Assembly: GCA_035273665.1 (NCBI GenBank)
Contig: DATEOW010000128.1
Coordinates: 4,609 to 68,608, forward strand
From: Burkholderiales bacterium
GTDB taxonomy: Bacteria > Pseudomonadota > Gammaproteobacteria > Burkholderiales > SG8-39
Length of the DNA: 64,000 nt
Direction of reading: 5' to 3'
The position numbers and the translations under genes are program-made. The notes beneath the pieces are model-generated. The model was not told the DNA's origin. It did not search any database and saw only the letters and a list, made by a program, of their open reading frames with translations. Each line of letters begins with the position of its first letter. The first letter of the stretch is position 1. This document shows positions 1-64,000 of this stretch, one piece after another.

Positions 1-1107
1 CGCGAACTGGCCGACCAGCGGAAGGACCAGTTTCTCGCGACACTAGCGCATGAGCTGCGTAATCCTCTCGCGCCTTTGCGAAACTCGCTCGCGATTTTGC
101 GTCTTGCCAATGCAGGCGCGGCGGAATCGCCGATTTGCGAAATGATGGAGCGACAAGTCAATCACATGGTTCGTCTAGTCGACGATTTGATGGAGGTGTC
201 GCGTATCACGCGAGGCAAGATCGAATTGCGTAAAGAGAATATCGATCTTGGAGCGGTAATCAGTGCCGCCATCGAAACCAGCCGACCATTGATCGATGCA
301 GCCAAGCACGATTTGCAAGTGGCGCTTCCCGAGGAACCGCTGTTTCTCGATGCCGACGCTGTCCGCCTTGCGCAAGTCTTCGCGAATCTACTGAACAACG
401 CCGCGAAGTATACGGATCCAGGCGGCAAGATCCGCATCGAGGCTTCGCAGCAAGACGGATTCGCAGTGGTTTGCGTGAGTGACACCGGTATTGGCATCCC
501 TCGCGATTCGCTTAACAAAGTTTTCGATATGTTCGCGCAAGTCGATTCGCGCGATAGTCGTGCGCAAAGCGGACTCGGTATCGGTTTGACCCTGGTGCGC
601 AGCTTGGTCGAGATGCACGGCGGAACCGTGACGGCACAAAGCGAAGGCCGTGGGAAGGGCTGCCGCTTCGCTGTGCGTTTGCCGATCAGCGCAGTAGAGC
701 GACGGTCGCGTACGGCGCCGTCGCTGCCAGCGAAGGAGGTCGATCCGCTGCAACGTATTCTGGTTGTGGACGACAACCGCGACGGCGCGGATTCTCTCGG
801 CGCGTTGTTGCAAATGCTGGGCGGCGACGTGAAGGTCGTGTACGACGGCAAAAGCGCGCTGGAAACTTTCGTTGCATTTCATCCGGATGTAGTCGTGCTT
901 GATCTGGGCATGCCGGAAATGGATGGCTACGAAGTCGCCCGCCGCATTCGCGAACGAGGCAAAAACGGCAGTACGCTGATCGCCTTAACGGGATGGGGCC
1001 AAGAGAAAGACCGCAATCTGACGCAGGCGGCCGGCTTTGATCATCACTTCATCAAGCCGGTCGACCTCGAAGCGATGCGGGCAGTGCTCGCATCGCTTTC
1101 TCACTGA
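1..1107 (+). CDS. Hybrid sensor histidine kinase, C-terminal part (5' end outside window): HisKA-HATPase-receiver
   Basis: Frame 1 is open from nt 1 (RELADQRKDQFLATLAHELRNPL = H-box). N/G boxes NNAAKYT, DTGIGI, GLGIGL. C-terminal REC (VVDDNRD...VLDLGMPEMDG...KP). The ORF-track start at 76 is internal. Confidence 0.85.
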   Translation, partial: RELADQRKDQFLATLAHELRNPLAPLRNSLAILRLANAGAAESPICEMMERQVNHMVRLVDDLMEVSRITRGKIELRKENIDLGAVISAAIETSRPLIDAAKHDLQVALPEEPLFLDADAVRLAQVFANLLNNAAKYTDPGGKIRIEASQQDGFAVVCVSDTGIGIPRDSLNKVFDMFAQVDSRDSRAQSGLGIGLTLVRSLVEMHGGTVTAQSEGRGKGCRFAVRLPISAVERRSRTAPSLPAKEVDPLQRILVVDDNRDGADSLGALLQMLGGDVKVVYDGKSALETFVAFHPDVVVLDLGMPEMDGYEVARRIRERGKNGSTLIALTGWGQEKDRNLTQAAGFDHHFIKPVDLEAMRAVLASLSH

Positions 1108-1124
1108 TTTCACCCTACGTCGTT

Positions 1125-1160
1125 GGCATGCGGCAAGAGCCGCATGCCTATGCTTATTTG
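1125..1160 (+). terminator. Putative intrinsic terminator of the kinase gene
   Basis: GGCATGCGGC-aaga-GCCGCATGCC 10-bp stem followed by T-rich tatgcttatttgtt, 18 nt after the stop codon. Confidence 0.5.
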
Positions 1161-1178
1161 TTCCTATTGTGGTGATCG

Positions 1179-1256
1179 CCGCGCTCGCCTAAGCTCGCCA
1201 GACTTGTACCGGTGCTACGTAGGCACTGGCGAGTAACTCATCCCTCCTTCGCGCGG
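1179..1256 (+). promoter_or_regulatory. Structured 5' leader of the tungstate-transporter operon (candidate cofactor-sensing RNA, unverified)
   Basis: Nested helices CCGCGC(1179-84)/GCGCGG(1251-56) and CTCGCCAG(1194-1201)/CTGGCGAG(1226-33), plus a CCCTCC tract. The TTG start at 1265 has no visible SD. Confidence 0.2.
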
Positions 1257-1264
1257 TTAGTGTC

Positions 1265-1969
1265 TTGGATAGTCTTTCACTTGCCTTTGAACAAGCCTGG
1301 CTCCTCATTGCCAATGCGGACGCAGATTTGTGGCATATCGTCGCATTGAGTTTGAAAGTGAGTCTTAGCGCCGTGTTGATTGCCGCAGCGATTGGACTGC
1401 CGCTTGGTGCCGCAATCGCAGTAGCGCGGTTTCCGGGACGAAAGAGTGTCGTCGTGATCTTGAACGCGCTGATGGGTTTGCCCCCCGTTGTGGTGGGCCT
1501 ACTCATTTATCTGATGCTCTCTCGCGCCGGCCCCTTAGGGGAATATGGGCTGCTCTTTACACCGACTGCCATGATCATTGCACAGGCAGTCTTGATCGCC
1601 CCGATCATCGCTGCGCTCTCTCGACAAATCATTGAAGATGCCTGGTCGGAATACCGCGAGCAATTGCGCTCGCTCGGCGCCGGCCCGCTGCGAGCCTCCG
1701 TCACGCTTTTATGGGATACACGCTTTTCTCTGCTCACGGCAGTGCTCGCAGGTTTTGGTCGTGCTGCCGCCGAAGTAGGGGCCGTCATGATCGTCGGCGG
1801 CAACATCGACGGCGTCACCCGGGTGATGACTACCGCCATCGCGTTGGAAACGAGTAAAGGAGATTTGCCGCTTGCATTGGGGCTTGGCCTCATTCTTCTC
1901 ACGCTCGTTCTCACGCTCAACGCGTTAGCGTATGTCACGAAAGAAATGGCGCAGCGCCGCTATGGGTGA
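1265..1969 (+). CDS. tupB: Tungstate-type ABC transporter permease (TupB-like)
   Basis: 234 aa multi-TM ABC permease with TTG start. Translationally coupled to an ATPase and a TupA-like binding protein. Confidence 0.7.
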   Translation: MDSLSLAFEQAWLLIANADADLWHIVALSLKVSLSAVLIAAAIGLPLGAAIAVARFPGRKSVVVILNALMGLPPVVVGLLIYLMLSRAGPLGEYGLLFTPTAMIIAQAVLIAPIIAALSRQIIEDAWSEYREQLRSLGAGPLRASVTLLWDTRFSLLTAVLAGFGRAAAEVGAVMIVGGNIDGVTRVMTTAIALETSKGDLPLALGLGLILLTLVLTLNALAYVTKEMAQRRYG

Positions 1970-2672
1970 AAGCATTCTTCCGCTCGAGCTGAAACGCGTC
2001 GGATTCAGTGTTCGAGGGCGTGATCTACTCCGCGATATCTCACTTCGCTTTGAAGCGGGCGTGCGGACCGTTATTCTCGGGCCGAACGGCGCAGGCAAGA
2101 GCCTATTGATGCGCATTTGTCATGGGCTGCTTCAGCCGACGACCGGCCAGGTTCAATGGCAAGGCGATAACCCTCAAGCGAGGCAGGCCATGGTATTTCA
2201 ACGGCCGGTGATGCTGCGCCGTTCGGCCCTGGCCAATGTCCAATACGCGTTGACGCTGCGCGGCGTGAAGGACCAAGCTACACGACGGGCCTTAGAAGCG
2301 TTGAAAGATGTTGGCCTTGAAGCGCTCGCCGCACGCCCTGCACGCGTCATGTCCGGCGGTGAGCAGCAGCGCCTGGCGCTCGCACGTGCCTGGGCCTTGC
2401 GGCCTGAAGTACTTTTTCTCGACGAGCCGACCGCGAATCTCGATCCCGGCGCGAGTGCTGAAGTGGAACGCATCATCCGGGCGATTGACGGGACCGGCAC
2501 CAAGCTGATTATGAGCACGCATAACCTGGGACAGGCGCGTCGTCTCGCGGACGAGATTGTTTTTCTGCACGAAGGCCGGGTATTGGAAATTACGCCGGGG
2601 GATTTATTTTTTCACCATCCTCAAACTGCAGAAGCGTCCGCTTTCATAAAAGGAGAACTGCCGTGGATCTGA
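1962..2672 (+). CDS. tupC: ABC transporter ATP-binding protein (TupC-like)
   Basis: Walker A GPNGAGKS, signature SGGEQQR, Walker B LFLDEP. ATG at 1962 overlaps the permease stop (ATGGGTGA). Alternative in-frame ATG at 1932. Confidence 0.8.
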   Translation: MGESILPLELKRVGFSVRGRDLLRDISLRFEAGVRTVILGPNGAGKSLLMRICHGLLQPTTGQVQWQGDNPQARQAMVFQRPVMLRRSALANVQYALTLRGVKDQATRRALEALKDVGLEALAARPARVMSGGEQQRLALARAWALRPEVLFLDEPTANLDPGASAEVERIIRAIDGTGTKLIMSTHNLGQARRLADEIVFLHEGRVLEITPGDLFFHHPQTAEASAFIKGELPWI

Positions 2673-3496
2673 TACGCAGGAAAATATTTAGGGCGTTGGT
2701 ATTTGCGCTGGCATCAGTTACTGCGCCTGCCATGGCGCAACAGTTCATTACTGTCGCTTCGACGACTTCAACCGAGCAATCGGGCCTCTTCAAGCACATT
2801 CTGCCGATATTCACGGCCAAGACGGGGATCGACGTTCGGGTTGTCGCGCTTGGCACGGGGCAAGCACTCGATATGGCACGACGTGGCGATGCAGATGTCG
2901 TGTTCGTTCACGCCAAAGCGGCAGAGGAAAAATTCGTCAATGAAGGTTTTGGCGTCAGGCGGTATCCCGTGATGTACAACGATTTCGTTATCGTTGGCCC
3001 CCAGAACGATCCGGCCAAGGTGGCCGGCATGAAGGGCGCCGTCGAGGCGCTAAAAAAGATTAAGGCGGCGAGTGTTCCCTTCGTGTCGCGGGGCGATAGG
3101 AGCGGCACACATATCGCCGAACTCTCGCTTTGGAAGGCCGCCGGCATCGATATCGATGAGGCAAAAGGAGGGTGGTATCGCGAAACTGGACAAGGCATGG
3201 GTCCGGCGCTCAATACAGCATCATCGATGAATGCCTACCTGCTTGCTGATCGCGGCACGTGGCTATCATTCAAGAATCGTGGCGATCTAAGGGTGTTGGT
3301 GGAAGGTGATCAGCGTTTGTTCAACCAATACGGCGTGATACTCGTCAGCCCGGCAGAATTCCCTCATGTCAAAGTGCAGCCTGCGCAACGCTTCATTCAA
3401 TGGCTGGTTTCTGACGAGGGCCAGGAGGCGATCGCGGCTTATAAGATCGATGGCCAGCAATTGTTTTTCCCCAATGCCGGTCAGCAGGGCGTGTAG
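2663..3496 (+). CDS. tupA: Tungstate ABC transporter substrate-binding protein (TupA-like)
   Basis: GTG start 6 nt after AAAGGAGA. Signal peptide ending APAMA. TupA-type anion-binding motif VASTTSTEQSGL and SRGDRSGTH. Confidence 0.75.
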   Translation: MDLIRRKIFRALVFALASVTAPAMAQQFITVASTTSTEQSGLFKHILPIFTAKTGIDVRVVALGTGQALDMARRGDADVVFVHAKAAEEKFVNEGFGVRRYPVMYNDFVIVGPQNDPAKVAGMKGAVEALKKIKAASVPFVSRGDRSGTHIAELSLWKAAGIDIDEAKGGWYRETGQGMGPALNTASSMNAYLLADRGTWLSFKNRGDLRVLVEGDQRLFNQYGVILVSPAEFPHVKVQPAQRFIQWLVSDEGQEAIAAYKIDGQQLFFPNAGQQGV

Positions 3497-3514
3497 AACC
3501 AAGCGAGAAAGACC

Positions 3515-4276
3515 ATGCAATACCTATGCTGCTTCCTTGTCTGGCTGCTATTCAGTGTCGTCGCGACGGCTCAAGAAGCCACCATTGCCGCCGCCTCCGA
3601 CCTTAAATTCGCGCTGGATGAGGTCGCCAAAGCATATGCGGCGCAGACGGGCCGCAGCGTTCGCATCAGTTACGGCTCCTCCGGAAATTTTGTCGCGCAA
3701 ATCGCACAGGGCGCGCCTTACGATCTATTCCTCTCCGCTGACGAGTCCTACGTAACCGAACTCTCGAAACGCGGCCTGACGGTGGATGAAGGTGTGCTTT
3801 ATGCGGTAGGTCATGTCGTGCTCTTCGTCCCGAAAGATTCGCCCGTCAAAGCGGATGCCGGTTTACAAGATCTGCGCGTCGCGATTGCGGATGGCCGCCT
3901 GAAAAAGCTAGCTATCGCCAATCCTGAATTTGCACCCTATGGCCGCGCGGCACGCGAAGTCCTGCAAAGGACCAAGCTCTGGGATGCCGTAAGAGATAAG
4001 CTTGTGTTCGGCGAGAACGTTTCCCAGGCCGCACAGTTCGCTGCAAGTGGTTCAGCGCAAGCGGGCATCTTCGCGTTGTCGCTGGCGATGTCGCCGAATT
4101 TCTCGAATGCGGGCGCATATGTCATATTAGCGCCCGAATGGCACGCGCCTTTGCGGCAACGAATGGTGTTGCTCGAGCGCGGGGCCGACAAGGCGCGCGC
4201 TTTCTACGACTACATGCAACAACCGGCGGCGCGCGCCATCTTAAGCCGCTACGGTTTTGCCTTGCCTGGAGATTAG
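3515..4276 (+). CDS. modA: Molybdate ABC transporter substrate-binding protein
   Basis: Signal peptide, then ModA-like AAASDLKFAL...SYGSSG...ANPEFAPYG. Followed by modB and modC. Confidence 0.85.
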   Translation: MQYLCCFLVWLLFSVVATAQEATIAAASDLKFALDEVAKAYAAQTGRSVRISYGSSGNFVAQIAQGAPYDLFLSADESYVTELSKRGLTVDEGVLYAVGHVVLFVPKDSPVKADAGLQDLRVAIADGRLKKLAIANPEFAPYGRAAREVLQRTKLWDAVRDKLVFGENVSQAAQFAASGSAQAGIFALSLAMSPNFSNAGAYVILAPEWHAPLRQRMVLLERGADKARAFYDYMQQPAARAILSRYGFALPGD

Positions 4277-4279
4277 TAA

Positions 4280-4939
4280 TTGGATTGGAGCGCACTCAAG
4301 CTTTCGCTTTGTCTTGCGCTCGCGACCAGTCTCATTCTGCTGCCCTTCGGTGCGCCGCTCGCCCGTTTGCTCGCTTGGTCCGATTTCAAAGGCAAATGGA
4401 TCGCCGAGGCAGCGCTCGCTTTGCCTCTCGTGCTGCCGCCCACAGTGCTCGGCTATTACTTGCTCGTCGCGCTTGGGACCGGTTCGCCGCTTGGCGCCTT
4501 CTATGAAAGCGTCACCGGGCACCCGCTTGCATTTTCTTTCGAAGGACTGGTATTCGCATCGGTGTTGGTCAACATTCCTTTCGCGCTGATTCCCATGCAA
4601 CGCGCGTTCGAAGCCATCCCGCTCGAAGTGCATCAGGCAGCGAAGGTCTGCGGCATGCCCCCGTTGCAGGCTTTCTTCAGGGTGGAATTGCCGCTCGCAT
4701 GGCCGGGCGTACTCTCGGGTTTCATCATGACGGCGGCGCACACTGTCGGCGAGTTTGGCGTTGTACTCATGGTGGGCGGGAACATCCCGGGCGAAACGAA
4801 AACCGTGGCGATCGCCATCTATGATCGTGTGCAAGCTTTCGATATGCAGGCGGCGGGCTGGATGTCCGCCACCTTGCTCGTCTTATCGCTGCTTGCGCTC
4901 GCTTTGACAACGCGCCTTGGTCGCAGAGTGGCGCGCTGA
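4280..4939 (+). CDS. modB: Molybdate ABC transporter permease
   Basis: 219 aa with TTG start, five predicted TM segments, ModB-like GEFGVVLMVGGNIPGETKT. Confidence 0.85.
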   Translation: MDWSALKLSLCLALATSLILLPFGAPLARLLAWSDFKGKWIAEAALALPLVLPPTVLGYYLLVALGTGSPLGAFYESVTGHPLAFSFEGLVFASVLVNIPFALIPMQRAFEAIPLEVHQAAKVCGMPPLQAFFRVELPLAWPGVLSGFIMTAAHTVGEFGVVLMVGGNIPGETKTVAIAIYDRVQAFDMQAAGWMSATLLVLSLLALALTTRLGRRVAR

Positions 4940-6003
4940 TGCTGGCGGTCGTTCTCCACCAAAAACGTCCGATCACGCTCGATGTCGATTTGCGTTGCGA
5001 CCAGGGCGAACTGCTCGCGCTTGTCGGCCCATCCGGTTCCGGTAAATCGACCGTGCTTAAAATCATCGCCGGCTTGCTGCGCGGTGATGTGGGCAGTGTC
5101 CGGATCGATGGGGAGACTTGGTTCGATTCCGAGAAAAAGATCAATGTGCCCGTGCACGAACGGTCGGTCGGGTATGTATTTCAGAGTTACGCGCTTTTTC
5201 CACACATGACGGTGCTGGAAAACCTCATGGCGGCAGGTGGGAGTGAAGCCCGTGCACGCCATTGGATCGAAGCCGTCCGTATGAAGGGCTTGGAACATCA
5301 ACGCCCGCATCAACTGTCCGGCGGCCAGCAACAACGAGCAGCACTCGCACGCGCGCTGGTGCGCGAACCGAAACTCTTGTTGCTCGACGAACCCTTTTCT
5401 GCGGTGGATCAATTGACGAGGGATCGCCTCTACGAGGAACTCGCCGAACTGCGCCGCCGGCTGAATATCCCCGTCATTTTCGTTACGCATTCGCTGACGG
5501 AAGCTCAGCTGCTGGCGGACCGTATGGTGGTGCTACATCGGGGCCGCACGCTGCAAAGCGGCACGCCCGAGGAAGTGTTTCGTGCACCGGCTACACCCGA
5601 TATTGCTCGGTTGGTGGCGCATAAAAATTTGCTGGAAGCGCAGGTGATCGCAGCGGATCAAACGCTTACCTTGCTCGATTGGCGCGGTTTAAGATTGAAT
5701 GCGCCGCCGGGCGCCTTTACATCGGGGGAGAAGGTAGCCTGGCTGATTCCTGCGTTGGACGTGCGGATGAACGGCCCCGACGAGGCGCCGGCGCACGTGG
5801 ACAATCGTTTTGAGGCACAGATTGAAAGCGTCGTTCCTCTGGGCGATCAGGCGACGGTTCGCATCCGGATGCCGAACGGCGAATGTCTAACGCTAAGTGC
5901 CGCCGCGCACATTGTCCGCAAACGGCAACTCGCCGCAGGTCGATCGATCGGCGTGTCCCTCCTTCCTGCCAGCATCCATCTCATGCCTCACGAGCCGCAT
6001 TAG
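4939..6003 (+). CDS. modC: Molybdate ABC transporter ATP-binding protein with C-terminal TOBE/Mop-like domain
   Basis: Walker A GPSGSGKS, LSGGQQQR, LLLDEP. ATG overlaps the modB TGA by 1 nt. About 120-aa C-terminal extension. Confidence 0.85.
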   Translation: MLAVVLHQKRPITLDVDLRCDQGELLALVGPSGSGKSTVLKIIAGLLRGDVGSVRIDGETWFDSEKKINVPVHERSVGYVFQSYALFPHMTVLENLMAAGGSEARARHWIEAVRMKGLEHQRPHQLSGGQQQRAALARALVREPKLLLLDEPFSAVDQLTRDRLYEELAELRRRLNIPVIFVTHSLTEAQLLADRMVVLHRGRTLQSGTPEEVFRAPATPDIARLVAHKNLLEAQVIAADQTLTLLDWRGLRLNAPPGAFTSGEKVAWLIPALDVRMNGPDEAPAHVDNRFEAQIESVVPLGDQATVRIRMPNGECLTLSAAAHIVRKRQLAAGRSIGVSLLPASIHLMPHEPH

Positions 6004-6140
6004 GGATCCGCGAGCAGCGCAGAGTGACATATTGAACGGCGGTCGGCGGGTTTTCTCGCAGCCGTGCTCTTCTTGCCGCTTTGCCGGCCGATATACATGG
6101 TTGAAGCCCACAGTTGCCTTTGCAACAAAAGGTCGCAGCC

Positions 6141-8759
6141 ATGAAAAAAACCCTTTCCAGCGCCCGCTCGCTGATACGCAGTCTCGCGCTCAGCGCAGCG
6201 CTGACGATGGTGACAACGGTGACAACAGGCATCGGTGCGGTACATGCTGCCACGCCGATTTTCGTCCTGCATTCCTACTCGCAGGAATACCCGTGGACGG
6301 CTGGGCAGAACGAAGGCTTCGTCAAGGCAATGAATGAGGCGGATCTTTCGATCGAGCCGGTGCTCAGCACCGAGTATTTGGATACGAAGCGACGCTCCTA
6401 CGATCCAGCCTTCGCGCGGGCGATGGCCGATCACCTTCGCGTCAAGTATGCGGGTTACCAGCCCGCAGCGATCTATGTCAGCGACGACAACGCGCTGCTA
6501 TTCGCCCGAGACTATCTTCGAGATATCTTTCCTGGCGCGCCGGTTTTCTTTTCCGGGGTAAACGACTACGGCATGCGCGGTACGCTCGACCCACGCTATT
6601 TCACAGGCGTGTTCGAGAAAAAAGAGGTGCGCCCAAACTTGGAATGGCTGTTGCGTTTCGACCCGAAACTGCGCGATCTGGTCTTTGTCGGCGACGGGAG
6701 CAACACAGACAAGGCCATCGAAACGGAGGCACGCAAAGACTTGAGCGCCTTTCCTCAAATCCGCGCACGTTTCATCGGTGAAAAGCGCATCGACAGGATT
6801 ATCGCCGCATTGAAAGAAGACAAGGCCGAATACGTCGTGCTGACGACACTCGGTGGTGTGACCGATGCCGAGGGCAGACTGCAACCGCTAGCGCATACCT
6901 TGCGTATGTTGCGCGAAGCGGGCAGACGGATGGTCAGCATGGAAGACGGCTACGTGATGCAAGGCGTAATGGGTGGCTATGTCACGCGCGGGCCGGAGCA
7001 AGGCGCGGGCGCCGCACATCTTTTACTGCAATATCTCAATGGCAGGCTGGTGAACGATTTGCCCGCGGTGCTGAAAAGCCCGAATGCTCATCTTTTCGAC
7101 GACGCCGTTCTTGAGGCGCACGATATGGAGCTGCCGGCGGCCATCGCCGCTCACGCAACACTCTTGAATCCGCGCGTACGTTTCGTGGATACCCACCGCA
7201 CTTTTATTTTAGCGACGCTGTATTTTCTCGCCGCGGCGTTATTCATCGTGCTTTTAAGCGGCTTTTTTGTCGTATCCCGCAAAAATCGCCAGCTACTTGC
7301 GGCGCGTGAAGAGGCCGACTTCGCGAATCAAGCGAAGAGCCATTTCCTCGCCAATATGAGCCATGAGATTCGCACGCCGCTCACATCCATCATCGGCTTC
7401 GCCGATTTGCTCATGCACGACAAGCTCGATGGTTCGCAACGCGCCGAGGCGCTCCCTTCCATTCTTCGCAACGGTCATCATCTATTGGAGCTCATCAACA
7501 ACATCCTCGATCTCGCGAAAATCGAAAACGGCAGCGTCACGCTGGAAAAGCTTCCCCTCAAGACAGGACATCTATTGCGCGAATTGGGCGCTTTGGCGGA
7601 CGTACGCGCCAAAGCCAAGTCGGTGAAATTCGAAATCGTACCGGAGCTTCCGCTGCCGGCGGGTTTTGTTTCCGATCCGGTGCGCCTCAAGCAAATTCTG
7701 GTCAATTTCCTTAGCAATGCAATTAAGTTCACCCCGAAAGGCAAGGTGGAGCTACGCGTCGCGTACAGCGCGCAACCGCCGACACTTATTTTCGCCGTAA
7801 AGGACAGTGGCATCGGCATGACGCCCGAACAAGTCGGCCGACTGTTTCAGCGCTTTGTCCAGGCGGACATTTCCACGACGCGGCGCTTTGGGGGTACGGG
7901 TCTCGGCTTGCATCTGTGCCAACAACTAGCGCAATTGATGGGTGGACGCATCGAGGTGCGCAGCGAGCTGCGCAAAGGCAGTTGTTTCACACTGCATTTA
8001 CCGTTGGAGCAAGTGCCCGAGACAATGATCGAGGACGCGGGTGCATTGCGTTTGGAAAACCTAGTCGATATGCTCCCTGCGTTCGAGGTACCGGTATTGT
8101 CGGGACGTGTGTTGCTCGCAGAAGACGGGCTGGACAATCAACGCCTCATTTCGGCCTATCTGCGGCAGGCCGGAGTTGAAGTGACCGTGGTCGCTAACGG
8201 TCGTCATGCGGTTGAGGCGGCGCTCAGCGAGGATTTTGACTTGGTGCTTATGGATATCCAGATGCCCGAAATGGATGGGGTGACAGCCACAGAAACCCTG
8301 CGCGGCGTCGGCTTTAGCCGCCCGATTGTTGCGCTGACGGCGAACATCATGAAGTCAGAAGTGCAGCACTATCTCGAAATCGGCTGCCAAGAAGTACTGT
8401 CCAAGCCGATCGAACGCGCCAAGTTCTACAGTGCTCTAGCGCAATTGCTCAAAGGTGGGAGCGAACGGCGCCAAGCGCCTGTGGTCAAAGAAGACCCAAC
8501 GCTCGCCATCGCGTTTCGTGCGGGACTGCCTGCACAAGTCGAGACCATCGATCGGGCGCTGGTCGAAAAGAATTGGGCGCGGTTGCGTCAGCAGGCGCAT
8601 CTACTCAAAGGCACGGCGGGTTCCTTCGGTTTTCCGGTGATTACGGAAATCGCGGGGCGGCTTGAGGGCGCTGCGGCCGATTCGGATGTCGAGCACGCCA
8701 CCGCGCTTTGCGACAGCTTACGCGGGCAAGTGCAGGCAGCACTCGGAGAGGCAGCATGA
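6141..8759 (+). CDS. Hybrid sensor histidine kinase (periplasmic ABC-substrate-binding-like sensor, HisKA, HATPase, REC, HPt)
   Basis: ATG at 6141 (MKKTLSS, signal-like) preferred over TTG at 6114. H-box MSHEIRTPL, G boxes DSGIGM and GGTGLGL, REC DLVLMDIQMPEMDG, C-terminal HPt (QAHLLKGTAGSFG). Confidence 0.85.
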   Translation: MKKTLSSARSLIRSLALSAALTMVTTVTTGIGAVHAATPIFVLHSYSQEYPWTAGQNEGFVKAMNEADLSIEPVLSTEYLDTKRRSYDPAFARAMADHLRVKYAGYQPAAIYVSDDNALLFARDYLRDIFPGAPVFFSGVNDYGMRGTLDPRYFTGVFEKKEVRPNLEWLLRFDPKLRDLVFVGDGSNTDKAIETEARKDLSAFPQIRARFIGEKRIDRIIAALKEDKAEYVVLTTLGGVTDAEGRLQPLAHTLRMLREAGRRMVSMEDGYVMQGVMGGYVTRGPEQGAGAAHLLLQYLNGRLVNDLPAVLKSPNAHLFDDAVLEAHDMELPAAIAAHATLLNPRVRFVDTHRTFILATLYFLAAALFIVLLSGFFVVSRKNRQLLAAREEADFANQAKSHFLANMSHEIRTPLTSIIGFADLLMHDKLDGSQRAEALPSILRNGHHLLELINNILDLAKIENGSVTLEKLPLKTGHLLRELGALADVRAKAKSVKFEIVPELPLPAGFVSDPVRLKQILVNFLSNAIKFTPKGKVELRVAYSAQPPTLIFAVKDSGIGMTPEQVGRLFQRFVQADISTTRRFGGTGLGLHLCQQLAQLMGGRIEVRSELRKGSCFTLHLPLEQVPETMIEDAGALRLENLVDMLPAFEVPVLSGRVLLAEDGLDNQRLISAYLRQAGVEVTVVANGRHAVEAALSEDFDLVLMDIQMPEMDGVTATETLRGVGFSRPIVALTANIMKSEVQHYLEIGCQEVLSKPIERAKFYSALAQLLKGGSERRQAPVVKEDPTLAIAFRAGLPAQVETIDRALVEKNWARLRQQAHLLKGTAGSFGFPVITEIAGRLEGAAADSDVEHATALCDSLRGQVQAALGEAA

Positions 8760-9178
8760 ACGAAACGCAGTCCGGCCAGAGCAACACAACCCGGGTCCTG
8801 ATTGTCGATGACGATCAAACGAATCGCGAGCTCTTGCGCAATATGCTGCGGCAGCTCACCACTGCGGAGCTGCATGTCGCCAACGACGGCCGCGCCGGCC
8901 TTGAACTCTTTCGGGAGTTTTTGCCGAAGATGGTGTTTCTCGATATCGATATGCCGGAATTGGACGGCTTTGCCCTGCTCGACCAGATTCATGCGATGGA
9001 CAATAGCGTTTTCGTCGTGATGGTGTCCGGGCATGGCCAAGTCGAAGCGGTGCAAAAGGCGACAAGCCAAGGCGCCAAGGGCTATATTGTTAAACCCTAT
9101 AGCGCCCAGCGCGTATTCGACGCCGTGCACCGCTATGTGAGCGAAACCAACGATCACGGTTTTCTGCGCAATCCTTAG
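8756..9178 (+). CDS. Single-domain CheY-like response regulator
   Basis: ATG overlaps the kinase stop (ATGA). VLIVDDD...FLDIDMPELDG...KP. Confidence 0.85.
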   Translation: MNETQSGQSNTTRVLIVDDDQTNRELLRNMLRQLTTAELHVANDGRAGLELFREFLPKMVFLDIDMPELDGFALLDQIHAMDNSVFVVMVSGHGQVEAVQKATSQGAKGYIVKPYSAQRVFDAVHRYVSETNDHGFLRNP

Positions 9179-11472
9179 TCCTCTCGCTCTATTTCAAAGA
9201 ACGTTGTCGGTGCCCCGATCGATGCCGTATCAATATTCACCCGGAATGCGCCATTCAAGCGTTCTACCGGAATCGTTTGAAAGCTATTGCCCTGTTGGCG
9301 TCGATCGCCGTTTAGATGGAGCGGGTACACCTTATAGCTCTTCTCCGGATCGAGCCGCAGCACAGCCTGTAATGAAATCGTTTCAAGCCGCACGGGCAGC
9401 TCGCCCAAGTCCACGAGCACCGAGCGATTTTCGTCGCTGAACTGCGCGTCGGAATTCAACGCATCGGTCGCGACGATCATCAGTAGCCGTTTGCTCGCGG
9501 AAAGCGAATTGCCGTTGCCATTGGCGTCCGGCTTGTCGATGGAACTCAAGGACACGAGCGCGTCCGTGTCGACGTTTTCCACGACCAGTCGATCCTCCGG
9601 CTTTGCTTGGGGCAGCCGGCCCGCCTGAAAGACGTGCGCTTCGGTCCTGGGTGTGCGAACACTCATCTGATATACGGCTTGAGGTGACAGCGGGTTTTCG
9701 ATATGGGTCACGAGCTGGCCCGTGTCGCTGACGTAGTGCTCGGTACCGACCCCGGCTTGCAGCGTCATATAGCTGGGATTGTTTTTCACGGCCGCTTGCC
9801 ATTTGCCGAAATGCGCCTGCCAAGGTCCGTCCTGATCTGGTCCCGGCGGACCGATGAGACTCGGCGACGGCGTGAAGCTGTACTTCTGTGGTGTCGGCTC
9901 TTTCGCGAAGGTGCGCTTGACCGCAATCTTTGAAAGAAAAGCCAGACGCCCGAGACTGCTTGGCATCGCCTGATTCAGGCTCGATTGATCGTGCAGAAAG
10001 CGATCGCTGTAATTGATCGTGAAGGTATTGGGAGAAGGAGTTACATCGCCCCGGCGGAACAACAGTGCAGCGAGTGTTTCGCCGGCACGGCCGATTGGGT
10101 CCATGCCGATGGAGAAAGGATAGATCCGGTTGGTACGGGGTACATTTTGAATGCCTTCATATTTCAATGTGACCGGGTTCGAATAGCGGCATAAGCCGTC
10201 CCAGTCCTGAAAAGCGGCATAAGCAGGAGCCGCGATTCCGGCCTCACGGCGCCATTTGTTCCAGTAGGGAATATCGTATTCGTCGACGAAGAAGGGCTTG
10301 CCGGTATAGCGATGCGTCGCGAAGTTCTGTAGATAGGTCAGGGAATCGGAGAAGGAGCTGTTGTTCAAACTTTTAGTCGGCCGCGCTTCCGCGTCGTGAT
10401 AACCATGCAGATGGACCGCATGCAGATAATTGCGGGAGGCGACCGTTTGTACAACCTTGCCATTGTTGTAGGCGCTGAGCAGCAGTTCGGGCGATGCGCG
10501 AGTCTGTATGTATTCGCGCATCCATTTCTGCGTGCGTTTTTCCTTATAGCTGAAGAATTCCGGCACGATCGCCGCGTTCGGCGACAGCGGATCGGTGACT
10601 GCGGGAATTTCCTCCCGCGTCAGTGCGACAGGCGGTGTGCGTTTGGTTGCCGCCCAAGCGATGAGTTCGTCCTTCAGTTGGTCGGGTAACTGATCTCCCG
10701 GAAGCCGACGAATGTTGTAGACCAGGTTAAGCTCGTTGAGAAGCGTGACCGAAGCAAGCGCCGGGTCGTGCAATATGCTGCCTGCGGGGCCGGCGCCGTC
10801 GTAATCTTGATCGTACAGGCGTTCAATGATTTCCTTCCAATGGTCCTGATACTGATGAAGATAGTGCACATAAAGCTTGGTGCGAAAATCCGTTCTTTCC
10901 GCGCGATTGCTGCCGACTAATCCCCAGGCGGCCGTGTCGTCCGTCACCATGTCCAGCATCCAGTGGATGCCGTTGGCTTTCAGCACGCGCAAGAAATCAT
11001 AAAAGCGCGCTCGCTTCACGGGATCGAAAGCGAGGTCGTTGTCTTTGTTTTTGTCCACGCCTTCCATCAGCATCGCGTCGACATGATGTAGGCGCGCAAT
11101 GTTGTATCCATGCAGGCGTAGTTGCAGCGCGATGCGTTCTGCCGTTGCCGTGTCGGGAATCTCGCCCCAAGGCCCGGCAAAGTTCATCGCGGCACAAAGA
11201 AAGCGATGTGGCGTCACGCCATCCAAGCTCAGGCGACCGGTAGCTGTTACTTTGACGCGCTTATGCGCCGGGTTGTTGATGTCGAGGTTTACCGGACCGA
11301 AAAGTTCGGAAAAATCGAGTGCGTTGCCGGGAGAGATTTCAAGATTGGTGTCTTGCACATCCGCCCACTGCCCGGCGGCAAGTGCCGTTCCGGTGCAGAA
11401 AAACGCGGCGCTTAAGACGCAGTACATCAGCAGGCGGTTCAAAGCATGCGGTGGCGAGAACAGTGCAGTCAT
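9175..11472 (-). CDS. Secreted 765-aa protein, possibly a clan GH-A-like glycoside hydrolase
   Basis: N-terminal signal peptide (...GTALAAG). The HGYNIARLHHVD segment resembles the N..R..H strand motif of TIM-barrel glycosidases. No firmer family assignment is possible by eye. Confidence 0.45.
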   Translation of the reverse strand: MTALFSPPHALNRLLMYCVLSAAFFCTGTALAAGQWADVQDTNLEISPGNALDFSELFGPVNLDINNPAHKRVKVTATGRLSLDGVTPHRFLCAAMNFAGPWGEIPDTATAERIALQLRLHGYNIARLHHVDAMLMEGVDKNKDNDLAFDPVKRARFYDFLRVLKANGIHWMLDMVTDDTAAWGLVGSNRAERTDFRTKLYVHYLHQYQDHWKEIIERLYDQDYDGAGPAGSILHDPALASVTLLNELNLVYNIRRLPGDQLPDQLKDELIAWAATKRTPPVALTREEIPAVTDPLSPNAAIVPEFFSYKEKRTQKWMREYIQTRASPELLLSAYNNGKVVQTVASRNYLHAVHLHGYHDAEARPTKSLNNSSFSDSLTYLQNFATHRYTGKPFFVDEYDIPYWNKWRREAGIAAPAYAAFQDWDGLCRYSNPVTLKYEGIQNVPRTNRIYPFSIGMDPIGRAGETLAALLFRRGDVTPSPNTFTINYSDRFLHDQSSLNQAMPSSLGRLAFLSKIAVKRTFAKEPTPQKYSFTPSPSLIGPPGPDQDGPWQAHFGKWQAAVKNNPSYMTLQAGVGTEHYVSDTGQLVTHIENPLSPQAVYQMSVRTPRTEAHVFQAGRLPQAKPEDRLVVENVDTDALVSLSSIDKPDANGNGNSLSASKRLLMIVATDALNSDAQFSDENRSVLVDLGELPVRLETISLQAVLRLDPEKSYKVYPLHLNGDRRQQGNSFQTIPVERLNGAFRVNIDTASIGAPTTFFEIERED

Positions 11473-11630
11473 GGCTAGCTCCCTGAAAATGTGTTGTATG
11501 TATGTTTATTGTTGTGCGGGCAGCAGCCTACGCTTCGATCGGCAAGTGAACAACAACTGCATCAGATTATTTAAGCGCTCGCAGCAGGGAATGGCGCTTG
11601 CTCGTCTTAAAGCCCTTTCATGGAGCCGCC

Positions 11631-12452
11631 ATGCAAGCCACTGCCTCCTCGTCGCCCTCCTTTACGCGCAGTTTTGACTGGGGCGCCTATGCGCTGGGAA
11701 TTGCGCTGGGGGGATTTTTCGACGGCATTCTTTTGCATCAGCTGCTGCAGTGGCATCACCTGCTCTCCGCTGTGGATACCGGTATCTTCAGCGACCTGCG
11801 TGGGCAGGTCCTCGCCGACGGCTTATTTCACGCGCTGATGTATCTTGTAGCAGTGGGCGCGCTGTGGGCATTGCTGCGCACCCGCGCTCAGATGGCTCAG
11901 CCCAGTGCAAACCGGCGTCTAACGGCAGGCCTGCTTATCGGCTTTGGTATATGGCATGTGCTGGACGCGGTCCTTTCGCATTGGCTGCTCGGCATCCACC
12001 GCATTCGCGTCGATGTCGCAAATCCGCTGCCTTGGGATATTGCATGGGTGCTAGTGTTTGGCCTCGTGCCGATCGTCATCGGACTATCCATGCGAAAGCG
12101 TGCCGAAAGCACCCCGCCCGATCATGGCGCCGGCGTCTCTTCTGTCACTCTGAGCATATTGCTGGCATTGACCATCACCGCCGGCCTCGTTTCAGCGCGG
12201 CCCATGCCTGACACCGGGACGGGGGGCGCCGGATTGGTGACCGTCGTTCTTCGTCCCGACGTCGGTCCCGCGCAGTGGTTGAATACGTTGAAGGACGATA
12301 GCCGCATCGTCTGGAGCGATCCCGCCGGCGGCGTATGGGTCTTGCAGCCCGGCACTGGCAGCGGAGCGCTCGATTTTTATCGGCACGGCGCGCTATATGT
12401 CAGCGGCAGCCTATTTCCCGCCGGTTGTTTCGGCTGGTTGAAAGCCGCATAG
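11631..12452 (+). CDS. DUF2243-like integral membrane protein
   Basis: ATG 5 nt after GGAG. His-rich TM motifs LLHQLLQWHHLL and HWLLGIHRIR are typical of DUF2243. Confidence 0.55.
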   Translation: MQATASSSPSFTRSFDWGAYALGIALGGFFDGILLHQLLQWHHLLSAVDTGIFSDLRGQVLADGLFHALMYLVAVGALWALLRTRAQMAQPSANRRLTAGLLIGFGIWHVLDAVLSHWLLGIHRIRVDVANPLPWDIAWVLVFGLVPIVIGLSMRKRAESTPPDHGAGVSSVTLSILLALTITAGLVSARPMPDTGTGGAGLVTVVLRPDVGPAQWLNTLKDDSRIVWSDPAGGVWVLQPGTGSGALDFYRHGALYVSGSLFPAGCFGWLKAA

Positions 12453-12519
12453 CGAATAGCCTCCATCAACGGGATCGCGGTATTCTCCGGTCTCACGGCA
12501 TCTGCGCCGACAAAGAAGA

Positions 12520-13416
12520 ATGAATCTCCGCCATCTTTCCTATCTGATCGCCTTGGCGCGCGAAGGCCACTTTGGCCGCGCAGCCGAATCGGTACATGTC
12601 ACTCAGCCGGCGCTTTCCGCGGCCATCAATCAATTGGAAGAAGAACTCGCCGTGCCGCTCGTTACCCGCACGCGGCAAGGGTTTGAAGGCTTCACCGCCG
12701 AAGGCCGCGAAGTGCTTGCCTGGGCACAGCGCATCCAAGCTGATGTCGAATCGCTGAAGCAGACGCTGGGCGAAATGAAAGGGCAGTTGAAAGGTCATCT
12801 GCGCCTGGGCGTTATTCCAACGGCCGAACCGATCATCGCGACGCTCACGCGGGCGCTACACGATCAGCATCCCAATATCACGGTCACGGTGCTGTCCATG
12901 ACCTCGCAAGAGATCGAACGCGGCCTGGAAGATCTTTCCTTGGAGGCGGGCGTCGCCTACCTCGAAGATAAGCGCATGGAAAACTTACGCGGGATGCAGC
13001 TGTATCTCGAGCGCTATGTCGTTATCGGCGCAGCGGCGATGCTCGGTAAGGGAAAATCCATTGCCTGGGCGGAAGCCGCCAAACTCCCGCTTTGTTTACT
13101 CAGCCGCGATATGCACAATCGCGCGCTGATTGATGAGCACTTCGCCGCGGCGGGCGTCGTGCCATCGGTCGTTGCCGAGACGAATACTTTAATGGGTGTG
13201 CTGAGCCATGTGCGGTCCGGCGCGTGGTGCGGTGTGTTGCCCAGAACGGTACTCGGGCTTCTCGATAAGAGCGGAGACCTGCGATGCGTCGCCCTCAGAG
13301 AACCCGATGTCGTGCATCCGGTTGGATTGCTTTACGCGCCGAGGAAACCCTTATCGCCATTGATACAGGCGCTGGTGGAAGCGACGAAGCGGGCAAGCTT
13401 TGCGGAAGCGGTTTGA
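12520..13416 (+). CDS. LysR-family transcriptional regulator
   Basis: N-terminal wHTH MNLRHLSYLIALAREGHFGRAAESVHVTQPALSAAINQLEEEL plus a substrate-binding domain. Confidence 0.9.
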   Translation: MNLRHLSYLIALAREGHFGRAAESVHVTQPALSAAINQLEEELAVPLVTRTRQGFEGFTAEGREVLAWAQRIQADVESLKQTLGEMKGQLKGHLRLGVIPTAEPIIATLTRALHDQHPNITVTVLSMTSQEIERGLEDLSLEAGVAYLEDKRMENLRGMQLYLERYVVIGAAAMLGKGKSIAWAEAAKLPLCLLSRDMHNRALIDEHFAAAGVVPSVVAETNTLMGVLSHVRSGAWCGVLPRTVLGLLDKSGDLRCVALREPDVVHPVGLLYAPRKPLSPLIQALVEATKRASFAEAV

Positions 13417-13640
13417 GACACCCGATACCGTTATCTGAAATGCGCGCCGGAATTTCAGGCCGGCGTCTTAGGTTCCGGAGTGTCGCATCGTCGTTGGCGA
13501 AGCGCTTTCACGAAAGCTTGGTTAGGCAATCGCATCGCTAAAGCGAAAGCCTGATAGGGCTTTCCGATCACCCCCGGTCTTTTTCTCATTTGATCCCGTT
13601 TTCTTCCCCGCGCATCCTTCGTTCATCAACGGAGGACGCC

Positions 13641-15098
13641 ATGAGCAATCTCTCGCAACCCGATAGCAAACTTCTCATCGATGGCCGCTGGATCGACGCG
13701 GAAGCAAAACATCGATTTCCCGTAATCAATCCCGCTACCGAGGAATTGATTTCCATGGTGGCGGAGGCGCGCGCCCCGGACGTGGATGCCGCAGTGCTTG
13801 CCGCACACCGCGCTTTGCATGCAGGGCCTTGGAGTCGCATGAGCGGCGCCGAGCGTGGCCGCATCCTTAACAAGCTTGCGGACCTGATCGAAGCGCAGGG
13901 CGAAGACCTCGTTATTCTCGAAAGCCTTAACGCCGGTAAGCCGCTGAATGCGACGCGTCGTCAAGATGTTGCCGCCGCCATTGATACGCTGCGCTACTAC
14001 GCCGGTTGGGCGGACAAGATCTCGGGCGACATCGTGCCCACGCGCGGTGATGCGCTGACCTATGTCGAACGCGTTCCGGTAGGTGTGGTTGGCGCTATCG
14101 TGCCCTGGAATTTCCCATTGATGAATGCCGTGTGGAAAATCGCGCCCGCCTTGGCTTGCGGAAATACTGTGGTGTTGAAGCCTGCGGAGTTGACGCCGCT
14201 ATCCGCGCTCAAGCTGGGTGAGTTGGCGCTCCAAGCCGGTCTGCCAGCGGGCGTGCTCAATGTCGTGCCGGGCTTTGGTGCGATCGCAGGTCAGGCCTTG
14301 GTGGACCACCCGCTCGTGAATAAGATTTCCTTTACCGGTTCGCCCGCTGTCGGTAAGCACATCATGGCGAGTGCGTCCAAGCACGCCAAACACGTCACGC
14401 TTGAGCTCGGCGGAAAATCGCCGAATGTGGTGTTCGACGATGCAGACCTCGATCTTGCTGTACGCGCTTCAAGCTCCGGTATTTTCTTCAACGCGGGGCA
14501 GGTGTGCTCGGCCGGTTCGCGGATCCTCGTACAGCGTGGCGTGTATGAGCGTTTTGTCGAAGCCTTTGCGAAACGCGCACAAGCTATTCGCATGGGCGAC
14601 CCCTTTGATGCGCAGACGAATATGGGCCCGGTAATTTCGAAGGCGCAACAGCAAAAAATTCTGGGTTACATCGAATCGGGCAAGCTTGAAGGGGCGAGGC
14701 TCGTACAGGGCGGCGCGGCAGGTATCGAGCGCGGGTTCTATGTGCAGCCCACCGTCTTCGCCGATGTGAGCAATGAGATGAGCATCGCGCGCGAAGAAAT
14801 CTTCGGCCCTGTCGCGGCAGTCATTCCTTTCGATAGCGAGGAAGAGGGCGTTCGCATCGCGAATGACAGTCCGTTCAGCTTGGCTGCCGCCTTGTGGACG
14901 CGAGACGTTGGCCGCGCGCACCGTGTCGCGAAAGGTCTGCGTGCCGGCACGGTGTGGATCAACACCTACGGTCATACCGATGCGCGCTTGCCCTGGGGCG
15001 GATTGGGCGGCGACTCGGGCGTGGGCCGCGATCTTGGCCGCGCGGCGATCGACAACTACACCGAGCAGAAAACGATCTGGCTGAACTTGGCGGCCTGA
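13641..15098 (+). CDS. NAD(P)-dependent aldehyde dehydrogenase
   Basis: ATG after GGAGGA. Motifs VPWNFP, ELGGKSP, FFNAGQVCSAGSR (catalytic Cys), EEIFGPV. Confidence 0.9.
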   Translation: MSNLSQPDSKLLIDGRWIDAEAKHRFPVINPATEELISMVAEARAPDVDAAVLAAHRALHAGPWSRMSGAERGRILNKLADLIEAQGEDLVILESLNAGKPLNATRRQDVAAAIDTLRYYAGWADKISGDIVPTRGDALTYVERVPVGVVGAIVPWNFPLMNAVWKIAPALACGNTVVLKPAELTPLSALKLGELALQAGLPAGVLNVVPGFGAIAGQALVDHPLVNKISFTGSPAVGKHIMASASKHAKHVTLELGGKSPNVVFDDADLDLAVRASSSGIFFNAGQVCSAGSRILVQRGVYERFVEAFAKRAQAIRMGDPFDAQTNMGPVISKAQQQKILGYIESGKLEGARLVQGGAAGIERGFYVQPTVFADVSNEMSIAREEIFGPVAAVIPFDSEEEGVRIANDSPFSLAAALWTRDVGRAHRVAKGLRAGTVWINTYGHTDARLPWGGLGGDSGVGRDLGRAAIDNYTEQKTIWLNLAA

Positions 15099-15179
15099 GA
15101 CGACGAAGAGGCGTTCAGTCCATCGGACGCCTCTGCGCTGCGGTGTTTTAAGTGCTGAAATCAAGGCGCGGTTATCTGG

Positions 15180-17687
15180 ATGTCTTATACTGGGTCATCG
15201 GCGCCGCTGTTACGCGCTTTCGCTGTTCTCTACATGCTGAACAAGAAATCTTCTCTTGTTTGCGGTCTCGGCATCTTCATCCTGCTCTTAGGCGGTTGCA
15301 TCGCCGTCGGCTGGTTGATGCAAATCCAAAATGTCGTTCTCCCGGTTCCTGCTTGGGGGTGGATGGCGCTTCCACCCGCGATTTTCTTTTTTCTGGCGGG
15401 GTGCTGGCTGGTCGCGAAACATGGTTTCAACTTGGAATCGCGCTGGCTTGACGGCGCCGTAGGCGGAATCATTCTGGTCTGGGCCGCCGCCACCTTGATC
15501 GAGCATGTTTCCGGGATCGATTTAGGTGTCGATCTTGGGCATCTGCAAACGTGGTTGCAGGCGCCAGATGCCGGAGCCTCTCATCGCATGGCGCCAAACA
15601 CCTGTCTTGCTTTCATACTTGTCGGGTCGCTGATCGCCTTCGCTTCCCGCTTGTCTCAAACGAGAAGGATGCTGTGGCGGCACGCGGCCGTGTATGCACT
15701 CCTCGGCCTGGCATTAGCGGGGCTATTGGGCTACGTGCTGCAACTCGAATGGCTCTACTGGTGGTTCAGCGCTTCAAGGATGGTTGTGCCGACGGCGGTG
15801 GGATTGCTCGCCCTTGGCGTTGCGCTGTGGCTTCACATACATAGACCGCGCGAGCTGAATGCCGCAGGCGAGATTACGCTTTTCAGCATCGTGACCTTGC
15901 TTGCGGTGGCGGCCGTCTCCGGGTTGACGGGCTTCGCAGTGTTGAAAAGCGCGATGGAAGGCAGTTTGGCCCATGATCTGAGCCACACGGCAAGACTGCG
16001 AGCCGAGCTTTTCGAGACAACCTTGCTCAAAGCGCTCAAAACCAGCCGAACGGCCGCCTCGTTCCCTGTCCTGCTTAACAACGTGCAGCGTTTGAATGAG
16101 GTGCCGCAGGATGGTGCCGCACAACGCACACTATTCGAGATCGGTAATAGTTTTCTGCATTTTGGTCTGTCGTCTTTGCAGATATACGACCGCAATGGCG
16201 GGCTTGTCGCCCAATTTGGTCGCTCTGTTGGAGCAGAGCAGCTAAGCGTCGCCGTGAACCTCGACGGCACACCGGCACAGTTGTTGTGGTCCGATGGTTT
16301 CGTGCTGCGTACGCGAATCCCGCTGTTAAAGCGCGGTGAGGCGATGGGCCATCTCATCAGCGAAGAACGGCTGCCGGTGTTGGACTGGGTATTCTTCAGA
16401 GCGGAGGCGATGGGTAAGAGCGGCGAATTTAAAGTATGTGGACGCCGCGAAGACAGGCTCGATTGTTTTCCCAGTAGGCTGGTGCCGCAGGTGCACTTTT
16501 TTCCTTTCTGGGGTGAGAAAGGCGAGCCTTCTTATCCTGTTGCCCGTGCCATCCTCGGGCAAAGCGGTGAGACCAAAGTCCGCGACTTCCGCAACGTCCG
16601 TGTGTTTGCCTCGTATACGCCTATAGGCAATACGAGCTTGGGGCTTGTGGCGAAGATGGATAGCACGGAAATCTACGCGCCGTTGCAAGACCGGCTCGGG
16701 GCGTTGATAGCCTTTCCGCTGACGCTCCTCGTGGTGGCCGTCTATTTGGTGCGTGTGCGCATTGGTCCGCTTGCCGAACGTCTTGTTCGTTCCGAGCAAG
16801 AATGGAAGCTGCGCGAAAAACTGATGCTGGAGCTGGCCGACGCCGTGCCGTCATGGGTCGCTTACGTGGACAGTAAGGAGCGCTACCGTTATTGCAACGC
16901 GCCCTATTTGCAGGCCTTGGGTTTACGGCAAGACGAAATACAAATGAGAACACTCTCTGATGTTCTTGGGCCGGAGATATACAGTTTGGTCAAGCCCTAT
17001 GTGGACCGCGTCCTTCAAGGCGAGATTGTTTCTTTTGAGCGGCCGATCCATACCGCAGCAGGTGATCGCACTGCAGAGGCGCGCTACGTTCCGGACGTTA
17101 CCGCCGAGGGCAGGGTGCGCGGTTTCTACTTGATGTTGTGGGATATCACGGAGCGCCGCAGGACCGAAGCGCAGCTGCGCAGGCAGGTCAGTATCGATAA
17201 TCTGACAGGCTTGCTTAACCGCGCCGCCTTGCTTGAAGTGTTGGAAGCGACGCTAGAAAGCTCACGAGCGGACGGCGGTTCCTTTGCGCTGTTGTTTCTC
17301 GATGTTGACCGGTTCAAGCAGATCAACGATACCCGCGGTCACGCAATCGGCGATGAAGTGCTGATCGAGTTTGGCAGGCGATTGAAAGACACCTTGCGCG
17401 CGACCGATATAGTTGCGCGATTCGGCGGCGATGAATTCGTGGCGCTTTTGCCCAAAGTGCCCAACATCGATGTGGCTCAACGCGTCGGACAGGCGATCAT
17501 CGATGCGATCGCCAAGCCGATGGCGATCGCTGATGGCGACGCGGTCCGAACTTCGACGAGTGTTGGCATTGCGTATATCACCCGCTTCGACATGGCCGTG
17601 AAGGATTTGTTGAATGTCGCGGATGAAGCGCTCTATGACGCCAAGGGCGCGGGACGAAATCGATATATATTGAAACTGGTTGATTAA
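15180..17687 (+). CDS. Membrane-bound diguanylate cyclase (multi-TM sensor, PAS, GGDEF)
   Basis: About 230-aa polytopic N-terminus, a PAS-like region, and a GGDEF domain with RFGGDEF active site and an RxxD-like I-site context. Start uncertain (alternative ATG at 15234). Confidence 0.8.
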   Translation: MSYTGSSAPLLRAFAVLYMLNKKSSLVCGLGIFILLLGGCIAVGWLMQIQNVVLPVPAWGWMALPPAIFFFLAGCWLVAKHGFNLESRWLDGAVGGIILVWAAATLIEHVSGIDLGVDLGHLQTWLQAPDAGASHRMAPNTCLAFILVGSLIAFASRLSQTRRMLWRHAAVYALLGLALAGLLGYVLQLEWLYWWFSASRMVVPTAVGLLALGVALWLHIHRPRELNAAGEITLFSIVTLLAVAAVSGLTGFAVLKSAMEGSLAHDLSHTARLRAELFETTLLKALKTSRTAASFPVLLNNVQRLNEVPQDGAAQRTLFEIGNSFLHFGLSSLQIYDRNGGLVAQFGRSVGAEQLSVAVNLDGTPAQLLWSDGFVLRTRIPLLKRGEAMGHLISEERLPVLDWVFFRAEAMGKSGEFKVCGRREDRLDCFPSRLVPQVHFFPFWGEKGEPSYPVARAILGQSGETKVRDFRNVRVFASYTPIGNTSLGLVAKMDSTEIYAPLQDRLGALIAFPLTLLVVAVYLVRVRIGPLAERLVRSEQEWKLREKLMLELADAVPSWVAYVDSKERYRYCNAPYLQALGLRQDEIQMRTLSDVLGPEIYSLVKPYVDRVLQGEIVSFERPIHTAAGDRTAEARYVPDVTAEGRVRGFYLMLWDITERRRTEAQLRRQVSIDNLTGLLNRAALLEVLEATLESSRADGGSFALLFLDVDRFKQINDTRGHAIGDEVLIEFGRRLKDTLRATDIVARFGGDEFVALLPKVPNIDVAQRVGQAIIDAIAKPMAIADGDAVRTSTSVGIAYITRFDMAVKDLLNVADEALYDAKGAGRNRYILKLVD

Positions 17688-17695
17688 ACTACAGA

Positions 17696-18670
17696 CTACA
17701 GCCACTTCGCTTTGCGAAAACGCATAAACAAATATCCGTCGATCAACGCCATGGTCGCGAGAGAAAACGGATAACCGAAGCGCCAATCGAGTTCGGGCAT
17801 ATGCGCAAAGTTCATCCCGTATATGCCGGCAATCATCGTGGGGACGGCGACAAGCGCGGCATAAGCCGCGAGCCGTTTCGTCACTTCGTTATCCTGGATC
17901 GCAAGCATGGAAAGATTGACCTGAATAGCGGTGGTCAACATCTCACGCGCGCTTTCGATGGATTGATTCAGGCGCGCTAAATGATCGTAGACGTCGCTGA
18001 AATAATCGCGCAGACCCGTGCACAGATAAGGCACTCGTCCACCGAACAGTTTTCCGGTCGCTTCCTGTAGAGGCCCGACAGCATGCTTGAGCTGCATCAG
18101 TTTCTGTTTCAAGGCATACAACGATTCGATACTGTCGCGCGGGTCATGGTCTTCTTGATTGGCAAACAGCCCTTGTTCGATGCCTTCCAGTTCCGTTTCC
18201 AAGGCGTCAAGCACCGGGAAATAGCGATCGACGACCGCGTCCATCAGCGCGTAGAGCACATAGCCCGGCCCGTTTTTCAGCAAAGCCGGTTCGCGCTCGG
18301 TGCGCTTGCGCACGTCGACGAACCCGCGTTCGGAACGGCTACGGACCGAGACAACGTACTTCGGCCCCACGAAAACGTCTACTTCACCGCGCACCAGTTC
18401 GCCGTCGACGTAATCGATCATATGCAGTACGACAAACAATGATTCGCCGTATTCGTCGATCTTGGGTCGTTGGTGACCGTGGTGGGCGTCTTCCACAGCG
18501 AGGGGGTGAAGATCGAAAACCGCCTGGATATCGGCTAATTCCTGCGAATCCGGGTCCTTCAGGGCAACCCAGACGAACGAGTCCTTCCGACTCATGTACT
18601 GGGGAATCTCGTTGATGCTTAGATCCGCCAGCTTGCGGCCGTCCTGATAAGCGACGCAGTTAATAATCAA
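17696..18670 (-). CDS. corA: Magnesium/cobalt transporter CorA
   Basis: 324 aa. C-terminal two TM segments with the YGMNF signature. Confidence 0.9.
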   Translation of the reverse strand: MIINCVAYQDGRKLADLSINEIPQYMSRKDSFVWVALKDPDSQELADIQAVFDLHPLAVEDAHHGHQRPKIDEYGESLFVVLHMIDYVDGELVRGEVDVFVGPKYVVSVRSRSERGFVDVRKRTEREPALLKNGPGYVLYALMDAVVDRYFPVLDALETELEGIEQGLFANQEDHDPRDSIESLYALKQKLMQLKHAVGPLQEATGKLFGGRVPYLCTGLRDYFSDVYDHLARLNQSIESAREMLTTAIQVNLSMLAIQDNEVTKRLAAYAALVAVPTMIAGIYGMNFAHMPELDWRFGYPFSLATMALIDGYLFMRFRKAKWL

Positions 18671-18709
18671 AACACGCTCTCCGTCAATCGAAGTTGCGGC
18701 ACTCTACTC

Positions 18710-18725
18710 TGGCAATTGCGCTGCG
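18710..18725 (+). promoter_or_regulatory. Weak sigma54-like motif upstream of mobB (possibly fortuitous)
   Basis: TGGCAAttgcgCTGCG with correct GG-N10-GC spacing, about 63 nt upstream of the mobB ATG. Confidence 0.2.
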
Positions 18726-18786
18726 CCAAGGTCACAACTTGACGGCGGTCAGCCTTTCCCGGGTAGGGGCCTGTTAAAATCGACAA

Positions 18787-19287
18787 ATGAAAATCTTCGG
18801 CTTCGCCGGCTGGTCAGGCAGCGGTAAAACGACCCTTATCGAACAACTCATTCCGCGCTTCGTTCAGGCCGGCCTGAGAGTCTCGCTGATCAAGCACGCA
18901 CACCATAACTTCGATGTCGACCAACCAGGCAAGGATTCCTACCGCCATCGAGAGGCCGGCGCGCAAGAAGTGCTCGTTTCCTCGGCCAAGCGCTGGGTGC
19001 TCATGCACGAACTGCGCGATGAGGACGAGCCGCGTCTTGACGAAATGATCGCGCGCGTGGCCCCTTGCGACCTGCTGCTGATCGAGGGCTATAAAAAATA
19101 TCCGCTCCCCAAACTGGAAGTTTTTCGTACGGGCAACAACAAAGCCTTTCTTCACCCGGAAGACCCGCACATTGTCGGTATCGCAAGCGATGTGCCGGTG
19201 CAAACGAAACTGCCGCAATTTGATCTAAACGATTACGACGGGGTTGCGGCTTTCATCATGCAACATAACGGTTTACAGCGCGGTTAA
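18787..19287 (+). CDS. mobB: Molybdopterin-guanine dinucleotide biosynthesis adapter protein MobB
   Basis: Walker A GWSGSGKTT. Adjacent to moeA. Confidence 0.85.
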   Translation: MKIFGFAGWSGSGKTTLIEQLIPRFVQAGLRVSLIKHAHHNFDVDQPGKDSYRHREAGAQEVLVSSAKRWVLMHELRDEDEPRLDEMIARVAPCDLLLIEGYKKYPLPKLEVFRTGNNKAFLHPEDPHIVGIASDVPVQTKLPQFDLNDYDGVAAFIMQHNGLQRG

Positions 19288-20507
19288 TGAACGCCAACCT
19301 CCTGACCGTCGATGACGCCTTGGCGCGCTTGCTCCAAGGCGTTATTCCCGTCCGCGAGCAGGAGAGCGTCGCAACGCTCGACGCATTGGGCCGTGTCCTG
19401 GCCGTATCTCAGCGGTCAACGATCGATGTGCCGCCAATGGACAACAGCGCGATGGATGGTTATGCCGTACGCGTAGTGGATTGTGCGGGCGGTGCCAAAC
19501 TTAGAATCTCCCAACGTATTGCCGCAGGCGATCGGCCGCAGCCGCTTGCTGCAGGCACGGCTGCTCGCATATTCACGGGCGCCCCCATTCCACCGGGGGC
19601 CGATGCCATTGTGATGCAGGAATTTTGCAGCGTGGAAGGTGACACTGTGCTGGTCAATGCGCCGCCGCGTTTAGGACATTGGGTGCGTAAACGCGGCGAA
19701 GATGTTCCGGCAGGGGGCGTTATCCTCTCTGCAGGACGAAAGTTGCAACCACAAGATATCGGTCTTGCTTCCTCTGTCGGCCTCGCGAGCTTGCCGGTGT
19801 TCCGACGCCTGAAAGTGGGCGTTTTCTTTACGGGGAGCGAACTCGTAATGCCCGGCGAGCCGCTGCCCGAAGGCGCGATCTACAACTCCAATCGCTTCAC
19901 GCTGAATAGTCTATTGCAGCGCATGGGTTGCGAAGTGATGGATCTGGGAATCGTTCCGGATACTCTAGAGGCCACGCGCGCAGCCTTCCGCAAGGCGGCC
20001 GCGGCCAGCGATCTCGTCATTACCAGCGGCGGCATGTCGGTCGGCGAGGAGGACCACGTCAAACCGGCGGTGGAAGCGGAAGGCCGTCTCGATATGTGGC
20101 GCATCGCCATGAAACCGGGCAAGCCCTTGGCCTTCGGTTTCTTACGCAAAGACTCAGGGGGTGGTGAAGCTGCCTTCATCGGGCTGCCCGGCAACCCGGT
20201 GTCGACTTTCATTTGTTTTCTCATTTTTGTGCGCCCTTATATTCTTCGCGCACAAGGCGTGGAGGAGATCGCGGCGAAAGTTTTTTCGCTCGAAGCCGAT
20301 TTCGACTGGGTTCAGCCCGACGCTCGGCGGGAATTCTTGCGCGTGCGAGTAAACGTACACGGCAAACTCGAGCTTTTTCCGAATCAAAGCTCCGCAGTGC
20401 TAACGTCCTGCGTGTGGGGCGACGGATTGATCGATAATCCCCCTAAGCAACCTATTGCAAAAGGGCAGCACGTGCCCTATCTACCTTTCAATGCGCTGTT
20501 CGATTGA
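19287..20507 (+). CDS. moeA: Molybdopterin molybdenumtransferase MoeA
   Basis: 406 aa. MoeA motifs PPMDNSAMDGYA, TGAPIP.GADAVV, ITSGGMSVGEEDH, GLPGNPVS. Confidence 0.9.
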   Translation: MNANLLTVDDALARLLQGVIPVREQESVATLDALGRVLAVSQRSTIDVPPMDNSAMDGYAVRVVDCAGGAKLRISQRIAAGDRPQPLAAGTAARIFTGAPIPPGADAIVMQEFCSVEGDTVLVNAPPRLGHWVRKRGEDVPAGGVILSAGRKLQPQDIGLASSVGLASLPVFRRLKVGVFFTGSELVMPGEPLPEGAIYNSNRFTLNSLLQRMGCEVMDLGIVPDTLEATRAAFRKAAAASDLVITSGGMSVGEEDHVKPAVEAEGRLDMWRIAMKPGKPLAFGFLRKDSGGGEAAFIGLPGNPVSTFICFLIFVRPYILRAQGVEEIAAKVFSLEADFDWVQPDARREFLRVRVNVHGKLELFPNQSSAVLTSCVWGDGLIDNPPKQPIAKGQHVPYLPFNALFD

Positions 20508-20514
20508 GGGACCG

Positions 20515-20769
20515 ATGATTAAGCTCGTCTTTTTTGCCAGATTGCGAGAAGACCTCGGCGTCGCCGATGAGCAATTGCAATTGCCTGAACACGTGAAGAC
20601 GGTCGACGCTTTGCGGCGTCATCTGATCGGACGAGGCGGCCGGTGGGAAGAGATCCTGGCGCCGAATAAATCGCTGCGCGTCGCGGTCAATCAAGAGATG
20701 GCGAAGGGCGAGACGACTGTGCAAGCGGGTGACGAAGTCGCGTTTTTCCCGCCGGTGACAGGCGGCTAA
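20515..20769 (+). CDS. moaD: Molybdopterin synthase sulfur-carrier subunit MoaD
   Basis: 84 aa starting MIKLVFFARLRE and ending in the Gly-Gly tail (PPVTGG). The ORF-track start at 20455 is an upstream extension overlapping moeA. Confidence 0.85.
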   Translation: MIKLVFFARLREDLGVADEQLQLPEHVKTVDALRRHLIGRGGRWEEILAPNKSLRVAVNQEMAKGETTVQAGDEVAFFPPVTGG

Positions 20770-20771
20770 GC

Positions 20772-21236
20772 GTGCGTCTAAGCGTCCAGACCGAGGACTT
20801 CGATGTGAGCGCCGAAATCCGTGCGCTTCGAGAAGGCCGGCCTGAGGTCGGCGCGGTGGCCAGTTTCATCGGCATCGTTCGCGACATGAACGAGGGCGAC
20901 CAGGTCAGCACGATGACCCTTGAACACTATCCCGGCATGACGGAAAAGGCGCTTGGCGCCATAGTGGAAGAGGCGAAACAACGCTGGCAATTTATCGATG
21001 CAACGGTGATTCATCGCATCGGCGAGTTGAAGCCACTTGATCAAATCGTGCTTGTCATCGTCGCGGCGGCACATCGCGGCGCAGCCTTCGCCGCTTGCGA
21101 ATTCATCATGGATTATCTGAAAACGCGCGCACCTTTCTGGAAAAAAGAAAGTACACCCCATGGTCAGCGCTGGGTGGAGGCAAGAGCGGGCGATGACGCG
21201 GCAGCCGAACGCTGGCAAAGCGGCGACGAGACATGA
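20772..21236 (+). CDS. moaE: Molybdopterin synthase catalytic subunit MoaE
   Basis: GVVASFIG.VRD...LEHYPGMTEKAL...HRGAAF. GTG start 2 nt after the moaD stop. Confidence 0.9.
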   Translation: MRLSVQTEDFDVSAEIRALREGRPEVGAVASFIGIVRDMNEGDQVSTMTLEHYPGMTEKALGAIVEEAKQRWQFIDATVIHRIGELKPLDQIVLVIVAAAHRGAAFAACEFIMDYLKTRAPFWKKESTPHGQRWVEARAGDDAAAERWQSGDET

Positions 21237-21619
21237 ACGGCGGCGCTTTTCTCGCCGTGGGTGTCGGTGCGGTATTGGGCGCTTATGGGCGCTGGGGCTT
21301 GAGCGCTTGGTTGAACCCCTCGAGCCCCAATGTGCCGACGGGAACCTTGCTCGCAAACGCGATCGGCGGCTATCTCGTGGGACTCGCCATCGGTTGGTTC
21401 GCGCAACATCCGGAGGCGTCGCCCGAGCTGCGGTTGTTCGTGATAACCGGTTTCCTCGGCGCGCTGACGACCTTCTCGACCTTTTCCGCGGAAGCCGTAG
21501 CGCTCTTGATCCGGGCCCAGTATCTGACGGCGTTCGTGCACATCGGCCTGCATTTAATCACCTCGCTCTTGCTAACCGTAGGGGGGCTGTATACGGTAAA
21601 TTTATTGGCACGCCAGTAA
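21233..21619 (+). CDS. crcB: Fluoride channel CrcB/FluC
   Basis: 128 aa with 4 TM segments and a CrcB-like GFLGALTTFSTF motif. Start overlaps the moaE stop (ATGA). Confidence 0.85.
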   Translation: MNGGAFLAVGVGAVLGAYGRWGLSAWLNPSSPNVPTGTLLANAIGGYLVGLAIGWFAQHPEASPELRLFVITGFLGALTTFSTFSAEAVALLIRAQYLTAFVHIGLHLITSLLLTVGGLYTVNLLARQ

Positions 21620-21630
21620 CGGAGGCAACC

Positions 21631-21966
21631 ATGTCCAAAGGCATGCGAGTCGAGTTGTTTTTTCCCGAGGACGAGAAGCACAAGCATGTGCTGATCGAAA
21701 AATGGATTTTCGAAGCGGCGCGCTGGGCCGGGATTCCGGGCGGGGCGATTTACCGTGCGCATGCCGGCTATGGGCGGCATGGCGAATTGCGCGACGAAGG
21801 CATTTTCGATATGGATCGGGCTCATCCCATGATGGCTTCCTTCATTACCAACCCGGCAACGGCGCAGAAGTTTCTGGACTACCTCGCCAAGGAGGGGTTG
21901 GACGTGTTCTACACTCGGTCCGAAGTGGAATACGGCCGCGTGGGCGAGCATCCGCTTCGGACTTGA
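21631..21966 (+). CDS. DUF190 domain protein (frequent crcB partner)
   Basis: ATG after GGAGG. 111 aa. The ORF-track ORF 21160..21966 is an artefactual 5' extension across crcB. Confidence 0.7.
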   Translation: MSKGMRVELFFPEDEKHKHVLIEKWIFEAARWAGIPGGAIYRAHAGYGRHGELRDEGIFDMDRAHPMMASFITNPATAQKFLDYLAKEGLDVFYTRSEVEYGRVGEHPLRT

Positions 21967-21980
21967 ATTAGTATCGGCCC

Positions 21981-22307
21981 ATGCGCAAGCACTCCCGCTC
22001 CTTCCTCCTATTTCTCGCGATCCTATTGGCGCTGCCCATGCAGGCTTACGCTTTCTATGCGGCGAGCGATTGCCCCATGGCGGCGGCGCATCTGGACGGC
22101 TCCATGCCGATGGACGATTGCGAAGGCTGCGAGGCGGGTGGCGCCTGCGGGTTGATGAACTTCTGCCAGAGTTTGCAGCCGGGCGTCTTGTCTTTCACCG
22201 ACGCAGCGGTCGCCATGTCCGCTTTAGGGCTCCACTTCCTTGTCACCGCTGCAGATTTTCGCACCCGCGCGCTCGCGCCGCCACACGAACCGCCTCGAAC
22301 TCTCTGA
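21981..22307 (+). CDS. Small secreted Cys/Met-rich protein (putative periplasmic metal-binding)
   Basis: Signal peptide (...PMQAYA), then CPMAAAHLDGSMPMDDCEGCEAGGACGLMNFC. Confidence 0.5.
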   Translation: MRKHSRSFLLFLAILLALPMQAYAFYAASDCPMAAAHLDGSMPMDDCEGCEAGGACGLMNFCQSLQPGVLSFTDAAVAMSALGLHFLVTAADFRTRALAPPHEPPRTL

Positions 22308-22358
22308 AAAATAGCGCTGCGTTCCTAGACGCGGCTTTCTTATTTTTCGGAGAAGATC

Positions 22359-23015
22359 ATGAAAATTTTCTACGCGCTGGTGTGCAGCTTCACGCTGTTC
22401 GCGGCCGGCACTGCCCATGCAGGATTATTCATCCCCAAGGGCAGCCATATGAGCATGGCGATGTACTCGCCGGATAGCCAGTCGGTCGAACTGGCGCATG
22501 GCTTCACGCGGGATTGGAGCGGTTCGGTCGGCTATCACCGTTATCTGAGCGATGACGAGCAGATCGAACGCGAGTTCTACACCCTGCAGGCGAGTTATCT
22601 TGCGCTGCGTCTCTTTCAGGACGACGGCATCGCCAACGTCTATGTTTTGGGCGGTCCCTTGCTCGCGCATAGCCAGGAATCGTCCGACGACAAGCTTGGT
22701 TTTCAGACCGGCTTATGGGCGGACTACGAAACACGCCGCATCTACACGCGCGCATCGGTGCAAACGCACTGGACGAGCGCCTTTAGTCAAACCGTGATGA
22801 CGGGCCAAGCACTTTGGGCACCCTATGCGGCGGATTACGAAGATGTGGCGACCTGGATCGGCTTGCAGGTCGAGAGACGCAATGGTCTCTCGAACGCGAC
22901 GCAAGTGACGCCCTTGCTGCGGTTCTTCCAACGCAGTTGGTGGGTGGACGGCGGTGTGAGCGTGAACAGCAAGCATCGCGGCGACGTCTTCATCAATCTC
23001 ATGCTTTTATTTTGA
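22359..23015 (+). CDS. Putative small outer-membrane beta-barrel protein
   Basis: Signal peptide (...GTAHAG), alternating amphipathic strands, C-terminal aromatic residue (..LMLLF). Confidence 0.5.
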   Translation: MKIFYALVCSFTLFAAGTAHAGLFIPKGSHMSMAMYSPDSQSVELAHGFTRDWSGSVGYHRYLSDDEQIEREFYTLQASYLALRLFQDDGIANVYVLGGPLLAHSQESSDDKLGFQTGLWADYETRRIYTRASVQTHWTSAFSQTVMTGQALWAPYAADYEDVATWIGLQVERRNGLSNATQVTPLLRFFQRSWWVDGGVSVNSKHRGDVFINLMLLF

Positions 23016-23026
23016 AGGACAATCCA

Positions 23027-23356
23027 ATGAAGAAATTTATTGTTTTATTACTGCTGAGTTTCGCGCTGCCGGCCGCCGCGGAGACGATCAAACTGCGAGT
23101 GGACGGGCTCGTCTGCGCCTTTTGCGCTTCATCCATCGACAAAAAACTGCGTACCAATGCTGCCACGGAAGATGTCTTCGTCAGTTTGGAACATAAGCTC
23201 GTCGCCATCGCGCTCAAGGATGGCCAGACCATCAGCGACGAAACGCTCAAGACACAAATCGTCGACGCGGGCTATGAGGTAAAGAGTATTGAACGCACGC
23301 AAGAATCGCTTAGCGATATCCGCGCGGCGATCAAAGCGAAGAAAGCGGGGCAGTGA
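23027..23356 (+). CDS. Periplasmic heavy-metal-associated (HMA, MerP/CopZ-like) protein
   Basis: Signal peptide MKKFIVLLLLSFALPAAA, then an HMA fold with GLVCAFC (variant of GMTCxxC). Confidence 0.7.
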   Translation: MKKFIVLLLLSFALPAAAETIKLRVDGLVCAFCASSIDKKLRTNAATEDVFVSLEHKLVAIALKDGQTISDETLKTQIVDAGYEVKSIERTQESLSDIRAAIKAKKAGQ

Positions 23357-23733
23357 TGGATACCGGTACGACTGACCGGGGAATGGCATGGTTCAGCATC
23401 TTCACCAGCGCTTCAACGCTCGTGTGCTGCGCCTTGCCGGCATTATTGGTCAGCGTCGGCGCAGGCGCAGCACTGGTTTCGTTGACCAGCAATTTCCCGC
23501 AGCTCATCTGGCTATCCGAGCATAAGCCAGGTGTTTTTGGACTGGCGGGTGGGATGCTGCTCGCGGTGGGGCTATTGCAATGGCGTTCGCGCCGTCTGCC
23601 TTGCCCCATTGACACCGCGCTCGGGAGAGCCTGTATGCGACAACGTCGTGTGTCGATACGAATCTATTGCGTTTCTGTGGCGATCTATGCGATCGGTACG
23701 TTTTTCGCCTTCGTCGCGCCGTATTTACTATGA
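23356..23733 (+). CDS. MerT-like metal-transport membrane protein
   Basis: ATG overlaps the HMA stop (TGATG). First TM carries a vicinal Cys pair (LVCCALPALL). Second Cys-containing loop (LPCP...GRAC). 3-4 TM segments. Confidence 0.45.
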   Translation: MDTGTTDRGMAWFSIFTSASTLVCCALPALLVSVGAGAALVSLTSNFPQLIWLSEHKPGVFGLAGGMLLAVGLLQWRSRRLPCPIDTALGRACMRQRRVSIRIYCVSVAIYAIGTFFAFVAPYLL

Positions 23734-25026
23734 GTTCACGCCGGCGAGCTTGGCGTTTGCCTGGCTTAGCCGGTCGATGAGCATGCGCATGAATGCTTTT
23801 TGGAAACCGCTCTGACAATTGGCGCTCGCGCCACGCAACGCTCCGCTTTTGATTTCGAGCACCACTATTTCGGTATTCGCTTTGATCGTGGTGCTGCGCT
23901 GCGTGTGGCGGTCGTGGAAATAAAGCAGTTCCCCGAAAATGGCACCGGACCCGAGCGTGTTGATGCTTTTCTCGCCGAGCGAGACGTCGACTTCGCCTTG
24001 CACCAGAAGAAAAAAGCTGTCGCCGTGTTCGCCTTCGCGAATGATGACCGTGCTCTTTGGAACGGTGCGCCACGCGCCGATGCGCAGTGCTTCCCATAAA
24101 TTGACGTCGTCGAAATCCGAGAAGAATGACAGGCCGCGCAGTTCAGTGAATTTTTCTGAATCCGACAGCGTCTCGCCTTGCAGACGCAAGGCGCCGAAAG
24201 CGCGCGACAAATCCTTGCCGAATTCGAACCAGCTCTGATAACGCCTTGCCGGCTCTTTTTGCATCGCCTTGAGGCAGATCTGGTCGAGGAGCTTCGGCAG
24301 GTCGGGGCGGGCGGATGAAGGCGGGGGCGGATTGACGTTGAGGATTTCGTAAGTCAAGGAGAGCTGGTTCGATGCATTAAAAGGAAGACGCCCGGTGAGG
24401 AGCTTGTACATCATCACGCCGAGCGAGTAGATGTCGGTCTGATGCGTCACGTCCTCGAGGCGGATCTGCTCGGGCGACATGTACGCCGGGGAGCCGATAC
24501 CGCTGATCTGGGTCGTCTGATCCACGAGCGCCTCCTGGAAGGAAGCCCCAAAATCGCTCACCTTGATATCGCCTGTTTGACTATAAAGAATATTGCCGGG
24601 CTTGATGTCTCGGTGGATCACGCCCATCTGGAAGGCGTAGTCCAGCGCGCGGATGCACTTAAAGATGATCTCCACCACCTTGCCGAGCGGGAGCAGGTTA
24701 TCGACTTCGCAAAAATTTTCCAATGTCGTGCCCGGGACATGCTCCATAACGATGTAGCTGTACTCCGGCTCGTTCACCGCATCGTAGATTTCGACAATAT
24801 GCGGGTGGATCAGACGCCCGGCGAGCGATTGTTCGGCCATGAAGCCCTTGCGCATCAGGCGGGCATCCCGTTCACCCAAATGATCTTCGTGAAAGAAAAC
24901 CTTGATCGCGACATCCCGTTCCGCGAAGGGGTCCCGGCTAAGATAGACGCGACTTGTCGCCCCCCGGCCGATTTCGCGGATGATGCCGTACTTGCCGATG
25001 CGCTCCTCGAGTTCGAATTTCAACAT
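23728..25026 (-). CDS. Eukaryotic-like Ser/Thr protein kinase fused to a C-terminal cyclic-nucleotide-binding domain
   Basis: Start MLKFELEE at 25026. The longer ORF-track start at 25176 would cover the clpB promoter. Kinase motifs GRGATSRVY, VAIK, HRDIKPGNIL, DFG, SPEQ. cNMP domain FGELLYF...RSTTIKA. Confidence 0.8.
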   Translation of the reverse strand: MLKFELEERIGKYGIIREIGRGATSRVYLSRDPFAERDVAIKVFFHEDHLGERDARLMRKGFMAEQSLAGRLIHPHIVEIYDAVNEPEYSYIVMEHVPGTTLENFCEVDNLLPLGKVVEIIFKCIRALDYAFQMGVIHRDIKPGNILYSQTGDIKVSDFGASFQEALVDQTTQISGIGSPAYMSPEQIRLEDVTHQTDIYSLGVMMYKLLTGRLPFNASNQLSLTYEILNVNPPPPSSARPDLPKLLDQICLKAMQKEPARRYQSWFEFGKDLSRAFGALRLQGETLSDSEKFTELRGLSFFSDFDDVNLWEALRIGAWRTVPKSTVIIREGEHGDSFFLLVQGEVDVSLGEKSINTLGSGAIFGELLYFHDRHTQRSTTIKANTEIVVLEIKSGALRGASANCQSGFQKAFMRMLIDRLSQANAKLAGVNS

Positions 25027-25139
25027 GAGGCGGCGGCGCCTGCGGGCGTGTGGGACGGCATGAAGATGGCTGCGGATGAAAGAAAGCAGGAGTTTAACGC
25101 AAGCTATGCAAGCGGCATAAAGGCCGAACGACTGCGGGC

Positions 25140-25167
25140 CTTGAAAACCGGACTTTCGGCCGCATTT
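25140..25167 (+). promoter_or_regulatory. RpoH (sigma32)-type heat-shock promoter of clpB
   Basis: CTTGAAA-13 nt-CCGCATTT against the consensus CTTGAAA-N13-15-CCCCATNT, about 30 nt upstream of the clpB ATG. Confidence 0.5.
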
Positions 25168-25197
25168 CCAGGCCAACCAGGATAAAGGAAGGCTGTG

Positions 25198-27807
25198 ATG
25201 CGTTTAGATAAACTGACCACGAAATTTCAGCAGGCGCTGGCAGATGCCCAAAGCCTGGCGGTGGGCGCGGACAATTCCTTCATCGAGCCACCGCATTTGA
25301 TGTTGGCGCTTCTGCAACAGCAAGACGCCGGAAGCAGTTCCCTGCTCCAGCGCGCTGGGGTGAACCTCGTCAAATTACAAGAAGAGCTAAAACGCCAGAT
25401 CGAGCGGTTGCCCAAAGTAGAAGGGACGGGCGGTGAGGTGAGTATTTCTCGCGGCTTGGCTAACCTGCTGAACATCACCGACAAAGAATCGCAGAAGCGA
25501 GGCGACCAGTTCATCGCCTCCGAGATGTTTTTACTCGCCGCCACAGAGGACAAAGGCGACTTAGGCCGTGCGCTGCGAGAAGCGGGCGGGACTCGCAAAG
25601 CGATCGAGCAGGCGATTAACACCGTACGCGGCGGCGAGTCGGTGGGTAGCGCCGAAGCCGAGGGCCACCGCGAAGCGCTAAAAAAATACACTTTGGACCT
25701 AACGGAGCGCGCGCGTATCGGGAAGCTCGATCCCGTGATTGGCCGCGACGACGAAATCCGTCGCACCATTCAGATTCTGCAGCGCCGCACGAAAAACAAT
25801 CCTGTGCTCATCGGCGAGCCGGGTGTGGGGAAAACCGCGATCGTCGAGGGACTGGCACAGCGCATCGTCAACGGCGAAGTCCCGGAAACGCTAAAAAACA
25901 AGCGGGTGTTATCGCTCGACATGGCGGCGCTGCTCGCGGGCGCGAAATATCGTGGCGAATTCGAAGAACGCCTCAAGGCCGTACTCAACGAGCTGTCGAA
26001 AGATGAAGGTCAAACCATCGTCTTCATCGACGAGCTGCATACGATGGTAGGCGCCGGCAAAGCCGAAGGCGCCATGGACGCCGGCAACATGCTCAAGCCT
26101 GCGTTGGCCCGCGGGGAACTGCATTGCGTGGGCGCAACGACGCTTGACGAATACCGCAAGTACATCGAAAAAGATGCGGCGCTCGAACGCCGTTTCCAAA
26201 AAGTGCTCGTGGATGAACCGTCGGTGGAAGCGACTATCGCAATTCTCCGCGGTTTGCAGGAAAAATACGAAGTCCATCACGGGGTCGACATCACCGATCC
26301 CGCGATTGTCGCCGCCGCGGAACTCTCGCATCGGTACATCACCGATCGCTTTTTACCGGACAAAGCCATCGACTTGATTGACGAAGCGGCCGCACGGATA
26401 AAAATGGAGATCGATTCAAAGCCAGAGGCGATGGACCGGCTCGACCGCCGTTTGATACAGCTAAAAATCGAACGCGAGGCAGTCAAGAAAGAAAAAGACG
26501 AAGCCTCTCAGAAACGGTTGACGCTGATCGAAGGGGAAATTGAGCGCCTCGAAAAAGAGTATGCGGATCTGGAAGAAGTGTGGAAGGCGGAGAAGGCGGC
26601 CGTACACGGGTTCCAGCACGTCAAGGAAGCGCTGGAGAAAGCCAAGCTGGATATGGATACCGCCAAACGCAAAGGCGATTGGCAGAAGATGTCCGAGCTA
26701 CAGTACGGGACAATTCCGCAGCTCGAAGCACAGTTGAAGAAGGTTGAAAACGCGGATCAAGCGCCCAAGCCGAAACTGCTGCGTACCGAAGTAGGCGCGG
26801 AAGAGATCGCCGAAGTGGTATCGCGCGCCACTGGCATCCCGGTATCGAAAATGATGCAGGGCGAGCGCGACAAGTTGCTGGCGATGGAAGCCAAGTTGCA
26901 CGAACGCGTCGTCGGCCAGGACGAAGCGGTGCGGCTCGTCGCTGACGCGATCCGCCGTTCCCGCGCAGGCTTGTCCGATCCGAACAGACCTTATGGTTCG
27001 TTCCTGTTCCTGGGCCCCACCGGCGTCGGAAAGACAGAGTTGTCCAAGGCGCTTGCGAGCTTCCTCTTCGATTCTGAAGACTATCTCGTGCGTATCGACA
27101 TGTCCGAATTCATGGAGAAACATTCGGTCGCGCGTCTTATTGGCGCGCCCCCCGGCTACGTGGGCTATGAAGAGGGCGGTTATCTGACCGAGGCAGTGCG
27201 CCGTAAACCGTATTCGGTCATCTTGCTGGACGAGGTCGAAAAAGCGCATCCCGACGTTTTCAATGTGTTGCTTCAGGTGTTGGACGATGGCCGCATGACG
27301 GACGGTCAAGGCCGAACGGTGGACTTCAAGAACACGGTGATTGTGATGACCTCGAATCTCGGTTCGCCGATGATCCAGTCCATGGCGGGCGACGATCCTG
27401 CATTGATCAAACTCGCGGTGATGGCGGAGGTGAAAACGCATTTTCGGCCGGAATTTATCAACCGTGTGGATGAAATCGTTGTTTTCCACGCTCTGGACGA
27501 GAAGCACATCGCCGGCATTGCACGTATTCAGCTGCGCGGCCTGGAAGACCGGCTAGCGAAGATGGAAATGAAACTCGACGTGAGCGACGCGGCACTCAGA
27601 GAGCTGGCGAGTATCGGTTTTGACCCGGTGTTCGGGGCGCGGCCGCTTAAGCGTGCCATTCAGCAGCAGATCGAAAATCCGCTGGCCAAGCAGATTCTCG
27701 AAGGACAATTCGGCCCGAAAGATCTTGTGTATGTCGATTACAGCGGCGGCGCGATGCGTTTTGCCAAGACTGCGCCTAACGCGCCCTTGCGGGAAGCGGC
27801 GCGTTAA
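25198..27807 (+). CDS. clpB: Chaperone disaggregase ClpB
   Basis: [12 protein letters not shown]-terminus, two AAA+ modules ([16 protein letters not shown]), middle coiled-coil. 869 aa. Confidence 0.97.
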
Positions 27808-27875
27808 GCCCACGCATTGACGCTGCGCCGCTTTTTGGGGCAAGCTGCGGTAAGACATGTTTGTGGAGGCGGCGC

Positions 27876-28313
27876 GTGTATAAAAAGATTCTGCTGGCCT
27901 ACAACGGTACTTCCGAGGGGCGCTCGGCGTTACTTGCCTGTGCCGAATTGGCCGCCTTCGTGAAAGCGGAGACGCATTTGCTGTCCGTTGCCAGCTTGCC
28001 CTCGAGTATGTTCCTCACCGAGGGTTTTCTCCCGGAGGAGATCATCGAGGAAGAAAAAAAACGGATGCAACTCATCCTCGATGAGGGACTTGCCGGCTTG
28101 ACCGAGAAGGGATTTAGCGTCACGGGCCATCTCGCGGTGGGTGAGCCGGTAGAAGAAATCTCGCGTATTGCGACTGAACTCGGTTGTGATTTGATCGTGG
28201 TGGGGCACCGGCAGAAACAATCTTTCGGACAGCGCTGGTGGCGCGGTTCGGTGGGGGCCTCGTTACTCGATTTTTCCCCCTGCAGCATTCTCGTTGCGCG
28301 CTCGCGCGACTAA
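27876..28313 (+). CDS. Universal stress protein (UspA family)
   Basis: GTG start 7 nt after GGAGG (the track's TTG at 27861 is less likely). YKKILLAYNGT...DLIVVGHR...GSV motif. Confidence 0.75.
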   Translation: MYKKILLAYNGTSEGRSALLACAELAAFVKAETHLLSVASLPSSMFLTEGFLPEEIIEEEKKRMQLILDEGLAGLTEKGFSVTGHLAVGEPVEEISRIATELGCDLIVVGHRQKQSFGQRWWRGSVGASLLDFSPCSILVARSRD

Positions 28314-31300
28314 CGCAGGGTAAATTCGACGCGCGTCGGCGCGCCGTCCTTCAGCTCGGATGTGTCGAGACTCGACGCGACGAGATAAATCCTATCGCCG
28401 GGAGCGTCGCGCGAGACGAGCCATTCACGTGCCGCGTGCGCGCGGGCGTTGGCCAAGCTGCGCAATTGTTCTTCGTCAACCTTGATTGCGGCGAGCAGCA
28501 ACTTTTCCATCTCGGCAGGCGGGATATCCTTGGGAATCCCAATGAAGTTGCGTGGCTTGGCGACGTCGCTCGCCTTGTAGGCGAGCGCCAGATATTTGTC
28601 GCGTTCGTGGGCTGCGATTTCAACTTCGTCCAAGTTCCGAGCGCCGGTCTCGGTCGCTTTCTGTGCTTTCATGAGTTGCAACAATCCAAGGCGTTGCAAG
28701 CCTTCGCGGTCACGCGAGGGATCGGCGTAGCCGGCGATGTCCAGGCGTAGCGCGGGGCGCTCGCGCAGCGCCGCGGCGAGCTTGTCGAGTTTTTCCTTGT
28801 CACCGTCGTCTAGTCTGCTTTCGCCGGCTTCGAATTCAACGTAGGAAAGTTCGCCGCTTTCGCCACCGCCGAACATCGAGCCGATCAGCGCGAAGGGCGA
28901 GGTGACGACCTTGAGCACTAGATTGACGAACATGCGGCCGATGAGCCCGCCGAGACTGAACTGCGGGTCGTCAAGCGAACCACTGATCGGCAAATTGAGA
29001 TTGATCACGCCATTGCGATCCTTGAGTAGCGCGACAGCGAGGTGTACGGGTAAGTTAGGTCCCTGTTCACCCGCGCGTTCGCCGAAAACCAATTGATCCA
29101 GCGTTAACTGGTTTTCTGCGCTGAGCTGGCGGTTCTCCAACACGTAATGCACCCGAAAAGACAGTTTGCCCCGCTCGATGCCATAGCCGGCGTATTTGAT
29201 GGTGTAGGGCGATAAGGTTGGCAGATCGACGCCGCGCGCAGAGGCATGCAAGTCCAGAAAAAGCTCTTTGGAAAGCGGATTGATCAAGCCCTCGATGTTG
29301 ACCGGCGCGCTGTTATTCAAGGCGGCTCTGATGTCGACCTGCCCCGGCTTGCCGGGGCTGATTTCGGATACGGTGCCTGCCACCTTGTTCAGTTCCGCGG
29401 AGTAGTTCGGCTTGACGAAAAAATCGGCGAAGCTCACGCGTCCCTCGCGCAATTCGATGCCACCGATCTGAACGACTCGTTTAGGCGCTTCGGGGACCGG
29501 CGCGGAGGGTGTTGCATCCGCTTCTGTGGGGCTCGAGGGCACGCGCAGGCTTTGTACATTGAGTTTCCCGTCGGCCTGCAAAACCAATCTTGAATAAAAA
29601 TCGCTTAGCGTAATGCGCTCGATGGCCGCCTTGAAAGGTGCGGACTGAAAGTTGACATTGCGCAAAAACAAGGAGCGCCAGCGCAGCAGATCACCGTCCG
29701 AAGCGCGGTCCGCCGCGTGAACATTAGCAAGCCGCACATTCCCTTTGAACGCAATGGCGGATTCACCTTGGCCGGGATTGAAATTGAATTGACCCCGGGT
29801 GCCTATTACGCCGCGCTTGAGGTCGAAGTTGACCCGATCACGCCAGTAAGGCTCGAACTGAACGAGGTCGATGCCGCGCGCTTCCGCATCGAGCGTTCCG
29901 CGTAGCGGATTGATCCCGAGAGGGCCGCTTAGCGAGAGGGTTCCTGTCTTGTTGATCATCGCCTTGAGGGAAACCGGGGCAGTCCCTTCCGATCCGAATT
30001 TTTCGGCGGTGAAATCGATTGCCGTCGCGCTCACTTTCACTGGTTGAACGGAGGCCCGATCCTCGTAATCCAGTGCGAAGCCCTGGATCGCCAGCCGCCC
30101 GATGGTTGTGTGCCACGGTTTGGTTGGATCTTGAGGCGCGGCCTTTGTTTGCGATGGTGAGGCCAGTTGCAATCCGCCTTCCTTGAGCCGAACAATGCGG
30201 CCCTTCCCTTTGAGTGCACGCAATTCGCCCATTTCCAAGCGGCGTTCGCCGAAATCGACAGTAGCATCGCGCACATCCAATTGAGGAAACAGAAAGAGCG
30301 CATCGCGCTCACCCGTCATACCCAATTGACCGTTACGCAGCGCGGCTTGCAGGGCAGTGAAGCGAAACTTGCCCCGATCGCCACCCGTATATTCAAAATG
30401 GGTTTGTCCGTCGAGCAGCCCGTCGCGAATTTCAAGTCGGGTTTTATCGGCGTAGAGCGGTAGGAAGCGCTTGATTTGCACCGCGCGCAATTTGAGATCG
30501 CCTTCCGCTTGCAATGGCGCGAGCGCGATTTTTCCTTCGCCCGCCGCCGCTTCGCCCGCATCGGAATCGAAAGCTGCTTGCCAAGTACCGGATTGGCCCG
30601 TGCCGATGTTCGCCAGTTTGATACCGACGTTCTTGAGTGCAGCTTGGTAAATCTTTGCGTTATACAGATCGCGATACTGCAAACTGCCCTGGCGCACTTC
30701 GCTCTGCCGCAAATGAAATCGGAAGGGCGGCCTCGGCGGTGCCGCGGTCGAAGGGGCGGAGCGAGCAGGAGATTCGACTCGAGCCGATGGTGTTTGGACG
30801 GGCGCGGCCGAGAGCGCGACGAAATTGAAGCGGCCGTCCTTGTAGCGCGTCAGCTGCATCGACGGTTGGTCCATTGTCAAATGGCTTATCAGCAGCTCAT
30901 TACGCATCAGGTCATAAGCTTCCAAGGCGAGTTGCATGGAAGGGACAGCGAGAATGCGGTCGCCGCTTAGCTGCTGCAATTCCAATCCCTGCATCGACGC
31001 CGTGCCCGAAAGCTTGAGCGCTTTTAATTGGCCCTGCGCCGTACTCAGCTTCAGTTGTAATTCGCCGTCAATAGCGCCGGCAGCGACATGAAAGTGCAAA
31101 CGCAGAGGCAAGTAGTCGACGTATTTGGCCAGCTGCAGCTTGTCTAGGCGCATTCGGAGCGTGGTCTCCTGCGTGTCATTGAAAGGCTGCGTCTCGCCTT
31201 GGATAAGCAAGGGGGCGCCGTTGATCAGCGCCGATAAAGAGGGCTGGACCTTGACCTCGGCTTCTTGAGGCAAGTTCGACAAGAATGGAATGCCAATATT

Positions 31301-31876
31301 GAGCGCAGTAATCCGGTGCTGCTCCTTGGTGTAGTCGTCATCGAAGTCGATGGCACCGTCTTTCACTTCGAGATCGTTCAATGTGAACAGCGCCGGATCG
31401 CTTTCCGGTCTGTTGCGCCACTCGTCAATGAGATCTTGAATGTTATAGCGCCGATCTTCGTTACGGCGCAGACGGAGATGAGGCCGGACGATGCGCACGC
31501 TCTCCAGGACAGGTACGCCCCGCAGGAGGGGGCCAAAAGAAACATTGGCGTAGATCTCTTCGGCGGTGAAAAGCGGGTCGCCCGCTTTCCCGGGCCCCTG
31601 AACGATACGCACGTTCCTGAGCGCGGTCGAAAACGCAAAGGGATTGAAATAAAGTTTCTCGACGGTTGCCTCGCGTCGCAGCGCGGCGCTGAAAGCTTGC
31701 TCCAGCTGAGGATGTAGATACCGTGGTAGGACGACGAAGCCGAGCAGCGCATAAAGACCCACAAGTATCGCGGTGGCGATCAGCAGATATTTCCCCGTCC
31801 GGCGCCTGAAAAAAGCGGCAATCCGCATTGTTGCGGTTCGCGCGCGATGGAGAGCCGACCGGAGGCTGGGGTGCAT
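28310..31876 (-). CDS. DUF748/AsmA-like giant envelope protein (1188 aa)
   Basis: N-terminal TM anchor, a long repetitive beta-rich body typical of DUF748/AsmA-like proteins, and a C-terminal OmpA-like segment (LRLDIAGYADPS). Confidence 0.6.
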   Translation of the reverse strand: MHPSLRSALHRARTATMRIAAFFRRRTGKYLLIATAILVGLYALLGFVVLPRYLHPQLEQAFSAALRREATVEKLYFNPFAFSTALRNVRIVQGPGKAGDPLFTAEEIYANVSFGPLLRGVPVLESVRIVRPHLRLRRNEDRRYNIQDLIDEWRNRPESDPALFTLNDLEVKDGAIDFDDDYTKEQHRITALNIGIPFLSNLPQEAEVKVQPSLSALINGAPLLIQGETQPFNDTQETTLRMRLDKLQLAKYVDYLPLRLHFHVAAGAIDGELQLKLSTAQGQLKALKLSGTASMQGLELQQLSGDRILAVPSMQLALEAYDLMRNELLISHLTMDQPSMQLTRYKDGRFNFVALSAAPVQTPSARVESPARSAPSTAAPPRPPFRFHLRQSEVRQGSLQYRDLYNAKIYQAALKNVGIKLANIGTGQSGTWQAAFDSDAGEAAAGEGKIALAPLQAEGDLKLRAVQIKRFLPLYADKTRLEIRDGLLDGQTHFEYTGGDRGKFRFTALQAALRNGQLGMTGERDALFLFPQLDVRDATVDFGERRLEMGELRALKGKGRIVRLKEGGLQLASPSQTKAAPQDPTKPWHTTIGRLAIQGFALDYEDRASVQPVKVSATAIDFTAEKFGSEGTAPVSLKAMINKTGTLSLSGPLGINPLRGTLDAEARGIDLVQFEPYWRDRVNFDLKRGVIGTRGQFNFNPGQGESAIAFKGNVRLANVHAADRASDGDLLRWRSLFLRNVNFQSAPFKAAIERITLSDFYSRLVLQADGKLNVQSLRVPSSPTEADATPSAPVPEAPKRVVQIGGIELREGRVSFADFFVKPNYSAELNKVAGTVSEISPGKPGQVDIRAALNNSAPVNIEGLINPLSKELFLDLHASARGVDLPTLSPYTIKYAGYGIERGKLSFRVHYVLENRQLSAENQLTLDQLVFGERAGEQGPNLPVHLAVALLKDRNGVINLNLPISGSLDDPQFSLGGLIGRMFVNLVLKVVTSPFALIGSMFGGGESGELSYVEFEAGESRLDDGDKEKLDKLAAALRERPALRLDIAGYADPSRDREGLQRLGLLQLMKAQKATETGARNLDEVEIAAHERDKYLALAYKASDVAKPRNFIGIPKDIPPAEMEKLLLAAIKVDEEQLRSLANARAHAAREWLVSRDAPGDRIYLVASSLDTSELKDGAPTRVEFTLR

Positions 31877-31908
31877 TGTTATAGGAATTGCGAGGAAGGG
31901 GCCGCCGA

Positions 31909-31924
31909 AGCATAACGGTGCCCA
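31909..31924 (-). promoter_or_regulatory. Weak sigma54-like motif upstream of the DUF748 gene
   Basis: Minus strand TGGGCACCGTTATGCT. GG-N10-GC spacing is correct but the -24 box is shifted. -12 is about 34 nt from the ATG at 31876. Confidence 0.3.
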
Positions 31925-31961
31925 TGATCCATTTCAATGCTCACGCTTCAACCCTATTCGG

Positions 31962-32222
31962 TCATTGGGCGCGGCGTTTATTTCGGAGGAACAGCCCTTG
32001 GCCAATCAGCGCGCTGATGAAAATGAACGCATTCGTGGCAACAAACACCCAGTTCTCCACGAGATAGCTGTACACCGTGAACCCGGCCGCCGCAATGGTC
32101 TGGCCGATGAATAGCGATGCGGACACGCCTTCAACATGTGTATCCGTCCATTGTTTCTGCACCTGCCGGACGATGGTATAGAGCAGAATCGCCGCGCTCC
32201 CCCAGCCGATCGCTTCAGTCAT
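31962..32222 (-). CDS. Small 3-TM membrane protein, PQ-loop/SemiSWEET-like
   Basis: 86 aa from MTEAIGW (AAAGGTGA RBS). Three TM helices. The ORF-track start at 32501 is an artefactual extension across the promoter region. Confidence 0.4.
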   Translation of the reverse strand: MTEAIGWGSAAILLYTIVRQVQKQWTDTHVEGVSASLFIGQTIAAAGFTVYSYLVENWVFVATNAFIFISALIGQGLFLRNKRRAQ

Positions 32223-32252
32223 CGTTTCACCTTTTGTTCGCGAGTCCAGGGC

Positions 32253-32268
32253 GGCAAGCCCTGTGCCC
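32253..32268 (-). promoter_or_regulatory. sigma54 -24/-12 promoter (SemiSWEET-like gene)
   Basis: Minus strand gGGCACagggcTTGCc. -12 is about 32 nt upstream of the ATG at 32222. Nearly identical to the PRC-barrel promoter at 41851-66. Confidence 0.7.
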
Positions 32269-32286
32269 GCGACCTGTGGACGCGGT

Positions 32287-32302
32287 GGGCATGGGTGCTG
32301 CA
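32287..32302 (+). promoter_or_regulatory. sigma54 -24/-12 promoter (isochorismatase-family gene)
   Basis: gGGCATgggtgCTGCA, back-to-back with the promoter at 32253-68. The predicted TSS at about 32312 favours ATG 32323, which is preceded by GGAG. Confidence 0.55.
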
Positions 32303-32322
32303 GCAAGCGCGCCATGGAGAAA

Positions 32323-32898
32323 ATGGCAAAACGGCTGCACGGCGCGAAACCGACGAAACATCGATATGCGTTGCTGCTCATCGATTTCATCAATGATCTC
32401 GACTTTCCGAGCAGTGCACGATTGCTGCCGCAAGCGATTGCGGCCGCCAGGGAGACGGCCGCGCTGAAAGCCCGCGCTAGCCGAGCGGGGGTCCCGGTCA
32501 TTTACGTCAATGACAATTTCGGCCGTTGGCAATCGCATTTCGAACAGGTCGTCGCGCATTGCCTTCGTAAAGGGACTAAGGGCCGTGAAGTGACTGCTCT
32601 GGTAAAACCGCGCAAGGATGACTACTTCATTCTCAAACCGCGGCATTCCGCGTTCTATCAGACGCCATTACCCTTGCTGCTTGAGGATTTGGGGGCAAAG
32701 AATCTGATTCTCACCGGCGTATTGACCGATTCCTGCGTTCTGTTCAGTGCCAACGATGCTTATCTGCGCGGCTACAAGATTTTCGTTCCGGAGGATTGCG
32801 TGGCTTCTCTTGAAGCGCAGCATACGGAAGAGGCGCTCGACTATATGCGCCGTTCGCTGAAAGCCGATACGAGAGCTGCGGCGAACATCGCCCTTTAA
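32323..32898 (+). CDS. Isochorismatase-family cysteine hydrolase
   Basis: ALLLIDFINDLDF (catalytic Asp region), K in FILKPRHSAF, nucleophile Cys in GVLTDSCVLFSA. Start chosen from promoter geometry (alternatives 32314 and 32263). Confidence 0.75.
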   Translation: MAKRLHGAKPTKHRYALLLIDFINDLDFPSSARLLPQAIAAARETAALKARASRAGVPVIYVNDNFGRWQSHFEQVVAHCLRKGTKGREVTALVKPRKDDYFILKPRHSAFYQTPLPLLLEDLGAKNLILTGVLTDSCVLFSANDAYLRGYKIFVPEDCVASLEAQHTEEALDYMRRSLKADTRAAANIAL

Positions 32899-32908
32899 GC
32901 CAGTCTCG

Positions 32909-32924
32909 GGGCATGGGTATTGCA
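32909..32924 (+). promoter_or_regulatory. sigma54 -24/-12 promoter (Pro-rich protein gene)
   Basis: gGGCATgggtaTTGCA, 11 nt after the isochorismatase stop. -12 is about 70 nt upstream of the ATG at 32993. Confidence 0.7.
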
Positions 32925-32992
32925 CATTGGAGATCAATGCGGCTCAGTGAACATGTGCGCGCCAGTTCCGCATTGCCGACGCGAGAGGAAGA

Positions 32993-33358
32993 ATGATGAC
33001 CACGACACATCCTGACGATCCGGTCGAAATCAAAGATCCGCCGACTAATCCGCAAATCCCGATGAGCGCACCAGTGGATAGCCAGCCGGGCGCGCAAGGC
33101 GATACTGAATGGCAGCGCCCTTATCAAGACAGCCCTGGGCCCGATACGCTTGCGCAGACTCCCGGACCCTTCGAGCCCGAGCGGAAGCATGATTCGCCCG
33201 GGAAGATTCCCATGCAGCCGCCGGCGGAGCCGCCGAATCCCAACCCCGTGCACGTGCCAAGCACGCCGCCGACTCCTGGCGATCTTCCTTCGAGTAATCC
33301 GGATGTGGTCGGCGAGCGGGCGCTTAACGACAGCCGACCGAAAGAAACGACGGAATAA
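32993..33358 (+). CDS. Proline-rich low-complexity hydrophilic protein (hypothetical)
   Basis: 121 aa, about 25% Pro, no TM or signal peptide. GAGAGGAAGA RBS and its own sigma54 motif. Confidence 0.5.
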   Translation: MMTTTHPDDPVEIKDPPTNPQIPMSAPVDSQPGAQGDTEWQRPYQDSPGPDTLAQTPGPFEPERKHDSPGKIPMQPPAEPPNPNPVHVPSTPPTPGDLPSSNPDVVGERALNDSRPKETTE

Positions 33359-33369
33359 ATCGATGCTGC

Positions 33370-34104
33370 TTAGCCCATCGCTGGAATTGCTTCGCGCGCG
33401 CGCTTAGCGGCGGCTGCGACATCTTCAACTAGCATTTTGTAGGCAACTTCCGATTCGCCGCCCCGTAGACGCAGCACGTACGCCGGATGAATGGTCACCA
33501 TGGTAGGAATTCCTGTTGCCGTTTTAAGCGTATGACCGCGATGTTCGCCGACGCGAACCGTGGCGCCGATAACCGCTTTAGCCGCGGTTGCTCCCAGACA
33601 GAGGATGACATGCGGTGCGACCAACTCGAGCTCTGCATCGAGCCAGGGTAAGCAAGCGGAGATTTCGCGCTGCACCGGTGTTTTATGCATGCGGCGTTTT
33701 CCGCGCAATTCCCACTTGAAGTGCTTCACCGCGTTGGTCAGATAAATCATGTCGCGAGAAACGCCTGCCATGGCTAAGGCTTTTTCGAGCAGTTGGCCCG
33801 CGGGACCAACGAAGGGATGGCCTTCCAAGTCCTCGTTGTGACCAGGCTGTTCACCGACGACGAATAGAGGCGCGTGTTTGCCGCCTTCGCCGAAAACGGT
33901 CTGCGTCGCCCCGCGCCAGAGCGGACACGCGCGACAACCCATCGCAGTGTCGCGCAGAACCTCGAGGGACACTCGCGAATGCGGTGGCGCCGCTTCTCGC
34001 ACTTCAGGGCCTGGCGCGCGTTGGGGCGGCGCATCAAAGCGGAAATGCTTGAGCGGGTTCTCGCTAACGCTACCGGGGGTCGCGCCGCGGCGGGATGGGG
34101 GCAT
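33370..34104 (-). CDS. Family-4-type uracil-DNA glycosylase of the UdgX subclass
   Basis: Motif A GEQPGHNED (UdgX-type GEQPG, not GEAPG), PFVGPAG, loop insertion GKRRMH (compare the KRRIH loop of UdgX), motif B HPAYVLR, Fe-S Cys ligands (GCRACPLW, SACLPW). ATG at 34104 preferred over the track's TTG at 34116. Confidence 0.65.
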   Translation of the reverse strand: MPPSRRGATPGSVSENPLKHFRFDAPPQRAPGPEVREAAPPHSRVSLEVLRDTAMGCRACPLWRGATQTVFGEGGKHAPLFVVGEQPGHNEDLEGHPFVGPAGQLLEKALAMAGVSRDMIYLTNAVKHFKWELRGKRRMHKTPVQREISACLPWLDAELELVAPHVILCLGATAAKAVIGATVRVGEHRGHTLKTATGIPTMVTIHPAYVLRLRGGESEVAYKMLVEDVAAAAKRAREAIPAMG

Positions 34105-34138
34105 GATGTGAGCCAAGCAAAAAAATTGCTAAGGCGGC

Positions 34139-34154
34139 TGCAAGCGCTAGGCCT
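34139..34154 (-). promoter_or_regulatory. sigma54 -24/-12 promoter (UdgX-like gene)
   Basis: Minus strand aGGCCTagcgcTTGCA. It lies 16 nt downstream of the AI-2E gene stop codon. -12 is about 36 nt from the ATG at 34104. Confidence 0.55.
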
Positions 34155-34169
34155 GAGTAGGACAAAGAG

Positions 34170-35315
34170 TCAGGCCTTGCCGATTATTTCCGCAAGCGGA
34201 CGCATGTTCTCGATTTGGCTGGCGCAGATACGTAAAGCCACAAGTAGCGGTACGGCGATGAGTACACCGATGGCGCCGCCAAGCCAACCCCATATCAATA
34301 CCCAGACAAAGATGACGACCGGATTAATCGAGAATCGGTCGCCCATGATCAGCGGCTCGGCGACTTGCCCCTCGAGAAAATGCAAGACGAGGAAAACGGC
34401 GGGCGGTGCCATGATGGCGCCGGGCTGATCGAAAGTGAATAAAGCGACGAGAGTGATCACCGCTAGCGCGATGATCGGACCTAAGTAAGGAACGAAGTTC
34501 AGCAAAGCCGCCATGACGCCCCAAAGTAAAGGCGTGGGCATTCCCAGGGCCCACATCGCGAGGCTAGTCGCAATGCCGAGGCCGATGCTCAAAAAAGTGA
34601 TTGTCAAAAAGTAACGGCCGATTTCAGTTTGTATTTCGCGCGCGATCTCGACGACCCGGATCTTGTCGCGCAATCTCGGCATGATGCGAACGGTCTTGCG
34701 CAAAAACGTATCACCCGAGGCGAGCAGGAAGTACGCAAGCATCAATGTGGTCAAGAGGGTGAAGATACTTTCTTGTGCGCTCAGAACCATGTCAAACGAG
34801 CCGCCGCGTTCCACCACAACTTCACGCTTTTTACTCATATCCGTCGGCGAAGCGATTTGAGCGACCTTGTCCGCGACTTCTTGCATCGACTGCATCGGTT
34901 TCACGAAGGCGCGCAGCTTTCGTTCGATCATGCGCAAGTCGGAAGGTCCGAAGCTCGCCCATTTTTGCACCGGTTCATACAAGTTTGCAGCCAACCCTCC
35001 AACCAGCCCGATGACGCTCAGCATGACAATCGCGGCCGCGAGCACTTGGGGGATGCGCACTCGCACCAATGCTTTCACTGCCGGGGCCAGCAATAGCGCG
35101 AGCAAAGCGGCGACGACTATGGAAAGGATCAATCCTGTCGCTGCGTGCACGGCATACGCAACGCCCACAATCAGTGCGGCCCAACCGATGCGGCTCACTG
35201 CAACGTTCGTCGTCACAAGAGGCGGTTGGGTCGGTACGTCGACGGCGCGTACTTCGTCCTCGTCGATAGGGTCGGCGGCGGAAAGGCCGCCGCTATAAGG
35301 CGGTTGAGCGGCCAT
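34170..35315 (-). CDS. AI-2E family transporter (PerM/UPF0118)
   Basis: Eight-TM protein with a C-terminal AI-2E-like region (NFVPYLGP). ATG 35315 chosen because GTG 35345 lies upstream of the TSS predicted from the motif at 35349-64. Confidence 0.75.
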   Translation of the reverse strand: MAAQPPYSGGLSAADPIDEDEVRAVDVPTQPPLVTTNVAVSRIGWAALIVGVAYAVHAATGLILSIVVAALLALLLAPAVKALVRVRIPQVLAAAIVMLSVIGLVGGLAANLYEPVQKWASFGPSDLRMIERKLRAFVKPMQSMQEVADKVAQIASPTDMSKKREVVVERGGSFDMVLSAQESIFTLLTTLMLAYFLLASGDTFLRKTVRIMPRLRDKIRVVEIAREIQTEIGRYFLTITFLSIGLGIATSLAMWALGMPTPLLWGVMAALLNFVPYLGPIIALAVITLVALFTFDQPGAIMAPPAVFLVLHFLEGQVAEPLIMGDRFSINPVVIFVWVLIWGWLGGAIGVLIAVPLLVALRICASQIENMRPLAEIIGKA

Positions 35316-35348
35316 GAGCGGTGTGCGAAATCGAGATGAGTCCACCTA

Positions 35349-35364
35349 GGCAAGCGGAGTGCCG
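35349..35364 (-). promoter_or_regulatory. sigma54 -24/-12 promoter (AI-2E transporter gene)
   Basis: Minus strand cGGCACtccgcTTGCc. -12 is about 35 nt upstream of the ATG at 35315. Back-to-back with 35397-412. Confidence 0.65.
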
Positions 35365-35396
35365 GGGTGCATTGCAATGTCGGCAAGTCCCGACGT

Positions 35397-35412
35397 CGGC
35401 ATGTGTCTTGCA
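35397..35412 (+). promoter_or_regulatory. sigma54 -24/-12 promoter (DUF1328 small-protein gene)
   Basis: cGGCATgtgtcTTGCA. -12 is about 65 nt upstream of the ATG at 35476. Confidence 0.7.
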
Positions 35413-35443
35413 CCGCACGGGCGCGGTACCGCACGGGCGCGGT
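35412..35443 (+). repeat. Tandem 2 x 16-bp unit, each internally palindromic, in the DUF1328 5' UTR
   Basis: ACCGCACGGGCGCGGT twice in tandem (ACCGC/GCGGT arms), starting at the -12 element. It is followed by GCGGTAGCTCG, which recurs at 35701-11 upstream of the next gene. Confidence 0.8.
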
Positions 35444-35475
35444 AGCTCGACCTTTTCCCAGTCGACGAGGGCAGC

Positions 35476-35637
35476 ATGTTTTTTTATGCGTTGTTGTTTT
35501 TCATCATCGCTGGCGTTGCTGCACTCGTCGGCTTCAACGATGTCGCGCCGGACCTGCGCGTTGTGGGCAGACTGGTGTTCTATGGTTTTCTGATTGGCGG
35601 TTTCGCCTTTCTTCTGTTTGGCCTTTCCAAACGTTAA
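35476..35637 (+). CDS. DUF1328 (UPF0391) small membrane protein, 53 aa, absent from the ORF track
   Basis: My translation is MFFYALLFFIIAGVAALVGFNDVAPDLRVVGRLVFYGFLIGGFAFLLFGLSKR. It has two TM helices typical of DUF1328 and its own sigma54 motif. It falls below the 60-aa track cut-off. Confidence 0.65.
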   Translation: MFFYALLFFIIAGVAALVGFNDVAPDLRVVGRLVFYGFLIGGFAFLLFGLSKR

Positions 35638-35646
35638 GCCTCACCA

Positions 35647-35662
35647 AGGCACGGGGGTTGCT
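35647..35662 (+). promoter_or_regulatory. sigma54 -24/-12 promoter (Gln/Ser/Gly-rich protein gene)
   Basis: aGGCACgggggTTGCT. -12 is about 80 nt upstream of the ATG at 35741. The -12 box overlaps the small hairpin GTTGCT-cct-AGCAAC. Confidence 0.7.
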
Positions 35663-35740
35663 CCTAGCAACCCGGGCGCTTGTTTCGCGCGCGCATACGT
35701 GCGGTAGCTCGCGTGGGGGATAACTCGAAAGGAGTTTTCT

Positions 35741-36106
35741 ATGTCGAAGCAAGATCAAAACTTCAGCAAACAGCAAGGTCAACAAGGTCGATCGAGTCAA
35801 TCGAGTCAATCGGGTCAATCGAGTGGCCAACAATCGCAAGCAGGCGGTAGTGGTCAGCAGGGTTCCTCCAGCGGCCAACGTAACAGCCAGCAAGGACAAA
35901 GCGGTCTACCGCATCAGGGCCAGCAGGGCAGGTCCTCAAGCCAAGCCGGGATCGGTCAACAAAGTCAGGAAGGGCGCTCGGGACAAATGGGCGGCCAACC
36001 GAAACGTTCCAACCAACAACAAGAAGGCCGTTCGCGCGATTCGAGTTTGGATGATGAAGAGTCTTCCCTCGGTTCATCGTCGAAGGGTTCTTCGATCAAG
36101 GAGTGA
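35741..36106 (+). CDS. Gln/Ser/Gly-rich intrinsically disordered hydrophilin-like protein
   Basis: 121 aa, no hydrophobic core (SKQQGQQGRSSQSSQSGQSSGQQSQAGGSGQQG...). AAAGGAG RBS, followed by a strong terminator. Confidence 0.6.
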   Translation: MSKQDQNFSKQQGQQGRSSQSSQSGQSSGQQSQAGGSGQQGSSSGQRNSQQGQSGLPHQGQQGRSSSQAGIGQQSQEGRSGQMGGQPKRSNQQQEGRSRDSSLDDEESSLGSSSKGSSIKE

Positions 36107-36124
36107 CACGGCCACATGTCGTCG

Positions 36125-36153
36125 AAAAGCCCGGGCGTGCCCCGGGCTTTTTA
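36125..36153 (+). terminator. Intrinsic terminator
   Basis: AAAAGCCCGGG-cgtg-CCCGGGCTTTTT, 19 nt after the stop codon. Confidence 0.85.
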
Positions 36154-36381
36154 TGAGCTTTAAAAGCGTGCCGGAGCGCAAATGGAAAAACAACAGAAGC
36201 AACCGCCCGCCGAAAATAAGAACGGCGAACAAGGTGATCGAAATGGCGCACGACCGCCAGAAGCGGGACGTCGTCGTCGCGGGCCTTATGGACCGATACG
36301 CCCCAATCGAGGCAAGCGCGATCGCGGCAGTGGTGAGGCACCCTAATTATTAAAACGAGTAAAGAGAATAAGAGGATAAAA

Positions 36382-37773
36382 ATGCGTGACAGGGGACATC
36401 GCGGAGCGTTTAAAAAATCCAAATGGGCCTTAAGCGTTTCGCTTCTATGGTTGGGCGCCTGCAGTTTGCCGCCCATCCCGGAGACGGTCGCGGCCGCCCC
36501 CTCATCGGCGAATACCATACCGGTCGTACGCGATGCGAGCGGCATTCTCTCCGTTGAACAAGCTAAACGGGTTTATGCGTCGCTCGCACGCGAAGGCGAT
36601 ACCGATCTTTTACGTCGTCATTTGCGTTCCGCGGAGGGCAGCGAGGCCAGCCCCCTAGTCGTCGGGAACTCGGCGAAACTACTGATCGACGGGCCGGCTA
36701 CTCACAACGCGATGTTCGCAGCGATCGCCGCGGCTCGCGATCATGTGAATTTGCAAAGCTATATCGTTTCGGATGACGAGGCGGGCGCACGTTTAGTGAA
36801 GGCCTTAAGCGCGAAGCGTGCGCAGGGCGTGAAGGTGAATCTGCTTTATGACAGCGTCGGGTCGATGGACACCCCGAAAGAGTATTTCGAAAGCCTTAGA
36901 CAACAAGGCATCTCGGTTTGCGAGTTCAATCCGGTCAATCCCCTCAAGGCCAAAGGCGATTGGCAGATCAACAATCGCAATCATCGAAAGATATTGGTGG
37001 TCGATGGTCGCGTCGCCTTCACAGGCGGAATCAATATCAGCGGCGTTTATTCCGCCGGCTCTGCCGGCAGTGGGCGCAAGACCGCAGAAGAAGGCTGGCG
37101 CGATACGCATATCCGCATTGCCGGTCCGATCGCGGCTGAAGCGCAAAAATTGTTTGAGGCGGATTGGGCGCGTTATTGCGGCGCCATGGAAAAGGCCGCT
37201 TATTTTCCCAAGGTTGAACCCGCCGGTTCACTGGTCATGCGCATGACCGGCGGCGTCCCGAATCAGGGCAATGAAATCTATGGCGCATTGTTATCGGCCG
37301 TCGAGCACGCCGAGCGTAGTGTTCATCTCACCTATGGATATTTTGTTCCAGATCCACGTACGGTAGATACCTTGAAAGCCGCTGCGGCGCGCGGTGTCGA
37401 TGTGGTCCTGATGCTGCCCGGGTTCAGCGATTTCTGGGCGCCTTTATATGCAGGCCGTTCGTACTACGATGACTTGTTGGCAGCAGGCATCAAGATATAC
37501 GAACGACCCGATGCATTGCTGCATGCGAAAACCGCTGTAGTCGATGGCGTATGGTCTTCCATCGGATCAACGAATTTAGATTGGCGAAGTCTTGTGCACA
37601 ACTATGAAGCTGATGTCATCGTTTACGGCGATGAGTTCGGTGGACGCATGGAAGAACTATTCAGTAACGATTTGAATGTCTCGCGTCAGATCACACTTGA
37701 TCAATGGCGCGATCGTGGCGCGGTCAGTCGTTTCAAAGAATGGTTTGCCCGACGCTGGGGTTATCTCTTGTAG
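36382..37773 (+). CDS. Phospholipase D / cardiolipin synthase family lipoprotein (ClsB-like)
   Basis: Lipobox LWLGAC. Two HKD motifs (HRKILVVDGRVAFTGGINI and HAKTAVVDGVWSSIGSTNLD). Confidence 0.85.
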   Translation: MRDRGHRGAFKKSKWALSVSLLWLGACSLPPIPETVAAAPSSANTIPVVRDASGILSVEQAKRVYASLAREGDTDLLRRHLRSAEGSEASPLVVGNSAKLLIDGPATHNAMFAAIAAARDHVNLQSYIVSDDEAGARLVKALSAKRAQGVKVNLLYDSVGSMDTPKEYFESLRQQGISVCEFNPVNPLKAKGDWQINNRNHRKILVVDGRVAFTGGINISGVYSAGSAGSGRKTAEEGWRDTHIRIAGPIAAEAQKLFEADWARYCGAMEKAAYFPKVEPAGSLVMRMTGGVPNQGNEIYGALLSAVEHAERSVHLTYGYFVPDPRTVDTLKAAAARGVDVVLMLPGFSDFWAPLYAGRSYYDDLLAAGIKIYERPDALLHAKTAVVDGVWSSIGSTNLDWRSLVHNYEADVIVYGDEFGGRMEELFSNDLNVSRQITLDQWRDRGAVSRFKEWFARRWGYLL

Positions 37774-37800
37774 GCGATATGACCCGCTACATGCGAAGCG

Positions 37801-37816
37801 GGGCACGGGCTTTGCA
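37801..37816 (+). promoter_or_regulatory. sigma54 -24/-12 promoter (OsmB-like lipoprotein gene)
   Basis: gGGCACgggctTTGCA. -12 is about 38 nt upstream of the ATG at 37853. Confidence 0.75.
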
Positions 37817-37852
37817 GTACCTAAGGTGCAAACACACTATTAGGAGATAGTC

Positions 37853-38071
37853 ATGCGAAAGACTTTATTTGTCACGGTGTTGCTTGTTGGCGGCTTGAGC
37901 GGTTGCAGTACTTGGGACAATTTGTCGAGCCGTGAGAAGAGCGCCGCGATTGGTGCGGGCGTGGGCGGCGTAGCAGGCGCAGCTGTCACCAACGGAAGCG
38001 TGCTTGGAACCGCAGGTGGTGCCGCTGTAGGCGGTATCGTCGGTAACGAAGTGGGCAAGCGTCGCGACTAA
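37853..38071 (+). CDS. Glycine-zipper lipoprotein (OsmB-like)
   Basis: 72 aa. Lipobox GGLSGC. Gly-zipper GAGVGGVAGAAV...GGAAVGGIVG. Confidence 0.8.
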   Translation: MRKTLFVTVLLVGGLSGCSTWDNLSSREKSAAIGAGVGGVAGAAVTNGSVLGTAGGAAVGGIVGNEVGKRRD

Positions 38072-38085
38072 GCAACAGGTCGGGC

Positions 38086-38119
38086 AAAAAAACGGCGCCG
38101 AATGGCGCCGTTTTTTTTT
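38086..38119. terminator. Bidirectional intrinsic terminator between convergent genes
   Basis: AAAAAAACGGCGCC-gaat-GGCGCCGTTTTTTTTT, with an A-run on one side and a T-run on the other. Confidence 0.85.
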
Positions 38120-38131
38120 GGTCTCGCCGTT

Positions 38132-38482
38132 TTACTTGTACAGCCCTTCCGCGCGAGCAGCGTGAGTTTCGCGCTCACAGTTGCGCCGTTCCTCTGCCAT
38201 CAAGCTTCGGCATAGCGCTAAGTCCGACTTGAATTCGGCAGCCGCTTCGGCCTTGCTGCGCGGCGGCATCGAGGTTGGGACCGGGGTGTCTGTCCTACGC
38301 GTCTGGGAAGTCGAGGCGCCTATGGACCCGGACATCTGGCCGCTCGAAGGGGTGGCCGATTGCGTCGTCGAAGCGCCTACGGAACCGGAGGTTTGTGACG
38401 AGCTTGCTGGGGTCGGTAAATTTTCCGCGTTTGCGAGGCCTGTTGCGAGCAGTAAGGACAAGGCGGCGAGGGGTGCTCTCAT
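38132..38482 (-). CDS. Secreted Ser/Thr-rich hypothetical protein
   Basis: Signal peptide (...GLANA), an S/T/Q-rich disordered middle, and a C-terminal helix with two Cys. AGGAGA RBS. Confidence 0.55.
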   Translation of the reverse strand: MRAPLAALSLLLATGLANAENLPTPASSSQTSGSVGASTTQSATPSSGQMSGSIGASTSQTRRTDTPVPTSMPPRSKAEAAAEFKSDLALCRSLMAEERRNCERETHAARAEGLYK

Positions 38483-38517
38483 GGCGATTTCTCCTGTGTG
38501 TTAAGGCCCTTGCGTCA

Positions 38518-38533
38518 AGCAGCCGGCATGCCG
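38518..38533 (-). promoter_or_regulatory. sigma54 -24/-12 promoter (secreted S/T-rich protein gene)
   Basis: Minus strand cGGCATgccggCTGCT. -12 is about 37 nt upstream of the ATG at 38482. Back-to-back with the rpoN promoter. Confidence 0.5.
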
Positions 38534-38541
38534 ATGCAAAC

Positions 38542-38557
38542 TGGCATAGGTCTTGCG
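38542..38557 (+). promoter_or_regulatory. sigma54 -24/-12 promoter upstream of rpoN itself
   Basis: TGGCATaggtcTTGCG. -12 is about 74 nt upstream of the rpoN ATG at 38630. Confidence 0.75.
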
Positions 38558-38585
38558 AACCCTCGCGCATTGGTTGTGATGCGTG

Positions 38586-38608
38586 CCTTTTGCGCGCAAC
38601 GCAAAAGG
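38586..38608 (+). other. 9-bp stem hairpin in the rpoN 5' UTR
   Basis: CCTTTTGCG-cgcaa-CGCAAAAGG, with no U-tract, 21 nt upstream of the rpoN ATG at 38630 and 12 nt upstream of its GGAGGG RBS. Confidence 0.6.
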
Positions 38609-38629
38609 GTTCCGAACTTTGGAGGGAAT

Positions 38630-40096
38630 ATGGCTATTGCACTAGAAATGAGGCAAAAACAGCAGCTCGCCCTAACACCGCAGCTGCAACATGCCTTGAA
38701 GCTTCTCCAACTTTCCGCGCTGGAATTCGCGCAGGAAATGGGCGAGGCGATGAACAATAATCCTTTCATTGAGGAAGTCCCTCAAACCAAGACGGCGACC
38801 GCGGAAGTGCCGTTAGGCGTCCCTTCCGCCCCTGCGGCTGAAGTGCCGGTTGAGAGCGTTGTTTCACCGAGCGGCGCGACCACCGACATGGAAGGCGATC
38901 ACGATGGCGAAGAGCGCCTGGGCTACGAGTCCGCAACCTTTTCCAGCAACGGTTCCAGCGACGGCGACGGCGATTGGACGGACTGGAGTGAGCCGGAACC
39001 GACGCTACATGCCCACCTGCGCGAACAATTGCTGCTGTCGCAGCTTGGCGAACGCGACCGCGCCTTGGCGCATTTCATTGTCGATGCGCTCGACGACGAT
39101 GGTTATATCAAGCAGGAACTTGATGAGCTCGTAGACATCACACTTTCTGAACACGGTGTCACGGTTGACGATTTGCGCATGGCCCTTAAGTTGGTCCAGA
39201 CCCTGGATCCTCCGGGGATCGGCGCACGCAATTTAGAGGAGTGCCTCATGTTGCAACTCAACAATCACAAGGACAACCCGCGTGTGCACGAGGCTGCGAG
39301 CAAAATCGTGCAGAAACACCTGCAGGTGCTGGGCGCGCATGAGTTAGGCAAGCTGCAACAGCTCGTCGGTTGCGACGAAGACACCTTGCACAATGCGGTC
39401 GCGCTCATCCGCTCCCTCGATCCCAAGCCGGGATTGCGGTTTGGATCCGGCGAAGCGCGTTTCGTCGTGCCTGACGTCATGGTGAACAAGATTCGCGGCA
39501 AGTGGACAGTCACAATGAATCCCGCGGTGATGCCGCGTTTGCGAATCAACCGGAGCTACGCCGAAGCGCTGGCCGGCGGACAAAACAGCTATCTCACTAA
39601 ACAGCTCCACGAAGCGCGTTGGCTCTTGCGCAGCATGGAGCAGCGCTTCGTGACCATCCAGCGTGTTGCAGAAGCAATCGTTTCCCGCCAGAAGCTCTTT
39701 TTTGAATACGGCGAAGTCGCGATGAAGCCGATGGCGCTTAAACATGTCGCCGCGCAATTGGGCGTCCACGAATCCACGGTCTGCCGTGTGACAAATAATA
39801 AGTTCATGGCGACGCCTCGCGGTGTTTTCGAGTTCAAACATTTCTTCTCCCGTACGCTTTCCACGGACGCAGGTGGAGCGGCATCGGCCACGGCGGTGCG
39901 CGCTTTGTTGAAGGAAATGATCAATACGGAAAGTCCGACGCAGCCCTTGTCGGATGCACGCCTAGCGACTTTATTGTCTGAGCAAGGACTGCGGGTCGCC
40001 CGGCGCACCATAACCAAGTACCGCACGTTGATGCGGGTGCCTAGCGTCGAGGTCCGCCGTGCGCTCGGTAAACAAGCCGCCCGTGCCGCGGCCTGA
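38630..40096 (+). CDS. rpoN: RNA polymerase sigma-54 factor (RpoN), non-canonical genomic context
   Basis: ATG after GGAGGG. Region I MRQKQQLALTPQLQHALKLLQLS, an acidic region II, a core-binding region, an HTH, and the RpoN box ARRTITKYR. No lptB, hpf or ptsN neighbours. Confidence 0.92.
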   Translation: MAIALEMRQKQQLALTPQLQHALKLLQLSALEFAQEMGEAMNNNPFIEEVPQTKTATAEVPLGVPSAPAAEVPVESVVSPSGATTDMEGDHDGEERLGYESATFSSNGSSDGDGDWTDWSEPEPTLHAHLREQLLLSQLGERDRALAHFIVDALDDDGYIKQELDELVDITLSEHGVTVDDLRMALKLVQTLDPPGIGARNLEECLMLQLNNHKDNPRVHEAASKIVQKHLQVLGAHELGKLQQLVGCDEDTLHNAVALIRSLDPKPGLRFGSGEARFVVPDVMVNKIRGKWTVTMNPAVMPRLRINRSYAEALAGGQNSYLTKQLHEARWLLRSMEQRFVTIQRVAEAIVSRQKLFFEYGEVAMKPMALKHVAAQLGVHESTVCRVTNNKFMATPRGVFEFKHFFSRTLSTDAGGAASATAVRALLKEMINTESPTQPLSDARLATLLSEQGLRVARRTITKYRTLMRVPSVEVRRALGKQAARAAA

Positions 40097-40107
40097 AAGG
40101 AAAAAAC

Positions 40108-40701
40108 ATGTCTCAAATCGTTGCAGGTTGGTTTTCCACGCATGACCAAGCCGAGGAAGCGATGGCTGCGCTTGCTCGCGCCGGGTTTGTCGCCAGTGAA
40201 TACGAGTCCTTTTATCTCGCGCCGCCCGGACAACACGGCAGCGTTCCTTTTGGAGACGAAGTTCACCACGACGAAGGCGCCAGCGAAGTAGGCGGTGGAG
40301 CAGTCAAAGGTGCAGCTGTAGGCGGTGTCCTCGGCCTCGCAGCGGGTGCGGCCGTCGCGGCCGCAACCGCGCCTTTAGGTCCGGCCGCTGTCGTCGCGGG
40401 GGCCGGCATCGGTGCCTACGTGGGTTCGCTCGCAGGCGCTGTGAACAAAACCCATGACGGTGAGTTAGAGGAAGCAAGCGTTGAGGAGCCGGTCGAAAGA
40501 CCCGCCGGCGCACTCGTCGCAGTCTGTGTAGACCGCGGCGGCAGCGAGGCGCAGGCCATTGCCACGTTGCGCGCACAGGGCGCAGGCGGCGTCGAGAAAG
40601 CAGAAGGTGAATGGCGCGACGGACATTGGCAGGACTTCGATGCACGTGTGCCGCCGCATGTCTTGGGTGGAGGCGATCTGCCGCGCCCGGGTGCGTATTA
40701 A
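40108..40701 (+). CDS. Gly/Ala-rich stress protein with YflT/GSP17M-like N-terminal domain (hypothetical)
   Basis: The N-terminus IVAGWFSTHDQAEEAMAALARAGF resembles the general-stress-protein-17M fold. Starts 11 nt after the rpoN stop, so it is probably co-transcribed. Confidence 0.4.
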   Translation: MSQIVAGWFSTHDQAEEAMAALARAGFVASEYESFYLAPPGQHGSVPFGDEVHHDEGASEVGGGAVKGAAVGGVLGLAAGAAVAAATAPLGPAAVVAGAGIGAYVGSLAGAVNKTHDGELEEASVEEPVERPAGALVAVCVDRGGSEAQAIATLRAQGAGGVEKAEGEWRDGHWQDFDARVPPHVLGGGDLPRPGAY

Positions 40702-40721
40702 GCAGCTTACCGATCCTAAAC

Positions 40722-40750
40722 AAAAGGGCGGCATTGCCGCCCTTTTTCTT
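40722..40750. terminator. Bidirectional intrinsic terminator
   Basis: AAAAGGGCGGC-att-GCCGCCCTTTTT between convergent genes. Confidence 0.8.
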
Positions 40751-40774
40751 GCTGATGCGCGGCGCCGGAGGTGT

Positions 40775-41242
40775 TCAGGCCCAGTAAGGTTGCGTGCCGT
40801 AGTAACTGTAAACGCTCTGCGCCCAACTGCTATCGGCCATGCTCGGCCAACTATCCTTATCGAAGCCGGGTGCGTTCTCGAGCCGTTCCTTGTCGATATC
40901 CAGGACGAAGCACTCGCGTTCGACGTCAAGCGTCAACGCATTCCACGGAATCGCAAATAGCTTGTCCCCCATTCCCAATAGTCCGCCCGAAGCAAGCACG
41001 GCATACGCAATTTTCCCCGCGCTGACGTCGAGCATGATTTCGTCGATGCTTCCCAGCTTCTCGCCGGCGCTATTGACGACCTCATCGCCCTCGAGCGTGC
41101 TGGCGGCCATGATCCGCGGACCAGGCCCGGCGTCGAGACGATCTTCGTCGTCGATACCGACGATGCGTGCACCTGCACCGCTACCCGATCCCAAGGTCAG
41201 GGTGGAATCGCTATTGGGATCGTTCTGGAATTGAATGGCCAT
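40775..41242 (-). CDS. PRC-barrel domain protein
   Basis: VVNSAGEKLGSIDEIMLDVSAGKIAYAVL...FAIPWNAL...ERLENAPGFD. Confidence 0.8.
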   Translation of the reverse strand: MAIQFQNDPNSDSTLTLGSGSGAGARIVGIDDEDRLDAGPGPRIMAASTLEGDEVVNSAGEKLGSIDEIMLDVSAGKIAYAVLASGGLLGMGDKLFAIPWNALTLDVERECFVLDIDKERLENAPGFDKDSWPSMADSSWAQSVYSYYGTQPYWA

Positions 41243-41281
41243 AATGAACTCCTATCTCTGTTGAATTTAGTTCCGAAGGTC

Positions 41282-41779
41282 TCAGCGAGGAGTGAGGCCG
41301 ATCCGATTGCCTTCATAACGCTGGCCGTAATAGGCGTGCACATCGTTATTCCACTGTGCATTGGCCATATCGGGCCATCGGTCGACGTCGAAGGCCGGTG
41401 CGCTTTTTAACCTTTCCCGATCGACATCCAGGACGAAGTTGTTCTTTGTTGTGTCCAGCTTCAAGGCTTTCCAAGGCACAGCGAATAATTTATCGCCCAT
41501 TCCCATCACGCCCCCGAACGAAATGACCGCATAGGAAATGTCACCGCTGCCAGGATCCAAAACCAACTCTTTGATATCGCCCAAGTCTTCGCCTTGGCGA
41601 TTCAAGACATCGGTGCCGATAATCTTGCTGGCACGATGGGTTCGCTCCCAAAGCTCCTTTGTGCCGGAAACGTTGCGGGTATCGCTTAAGAGCGACGGTC
41701 TGGTTTCCGCTCTTACGGCCAGGGCGCCTAAGGAAAGACCCAGTGCGGTGCTCAGCATCAGCGCTTGATGGGGTGTCAT
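41282..41779 (-). CDS. Secreted PRC-barrel domain protein
   Basis: Start MTPHQALM after GGAG, with a signal peptide. VLNRQGEDLGDIKELVLDPGSGDISYAVI...FAVPWKAL. The ORF-track start at 41923 runs through the promoter. Confidence 0.8.
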   Translation of the reverse strand: MTPHQALMLSTALGLSLGALAVRAETRPSLLSDTRNVSGTKELWERTHRASKIIGTDVLNRQGEDLGDIKELVLDPGSGDISYAVISFGGVMGMGDKLFAVPWKALKLDTTKNNFVLDVDRERLKSAPAFDVDRWPDMANAQWNNDVHAYYGQRYEGNRIGLTPR

Positions 41780-41850
41780 ACGACTCCTCTGAAGAGACAA
41801 ATATATGGCCCGCTGTCGTCCGCGACGCGCGCGAGTCCACATGTTGGGCG

Positions 41851-41866
41851 GGCAAGCGCTGTGCCC
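41851..41866 (-). promoter_or_regulatory. sigma54 -24/-12 promoter (PRC-barrel gene pair)
   Basis: Minus strand gGGCACagcgcTTGCc. -12 is about 73 nt upstream of the ATG at 41779. Confidence 0.7.
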
Positions 41867-41889
41867 GTGTGCGCGCCTCGTGACAACGC

Positions 41890-41905
41890 AGGCATGGCGA
41901 GTGCA
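41890..41905 (+). promoter_or_regulatory. sigma54 -24/-12 promoter (PA2169-family...topoisomerase IB operon)
   Basis: aGGCATggcgaGTGCA. -12 is about 54 nt upstream of the ATG at 41958. Back-to-back with 41851-66. Confidence 0.5.
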
Positions 41906-41957
41906 ATAAGTGGTGGACAGCATTTTTTAAAAATAAGCTTTGAAGGAGTGACGGGGA

Positions 41958-42443
41958 ATGAACCGCAAGAACGTGGGCGCAATCCTGGAAGAGTTAAGCA
42001 ACGCATGCCAGGAAAGCCATGATCTTTTTTCGACCTGGGCAGACAAAAGCACTGAGGAGGAAGAGCGTCAGTTGTTGTCCTACCGTGCGAACCGATACGC
42101 TGATAATCAAGACGAACTCGAGCAAATGCGGGAACGCTTTGGCGACATGAGTTGCAACGGCCCGGAGCTACAGGCCTCGCCGGAATCACGCTGGGCCGTC
42201 TTGCGCAAGCGGATCGCCGGCATGGCTAAACGCGACGTATTGCGAGCCTGCGAAGCGCAGGATTCCCGCGTCCTCGTCATGTATCGCGATAGTTTCGAAT
42301 ACGAGTTGCCGGTACCGGTCGCGTTTTGCGTCGCCCGTCAATTCGGTGAACTCATCGATCATCATGCGCGCTTGCAGCGGCTTCAAGCCGCTGCGACGCC
42401 ATCGACGCCCGCCGGCAGATTGGCCCTGAGTGCTCAGGTCTGA
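41958..42443 (+). CDS. PA2169-family (DUF2383) four-helix-bundle protein
   Basis: ILEELSNACQESHDLF... and ...VLRACEAQDSRVLVMYRDSFEYELP...HHARLQRL align with the ferritin-like PA2169-family pattern. Confidence 0.55.
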   Translation: MNRKNVGAILEELSNACQESHDLFSTWADKSTEEEERQLLSYRANRYADNQDELEQMRERFGDMSCNGPELQASPESRWAVLRKRIAGMAKRDVLRACEAQDSRVLVMYRDSFEYELPVPVAFCVARQFGELIDHHARLQRLQAAATPSTPAGRLALSAQV

Positions 42444-42491
42444 CTGCGAGAACGGGTTTTTACGCTTCCGGACAACTTAAGGAGAACAACG

Positions 42492-42698
42492 ATGGATCAA
42501 ACTGAACTGCAACAATCGACATCGAAGGTGAGCGAACAACTGCAAGGTCTGCTGGGAAAAGGTCAGCAATATGCGTCGCAGTTTGGCACGCGTGCGCAAG
42601 AGCAGCTGCGCGAACGACCACTCGTTGCTGTTTTCGGCGCGCTCGCTTTCGGCGTCATCGCCGGCGCTTTACTGGGACGCTATTCCCGCAAGCACTGA
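42492..42698 (+). CDS. ElaB/YqjD/DUF883-like membrane-anchored protein (short)
   Basis: 68 aa. A helical hydrophilic N-terminus plus the C-terminal anchor RPLVAVFGALAFGVIAGALLGR. Confidence 0.6.
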   Translation: MDQTELQQSTSKVSEQLQGLLGKGQQYASQFGTRAQEQLRERPLVAVFGALAFGVIAGALLGRYSRKH

Positions 42699-42724
42699 AG
42701 CAGATTCCACTGAAGGAGATTCTT

Positions 42725-43312
42725 ATGCAAACCCGAAACTTTGCCATCTCCGCGCTGGCGCTGGGGTTATTGGCCTTAAGCGGTTGCGAAAGAAAAGAGG
42801 AAACGGTGGTGACGCCGGCGTCACCACCTCCAGCCACCGCGCCGGCCGCACCGGCGGCGCCCAGCGTCGCGGTGCCGCAGACGGATAGCGATTTCGCCAT
42901 GAAGGCAGCCGCGAGCGGTTTGGCGGAGGTCGAAGCCAGCCGGGCCATTAGCGAAAAAACCGCAAGCGAGCCGATCCGCCAATTCGCGCAAATGATGATC
43001 ACCGATCACACCGCTGCGAATCAAGAACTCATGACGATCGCTCAAACGAAGCAGCTGACGCTCCCAACTGCGCCGGATACGACGCATCAGGAAGCATTGG
43101 GACGTTTGAAAACGGCAATGGGTGCTGAGGGCGATCGAATTTATGTGCAGGAATTTGGGATCAAGGCGCATCAGGATGCAGTTGCGCTATTTGAGCGGGA
43201 AGCCAACGAAGGTACGGATCCCGAATTGAAGGCGTTCGCCGCTAAAACGCTCCCCACCCTTAAAACTCATCTGGAGCATGCACAGCGCACCGCTGACGCC
43301 TTGCCGAAGTAA
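42725..43312 (+). CDS. DUF4142 domain lipoprotein
   Basis: Lipobox LALSGC. DSDFAMKAAASGLAEVEASRAI...MITDHTAANQEL...FAAKTLPTLKTHL. Confidence 0.8.
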   Translation: MQTRNFAISALALGLLALSGCERKEETVVTPASPPPATAPAAPAAPSVAVPQTDSDFAMKAAASGLAEVEASRAISEKTASEPIRQFAQMMITDHTAANQELMTIAQTKQLTLPTAPDTTHQEALGRLKTAMGAEGDRIYVQEFGIKAHQDAVALFEREANEGTDPELKAFAAKTLPTLKTHLEHAQRTADALPK

Positions 43313-43314
43313 AG

Positions 43315-44427
43315 ATGGTCGACCAGGCCCTGGCCGACGCGGGTTTATGCTTTAGCTCGGACAACGATCCGGGTATCCGGCGTAAACGGAGCGGCCGGGG
43401 TTTTTCATACGTGGACGAGAATGGCGTGCGGATCGAGGACGAATCGGTTCTGCAACGCATTCGTTCACTCGCCATTCCACCGGCCTACAAAGAGGTGTGG
43501 ATTTGCACCAAGGCCAATGGTCATCTGCAAGCGACCGGGATCGATGCACGAGGGCGCAAACAATACCGCTATCACCCAGACTGGCGTGCGGTGCGCGATG
43601 CGGATAAATTCGCGCGCCTTTGCGATTTCGGGCGTGCATTGACCCGAATACGCAAGCGCGTCAGTGCAGATCTGAAGCTCCCGGGTTTGGCACGTGACCG
43701 TGTGATCGCGACCGTCGTACGGCTGTTGGATCGCACTTCTATTCGCATCGGCAACGAACAGTACGCACGCGAGAATAAGTCTTACGGCCTCACGACCTTG
43801 CGCACGCGCCATGTCCGCCTGCGCGGAAACCTTATCCAATTTGAGTTCCGGGGCAAGTCAGGCGTACTCCATTCGATTTCAGTGACGGACCCGCTGGCCG
43901 CAGAGGTGGTGAGAGGCTGTCTTGATTTGCCTGGGCAAGAACTTTTTCAATACCTCGACGACACGGGCGCACGACGCACGGTGACGTCTTCGGATGTCAA
44001 CGCCTATTTATGCGCGGCAGGGGGGCAGGATTTCAGTGCAAAGGACTTCCGCACTTGGTATGCGACCATGGATGCGCTGGAGATGCTCAGCGCTTTGCAG
44101 TTCGAGACGCAGCGGGAAGCGAAGGCGCACATTAAGGAAAGTCTTCATCGCATCGCACAACGCCTGGGAAACACGCCGACGATGTGCCGCAAGGCCTACG
44201 TCCATCCGGGAGTGTTGCAGGCTTTTATGGAAGGTCGTTTAAGCAGCGTCGTGCGCGCTGGCCGGCGCAATAAACGGGAACAGCTCTTGCAACTTTTGCA
44301 GGACCTCTCTCGGGGCGCGTCGCGGCTCGCCAAGCAACCAAAAAAAACAAGAAGCTCGGCCCGTCCGGCAGTCCCGAAGGCAAGAGCTTTTAACCTATCG
44401 CAAGTAAAGGAGCAGATATGGCTGTAG
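43315..44427 (+). CDS. DNA topoisomerase IB (poxvirus/eukaryote-like bacterial TopIB)
   Basis: IPPAYKEVWI...ATGIDARGRKQYRYHP, RIGNEQYARENKSYGLTTLR, FRGKSG, FSAKDFRTW, and the catalytic-Tyr motif CRKAYVHP. Confidence 0.85.
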   Translation: MVDQALADAGLCFSSDNDPGIRRKRSGRGFSYVDENGVRIEDESVLQRIRSLAIPPAYKEVWICTKANGHLQATGIDARGRKQYRYHPDWRAVRDADKFARLCDFGRALTRIRKRVSADLKLPGLARDRVIATVVRLLDRTSIRIGNEQYARENKSYGLTTLRTRHVRLRGNLIQFEFRGKSGVLHSISVTDPLAAEVVRGCLDLPGQELFQYLDDTGARRTVTSSDVNAYLCAAGGQDFSAKDFRTWYATMDALEMLSALQFETQREAKAHIKESLHRIAQRLGNTPTMCRKAYVHPGVLQAFMEGRLSSVVRAGRRNKREQLLQLLQDLSRGASRLAKQPKKTRSSARPAVPKARAFNLSQVKEQIWL

Positions 44428-45170
44428 AAATCTCAACTGCGCAACGGCGCATGTTCTTTCAGCCGATTTCCTGGGCGGCGATCTTTGCTGCGCTTGCAGT
44501 CGGCATTGCAGTGCAAATGCTCTTGATGCTTCTTGGGCTGGCCTTTGGCGCGTCTGTTGTCGAGCCCGTTGAAACCAGTGCTCGCGAAGTATCACTGAGC
44601 GCAACGACTTGGAGTACCGGCAGCATGATTATCGCCGCCTTCATCGGCGGATATGTCGCCTCCCGTTCATCGGGTCTCCGGCGAAAGGGTGACGGCATGC
44701 TGCACGGCGCCGTAGCGTGGGCTGCTACGACTTTGTTGTATGCGGTCCTTGCGTCGACAGTCCTCGGCCAAGCAACCGCGGGCGTGTTCGGCGCGCTACG
44801 TCCGCTCGTAGTGAGTTCATTGCCCGCTACCGGCGAGATTGCACAGAGCGCGCAAAGCGGTGAGCAGGCGCGTGCTGAAGTGCAACGTTCGCTAGAATCG
44901 GCCGGACTCACGAGTGAGCAGGCGCTGAACATTGTGGATCAGATGGCCGCCGTGTCGGGTGATCCACAAGCTTCTCCCGAGTCGCAAGCGCGTGCTGAAG
45001 AGGCCGCTGACCGGGTGGGCACCGCGACGGGATGGTTGAGCGCGGCAGTATTACTTTCCCTGTTGGCAGGCGTATTGGGCGGTCTTGTCGGTACAGTTGC
45101 GCAACGCCGCGTCACGACACGACAAGCGGATTATGGGGACGGACGCGTGCTCTCGCGCACAACTATTTAA
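44418..45170 (+). CDS. Integral membrane protein (hypothetical)
   Basis: 250 aa with about 5 TM segments. Overlaps the TopIB stop by 10 nt, so it is the last gene of that operon. Confidence 0.6.
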   Translation: MAVEISTAQRRMFFQPISWAAIFAALAVGIAVQMLLMLLGLAFGASVVEPVETSAREVSLSATTWSTGSMIIAAFIGGYVASRSSGLRRKGDGMLHGAVAWAATTLLYAVLASTVLGQATAGVFGALRPLVVSSLPATGEIAQSAQSGEQARAEVQRSLESAGLTSEQALNIVDQMAAVSGDPQASPESQARAEEAADRVGTATGWLSAAVLLSLLAGVLGGLVGTVAQRRVTTRQADYGDGRVLSRTTI

Positions 45171-45177
45171 GGACAAT

Positions 45178-46203
45178 TTATCGTTGTGCAGCAGATCCCC
45201 GCCCTTTACGCGGGGATTTGTTTTTGGGCGTAGCGAAAGCGCGGGGCAACGGTTCTTCCAGTCGTTCGCAGAAATAAGCCACGGTACGTTGCAAGCCTGC
45301 ATCGAGTTCGACAATGGGATTCCATTCCAGAGCGCGCGCCGCAAGTGAGATGTCGGGACAGCGCTGCATCGGATCATCGGCCGGCAAGTCGCGATAGACC
45401 AACTCGGAATCGGAGCCGGTCAACGCAATAATCTGCTCGGCCAGCTCCCCGATGGTGGATTCGCATGGATTCCCCAGATTGACCGGGCCGATGAAATCTT
45501 CCGGGGTCGCCATCAACCGCACCAGTCCTTCGATCAAGTCGGTGACATAACAGAACGAGCGAGTTTGTTCGCCGCGTCCGTAAATTGTTATCGGTGCACC
45601 GCGCAAGGCTTGCACAATGAAGTTGGACACGACCCGACCGTCGTCGGCCTGCATGCGCGGGCCATAAGTGTTGAAGATACGCGCGATCTTTACTTTGACG
45701 CGATGCTGCCGGTGATAGTCGAAGTAAAGCGTCTCTGCGCAACGCTTGCCTTCGTCATAGCATGCGCGTGGGCCGATCGGATTCACATGTCCCCAATAAT
45801 GCTCAGGCTGAGGATGGAGTTTTGGATCGCCGTACACCTCGCTCGTGGAGGCTTGCAGGATGGGTACTTTCAACCGCTTTGCCAGACCCAGCATGTTAAT
45901 GGAACCATGCACGCAGGTTTTGAGCGTTTGAACGGGATCGTTCTGATAGTGAATCGGTGAAGCGGGGCAGGCGAGGTTATAGATCTGATCCACTTCGACA
46001 TACAGCGGGAAGGTGATGTCATGGCGCAACAGTTCGAAGCGCGGGTGGCGCAGGAGATGTACGATGTTCTCGCGGTCGCCTGTATAGAAGTTGTCCACAC
46101 ACAGCACTTCGTCCCCGTTTTGCAAGAGACGCTCGCATAGATGCGAGCCGAGAAATCCGGCGCCGCCGGTCACCATCACGCGTTGAGGTCCGCTTCTTTT
46201 CAT
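45178..46203 (-). CDS. UDP-glucuronate decarboxylase (UDP-xylose synthase)-like SDR
   Basis: [14 protein letters not shown], YxxxK (YDEGKR), and strong UXS-like blocks ([31 protein letters not shown]). About 25-aa basic C-terminal tail. Confidence 0.8.
45195..45225 (+). terminator. Intrinsic terminator of the 41958-45170 operon
   Basis: ATCCCCGC-cctttac-GCGGGGAT followed by TTGTTTTT. It lies inside the 3' tail of the convergent UXS ORF. Confidence 0.7.
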
Positions 46204-46214
46204 CTTTGCTCCAA

Positions 46215-47162
46215 TCAGGCGCAAACGCGCCGAAAGACCGCCAGCCAGTCGGCAACAAAGCGATCGATATGAAAACGCTCACACGCCAATTCCCGCGCGG
46301 TCCGGCCAAGGGCTCTCGCTTCATCCGGGTTGTGCAGCAGCGCCTGCATGCATTCGACGAGTCGCTCGACCCGGGTGTCGATATAACCGCTTTCCCCATC
46401 GCGAATGACCGCGCTCATTTCCGTCGTGGCAAGGGCAACAATCGGCAAACCCACCATCATTGCCTCGATCACCGCGAGCCCCATGCTGGTCCAGCGAATG
46501 GGATTGAAGAAAAAACGATAACGCGCCATGGCTGCCGGTAAAGCATTGTTTTCGATTTCACCCAAACCGCCGACGCGTTCCGCATCCATACCCACAAGGT
46601 CAAGCGGTACACGTTCGCGCACCGTGTGGAAGACATCCGCGCCCAGCCGTCTGCCTCGGCGCGGCAAGTTATTGACCACCACAATGCCGCGTTCCAACTC
46701 GCCGCTGTATTGGGCGGCGCTCAGCGGTTTTACGCCGTGCTCCACGACCGTGGTCGGCGTGCGTCCGCTATCCCACATGAGCCGATTGAAATGCGTGCAA
46801 TGCACGAGTAGGGCATTCGCGTCATCCACCCAATGACGGGTGTCCGTGGGGTGCTCTTGCGGCGGATCATGTTCGAGATAAATGGCGGGTAAACGACGCT
46901 GTGCATCGGAGAGTAGATTCAACCGATCTTTTTCCCACCCTTGCTTGTGCTGGTAGAGCACACAATCGAAGGCCTGCTCGCGCACATGTTCGATGGGGAG
47001 ATCAATAAGGTTGTCTCCCCAAGGGAGCGTGCCGGTTCTGCCGGCATAGCCCGGGGACCGCATTGCGTCGGCAATGACGTAGAAGTCATGGGGCACTTGC
47101 GATAGGTAATACAGATAATTGCCGTGTACATGCCAGGTCAAGATGCGGAGGCGTTTTGCCAT
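46215..47162 (-). CDS. Glycosyltransferase (GT-B fold, GT1/GT4-like)
   Basis: 315 aa. C-terminal EX7E-like region ([15 protein letters not shown]). Confidence 0.7.
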
Positions 47163-47177
47163 GCTGACTCCAGAAGG

Positions 47178-48227
47178 TTAGGCCGCAAGACTGCTGTGCT
47201 GTCTGAGCATTCGCAGCGCGGTATTCGTCACTTCGGCGACCGTGACGCCGCGCGCACATTCGTGTTCGGTCGGGCAGGTGTGATACGCACAGGGACGGCA
47301 GGGCACGTCGCGCCACAACACCGGGTGTTTGCCGGTATCCAAGGGCGCCCAGCGACGCACGTCAGCGCCGGAAGACACCACGACACTGGGTGTGCCGACC
47401 GCCGTTGCGATATGCGAGATCCCTGTGTCGTTGCACACGACCAGGCGCGCCTCTGCGACCAGCGCAGCGGAAGCGCCCATGCTGGTACGGCCGACGAGAT
47501 TGCGCGCCGGGTGGCGCATGCGTCTTTGTAGCGTCTCGCCGATTTCGCGTTCTTCGCCGCTACCGGTCAACACGATTTCAAAGCCGAGATCGGCGATGGC
47601 ATCGGCGACCGCTGCGAAGGCATCTACAGGCCAACGGCGCGAGGGCAATCTCGCGCCTGCATGGACGCATACATAGGGACGAACAATATTGGATTCGGTA
47701 GCCAAAACCGCTGCGAGCTCCTCGCGTTCAGGCGGATGAATCGGAAACTCCAACGCCGTTCCGCATGAAGCAATACCCATCGCTTCCATGAGCTGGAGGT
47801 AAATCAAAATCTCGTGAGTTCCTGTTGGCCATACCGGGAAATGCGCAGGTACTGCCGCAGGATCGGGGCGATAGCCAAAAACAGCCTTCGCCCCGAGACT
47901 GCCGACAATGAGATTCACAATGCCTCCCGAGCCATGCATTTGAATGGCCAAATCGAACTGCCGCATTTGCGCATCAATAAAAAAATCAGGTAGTGCATCC
48001 AGGTCGGGTTCCCGTTCCGGCAGACCAGGGAAGCCGGGAAACGCCATGAGTTCGTCGACATAGGGGAAGCGGCGAACGAAATCGGCGGCCCAGGGCAGGC
48101 CGATTAATGTGATGCGCGCCGCCGGATAAGCAGCCCGCAACGCCCGCATGGCTGGCACAGTGCAAAGCAGATCGCCCAATTGCAGCGCGCGAAAGACTGC
48201 GATGTTGCGAATGCTTTCGCTGGGCAT
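47178..48227 (-). CDS. Glycosyltransferase family 9 (heptosyltransferase-like)
   Basis: Start MPSESIRNIAVFRALQLGDLLCTVPAMRAL (GT9 N-terminal motif). CNDTGISHIATAVGTP near the C-terminus. Confidence 0.8.
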   Translation of the reverse strand: MPSESIRNIAVFRALQLGDLLCTVPAMRALRAAYPAARITLIGLPWAADFVRRFPYVDELMAFPGFPGLPEREPDLDALPDFFIDAQMRQFDLAIQMHGSGGIVNLIVGSLGAKAVFGYRPDPAAVPAHFPVWPTGTHEILIYLQLMEAMGIASCGTALEFPIHPPEREELAAVLATESNIVRPYVCVHAGARLPSRRWPVDAFAAVADAIADLGFEIVLTGSGEEREIGETLQRRMRHPARNLVGRTSMGASAALVAEARLVVCNDTGISHIATAVGTPSVVVSSGADVRRWAPLDTGKHPVLWRDVPCRPCAYHTCPTEHECARGVTVAEVTNTALRMLRQHSSLAA

Positions 48228-48235
48228 TGCCGTTC

Positions 48236-49237
48236 TCAAAATGTGCTCCGGTAGAGCGAGCAAGTGCGGCAAATCTGCGGCGGTAGGTCGGTCGCCAGGG
48301 CATGGCGGAAGTTTCCATAGGCAGGGCCGTTCCACACTTCTTCCACCCCTTGCGCGAGCATGTTGCCGAGGTTGACGCGATCGGCGGTCACCATGCAACA
48401 AGGCACCGCGTCGCCGCGATAATTCAGATAGGCACCGCGTAAGGGCCAGTCGCAACCGGGCGCACGCAAAGGCGCATCGCCTTCAAGCGCCGGCAGCCGT
48501 AGCCTGATACCCAATTCCGCCGCTCGATCGCGTGCAGCCGAAAAGGCGGTAGCGATGAGACTGCGATCTGCCGACAGCAAGCTTTGTGTGCCGTAGAAAT
48601 TGCGCATCGGAATATAAGAAGGAGGAAGCTCGGTTTCGCCAAAATCATGCGCGAGATGCTGGACGAAGATCGAGTCGATGCTCAACTCGTGTGCGAGCCC
48701 CACGAGCGCGCTGAGTTGATCAAGATTCGCCCGCATAACGACCGTCACAATGCGCAATTCCGGCGTTGCGGAACCCGTTTCGCGCTTGGCCTGAACGATG
48801 CGACGGATATTGCGCAATACCTTGACGAAGGAAGCGCCGCGACGAATGTTTTCATAGACTTCGGCTGTCGCGGCATCGAGCGAAATGTGTAGTGCACCCA
48901 ATCCGCTTTTCACGCACTCGTGAGCGCGTTCTTCGGTCAGCAAGGTCAGGTTGGAATTTGTCGAAACGAAAAGCCCGCGTGCGACGGCATGACGCACCAT
49001 GCGGAAAAATTCCGGATGCAATAGCGGTTCGCCCAGGCCTTGGAGATGGAGTTCGTCCGCGTCCGAGAACCCATCCAATAGGCGGCAAAAATCGTCGAAG
49101 CTCAAATGCGCGGGTTGACCGTCAGTCGGCAGATCTTTACGTAAATCGATCGCGCACATCGCGCAATGCAGATTGCATTGCCCCACCGGTTCGATCTGGA
49201 CAAAACGTGGCAGCGGAATATCGGCGCGTGCGTTCAT
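48236..49237 (-). CDS. Radical SAM enzyme with C-terminal SPASM-like Cys cluster
   Basis: CNLHCAMC (CX3CX2C) at the N-terminus. C-terminal CDWP...VPCCMV...CRTCSLY. ATGA overlap with the upstream GT2 stop. Confidence 0.8.
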   Translation of the reverse strand: MNARADIPLPRFVQIEPVGQCNLHCAMCAIDLRKDLPTDGQPAHLSFDDFCRLLDGFSDADELHLQGLGEPLLHPEFFRMVRHAVARGLFVSTNSNLTLLTEERAHECVKSGLGALHISLDAATAEVYENIRRGASFVKVLRNIRRIVQAKRETGSATPELRIVTVVMRANLDQLSALVGLAHELSIDSIFVQHLAHDFGETELPPSYIPMRNFYGTQSLLSADRSLIATAFSAARDRAAELGIRLRLPALEGDAPLRAPGCDWPLRGAYLNYRGDAVPCCMVTADRVNLGNMLAQGVEEVWNGPAYGNFRHALATDLPPQICRTCSLYRSTF

Positions 49238-50223
49238 GCGAAACGCACTCGAAACTTGAAAGCGCCGGCGATGCGCCAAAAGACGGCGACCGGCGGAATG
49301 AGAGCGGAGGTCACCAGCATTTCGGCAATGTGCCGCCATGAGCGCTGCGTATGGCGTAGACGCCGATAGGTGAAATGCGCCGTCCATGTCGCCCACGCGA
49401 GCAATGCAAAGCCGGCGAGGGATTCAGTGTCCGCGATCAGGCCGATGAGGGCGAGTCCCAGCAAGAAAACGGCGAAGTAGTATGACCATGGCCCATGCGA
49501 TGCGATTCGGTGACGATAGAGCGCCGGATGTTTTTTGAAAAGCAGCGCCTCAAAGAAATTGTTCTTTTGCGTTTTGAGACTCACGCCCCAAGGCGCGGGG
49601 CGCACGGGATGCAATACGAGAGCCTCGGGCGCGGTGCCGATATATTGGCCCGATCGCAACAACGAGAATTGCAGATCGGAGTCTTCACGCCATGGCCGCC
49701 GAAAGCGCTCGTCGAAGCCGTCGACCAATTCCAGCGCGGTACGTCGGACGAAACAGTTAGCGGTCACAAATTCCGCAGTATCGAGGCCGGCCGTATTGAG
49801 TTCCCAGTCTGTCGGTTCAGGCGGAAGCGGGACCTTCACTTTGCCGGTCACGGCCGCATGCTGGGCTTGCATCGCTTTCAGGCCTTCGGCTAACCAGTTT
49901 CGCGACGGCACCGTGTCGTCATCGGTGAATGCGATGACGTCTGCTTGCGCCTTTCTCCAGCCCACATTGCGCGCAGCCGCCGGTCCGCCCCGCGGGGAGG
50001 GGCTGCGCAAGTAACGTATAAAGGTCTGGGCCGATTCCCTGGCCATGCGTGTGACGAGTGCAAGCGTATCGTCGGACCAACCATCATCCACCACAATGAT
50101 TTCGTATTCGGCGGCGGGCAGACGTTGATGCCGCAGGGCGATCAAACATCGCTGCAATAGAACCGGCCGCCCGCAAGTGGGAACAACGACGGAAACTCGG
50201 GGCGTGAAGTCGTCAGTCTTCAT
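49234..50223 (-). CDS. Glycosyltransferase family 2 with C-terminal TM helices
   Basis: VSVVVPTCGR...IVVDDG...FTDDD (DxD). Hydrophobic C-terminal third. Confidence 0.8.
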   Translation of the reverse strand: MKTDDFTPRVSVVVPTCGRPVLLQRCLIALRHQRLPAAEYEIIVVDDGWSDDTLALVTRMARESAQTFIRYLRSPSPRGGPAAARNVGWRKAQADVIAFTDDDTVPSRNWLAEGLKAMQAQHAAVTGKVKVPLPPEPTDWELNTAGLDTAEFVTANCFVRRTALELVDGFDERFRRPWREDSDLQFSLLRSGQYIGTAPEALVLHPVRPAPWGVSLKTQKNNFFEALLFKKHPALYRHRIASHGPWSYYFAVFLLGLALIGLIADTESLAGFALLAWATWTAHFTYRRLRHTQRSWRHIAEMLVTSALIPPVAVFWRIAGAFKFRVRFA

Positions 50224-51986
50224 GCCACGGCCCGAACCGCGTTTTGCGAAAACTCACCAGCGGCAACCGCTTGTGAACGCTTGCTCAACACATAGGAGCC
50301 CATTACCAGCGCATCGATCGGGGTGCTATAGAAGGCCTCGATAGCGTCGCGGGGACTACAGACGATCGGTTGGCCACGGCTGTTGAACGAGGTGTTCACC
50401 AACACGGGCACACCGGTCCGCCGCTCGAACGCCTTGAGCAGATTGTAATAAGCCGGGTTATGTTTGCCGTCTACGGTCTGCACGCGCGCGGTACGATCCA
50501 CGTGCGTCGCGGCGGGAATATGCGACAACTTTTCTTCGCGGACGTCGTAGATGAATAGCATGAAGGGCGCCTTGCGCGTCGCCTTGCCGCGCACGAACCA
50601 GTCATCGAAACGCTCTTCGAGCACTACCGGCGCGACAGGGCGAAAATCTTCGCGGTCTTTCAGCTCATTCAAACGGGCCTTCATATCCGGATTGATGGGG
50701 GAGGCGAGAATCGATCGTGCCCCCAAGGCGCGCGGGCCGAATTCCATTCGCCCCTGGAACCAGCCGATGATCTGGTCTTGTGCGAGCAACGCTGCGGTTT
50801 CTTCCGCCGGATCCTCCATGCGGCGAAATGGAATCTTGCTCCATTGGAGTAGCGCTTCAATGTCCTCGTCGTCATAGGCTGGGCCGAGATAAGCGTGATC
50901 CATCTGCCAAGCCCTCGGGCCATGCCGTTCACGCAAATCTACCCATAGCGCGGCGCCGAGTGCCGTGCCAGCGTCGCCTGCGGCGGGTTGTACCCATACT
51001 TCATCGAAGAGTCCGGCATCGCGGATTCGCGCGTTCATGACGCAATTGAGGGCAACACCGCCGGCCATTGCGAGTTTGGTCTCGCCACTTCGATGGCGTA
51101 ACCACGTTGCCAATTTGACGGCACTTTCTTCCAAGGCCTTTTGCAAGGAGGCGGACACGTCGAAATGACGCGCATCGAAGCGGCCTCCGCGTGGCCGCGC
51201 AGGCCCAAAATGCTTTTCCAAATCGGCATCGACGAGGCGATAACCGCCTTCATTATCGATTTGCAGCATCTTGCGGAACTTGTCGAGATATCGAGGTGTA
51301 CCGTAGGAGGCAAGCGCCATGACTTTGTATTCATCCGAAGAATGCAGAAAGCCTAGCCATCTTGTCGTGTCCTCATAGAGCATGCCGAGCGAATGCGGCA
51401 TATCAACCTGCTTGATGCGCTGGAGTTGTCCATCTCGCCAAATGCCATAAGTGGTGGTCGCCGCTTCGCCCCGGCCGTCGAGGGTCATGACGGCGCAATG
51501 CTCGAAAGGCGCGGCGAGGCATGCGCTTGCCTCGTGGGCGAGGTGATGCTCCACGTAATGCCATGCATATCGCAACTGTCCTTCGAAGCGTGCGCGCAAA
51601 TGTAAGGGTGCGCCGTCCGCCAACTGGCGCGAAGCATTGTGTACGTATAGATAGAAGAGGGGGTCCCAAGGACCTGCGCCTTCCGCTGAAGGCGCGGAAG
51701 GATGCAGCGGTAGGTTGATCGCATGATGATCGGAAGGTTGGTAAGCCAATTCCCGTGGATCGAGAGAGTAAGCGACATGGTCCACGTCGGAGAGCTTGAT
51801 GCCCGCTTCACGCAAGCAGTAATCAATCGCGTTGAAAGGCAATTCCCACACGGTGAACGGTACGGGTCGCTTGGCATGCTTGATCCGACTGAAACGTTCT
51901 TCTTCGGCCGCCGCGAGCACGACCCCGTCGCGCACTAGGCAAGCGGCACTATCGTGGAACGCAGCGTTGATTCCCAATGTATACAT
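50220..51986 (-). CDS. Carbamoyltransferase (NodU/CmcH family)
   Basis: MYTLGINAAFHDSAACLVRDG...EEERFSRIKH...HHLAHEASA...GGVALNC. 588 aa from ATG 51986. Confidence 0.85.
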   Translation of the reverse strand: MYTLGINAAFHDSAACLVRDGVVLAAAEEERFSRIKHAKRPVPFTVWELPFNAIDYCLREAGIKLSDVDHVAYSLDPRELAYQPSDHHAINLPLHPSAPSAEGAGPWDPLFYLYVHNASRQLADGAPLHLRARFEGQLRYAWHYVEHHLAHEASACLAAPFEHCAVMTLDGRGEAATTTYGIWRDGQLQRIKQVDMPHSLGMLYEDTTRWLGFLHSSDEYKVMALASYGTPRYLDKFRKMLQIDNEGGYRLVDADLEKHFGPARPRGGRFDARHFDVSASLQKALEESAVKLATWLRHRSGETKLAMAGGVALNCVMNARIRDAGLFDEVWVQPAAGDAGTALGAALWVDLRERHGPRAWQMDHAYLGPAYDDEDIEALLQWSKIPFRRMEDPAEETAALLAQDQIIGWFQGRMEFGPRALGARSILASPINPDMKARLNELKDREDFRPVAPVVLEERFDDWFVRGKATRKAPFMLFIYDVREEKLSHIPAATHVDRTARVQTVDGKHNPAYYNLLKAFERRTGVPVLVNTSFNSRGQPIVCSPRDAIEAFYSTPIDALVMGSYVLSKRSQAVAAGEFSQNAVRAVA

Positions 51987-51987
51987 G

Positions 51988-53139
51988 TCAATCCTGCGGC
52001 AAAAGAAAATCCGGTTGTGTGTGCGGAGCGATGTCGTGCAGCAGCTCCTGCGCTGCGGCACATACTTGTGCGGGAGCGACTCCGCGAAGACATTGATGGT
52101 GGCCTTGCTCGCAGACGCTCCGATAGCAGAAACGGCAAGGGACATCCGTGTAAAGCACGCGTTGCGGAACCTGCCATGGACGATGCTGGGGATTGGTCAA
52201 GGCGTACAAATCCACGACCGGCGTGCCCAGGGCCGCAGCCAGGTGCGCCGGACCCGTGTTATTGGCAATGACCAATTTCGCATCGGCGATTAGCGCTGCG
52301 AGTTCGCCAAGGGAAAACATCCCTGCGAGCGGCCAAGCGCCATTGTGATTTCCAGCAACGCGATGGACGAGCGCCGCTTCATCCTCGCCGCCCGTCACGA
52401 GAACTTGATGGCCGGTCTCGCGGATCAAAGACTGCACGACCGCATGGAAATGTTCGGGCGGATAACGACGAGAGGCGGCGGTAGCGCCCGGATGGACCAC
52501 GATCCAAGGACGCTGCAAATCTACGCCGAGCGCGTTTAGCTTGGATAGCGTTTGTTCGATCTCGCTGCGTTTTAAGCGAAATGAAAGTTTTTCGTTGGCC
52601 GTTTCGCAACCGATGCTGGCGACAAGATCGAGTTGTCTGCGCGCTTCGTGACGCACTCGGGTATGCGGTTCGATCTCCGGTTCCCAATCACTTAGAAGGT
52701 GATAGGGATTTTCTCGTGCGTGTGCAAGCCGCAGCGGAATGCCCGCCTGCCAACATAAGAGGGCGGCAGGCAAGGCGCTTTGGCTATATACGGTGAAAAT
52801 TACAGCCGCATCGAAGCGCCTCGTTCTTAGCGTTTCCACCAGTGCCTGCATTTGGCGCTGATGTGCAGCCGACTCGTGTTTCATCCATGGCGCGCTGTAG
52901 ACCAGGCAATCTTCGAGTTCCGGCACATAAGGAACGATCGCGGCGCCGGAAGTCGAGGTGAGTAAGGTCAGCTGCTTTCCGGCGACGCCGCTTTCCTTCA
53001 GTGCGCGAAAGGCCGGTGTCGTCATGAGCACATCACCCATCGCGTCCAGGCGCACGCACAAAATGCGGCGCGCACCGCGCCAGAAATCGCTGCTCACATG
53101 CACCGCTCGCGGGACCAAGGGGACGAGCGGCGCGTTCAC
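51988..53139 (-). CDS. Glycosyltransferase family 9 (heptosyltransferase-like)
   Basis: GTG start overlapping the phosphatase stop (GTGA). ILCVRLDAMGDVLMTTPAFRAL and NNTGPAHLAAALGTP. Confidence 0.75.
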   Translation of the reverse strand: MNAPLVPLVPRAVHVSSDFWRGARRILCVRLDAMGDVLMTTPAFRALKESGVAGKQLTLLTSTSGAAIVPYVPELEDCLVYSAPWMKHESAAHQRQMQALVETLRTRRFDAAVIFTVYSQSALPAALLCWQAGIPLRLAHARENPYHLLSDWEPEIEPHTRVRHEARRQLDLVASIGCETANEKLSFRLKRSEIEQTLSKLNALGVDLQRPWIVVHPGATAASRRYPPEHFHAVVQSLIRETGHQVLVTGGEDEAALVHRVAGNHNGAWPLAGMFSLGELAALIADAKLVIANNTGPAHLAAALGTPVVDLYALTNPQHRPWQVPQRVLYTDVPCRFCYRSVCEQGHHQCLRGVAPAQVCAAAQELLHDIAPHTQPDFLLPQD

Positions 53140-53699
53140 TGACGCATCCCCAGAATATGCGCTGTCACCCCATCCAGATCGCGGGCGATATGGTCGGGTG
53201 TACGAAGACTCGAAGCAATCCATTCGGTTTCGGAACCCACGTCCAATAAGATACTGCGGCACCCCGCTCGATGACCTGCCTCGACATCATCGAGAATGTC
53301 ACCGACCATCCATGAAGCTTCAAGATCGATGCCGCGCTCTTGCGCGGCGCGGGTCAACATACCCGCCGCAGGTTTGCGGCAATCGCAGGCAATGGCATAG
53401 GGTGCGACTTGCCCCTCGGGATGATGTGGGCAGTAGTAGAAGGCATCCAACCGTGCGCCTTCTTCGCTTAGCAAGGATTGCAAACGAGTCCATACAAACT
53501 GAAGCGCGTCTTCGTCAAAACGGCCAAGGGCGACACCCGCCTGGTTGCTCACCAGCACAAGCTCGTAGTTGTGTTCACCGAGCCGCCGCAACGCGTCTCC
53601 GACGCCTTCTCGCAGACGGATCTGCGAGGGGTCGACATTGAAAGCGACGTCATGAACGAGCGTTCCGTCTTTGTCGATGAAGACAGCCGCTTTTTTCAT
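53136..53699 (-). CDS. HAD-IIIA sugar-phosphate phosphatase (GmhB / D,D-heptose-1,7-bisphosphate phosphatase-like)
   Basis: FIDKDGTL, SNQAGV, Zn motif YYCPHHPEG...CDCRKP, GDILDDVEAG. Confidence 0.8.
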   Translation of the reverse strand: MKKAAVFIDKDGTLVHDVAFNVDPSQIRLREGVGDALRRLGEHNYELVLVSNQAGVALGRFDEDALQFVWTRLQSLLSEEGARLDAFYYCPHHPEGQVAPYAIACDCRKPAAGMLTRAAQERGIDLEASWMVGDILDDVEAGHRAGCRSILLDVGSETEWIASSLRTPDHIARDLDGVTAHILGMRQ

Positions 53700-54970
53700 C
53701 CTTCGCTTTGCACCTGTTCACCCAGAGTAGATGCCCACACCGGCCCTTTGATCACGCGCTTGTAGACCGGCTGTAGTTCTTGAGCAATTTTTTGCCAGGT
53801 ATAACGGCTGCGCACATGACGAATACCGGCGCGACCGAATGCGCGTCCCAGTTCCGGGTTGCGATAAAAACACGCAAGTCGATTCGCCAGTGCCTCCGGG
53901 TGCTGAGGAGGCACCAGGTAACCGGTGACTGAATCGACGACGCTGCTTTTGATTCCCCCGACTGAAGCGCCCACGACCGGTGTGCCGCAAGCCATCGCCT
54001 CGAGGGGCGTAATACCGAAGGGCTCATACCACGGCGTCGTCACAAACACGTTCGCCGCCGAGTAGTAATACTTGAGTTCGTTGCGGGGCCGCTGGCCGAA
54101 GAATTGAACCTGCTCCCAAACGCCTTCTTGTCGCGCAATCTCGATCAATCGTCCAATTTCCGGTGTCGCGGCGGGATCAGGTTCGGGAGTGTTGCCGCCG
54201 ACGATCAACAGGCGCGCGCGAATACCGTGGTCCCGCGCGAGGTGACCGATGGCACGAATGACGTTGTCGATGCCTTTACGGGGAACCAGCCGTCCAAGTT
54301 GCAGAACAATGAACTCGTTCGGCGATAGCCCTAACTTCTCGCGTGCGTTGGCCATCCCCATCGTGGCCATTTCCGTCGTGTCGATGCCGCATCCCACGAT
54401 GTCGATCTTTGCTTCATCGGCGCCATATAAATGGATCAAGTCGTCTCGATCTTGGGGGCACTCGGCCACAATCCGATCGGCTAGTTGGACCAGCTCTTCT
54501 TCGATTTGCACTCGGCTTGAAGGAAAACGATCAGCTTCTTGCTGATGGGCGCGTCGCACTTTTCCAAGGGCGTGAAAGGTGATAACGAATGGCAAGCCCA
54601 GGTACTCACGCAGACGTGCCGCGACTAATCCAGACATGAAGAAATTGGCGTGGGCAACATGAAACTGCCGTGTCGCGGCCGCGCAATGCGCGCCCATGCG
54701 CACAGCGAACTCCTGCATGTACGGAAGCAGCCGTTCCTTCTCGATAAATTTCGCCGGTCCGGCGCGAACGTGGACGACGCGAACGTTCGGACCCAAAGCA
54801 ACGATGTCCGGTGAGACCTCATCATCACGGCGGGTAAACACATCCACCTGATGTCCCATCTGTCCTAGTTGTCGAGCAAGCTGCGCCACATAAACATTTT
54901 GTCCTCCGCTATCGACGCCTCCAAGGGCTGCGAGTGGCGACGCGTGTTCGCTGATGAGGGCGATGTTCAT
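53696..54970 (-). CDS. Glycosyltransferase family 4 (sucrose-phosphate-synthase/MshA-like N-terminus)
   Basis: Start MNIALISEHASPLAALGGVDSGGQNVYV. C-terminal EPFGITPLEAMACGTPVV. First gene of the operon. Confidence 0.8.
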   Translation of the reverse strand: MNIALISEHASPLAALGGVDSGGQNVYVAQLARQLGQMGHQVDVFTRRDDEVSPDIVALGPNVRVVHVRAGPAKFIEKERLLPYMQEFAVRMGAHCAAATRQFHVAHANFFMSGLVAARLREYLGLPFVITFHALGKVRRAHQQEADRFPSSRVQIEEELVQLADRIVAECPQDRDDLIHLYGADEAKIDIVGCGIDTTEMATMGMANAREKLGLSPNEFIVLQLGRLVPRKGIDNVIRAIGHLARDHGIRARLLIVGGNTPEPDPAATPEIGRLIEIARQEGVWEQVQFFGQRPRNELKYYYSAANVFVTTPWYEPFGITPLEAMACGTPVVGASVGGIKSSVVDSVTGYLVPPQHPEALANRLACFYRNPELGRAFGRAGIRHVRSRYTWQKIAQELQPVYKRVIKGPVWASTLGEQVQSEG

Positions 54971-55008
54971 CTGGAAGGTTTCATGGCGTTGAAGTTTTGC
55001 TTCCTGCC

Positions 55009-55024
55009 TGCAACCCCTATGCCG
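55009..55024 (-). promoter_or_regulatory. sigma54 -24/-12 promoter of the nine-gene glycosylation operon
   Basis: Minus strand cGGCATaggggTTGCA. -12 is about 40 nt upstream of the ATG at 54970. An AT-rich tract (55030-55075) lies between it and the palindrome at 55162-88. Confidence 0.7.
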
Positions 55025-55161
55025 CTTCACGAAGAAAAAATATCGCGTTCACACTTAAGAAATTTTTCTCAGTACTAGTAGACGCGTAGGACTTGCAGAG
55101 AAGAAACGGATGCAAACGCTCGATTGAATTATTCAAGCGGCTTGAAGCGCATAGATGTTAA

Positions 55162-55188
55162 GCCGATGTGTCTGTCAGACACATCGGC
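55162..55188. repeat. 27-bp perfect palindrome (candidate enhancer/UAS)
   Basis: GCCGATGTGTCTG-T-CAGACACATCGGC. Its centre is about 150 bp upstream of the -24 box at 55023 and about 85 bp upstream of the -24 box at 55259. Confidence 0.85.
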
Positions 55189-55259
55189 AAGATGTCTAGC
55201 GGCAAGATGTGTAGCGGCAAGATGTCTAGCGGCGCGGTGTCTAGCGGCGCGGTGTCTAG
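55185..55259. repeat. Five contiguous 15-bp direct repeats
   Basis: CGGCAAGATGTCTAG / CGGCAAGATGTGTAG / CGGCAAGATGTCTAG / CGGCGCGGTGTCTAG / CGGCGCGGTGTCTAG. The array abuts the palindrome on the left and the -24 GG of the SDR promoter on the right. Confidence 0.9.
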
Positions 55260-55273
55260 GTATGCGCCTTGCG
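55258..55273 (+). promoter_or_regulatory. sigma54 -24/-12 promoter (SDR gene)
   Basis: aGGTATgcgccTTGCG. -12 is about 33 nt upstream of the ATG at 55305 (GGAG RBS). Confidence 0.55.
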
Positions 55274-55304
55274 GCGCGAGGGGCAAACTTTTGGAGCGCA
55301 CCTC

Positions 55305-56153
55305 ATGACACAACGCCCCCCGCAGGAACAAGATCAACAACCCGGCCGAGAAACGGAAATGCGTCCCGCGCCGCGTTCGTTTGCCGAAGGCTACATCGGG
55401 ACAGCCCGGTTGAAAGGGCAAGTAGCATTCATCACCGGCGCGGATAGCGGTATCGGTCGGGCCGCAGCGGTAATGTTGTCGAAAGAGGGTGCGGACATTT
55501 CGATTGTTTATCTGGAGGAACATGAGGACGCACAGTTGACCAAGCGCGCAATCGAAGCCGCCGGCCAACGTTGCTTGCTCATCGCGGGTGACGTCGGTGA
55601 CGAGCGCTTTTGCCGCGAAGCAATCGGTCGAACGATTGCGGAGTTTGGCCGCATCGATGTACTCATCAATAATGCCGCGGAGCAACATGAACAAGAAGAT
55701 CCCGCGAATATCACCGGCGAGCAACTGCGCCGGACTTTTGCGACCAACATCTTCTCGATGTTCTATTGCATCACCGCCGCACTGCCGCATCTTAAAAGCG
55801 GCGCGCGCATCATCAATACGACTTCGGTGACCGCTTACAAAGGAAATCCCGTTCTTATCGATTACGCATCTACGAAGGGTGCGATCGTTGCGCTCACCCG
55901 CTCACTAGCGCTAGCCCTCGTGAAACGCGGCATCAGGGTCAACGCTGTTGCGCCCGGTCCGATTTGGACCCCGCTCATTCCCGCCAGCTTCGACGCCGAG
56001 AAGGTGGCGAAGTTTGGCGAACAAACGCCGATGGGGCGCGCCGGGGAGCCGGACGAGGTGGCGCATTGTTTTGTCTTTCTCGCGACAGAGGCCTCTAGTT
56101 ATATGAGTGGCCAAGTTCTGCACCCGAACGGAGGGGAGGTTGTAAACGGCTAG
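55305..56153 (+). CDS. SDR-family oxidoreductase (YghA / general-stress-protein-39 YdaD-like)
   Basis: FITGADSGIGRA, NNAA, YxxxK (YASTKGA), with the N-terminal hydrophilic extension typical of the YghA/YdaD group. Confidence 0.85.
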   Translation: MTQRPPQEQDQQPGRETEMRPAPRSFAEGYIGTARLKGQVAFITGADSGIGRAAAVMLSKEGADISIVYLEEHEDAQLTKRAIEAAGQRCLLIAGDVGDERFCREAIGRTIAEFGRIDVLINNAAEQHEQEDPANITGEQLRRTFATNIFSMFYCITAALPHLKSGARIINTTSVTAYKGNPVLIDYASTKGAIVALTRSLALALVKRGIRVNAVAPGPIWTPLIPASFDAEKVAKFGEQTPMGRAGEPDEVAHCFVFLATEASSYMSGQVLHPNGGEVVNG

Positions 56154-56161
56154 CGCAAAGC

Positions 56162-56177
56162 TGGCCCGATTGCTGCG
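56162..56177 (+). promoter_or_regulatory. Possible sigma54 -24/-12 promoter upstream of the activator gene
   Basis: TGGCCCgattgCTGCG, 8 nt after the SDR stop and about 119 nt upstream of the ATG at 56295. Confidence 0.4.
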
Positions 56178-56294
56178 TTAGAACGCCCGGATAGCACTTT
56201 TGGCCCCTCAAGGGGTCTAAAATGAGTAAAAATTACTTAGTTCGGCAAAGCTTGCCGGTCGAACCGGGTTTAAATTGTTCTTGCGGAGGAATGT

Positions 56295-57695
56295 ATGCCC
56301 CACGTTTTGCTCGTCGATGACGATCCAGAAACCCTGGAATGGATGTCCGAATTTGCGAAGGCTGAAGGTTTTACCGTGGCCAAAGCGGGTTCTTTGCGCG
56401 CTGCGCGTATACAGCTTGCGCAAAAGAAACCCGATGTGTTGATCGCCGACTTGCAACTGCCCGACGGAGAAGGGGTGGAACTGGCCACGGATTTGGAGGA
56501 ACTCGAAGGTGTCGAGTTCGTCATGGCCACCGGCCACGCGACGGTAGAAAGCGCGGTGAACGCCTTGCGGCTGGGCGCAACCGATTATCTGACCAAACCG
56601 GTCGACCTAGATCGTTTGCGCGCCATTCTTCAGCGTGTTCCGGGCACCACAGAATTGCGCGAAGAGATCGGCGAGTTGCGTCAAGAACTGCGCGGACTCG
56701 GCCGCTTCGGCCACATCCTCGGCAATTCGCCGGTGATGCACAAACTTTATGATCAACTCGGTCGCGTGGCGCCTACTTCCGCAACGGTGCTGCTAATCGG
56801 CGATAGCGGTACAGGTAAAGAACTTGCGGCACAGACCATCCATGACTTGAGCCGTCGCAAAAAACATCCCTTCCTGCCGCTTAACTGCGGCGCAATGTCC
56901 CCCAATCTGATCGAAAGCGAACTTTTCGGCCATGAAAAGGGCAGTTTCACGGGTGCAGACCGGCAGCATGTCGGCTTTTTTGAACGCGCGAACGGTGGAA
57001 CTTTATTTCTCGACGAAATCACCGAAATGCCCATCGAGCTGCAAGTCAAATTGCTCCGCGTCCTCGAAACGGGTGCCTTCATGCGAGTCGGGACCAACAC
57101 ACCGATCGCGACGGATGTCCGTGTGATTGCAGCAACGAACCGCAGTCCGATGAAAGCGGTGGCTGACGGGAAATTGCGTGAAGACCTTTATCACCGCTTA
57201 AACGTATTCCCGATCAATATGCCGCCACTGCGCGAACGCGGGACGGATATCGAATTTCTGGCGCAGCATTTCTTGGATAAGCTCAATCGTGACGAGGGTT
57301 CACAAAAAGCTTTTTCGCCCGCTGCGCTCGCCGCTCTTTACGCGCATAGCTGGCCGGGCAATGTGCGCGAATTGAAAAACTATGTACAGCGCGTCTACAT
57401 TCTGGCCGATCGTCTAATCGATGTTGAATTCGCACCGCGCATTTTTGCCGATCCTGACCCGAAACCGATTTTGACCGTGCGAGTCGGCAGTACGCTGGAA
57501 GAGGTTAATCGCCGACTGGTCGAAGCGACCATGGCCGAATGCGGCAACGTCCGACGCAAAGCTGCCGAAATGCTCGGCATCAGTCTTAAGACGCTGTATA
57601 ACCGCCTCGCTCAATACAACGCAGAAAAAAATGGCGGGGCAATCGAACCGCTTGAAGACGAGGACATGTACGAGCCGAGCGAAGCACGCTCTTAA
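56295..57695 (+). CDS. sigma54-dependent response regulator (NtrC family: REC-AAA+-Fis HTH), no adjacent kinase
   Basis: REC (LLVDDD...LIADLQLPDG...KP). AAA+ with Walker A GDSGTGKE, sigma54-contact loop GSFTGA (variant of GAFTGA), Walker B LFLDEI. C-terminal HTH AAEMLGISLKTLYNRL. Confidence 0.92.
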   Translation: MPHVLLVDDDPETLEWMSEFAKAEGFTVAKAGSLRAARIQLAQKKPDVLIADLQLPDGEGVELATDLEELEGVEFVMATGHATVESAVNALRLGATDYLTKPVDLDRLRAILQRVPGTTELREEIGELRQELRGLGRFGHILGNSPVMHKLYDQLGRVAPTSATVLLIGDSGTGKELAAQTIHDLSRRKKHPFLPLNCGAMSPNLIESELFGHEKGSFTGADRQHVGFFERANGGTLFLDEITEMPIELQVKLLRVLETGAFMRVGTNTPIATDVRVIAATNRSPMKAVADGKLREDLYHRLNVFPINMPPLRERGTDIEFLAQHFLDKLNRDEGSQKAFSPAALAALYAHSWPGNVRELKNYVQRVYILADRLIDVEFAPRIFADPDPKPILTVRVGSTLEEVNRRLVEATMAECGNVRRKAAEMLGISLKTLYNRLAQYNAEKNGGAIEPLEDEDMYEPSEARS

Positions 57696-57704
57696 GGAGG
57701 TCTC

Positions 57705-57720
57705 CGGTACACGGCTTGCA
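57705..57720 (+). promoter_or_regulatory. sigma54 -24/-12 promoter (GlsB/YeaQ-like gene)
   Basis: cGGTACacggcTTGCA, 10 nt after the activator stop. -12 is about 34 nt upstream of the ATG at 57753. Confidence 0.6.
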
Positions 57721-57752
57721 ACTTGGTTGCGGCTTGTACAGGGAGAATAAAA

Positions 57753-58025
57753 ATGAGCCTTGAACTGGTTTTGAGTTGGGTTGCTCTGGGCATGGCTGCC
57801 GGGTTATTCGGCAACTTGTTGCGGAGCAAGCGGCTTCCCCTCTGGGATGTGATCAGCTTTGCCGTGCTTGGCGCGATTTTGTGCGGATTGATCGCTTGGG
57901 CGCTTCACCTGTCCGGTTGGGCAACTTTCCTTGCGCTGCTCGGCGCGATTGCAGGCAGTTATATGACGCCGCAGTACATCGCCCCAAGCGCAAAGCGCAA
58001 ACGCCACTCCTGGTTCACCGCGTAA
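57753..58025 (+). CDS. GlsB/YeaQ/YmgE-family stress membrane protein
   Basis: 90 aa from MSLELVLSWVALGMAAGLFG (GGGAGA RBS), with three Gly-rich TM helices. Confidence 0.7.
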   Translation: MSLELVLSWVALGMAAGLFGNLLRSKRLPLWDVISFAVLGAILCGLIAWALHLSGWATFLALLGAIAGSYMTPQYIAPSAKRKRHSWFTA

Positions 58026-58036
58026 AATGAATGAGC

Positions 58037-58069
58037 AAAAAAAAGGGCGCCTCGGCGCCCTTTTTTTTG
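58037..58069. terminator. Bidirectional intrinsic terminator
   Basis: AAAAAAAAGGGCGC-ctcg-GCGCCCTTTTTTTT between convergent genes. Confidence 0.85.
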
Positions 58070-58076
58070 TTGCCTT

Positions 58077-58637
58077 TTAGTTGGTCGTGCGTGAGCGCCG
58101 GTGTTCGGACGCGGAACCGTTGCGCGCGTAGGCCGCATCGTCCTCTTCGAACTCTTCGTCGATCTCTCCGAGTTCATCGAGTAGATCTTCCTTGCGCGCC
58201 TGCATTTCGTCGCCCAGTTCGCCGAGATCGAGATCCTTGAGCTTCCGCACAAGCGGAAACATCTGTTTTTCTTCTTCCTTGACGTGGTGTTCGACATATT
58301 CGGCCAACACCGAGAAGTGCGCCTTGTACATTGGATCTTCCGGTTCGAGCGCCGTGATTTTGTCGATGAGGCCTTCGACGGTGTCATGTTCCACGTCAGC
58401 TTCTTGCAGCTGTTCGAGCAAAGCTCCGTCGGCGCGGGAGCGGACCGCCGGATAGAAAATTTCAAGTTCCAAGAGGCTGTGCAGCTTGAGTTCCGCGCAG
58501 GCACTTTCAACCACGAGTGCAAGTTCTTCCTCAGCGCCGCCGTTTTTCAGCTTATCGAACTCCTTGAACAGCTTGGCGACGCGTTGGTGATCGGCGATCA
58601 ACAAGTCAATCGCGTCCTGGTTCTGGCTTAAAGACAT
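58077..58637 (-). CDS. Hemerythrin-domain protein
   Basis: Start MSLSQNQDAIDLLIADHQRVAKLF (GGAGAG RBS). His/Glu ligand pattern (DH..., HSLLELE, EHD, H..EEE). Confidence 0.75.
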   Translation of the reverse strand: MSLSQNQDAIDLLIADHQRVAKLFKEFDKLKNGGAEEELALVVESACAELKLHSLLELEIFYPAVRSRADGALLEQLQEADVEHDTVEGLIDKITALEPEDPMYKAHFSVLAEYVEHHVKEEEKQMFPLVRKLKDLDLGELGDEMQARKEDLLDELGEIDEEFEEDDAAYARNGSASEHRRSRTTN

Positions 58638-58687
58638 GCAAACTCTCCTCGAATGCGGGTGCGGAATACAGCCGCGTCCATCGGCTC

Positions 58688-58703
58688 TGCAATGCCTATA
58701 CCC
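58688..58703 (-). promoter_or_regulatory. sigma54 -24/-12 promoter (hemerythrin gene)
   Basis: Minus strand gGGTATaggcaTTGCA. -12 is about 52 nt upstream of the ATG at 58637. Confidence 0.55.
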
Positions 58704-58716
58704 GGGGGCGATGCGC

Positions 58717-58732
58717 TGGTATGCCTTATGCA
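58717..58732 (+). promoter_or_regulatory. sigma54 -24/-12 promoter (58761 hydrophilic protein gene)
   Basis: TGGTATgccttATGCA. -12 is about 30 nt upstream of the ATG at 58761. Back-to-back with 58688-703. Confidence 0.5.
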
Positions 58733-58760
58733 TCTAAGCAGCAAGACAAAGGAGAGCGAT

Positions 58761-59042
58761 ATGGCCGAGCCGCGCACGCAAGCGAAGCATCAAGTTCCTG
58801 TGCAAGGAAGCACCGGAATCGAAGACGAAATTCACGAAGAAACCCGGAATACGAAATTCCGGCAGCCGAACGACCGCGATGAAGCGCCGGATGGCGGTCA
58901 AACCGGCACAGACCGCGATACCGATCAGTTACAGCGCGAAATCCCACAGGCACACGCTGACATCGAACGAGGATTGGTGGACACCGATCGACGCGGCGTA
59001 CCTTCGGATGTGCCTTCTCGTAAAGGTAATGAGGCGCCATGA
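58761..59042 (+). CDS. Acidic hydrophilic disordered protein (hypothetical)
   Basis: 93 aa from MAEPRTQAKH (AAAGGAGAG RBS). D/E/T/R-rich with no hydrophobic segment. Confidence 0.5.
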   Translation: MAEPRTQAKHQVPVQGSTGIEDEIHEETRNTKFRQPNDRDEAPDGGQTGTDRDTDQLQREIPQAHADIERGLVDTDRRGVPSDVPSRKGNEAP

Positions 59043-59043
59043 C

Positions 59044-59059
59044 GGGCACGTGCCTTGCG
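59044..59059 (+). promoter_or_regulatory. sigma54 -24/-12 promoter (elaB/yqjD-yqjE-yqjK-like operon)
   Basis: gGGCACgtgccTTGCG, starting 2 nt after the upstream stop. -12 is about 63 nt upstream of the ATG at 59121. Confidence 0.7.
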
Positions 59060-59120
59060 TAACCAAGCGGAGCGGCAGTTGCCGTTCCATCTGTTTCAAT
59101 CATCATAAGGAGTCCTCACT

Positions 59121-59426
59121 ATGCAAAATCCCGGCATGCAATCTACCGGTACTGGTTCTGCCGCCGATATCGAGGCCGCGCGAGACCGTACTCAGCAAGG
59201 CATCGACCGCGCAGCGGCGTCGGCTCATCAGACCGTCGACAAGCTCGCTTCCGCAGCGCTATCGACCAAGGACCGTCTGCTCTCTACCGGTGAGCAGTGG
59301 TATTCGCAATCGCAACGCGGCGTGGAATACACGCGCGAATGCGTCCGCACTCATCCGCTGGCATCCATCGGGATCGCTTTGGCCGCTGGGATGCTGATCA
59401 GCCGTCTTACTTCGTCCCGTCACTAA
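59121..59426 (+). CDS. ElaB/YqjD/DUF883 membrane-anchored ribosome-associated stress protein
   Basis: 101 aa. Helical N-terminus plus C-terminal HPLASIGIALAAGMLISRL. Confidence 0.75.
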   Translation: MQNPGMQSTGTGSAADIEAARDRTQQGIDRAAASAHQTVDKLASAALSTKDRLLSTGEQWYSQSQRGVEYTRECVRTHPLASIGIALAAGMLISRLTSSRH

Positions 59427-59435
59427 GAGATTCTT

Positions 59436-59849
59436 ATGGCCGTTACGGCGGAAGACCTGCGTGCACAGCAAGAAGCTGTGCACGCGGACTCGGGATCGTT
59501 CCGAGGCCTCCTGCGCAGTGGACAGCAGCTTGTCCACAGCTATGCGCTGCTCGCAGTGCTGGATATGCGCCGTGCCACCGTTCAACTCGCGTGGCTCATT
59601 GCCTCCGGCGTGCTCATCGCAGTCCTCGTGGTGACCGCCTGGCTCGGGCTGATCACTGCTTTAGTCACGTGGCTTGCCGGTCAAGAGTTTTCCTGGCCCG
59701 TCATTTTGCTGATTGCTGCCGGCTTGAATCTGGTATTCGCCGGTTTGCTTGGTTGGCGCATGAAGGACTTGATTACTGAAATGCCTTTTGCGGCGACGCT
59801 CCGCCAACTCAAAGGCGATTCGCCGCAACCGCCGGATGCTTCATCATGA
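59436..59849 (+). CDS. YqjE-like (phage-holin-family/DUF1469) membrane protein
   Basis: 137 aa with two central TM helices. Position is immediately after the DUF883 gene, as in E. coli yqjD-yqjE-yqjK. Confidence 0.5.
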   Translation: MAVTAEDLRAQQEAVHADSGSFRGLLRSGQQLVHSYALLAVLDMRRATVQLAWLIASGVLIAVLVVTAWLGLITALVTWLAGQEFSWPVILLIAAGLNLVFAGLLGWRMKDLITEMPFAATLRQLKGDSPQPPDASS

Positions 59850-60265
59850 ATTTACGCTTGAGCGCTCTCGACGAAGAAATCTACTTGGCCGAACAACTTA
59901 TCGGTTTGCGTCGTCAGGCTTTTGAAGAATCGGTGGTGGCATCGGCACATCGTGCACGAGAGAAGGCTCGCGACACGATCAGCTCGCCGATGTTTTTGAT
60001 CGGTATGGTGGGTGTGGGAACCGTGATCGGGTATTTGGTGTCTGGAAAACCGCGCCGCGCTGTTTCGGAAACGACGGCAGAGGTGAAGAAGAAAAGTATC
60101 TTAGGCATGTTAGGCGCAGCGGCCTTTTCTATTGCGCAAGCCCGCTTTGGCGGTCCCGTAGGTCTTGCCCAGTGGGTGGCGAGCAAGATCGCAACGCGGC
60201 AAAAAAAACAGGTCGACGCTGTTGTGGAAGGCATGCAGTATCAAGGCGCCCCCGTCGAGTTCTAA
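59846..60265 (+). CDS. YqjK-like membrane protein
   Basis: 139 aa. ATGA overlap with the previous gene, a coiled N-terminus and one TM segment. Confidence 0.4.
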   Translation: MNLRLSALDEEIYLAEQLIGLRRQAFEESVVASAHRAREKARDTISSPMFLIGMVGVGTVIGYLVSGKPRRAVSETTAEVKKKSILGMLGAAAFSIAQARFGGPVGLAQWVASKIATRQKKQVDAVVEGMQYQGAPVEF

Positions 60266-60273
60266 TTCACCAT

Positions 60274-62202
60274 CTACTGTTTCGTTCCCTTGACACCTTC
60301 GCCCCGTGCGATTTTTGCGAAGGCGGCGCAATCGCTATTTTCACCAGGTCCCGTTTCGATCAAGGGTATGAGCGCCAATAACGGGTTCACCAATCCGAGC
60401 GCCACGGCGGCCCCGCCGCGCGCCACGAGCGGCCCCGCCTGCGGTCTTACTTTCGGGTCATTGAAGTGGCCTGTCACCATCAGTGGTGTACGGGCGACGA
60501 GAACGCTGCGGTCTTTGGGCTGCGGCACGACCCGCAGATCGAGCGCTTCCTGATCCAGATCAACTTTTCCTTCGAGAATAAACACAGTGTCGACGGTATC
60601 GATCACCGCAATTTCAGGAACGGCTTGCCCGCTCTTGAGGTTGAAGTCGGCGATGGCGCACCGAAGCGGTACGGGTTTATCTCCGCGAGAAAAGAGAATG
60701 GCGAGCGCCTCGCCGGCGTCCAATCCCGCGAGCTCGAGTAGCAGCGCGCTCATATGACCGCCGTTAACCATTAACGTCACTTCACCGTTTGACGTTGCGG
60801 CCATTCTTGCGATGGATGCGCCTCGCGCATCAAGCTTGACGCGGCCAAACAGTTTCCCCGCCGCTGCGCGCTGTTGATCGAGCTTGGGAAACATTTGGGC
60901 GAGCTCGAGTTTGTCGATGGTGAAGGAAGCAAGCGCCCGCGGTGGGGATTCCTTGCCTTCAATGGAGATATCCGAGCGGATGGTTCCGCTCGCCATCTCG
61001 AAATTGAGCGGTTGCAAACTCAGTTTGGAGTCGTCGATTTTCAAGTGCGCGCTCAACGCATTAATAGGCACCGCATTCGAACGCTTCACACGGTCCGCAC
61101 GAAAGCGGACGTCCGCATCCATTCTTGGCCATTTATCGATTCCGAGTGGTTTGCTCGGTAACACACGGTCGGTGGCGGCCACTTGTCGCGCTTGTGCTTT
61201 TTGCTCCGGAGATGCGGTTTCCCCCGCTTTGGTTTTTGGCGGGGCGCCGACGAGCGGGCCCAAATCGTCGAAGTCGAGTAAATGCGAATAGAGATCCGCA
61301 CGTAGAAGCGGTCGCGGGTCTCGCTTTACATAGGCCAATTGCCCATTGATGTCGCTATCTCCGATGCGTCCCTCAAACGGTGAGAAGTCCCAAGTGTTAT
61401 TGGCAAAAGCCAAGCGGCCACGTAATTTATAGGGCGGCGTACCCGGTAGATTGATGCCCAGTTGATTGAGCTCGGCAAGATCGTCACCGGCCAAACCCAA
61501 TTGCACGTCCATACCCTCGAAACCGAGCTCGCGCAGATACCCAACCGCTACGGCCGTGGTATGACCGAGCGTCGCGGCCGCGGAAACACGGGTAGGCGAA
61601 GCAGGGCTCGGCAGTTGCGCCGGCGTGCTTAAAACAACCCGCATCGGCGCATCGCGGAACTTGCCCTCGGCTTGCACATGCACCTCGTCGCCGCCGCCCA
61701 CACCGCCGAAGACATCCACGTCCATCTCGGTTTTTTCGTCACGGTCGCGGTAATACACGCTGGTGTCGACGATACTGATATGACGCGCGCGAACGCGGCT
61801 TGGGCCGTCGTCCTCTTCTTTTTCATCCATTTCCCAGGTGACGCGATCGCCCTCGCGCTCCAGACCAAGTCGCGTCGCTTCCACGCGTGCCTCTTTGAAA
61901 TCCAGACGTCCGATGAAAAGCGGAAGCCAGGCGGCGCAACCGCTCAAACTACGACTATCGACAAGTGCCGGAGTTTTGGCCCAACCAGGGTTTGTGATGC
62001 GCACATCTTCGGCACCCAGATACAGGCAACTACCCACGCGTATTTCGATGTTTCCGATGTGCGCCTCGCGACCGGTATCGGCGGCAATTCGCCGTTCCAC
62101 AAAGCGCTCAAGCCAATTCGCATCGGCGAGGAGGGCGACACACGCGACGATAGCGGCGAGGACAAGGATGCTGCCGAGCAAGAGCTTATGCGCGCGCTTC
62201 AT
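60274..62202 (-). CDS. AsmA-family envelope protein
   Basis: Start MKRAHKLLLGSILVLAAIVACVALL (N-terminal anchor). AsmA-like beta-rich body and C-terminal AsmA_2-like region. Overlaps the yihY-like stop, so it is in the same operon. Confidence 0.7.
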   Translation of the reverse strand: MKRAHKLLLGSILVLAAIVACVALLADANWLERFVERRIAADTGREAHIGNIEIRVGSCLYLGAEDVRITNPGWAKTPALVDSRSLSGCAAWLPLFIGRLDFKEARVEATRLGLEREGDRVTWEMDEKEEDDGPSRVRARHISIVDTSVYYRDRDEKTEMDVDVFGGVGGGDEVHVQAEGKFRDAPMRVVLSTPAQLPSPASPTRVSAAATLGHTTAVAVGYLRELGFEGMDVQLGLAGDDLAELNQLGINLPGTPPYKLRGRLAFANNTWDFSPFEGRIGDSDINGQLAYVKRDPRPLLRADLYSHLLDFDDLGPLVGAPPKTKAGETASPEQKAQARQVAATDRVLPSKPLGIDKWPRMDADVRFRADRVKRSNAVPINALSAHLKIDDSKLSLQPLNFEMASGTIRSDISIEGKESPPRALASFTIDKLELAQMFPKLDQQRAAAGKLFGRVKLDARGASIARMAATSNGEVTLMVNGGHMSALLLELAGLDAGEALAILFSRGDKPVPLRCAIADFNLKSGQAVPEIAVIDTVDTVFILEGKVDLDQEALDLRVVPQPKDRSVLVARTPLMVTGHFNDPKVRPQAGPLVARGGAAVALGLVNPLLALIPLIETGPGENSDCAAFAKIARGEGVKGTKQ

Positions 62203-63154
62203 TGCCGTCTCTTTCATTGATGTGCTGTTGTCGTTCGGCAGTATTGCCGGCGTTTTCCGCGATTCGGTCTGCACGTACCTTGTTGTATTCGGCGCCAATC
62301 AACAATGCTTGGCTGCAGTAGTAGACCCACATCAGAACGATGACGAGCGATCCCGCCGCACCGTAGGCGTCGGTGAAGCCTTCGCGGCCCAGGTAAAGCC
62401 CGACGAGGTGTTTGCCCACGACGAAAAGTATCGCGCTGAGCAAAGCGCCCGGCCAAAGTGAGACGCGGCGCGGCTGAATACTAGGCAACCACCGCAGTAG
62501 CATCATGAAGAGACCGGAGATAATGGCGAGGGAAACCAGGGTGTCTAGCACGAGCACGACGGTTGCGAGCACCGGCATCGTGTCGCCCAACCAGGCCGCG
62601 AAAGCCGATAAGGCCGCGCTCAGCGCGAGCGATACAAGCGCCACAAAACCCACTGCGAGGACCAATGCAAAGGAAATCAGTCTTGCCTTGACCATCCAAG
62701 AAAGGCCATGTTTGATTTCCGTCGATTCCTTGTTGATGGTGTCGAGCGCATTGCGCAACTCTAGGAACACGCCGGTTGCGCCGACGAAAAGCGTCACAAA
62801 ACCCACGATGGCGCCCGTCCACTGACGTGTTTCGCTGACCATCGCTGTATCCAGCATGTTCTCGATGGTGTCGGCGCTACCGGACCCAATCAGTCCGCCA
62901 ACTTGTGAAACGATTTGGGAGCGTGCCGCATCGACGCCGAAAGCAATCCCCGCGACCATGACAGCCATGGCCAATAGGGGCGCCAAGGAGAAAATCGAGT
63001 AGAACGCGATGGACGCGCCTAAGCGTAGGCATTGATCGTTGCTCCATGCAGACAGTACCGCTAAAGGCGTTCGCGCCTTATGCTTCAGCCTTCCCAAAAG
63101 GGAACGTGGAGGGGAAGTCTGCGCTGGTAGGGCTGATGCCATAGGATGGGGCAT
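62186..63154 (-). CDS. YihY/BrkB-family membrane protein
   Basis: Start MPHPMASAL. LGASIAFYSIFSLAPLL and six TM helices characteristic of YihY. Confidence 0.75.
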   Translation of the reverse strand: MPHPMASALPAQTSPPRSLLGRLKHKARTPLAVLSAWSNDQCLRLGASIAFYSIFSLAPLLAMAVMVAGIAFGVDAARSQIVSQVGGLIGSGSADTIENMLDTAMVSETRQWTGAIVGFVTLFVGATGVFLELRNALDTINKESTEIKHGLSWMVKARLISFALVLAVGFVALVSLALSAALSAFAAWLGDTMPVLATVVLVLDTLVSLAIISGLFMMLLRWLPSIQPRRVSLWPGALLSAILFVVGKHLVGLYLGREGFTDAYGAAGSLVIVLMWVYYCSQALLIGAEYNKVRADRIAENAGNTAERQQHINERDGNEARA

Positions 63155-63207
63155 GACGCGCCGGGCGCGCACACTCTGGGGTTCTTGTTCTAGACAGAGC
63201 AGGTTTT

Positions 63208-63223
63208 TGCAAGGCACATGCCT
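63208..63223 (-). promoter_or_regulatory. sigma54 -24/-12 promoter (yihY-asmA operon), overlapping its partner on the opposite strand
   Basis: Minus strand aGGCATgtgccTTGCA. -12 is about 55 nt upstream of the ATG at 63154. Confidence 0.65.
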
Positions 63224-63227
63224 TGCC
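63212..63227 (+). promoter_or_regulatory. sigma54 -24/-12 promoter (polytopic membrane protein gene at 63256)
   Basis: aGGCACatgccTTGCc. -12 is about 30 nt upstream of the ATG at 63256. It shares 12 of its 16 bp with the minus-strand promoter. Confidence 0.65.
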
Positions 63228-63255
63228 ATAAGTACAAACAAGCAGGCCAAGAACA

Positions 63256-64000
63256 ATGAAAGAAATCGTACTGCCGCATTTCACCGAGGAAGGCGCGCCG
63301 GAAGCGGAGGATGTTGCCGCGCGGCGGGCTGTGCTCGTCCGCACCTTCACCGCTAGCGCTTATGTCGCCGCATTACTCGCTTGCGGTCTTGCGATTGCGG
63401 CATTGCTTGCTGACGTTTCCGGTTATTACCTTGTGCTTGCCCGCTGGGACGGCTGGCCCCATGTGAGGTTGCTCGACGCAGCCTGCGTGCTGCTCTCCTC
63501 GGTTTCAGTGCTCATGCAACAACGAAGGGATCCGGCGAGGCGCATTTGGGCACCTATTCTTTTTGCGCTCACTGTCCTGATCCTGTTACTGGTTTTGCTT
63601 TGGCCGGGGATTCACGGCGGCATGCTCGAACATGCAATGGCCCGTTACCCCGCAGTAGCCTTGTTGACCCTTCAGGTGGCGTTGATCGGCGGCTATCTGG
63701 CCGGTGACTGGGGGCGCATGATCGCGCGCGTTTTCGGCGCGGCAGTCGCGGTACTCGGTTTTTGCGGTCTGCTTGGCGTCGGATTCCGGCTCTCGCTCGG
63801 GATGCCGCCGCTGATGCAACTCTCCTTCCCCGGCGGCATCGCGCTCATCTTGCTGGGTTACAGCATGTTGGTGGGCCGCTCCGACCGTTGGCTGGCGGAA
63901 CAGCTCACCAGTACGCGGCCGTCCGCAATTCTCATTCGCCGTCTGTTGCCGGTCGTCGTCGTACTGCCGGTGTTGTTGGCGGTCGTTCGTGTCTGGGCAC
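63256..64000 (+). CDS. Polytopic membrane protein, N-terminal part (3' end outside window); possibly the sensor module of a signalling protein
   Basis: My translation of frame 1 from ATG 63256 is open to the window end (MKEIVLPHFTEEGAPEAEDVAARRAVLVRTFTASAYVAALLACGLAIAALL...). It has at least 6 hydrophobic helices and resembles the N-terminus of the GGDEF protein at 15180. It is not in the ORF track because there is no stop in the window. Confidence 0.55.
   Translation, partial: MKEIVLPHFTEEGAPEAEDVAARRAVLVRTFTASAYVAALLACGLAIAALLADVSGYYLVLARWDGWPHVRLLDAACVLLSSVSVLMQQRRDPARRIWAPILFALTVLILLLVLLWPGIHGGMLEHAMARYPAVALLTLQVALIGGYLAGDWGRMIARVFGAAVAVLGFCGLLGVGFRLSLGMPPLMQLSFPGGIALILLGYSMLVGRSDRWLAEQLTSTRPSAILIRRLLPVVVVLPVLLAVVRVWA

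Follow-up and report, generated by a model that had tools for sequence, protein, structure and literature searches.

Genes and promoters of the control region

The window analyzed here (the whole stretch of DNA, 64,000 nucleotides long) carries a control region from which two operons diverge. On the reverse strand, a GT4 glycosyltransferase gene (53696-54970; Pfam Glycos_transf_1 and Glyco_transf_4) opens a conserved glycosylation operon centered on heptosyltransferase and carbamoyltransferase genes. On the forward strand, an SDR-family oxidoreductase gene (55305-56153; Pfam adh_short_C2; 411 bits with NCBIfam PRK06701, just below the 413-bit cut-off) is followed by a gene at 56295-57695 that a preliminary description of this DNA had attributed to an AAA+ activator. 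Its forward-strand product is indeed an NtrC/AtoC-like response-regulator enhancer-binding protein with the domain order REC, AAA+ sigma-54 interaction domain, and HTH_8 in Pfam. The activator reached no NCBIfam equivalog cut-off, and no kinase gene adjoins it.

Both operons are preceded by a sigma-54-type -24/-12 box of the form GG-N10-GC with GGCAY/TTGC-like elements, i.e., GGTATGCGCCTTGC on the forward strand (55259-55272), 31 nt before the SDR start codon (ATG at 55305), and GGCATAGGGGTTGC on the reverse strand (55010-55023) ahead of the GT4 operon. The SDR box occupies the same position in the same-genus genome G001 and in contigs L039, L041, L042, L043, L068, L069, and L046, and the GT4 box is found at the same place in six orthologous regions. 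The genome also contains two rpoN genes, one of them within the stress island. On the strength of this conservation and of the two rpoN genes, the pair of divergent sigma-54 promoters proposed earlier looks real. The island rpoN (about 38630-40100, forward strand) encodes a Sigma54_DBD domain (203.7 bits, 39587-40060) and has a sigma-54-type box of its own at 38543; the second, housekeeping-like copy lies on contig C149. A promoter scan of 54900-55400 returned no sigma-70 promoters.

Adjoining the GT4 box is an A/T-rich, possibly bent tract (55025-55074) with 32% G+C versus about 55 to 65% in the nearby DNA. It starts with CTTCACGAAG (55025-55034), a shortened counterpart of a degenerate dyad, CTTCAAGCGYYTAGAAG, that lies proximal to the promoter in relatives. 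The IHF consensus was matched with 1 mismatch at 55113-55125, which is not above chance.

A 27-bp palindrome fused to a 15-bp tandem array

The most conspicuous element of the intergenic region is a perfect palindrome at 55162-55188, GCCGATGTGTCTG-T-CAGACACATCGGC, which spans 27 bp and has two 13-nt arms with 100% complementarity around a single nucleotide. Its last four bases, CGGC, are at the same time the first four of a forward-strand tandem array at 55185-55259 (period 15, 5.0 copies, 91% matches) that has the top TRF score in the window (101). The units follow each other in the order CGGCAAGATGTCTAG, CGGCAAGATGTGTAG, CGGCAAGATGTCTAG, CGGCGCGGTGTCTAG, CGGCGCGGTGTCTAG (A, A', A, B, B), which amounts to three A-type units, CGGCAAGATGT(C/G)TAG, and two B-type units. 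The array ends with a G (55259) that also opens the SDR box. A GATGTGT core is present in each palindrome arm and is also the core of the repeat units. From its center (55175), the palindrome is 84 bp away from the -24 G of the SDR promoter and 152 bp away from that of the GT4 promoter. The preliminary description of this architecture was accurate to the base as regards the palindrome, its 4-bp overlap with five 15-bp units, and the end of the array at the -24 GG, and its estimates of about 150 and 85 bp, with an A/T-rich tract on the way to the GT4 box, agree with our measurements.

The palindrome is a single-copy element of the 2.56-Mb genome, and neither it nor the 15-bp units have further genomic copies, which argues against both a regulon and a mobile-element family. 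Dispersed related copies, as expected of REP, MITE, or insertion sequence remnants, were likewise lacking, the 13-mer of the arm having only chance-level matches elsewhere at 1 or 2 mismatches. Most of the 94 long perfect palindromes of the genome are terminators consisting of an A-run, a GC stem, and a T-run. The 27-bp palindrome is not of that kind, since it has no T-run and sits between two gene starts; it thus ranks among the few long perfect nonterminator palindromes of the genome, and a scan of 54900-55400 found no terminator-like sites. By our estimate, a perfect palindrome with 13-nt arms would arise by chance with a frequency of about 0.001 per spacer class in 64 kb and about 0.04 in a 2.56-Mb genome. 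Rfam returned nothing at the gathering score or at E values up to 1. Exact matches to the palindrome core, one each in the genome and metagenome contig sets, were read as chance (an intergenic hairpin of Muribaculaceae and an unrelated contig).

Copy-number variation of the array

A search with the SDR protein recovered a sister contig from a different ENA assembly, L038, whose SDR copy is 99% identical. Over 5471 aligned columns, the window and L038 are 99.6% identical and differ by 23 substitutions and one indel. This sole indel comprises 30 bp, i.e., two units, and falls within the array, which has five units in the window and three in L038. There, the palindrome is followed by CGGCGAGATGTGTAG, CGGCAAGATGTGTAG, and CGGCGCGGTGTCTAG (A'', A', B) and then by the -24 box. 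The first of these units has two further substitutions, and the palindrome is unchanged. The positions CGGC..G.TGT.TAG are constant in all eight unit copies of both strains.

Thus, the array combines head-to-tail copies of a unit of at least 9 bp, at least three in number and of high identity, with a copy number that differs between close genomes with conserved flanks, and it is a genuine VNTR. Variation of the repeat number among strains, as predicted earlier, was therefore observed, with two alleles, both from metagenome assemblies, making up the comparison; exact-protein look-ups of the SDR and the activator in search of more alleles led to just the one sister contig. The occurrence of the same palindrome and unit types in this second assembly makes an assembly artifact very unlikely. 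Furthermore, the first unit of L038 is a variant missing from the window, and the shorter allele therefore did not come from the longer one by collapse during assembly. The two-unit difference can be explained by a single slippage event between two TAGCGGC repeats. Both known alleles are odd-numbered and differ by about three helical turns.

Besides this VNTR, the genome has at least eight other tandem arrays with units of 9 to 17 bp in 3 to 8 copies, located in or beside intergenic gaps, right at gene starts or ends. They lie at C166:4728-4788 (four 15-bp units), C60:6022-6093 (four 17-bp units), C161:1508-1579 (eight 9-bp units), C187:6585-6639, C109:803-861, C142:17018-17053, C201:13782-13823, and C28:3064-3103. 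Slippage of short units thus seems to be a habit of this genome, suggesting a genome-wide tendency of the organism.

The substitutions that distinguish the window from L038 are clustered, with 8 in 41 bp (54932-54972), 6 in 28 bp (55601-55628), and 3 in 21 bp (57879-57899). Such a pattern resembles patches of recombination or gene conversion, or an assembly of mixed strains, rather than even divergence.

The locus in relatives

The divergent arrangement of the GT4 operon and the SDR(-activator) operon recurs in L043-45 (GT4 71% identical), L069 (68%), and L046 (68%; an NCBI assembly). L042 (GT4 77%) and L068 (71%), in which the contig ends within the upstream gene, also fit this layout. Its recurrence in more distant lineages indicates that it is ancestral.

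Closer relatives have a different upstream neighborhood. G001 and contigs L039, L040, and L041, with SDR proteins 80 to 84% identical, keep the SDR-activator pair and the SDR -24/-12 box; another gene is found upstream of the SDR, and the intergenic gap is just about 100 bp long. The GT4 operon is parted from the SDR-activator pair in G001 (L022 1-1063), L039 (3415-4000), and L041 (639-1324), their upstream neighbor encoding a DUF421 protein, except that L041 has a gene for a Gly/Ala-rich protein of 194 aa there. Directly next in G001 comes the glycosylation-operon GT2 gene, behind its own sigma-54-type box CGGCATGTGCCTTGCA, an arrangement implying that four operon genes would have been lost or relocated.

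Neither the palindrome (up to 5 mismatches), nor the unit (up to 2), nor a tandem array was present in L042, L043-45, L068, L069, L046, G001, L039, L040, or L041. Searched against 40 genomes from the family and order, the intergenic DNA of the locus matched nothing, and a search of these for the palindrome at 3 mismatches stayed at chance level (6 of 41 genomes, versus 1 for the control pattern). G001, whose activator is 94% identical, has no palindrome match at 3 mismatches. Long palindromes do exist near some of the more distant activator orthologues (G023, three loci of G035, G012, and G030), none of which resembles the 27-bp palindrome.

Two of these distant loci merit mention. In G012 (L027, G012:C38, 1490-4760), a family-level relative, an activator homologue (59 to 60% identity), two genes, a sigma-54 box (GGCATGGCGATTGC), and a GT4 gene (56%) lie on one strand, so the link between the activator and the GT4 operon extends beyond the divergent layout. 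In G035 (L024, G035:C157), a 61%-identical activator homologue is flanked by long perfect palindromes with no T-run at 3074-3101 and 4812-4841, namely, AGAGCGGATTTCATATGAAATCCGCTCT and AGCGGGTTAAGAC-AACC-GTCTTAACCCGCT.

A conserved 15-bp dyad as candidate enhancer

Alignment of the orthologous intergenic regions revealed three conserved blocks, i.e., the two -24/-12 boxes and a 15-bp dyad, the remainder being poorly alignable. The dyad, TTCAAGCGGCTTGAA (55132-55146), is a 7-1-7 element of the form TTCAAGC-N-GCTTGAA that lies 16 bp to the left of the palindrome and is the sole perfect copy in the genome. It is found without mismatches in the genome of the window (G000), L038, L042, L043-45, L068, and L069, that is, in this species and in four of five more distant lineages with the divergent layout.

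The spacing between the center of the dyad and the GT4 -24 box is 116 bp in G000, 116 bp in L038, and 118 bp in L042, and 135, 135, and 132 bp in the other three regions. The corresponding values for the SDR -24 box are 120, 90, and 57 bp, and 185, 134, and 137 bp. Hence, the dyad of the window is nearly equidistant from both boxes (116 and 120 bp), and across lineages the SDR arm is the plastic side (57 to 185 bp, versus 116 to 135 bp for the GT4 arm). The palindrome and the array lie in this plastic arm. Helical phases between dyad and promoter amounted to 0.43, 0.57, 0.43, 0.62, 0.76, and 0.05 turn across lineages and did not cluster convincingly. L043, L068, and L069 have additional degenerate copies of the dyad, one of them (CTTCAAGCGYYTAGAAG) beside the GT4 box, together with GCGCTTCAAC and GAAAGCGCTCAC; multiple degenerate copies are expected if the activator assembles on several sites.

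The preliminary description had proposed the palindrome as the enhancer bound by the activator and had overlooked the 15-bp dyad. A dyad about 70 to 200 bp upstream of a sigma-54 -24/-12 box is what such a site would look like, and by position both the palindrome (84 and 152 bp) and the 15-bp dyad (120 and 116 bp) qualify. Conservation separates the two. The helix-turn-helix of the activator reads ECGNVRRKAAE[M/T]LGISLKTLYNRLAQYNAE in G000, L038, G001, L041, L069, and L046, with the M/T change as the only difference, in orthologues that are 83 to 100% identical overall (the comparison covers the five relatives from which the activator gene was recovered). Such near-identity leads us to expect the same DNA specificity. 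Among lineages that keep this DNA-binding domain, the palindrome is absent even at 5 mismatches, and the 15-bp dyad is conserved in five lineages. The enhancer role proposed for the palindrome is thus not supported, and, given the same expected specificity and a species-specific palindrome, the conserved dyad becomes the better enhancer candidate. In our view, it is the likeliest candidate for an ancestral enhancer (UAS) here, and the neighboring NtrC-type activator most probably docks at it (55132-55146) rather than at the 27-bp palindrome; the dyad is assigned to the activator from its position and co-occurrence only.

Other distributional data temper this assignment. L046 lacks the dyad in spite of its divergent layout, as do G001, L039, and L041, the latter three retaining the SDR sigma-54 promoter and an identical helix-turn-helix. 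Hence, a different site may serve the activator, e.g., the dyad GGTAA-N3-TTACC in the leader of its own gene; more widely conserved than TTCAAGC-N-GCTTGAA, this leader dyad may be the one that it truly binds. Among 401 genomes of the order, 18 contained the 15-bp dyad, compared with 13 for a control pattern, which is near chance, and none of 17 matches fetched from other genomes adjoins a GT4, SDR, or activator gene; its conservation is confined to a close clade found via metagenome contigs. The 130 nt upstream of 17 sigma-54-type promoters of the island share neither a GATGTGT-like nor a TTCAAGC-like element, and neither site thus defines an island-wide regulon.

The leader dyad belongs to the 141-bp gap between the SDR and activator genes, which is unusually conserved over six lineages. 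This gap contains a sigma-54-like box, TGGCCCGATTGCTGC (56162-56176), a hairpin (56198-56222) that keeps its pairing through changes on both sides, the invariant dyad (G)GTAA-N3-TTAC(C) (56226-56236), and GGCAAAGCTTGCC (56244-56256), and has no Rfam match. It may represent an autoregulatory site or a leader RNA.

Origin and role of the palindrome and the array

Taken together, we favor a reading, with a probability of roughly 0.6, in which the palindrome and array arose recently, and in this species only, by local duplication, the activator docks at the neighboring 15-bp dyad, and the array acts as a variable-length spacer. As for its origin, the array would have arisen by slipped-strand amplification of the approximately 15 bp that abut the SDR -24 box. 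When the array is collapsed to one unit, the arm between the dyad and the SDR ATG measures 116 nt in G000, compared with 115 nt in L042, the nearest outgroup. In addition, the end of the last unit, CGCGGTGTCTAG followed by GTAT, aligns with the promoter-proximal CGCGTTCTCAG followed by GTAT of L042. It is this alignment, along with the one-unit arm length, that makes the array look like an amplification of -24-abutting DNA.

The palindrome may stem from the same motif. To its left lies a degenerate repeat-like unit, CGCATAGATGTTAAG (55148-55162, forward strand; direct-repeat family D2), which matches the array unit over GCA(T)AGATGT, and this unit and both palindrome arms share an (A)GATGT(GT) core with the array units. 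A single motif, in one degenerate copy, one inverted pair, and five direct copies, thus appears to make up most of the 112 bp that separate the dyad from the SDR -24 box. The palindrome would be an inverted duplication of a GATGTGT-containing unit or a quasi-palindrome that was "corrected" by template switching. Correction of quasi-palindromes by template switching during replication is a known mutational mechanism, and it would account for a 13-1-13 palindrome that is perfect, very recent, and located where L042 has an unrelated sequence of equal length. The replacement of outgroup sequence by a young and perfect palindrome fits such a correction of an inverted repeat, which we infer from the sequence comparison; no imperfect precursor allele was found among the sequences compared.

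Functionally, the palindrome and array probably serve not as the switch but as a spacer that is young and prone to slippage. Growth of the array would have moved the dyad from about 57 to 60 bp off the SDR -24 box (the outgroup or one unit) to 90 bp with three units and 120 bp with five, leaving the GT4 side unchanged. We would guess that the array affects the SDR-activator operon little or not at all and that, at most, it shifts how one shared enhancer is split between two promoters. Nothing in the comparison with relatives and with other promoters of the island suggested that the SDR promoter requires its enhancer at a set distance. In fact, the SDR promoter in three relatives and the other sigma-54 promoters of the island lack such an upstream dyad, so the SDR promoter may not depend on enhancer distance at all.

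Several alternatives attribute a binding function to the young element, and a perfect dyad followed by five half-site-like units in the same orientation does look like a protein-binding platform. We consider it unlikely that the palindrome and the GATGTGT-like units form a new operator array on which a protein other than the activator, i.e., a repressor, an anti-activator, or a nucleoid-type protein, polymerizes to block or modulate looping. The core common to the units and palindrome arms, the constancy of CGGC..G.TGT.TAG, and the rarity of long perfect palindromes of the nonterminator type would all suit such an array. Nevertheless, the activator is the one candidate regulator gene nearby, and a motif found nowhere else in the genome would demand a dedicated factor with a single target. 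The element is also absent from every relative, and invariant positions in such recent duplicates are uninformative on selection, as is the identity of the palindrome between two strains at 99.6% background identity.

Quite unlikely is the reading closest to the preliminary description, according to which the palindrome is the UAS of the adjacent NtrC-type activator for both promoters and the units are a selectable rheostat of distance and helical face. Its perfect symmetry, genome-wide uniqueness, vicinity to the activator gene, and distances from the two -24 boxes, with the A/T-rich tract on the long side, are all in keeping with an enhancer, and the number of units differs between strains as a rheostat would require. 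The odd-numbered alleles, about three turns apart, and the 57-bp outgroup spacing would keep a roughly similar face, a weak argument at n = 2. However, activators with a near-identical helix-turn-helix accompany the same divergent gene pair in five lineages devoid of the palindrome, the dyad conserved there is a different one, and G001 yields no palindrome match in spite of its closely related activator. Helical phases across lineages show no convincing preference for one face either.

We see as a long shot a variant in which the half-site array is a newly evolved binding platform, tunable by copy number, for the activator or another partner, and divides the shared enhancer between the divergent promoters in two-unit steps of 30 bp (about three turns) that keep the face. 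Finally, an assembly artifact or a mobile-element scar (an inverted-repeat remnant of an insertion sequence or MITE, or a REP element) could be suspected in a fragmented, metagenome-type assembly of 216 contigs, and the ends of an excised element, once joined, can look like 13-bp inverted repeats that abut each other, but this is extremely improbable in view of the shared palindrome and unit types in two independent assemblies, the sister-specific unit variant that speaks against simple collapse, an array that at 75 bp is shorter than the k of 141 suggested by "k141" in the sister contig name, an arm 13-mer with no genomic copy beyond chance, and flanking ORFs that, as scanned, include no transposase-like gene.

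Comparison with known systems

As a promoter-region VNTR, the locus is a known kind of element. Bacterial intergenic VNTR or minisatellite loci are used for MLVA typing, and repeat tracts in promoters can alter the spacing of activator sites, as do the TAAA repeats upstream of nadA in Neisseria meningitidis; 7-bp repeats are likewise found in the hmw promoters of Haemophilus influenzae. Our array resembles such loci in its short head-to-tail units in regulatory intergenic DNA, with variable copy number, constant flanks, and slippage as a plausible mechanism. It departs from the classical contingency loci, with units of 1 to 7 bp, in the length of its unit (15 bp) and in its location between an enhancer-like dyad and a sigma-54 -24 box, and it is known from two alleles. 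A full-text literature search found no papers describing tandem repeats located between a sigma-54 promoter and its enhancer.

The layout recalls zraP and zraSR of E. coli, in which divergent sigma-54 promoters flank an intergenic region with ZraR sites and the operon of the activator faces its target. Both loci have back-to-back -24/-12 promoters, one of which drives a response-regulator operon, and in the present one a central dyad lies 116 to 135 bp from the target promoter. Unlike ZraR, the activator described here has no named NCBIfam equivalog and no adjacent kinase gene, and its dyad is a candidate site. The NtrC enhancer at glnAp2 and the NifA UAS (TGT-N10-ACA) are textbook sites of enhancer-binding proteins, and they share with the present locus a dyad about 80 to 150 bp upstream of the -24/-12 box and an A/T-rich or IHF-type tract in between. 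In contrast to these enhancers, the 27-bp palindrome fails to show the conservation that is normal for them, and it fits neither consensus. To our knowledge, TTCAAGC-N-GCTTGAA is not a recognized site of any studied activator.

Our analysis thus shifts the likely control site from the striking 27-bp palindrome to the modest dyad TTCAAGC-N-GCTTGAA and provides a concrete candidate enhancer for an uncharacterized NtrC-type activator. The polymorphism of five versus three units is a small natural experiment, with the enhancer-promoter distance changed by 30 bp on one side and fixed on the other. Should expression track copy number, this would be a rare case in which repeats tune a sigma-54 promoter; if expression ignores it, the locus would illustrate free drift of the DNA between an enhancer and a -24 box. 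Were the tunable platform real, it would constitute a natural sigma-54 "rheostat" on the activator's own operon and thereby on the gain of the entire stress island.

The last codons of the activator gene include ATCGAACCGCTTGAA (57642-57656), a half-conserved version of the dyad with 3 mismatches. About 50 bp downstream of it is a sigma-54-type box, GGTACACGGCTTGC (57706-57719), that precedes a 90-aa ORF. The half-site GCTTGAA is found at the same coding position in G001.
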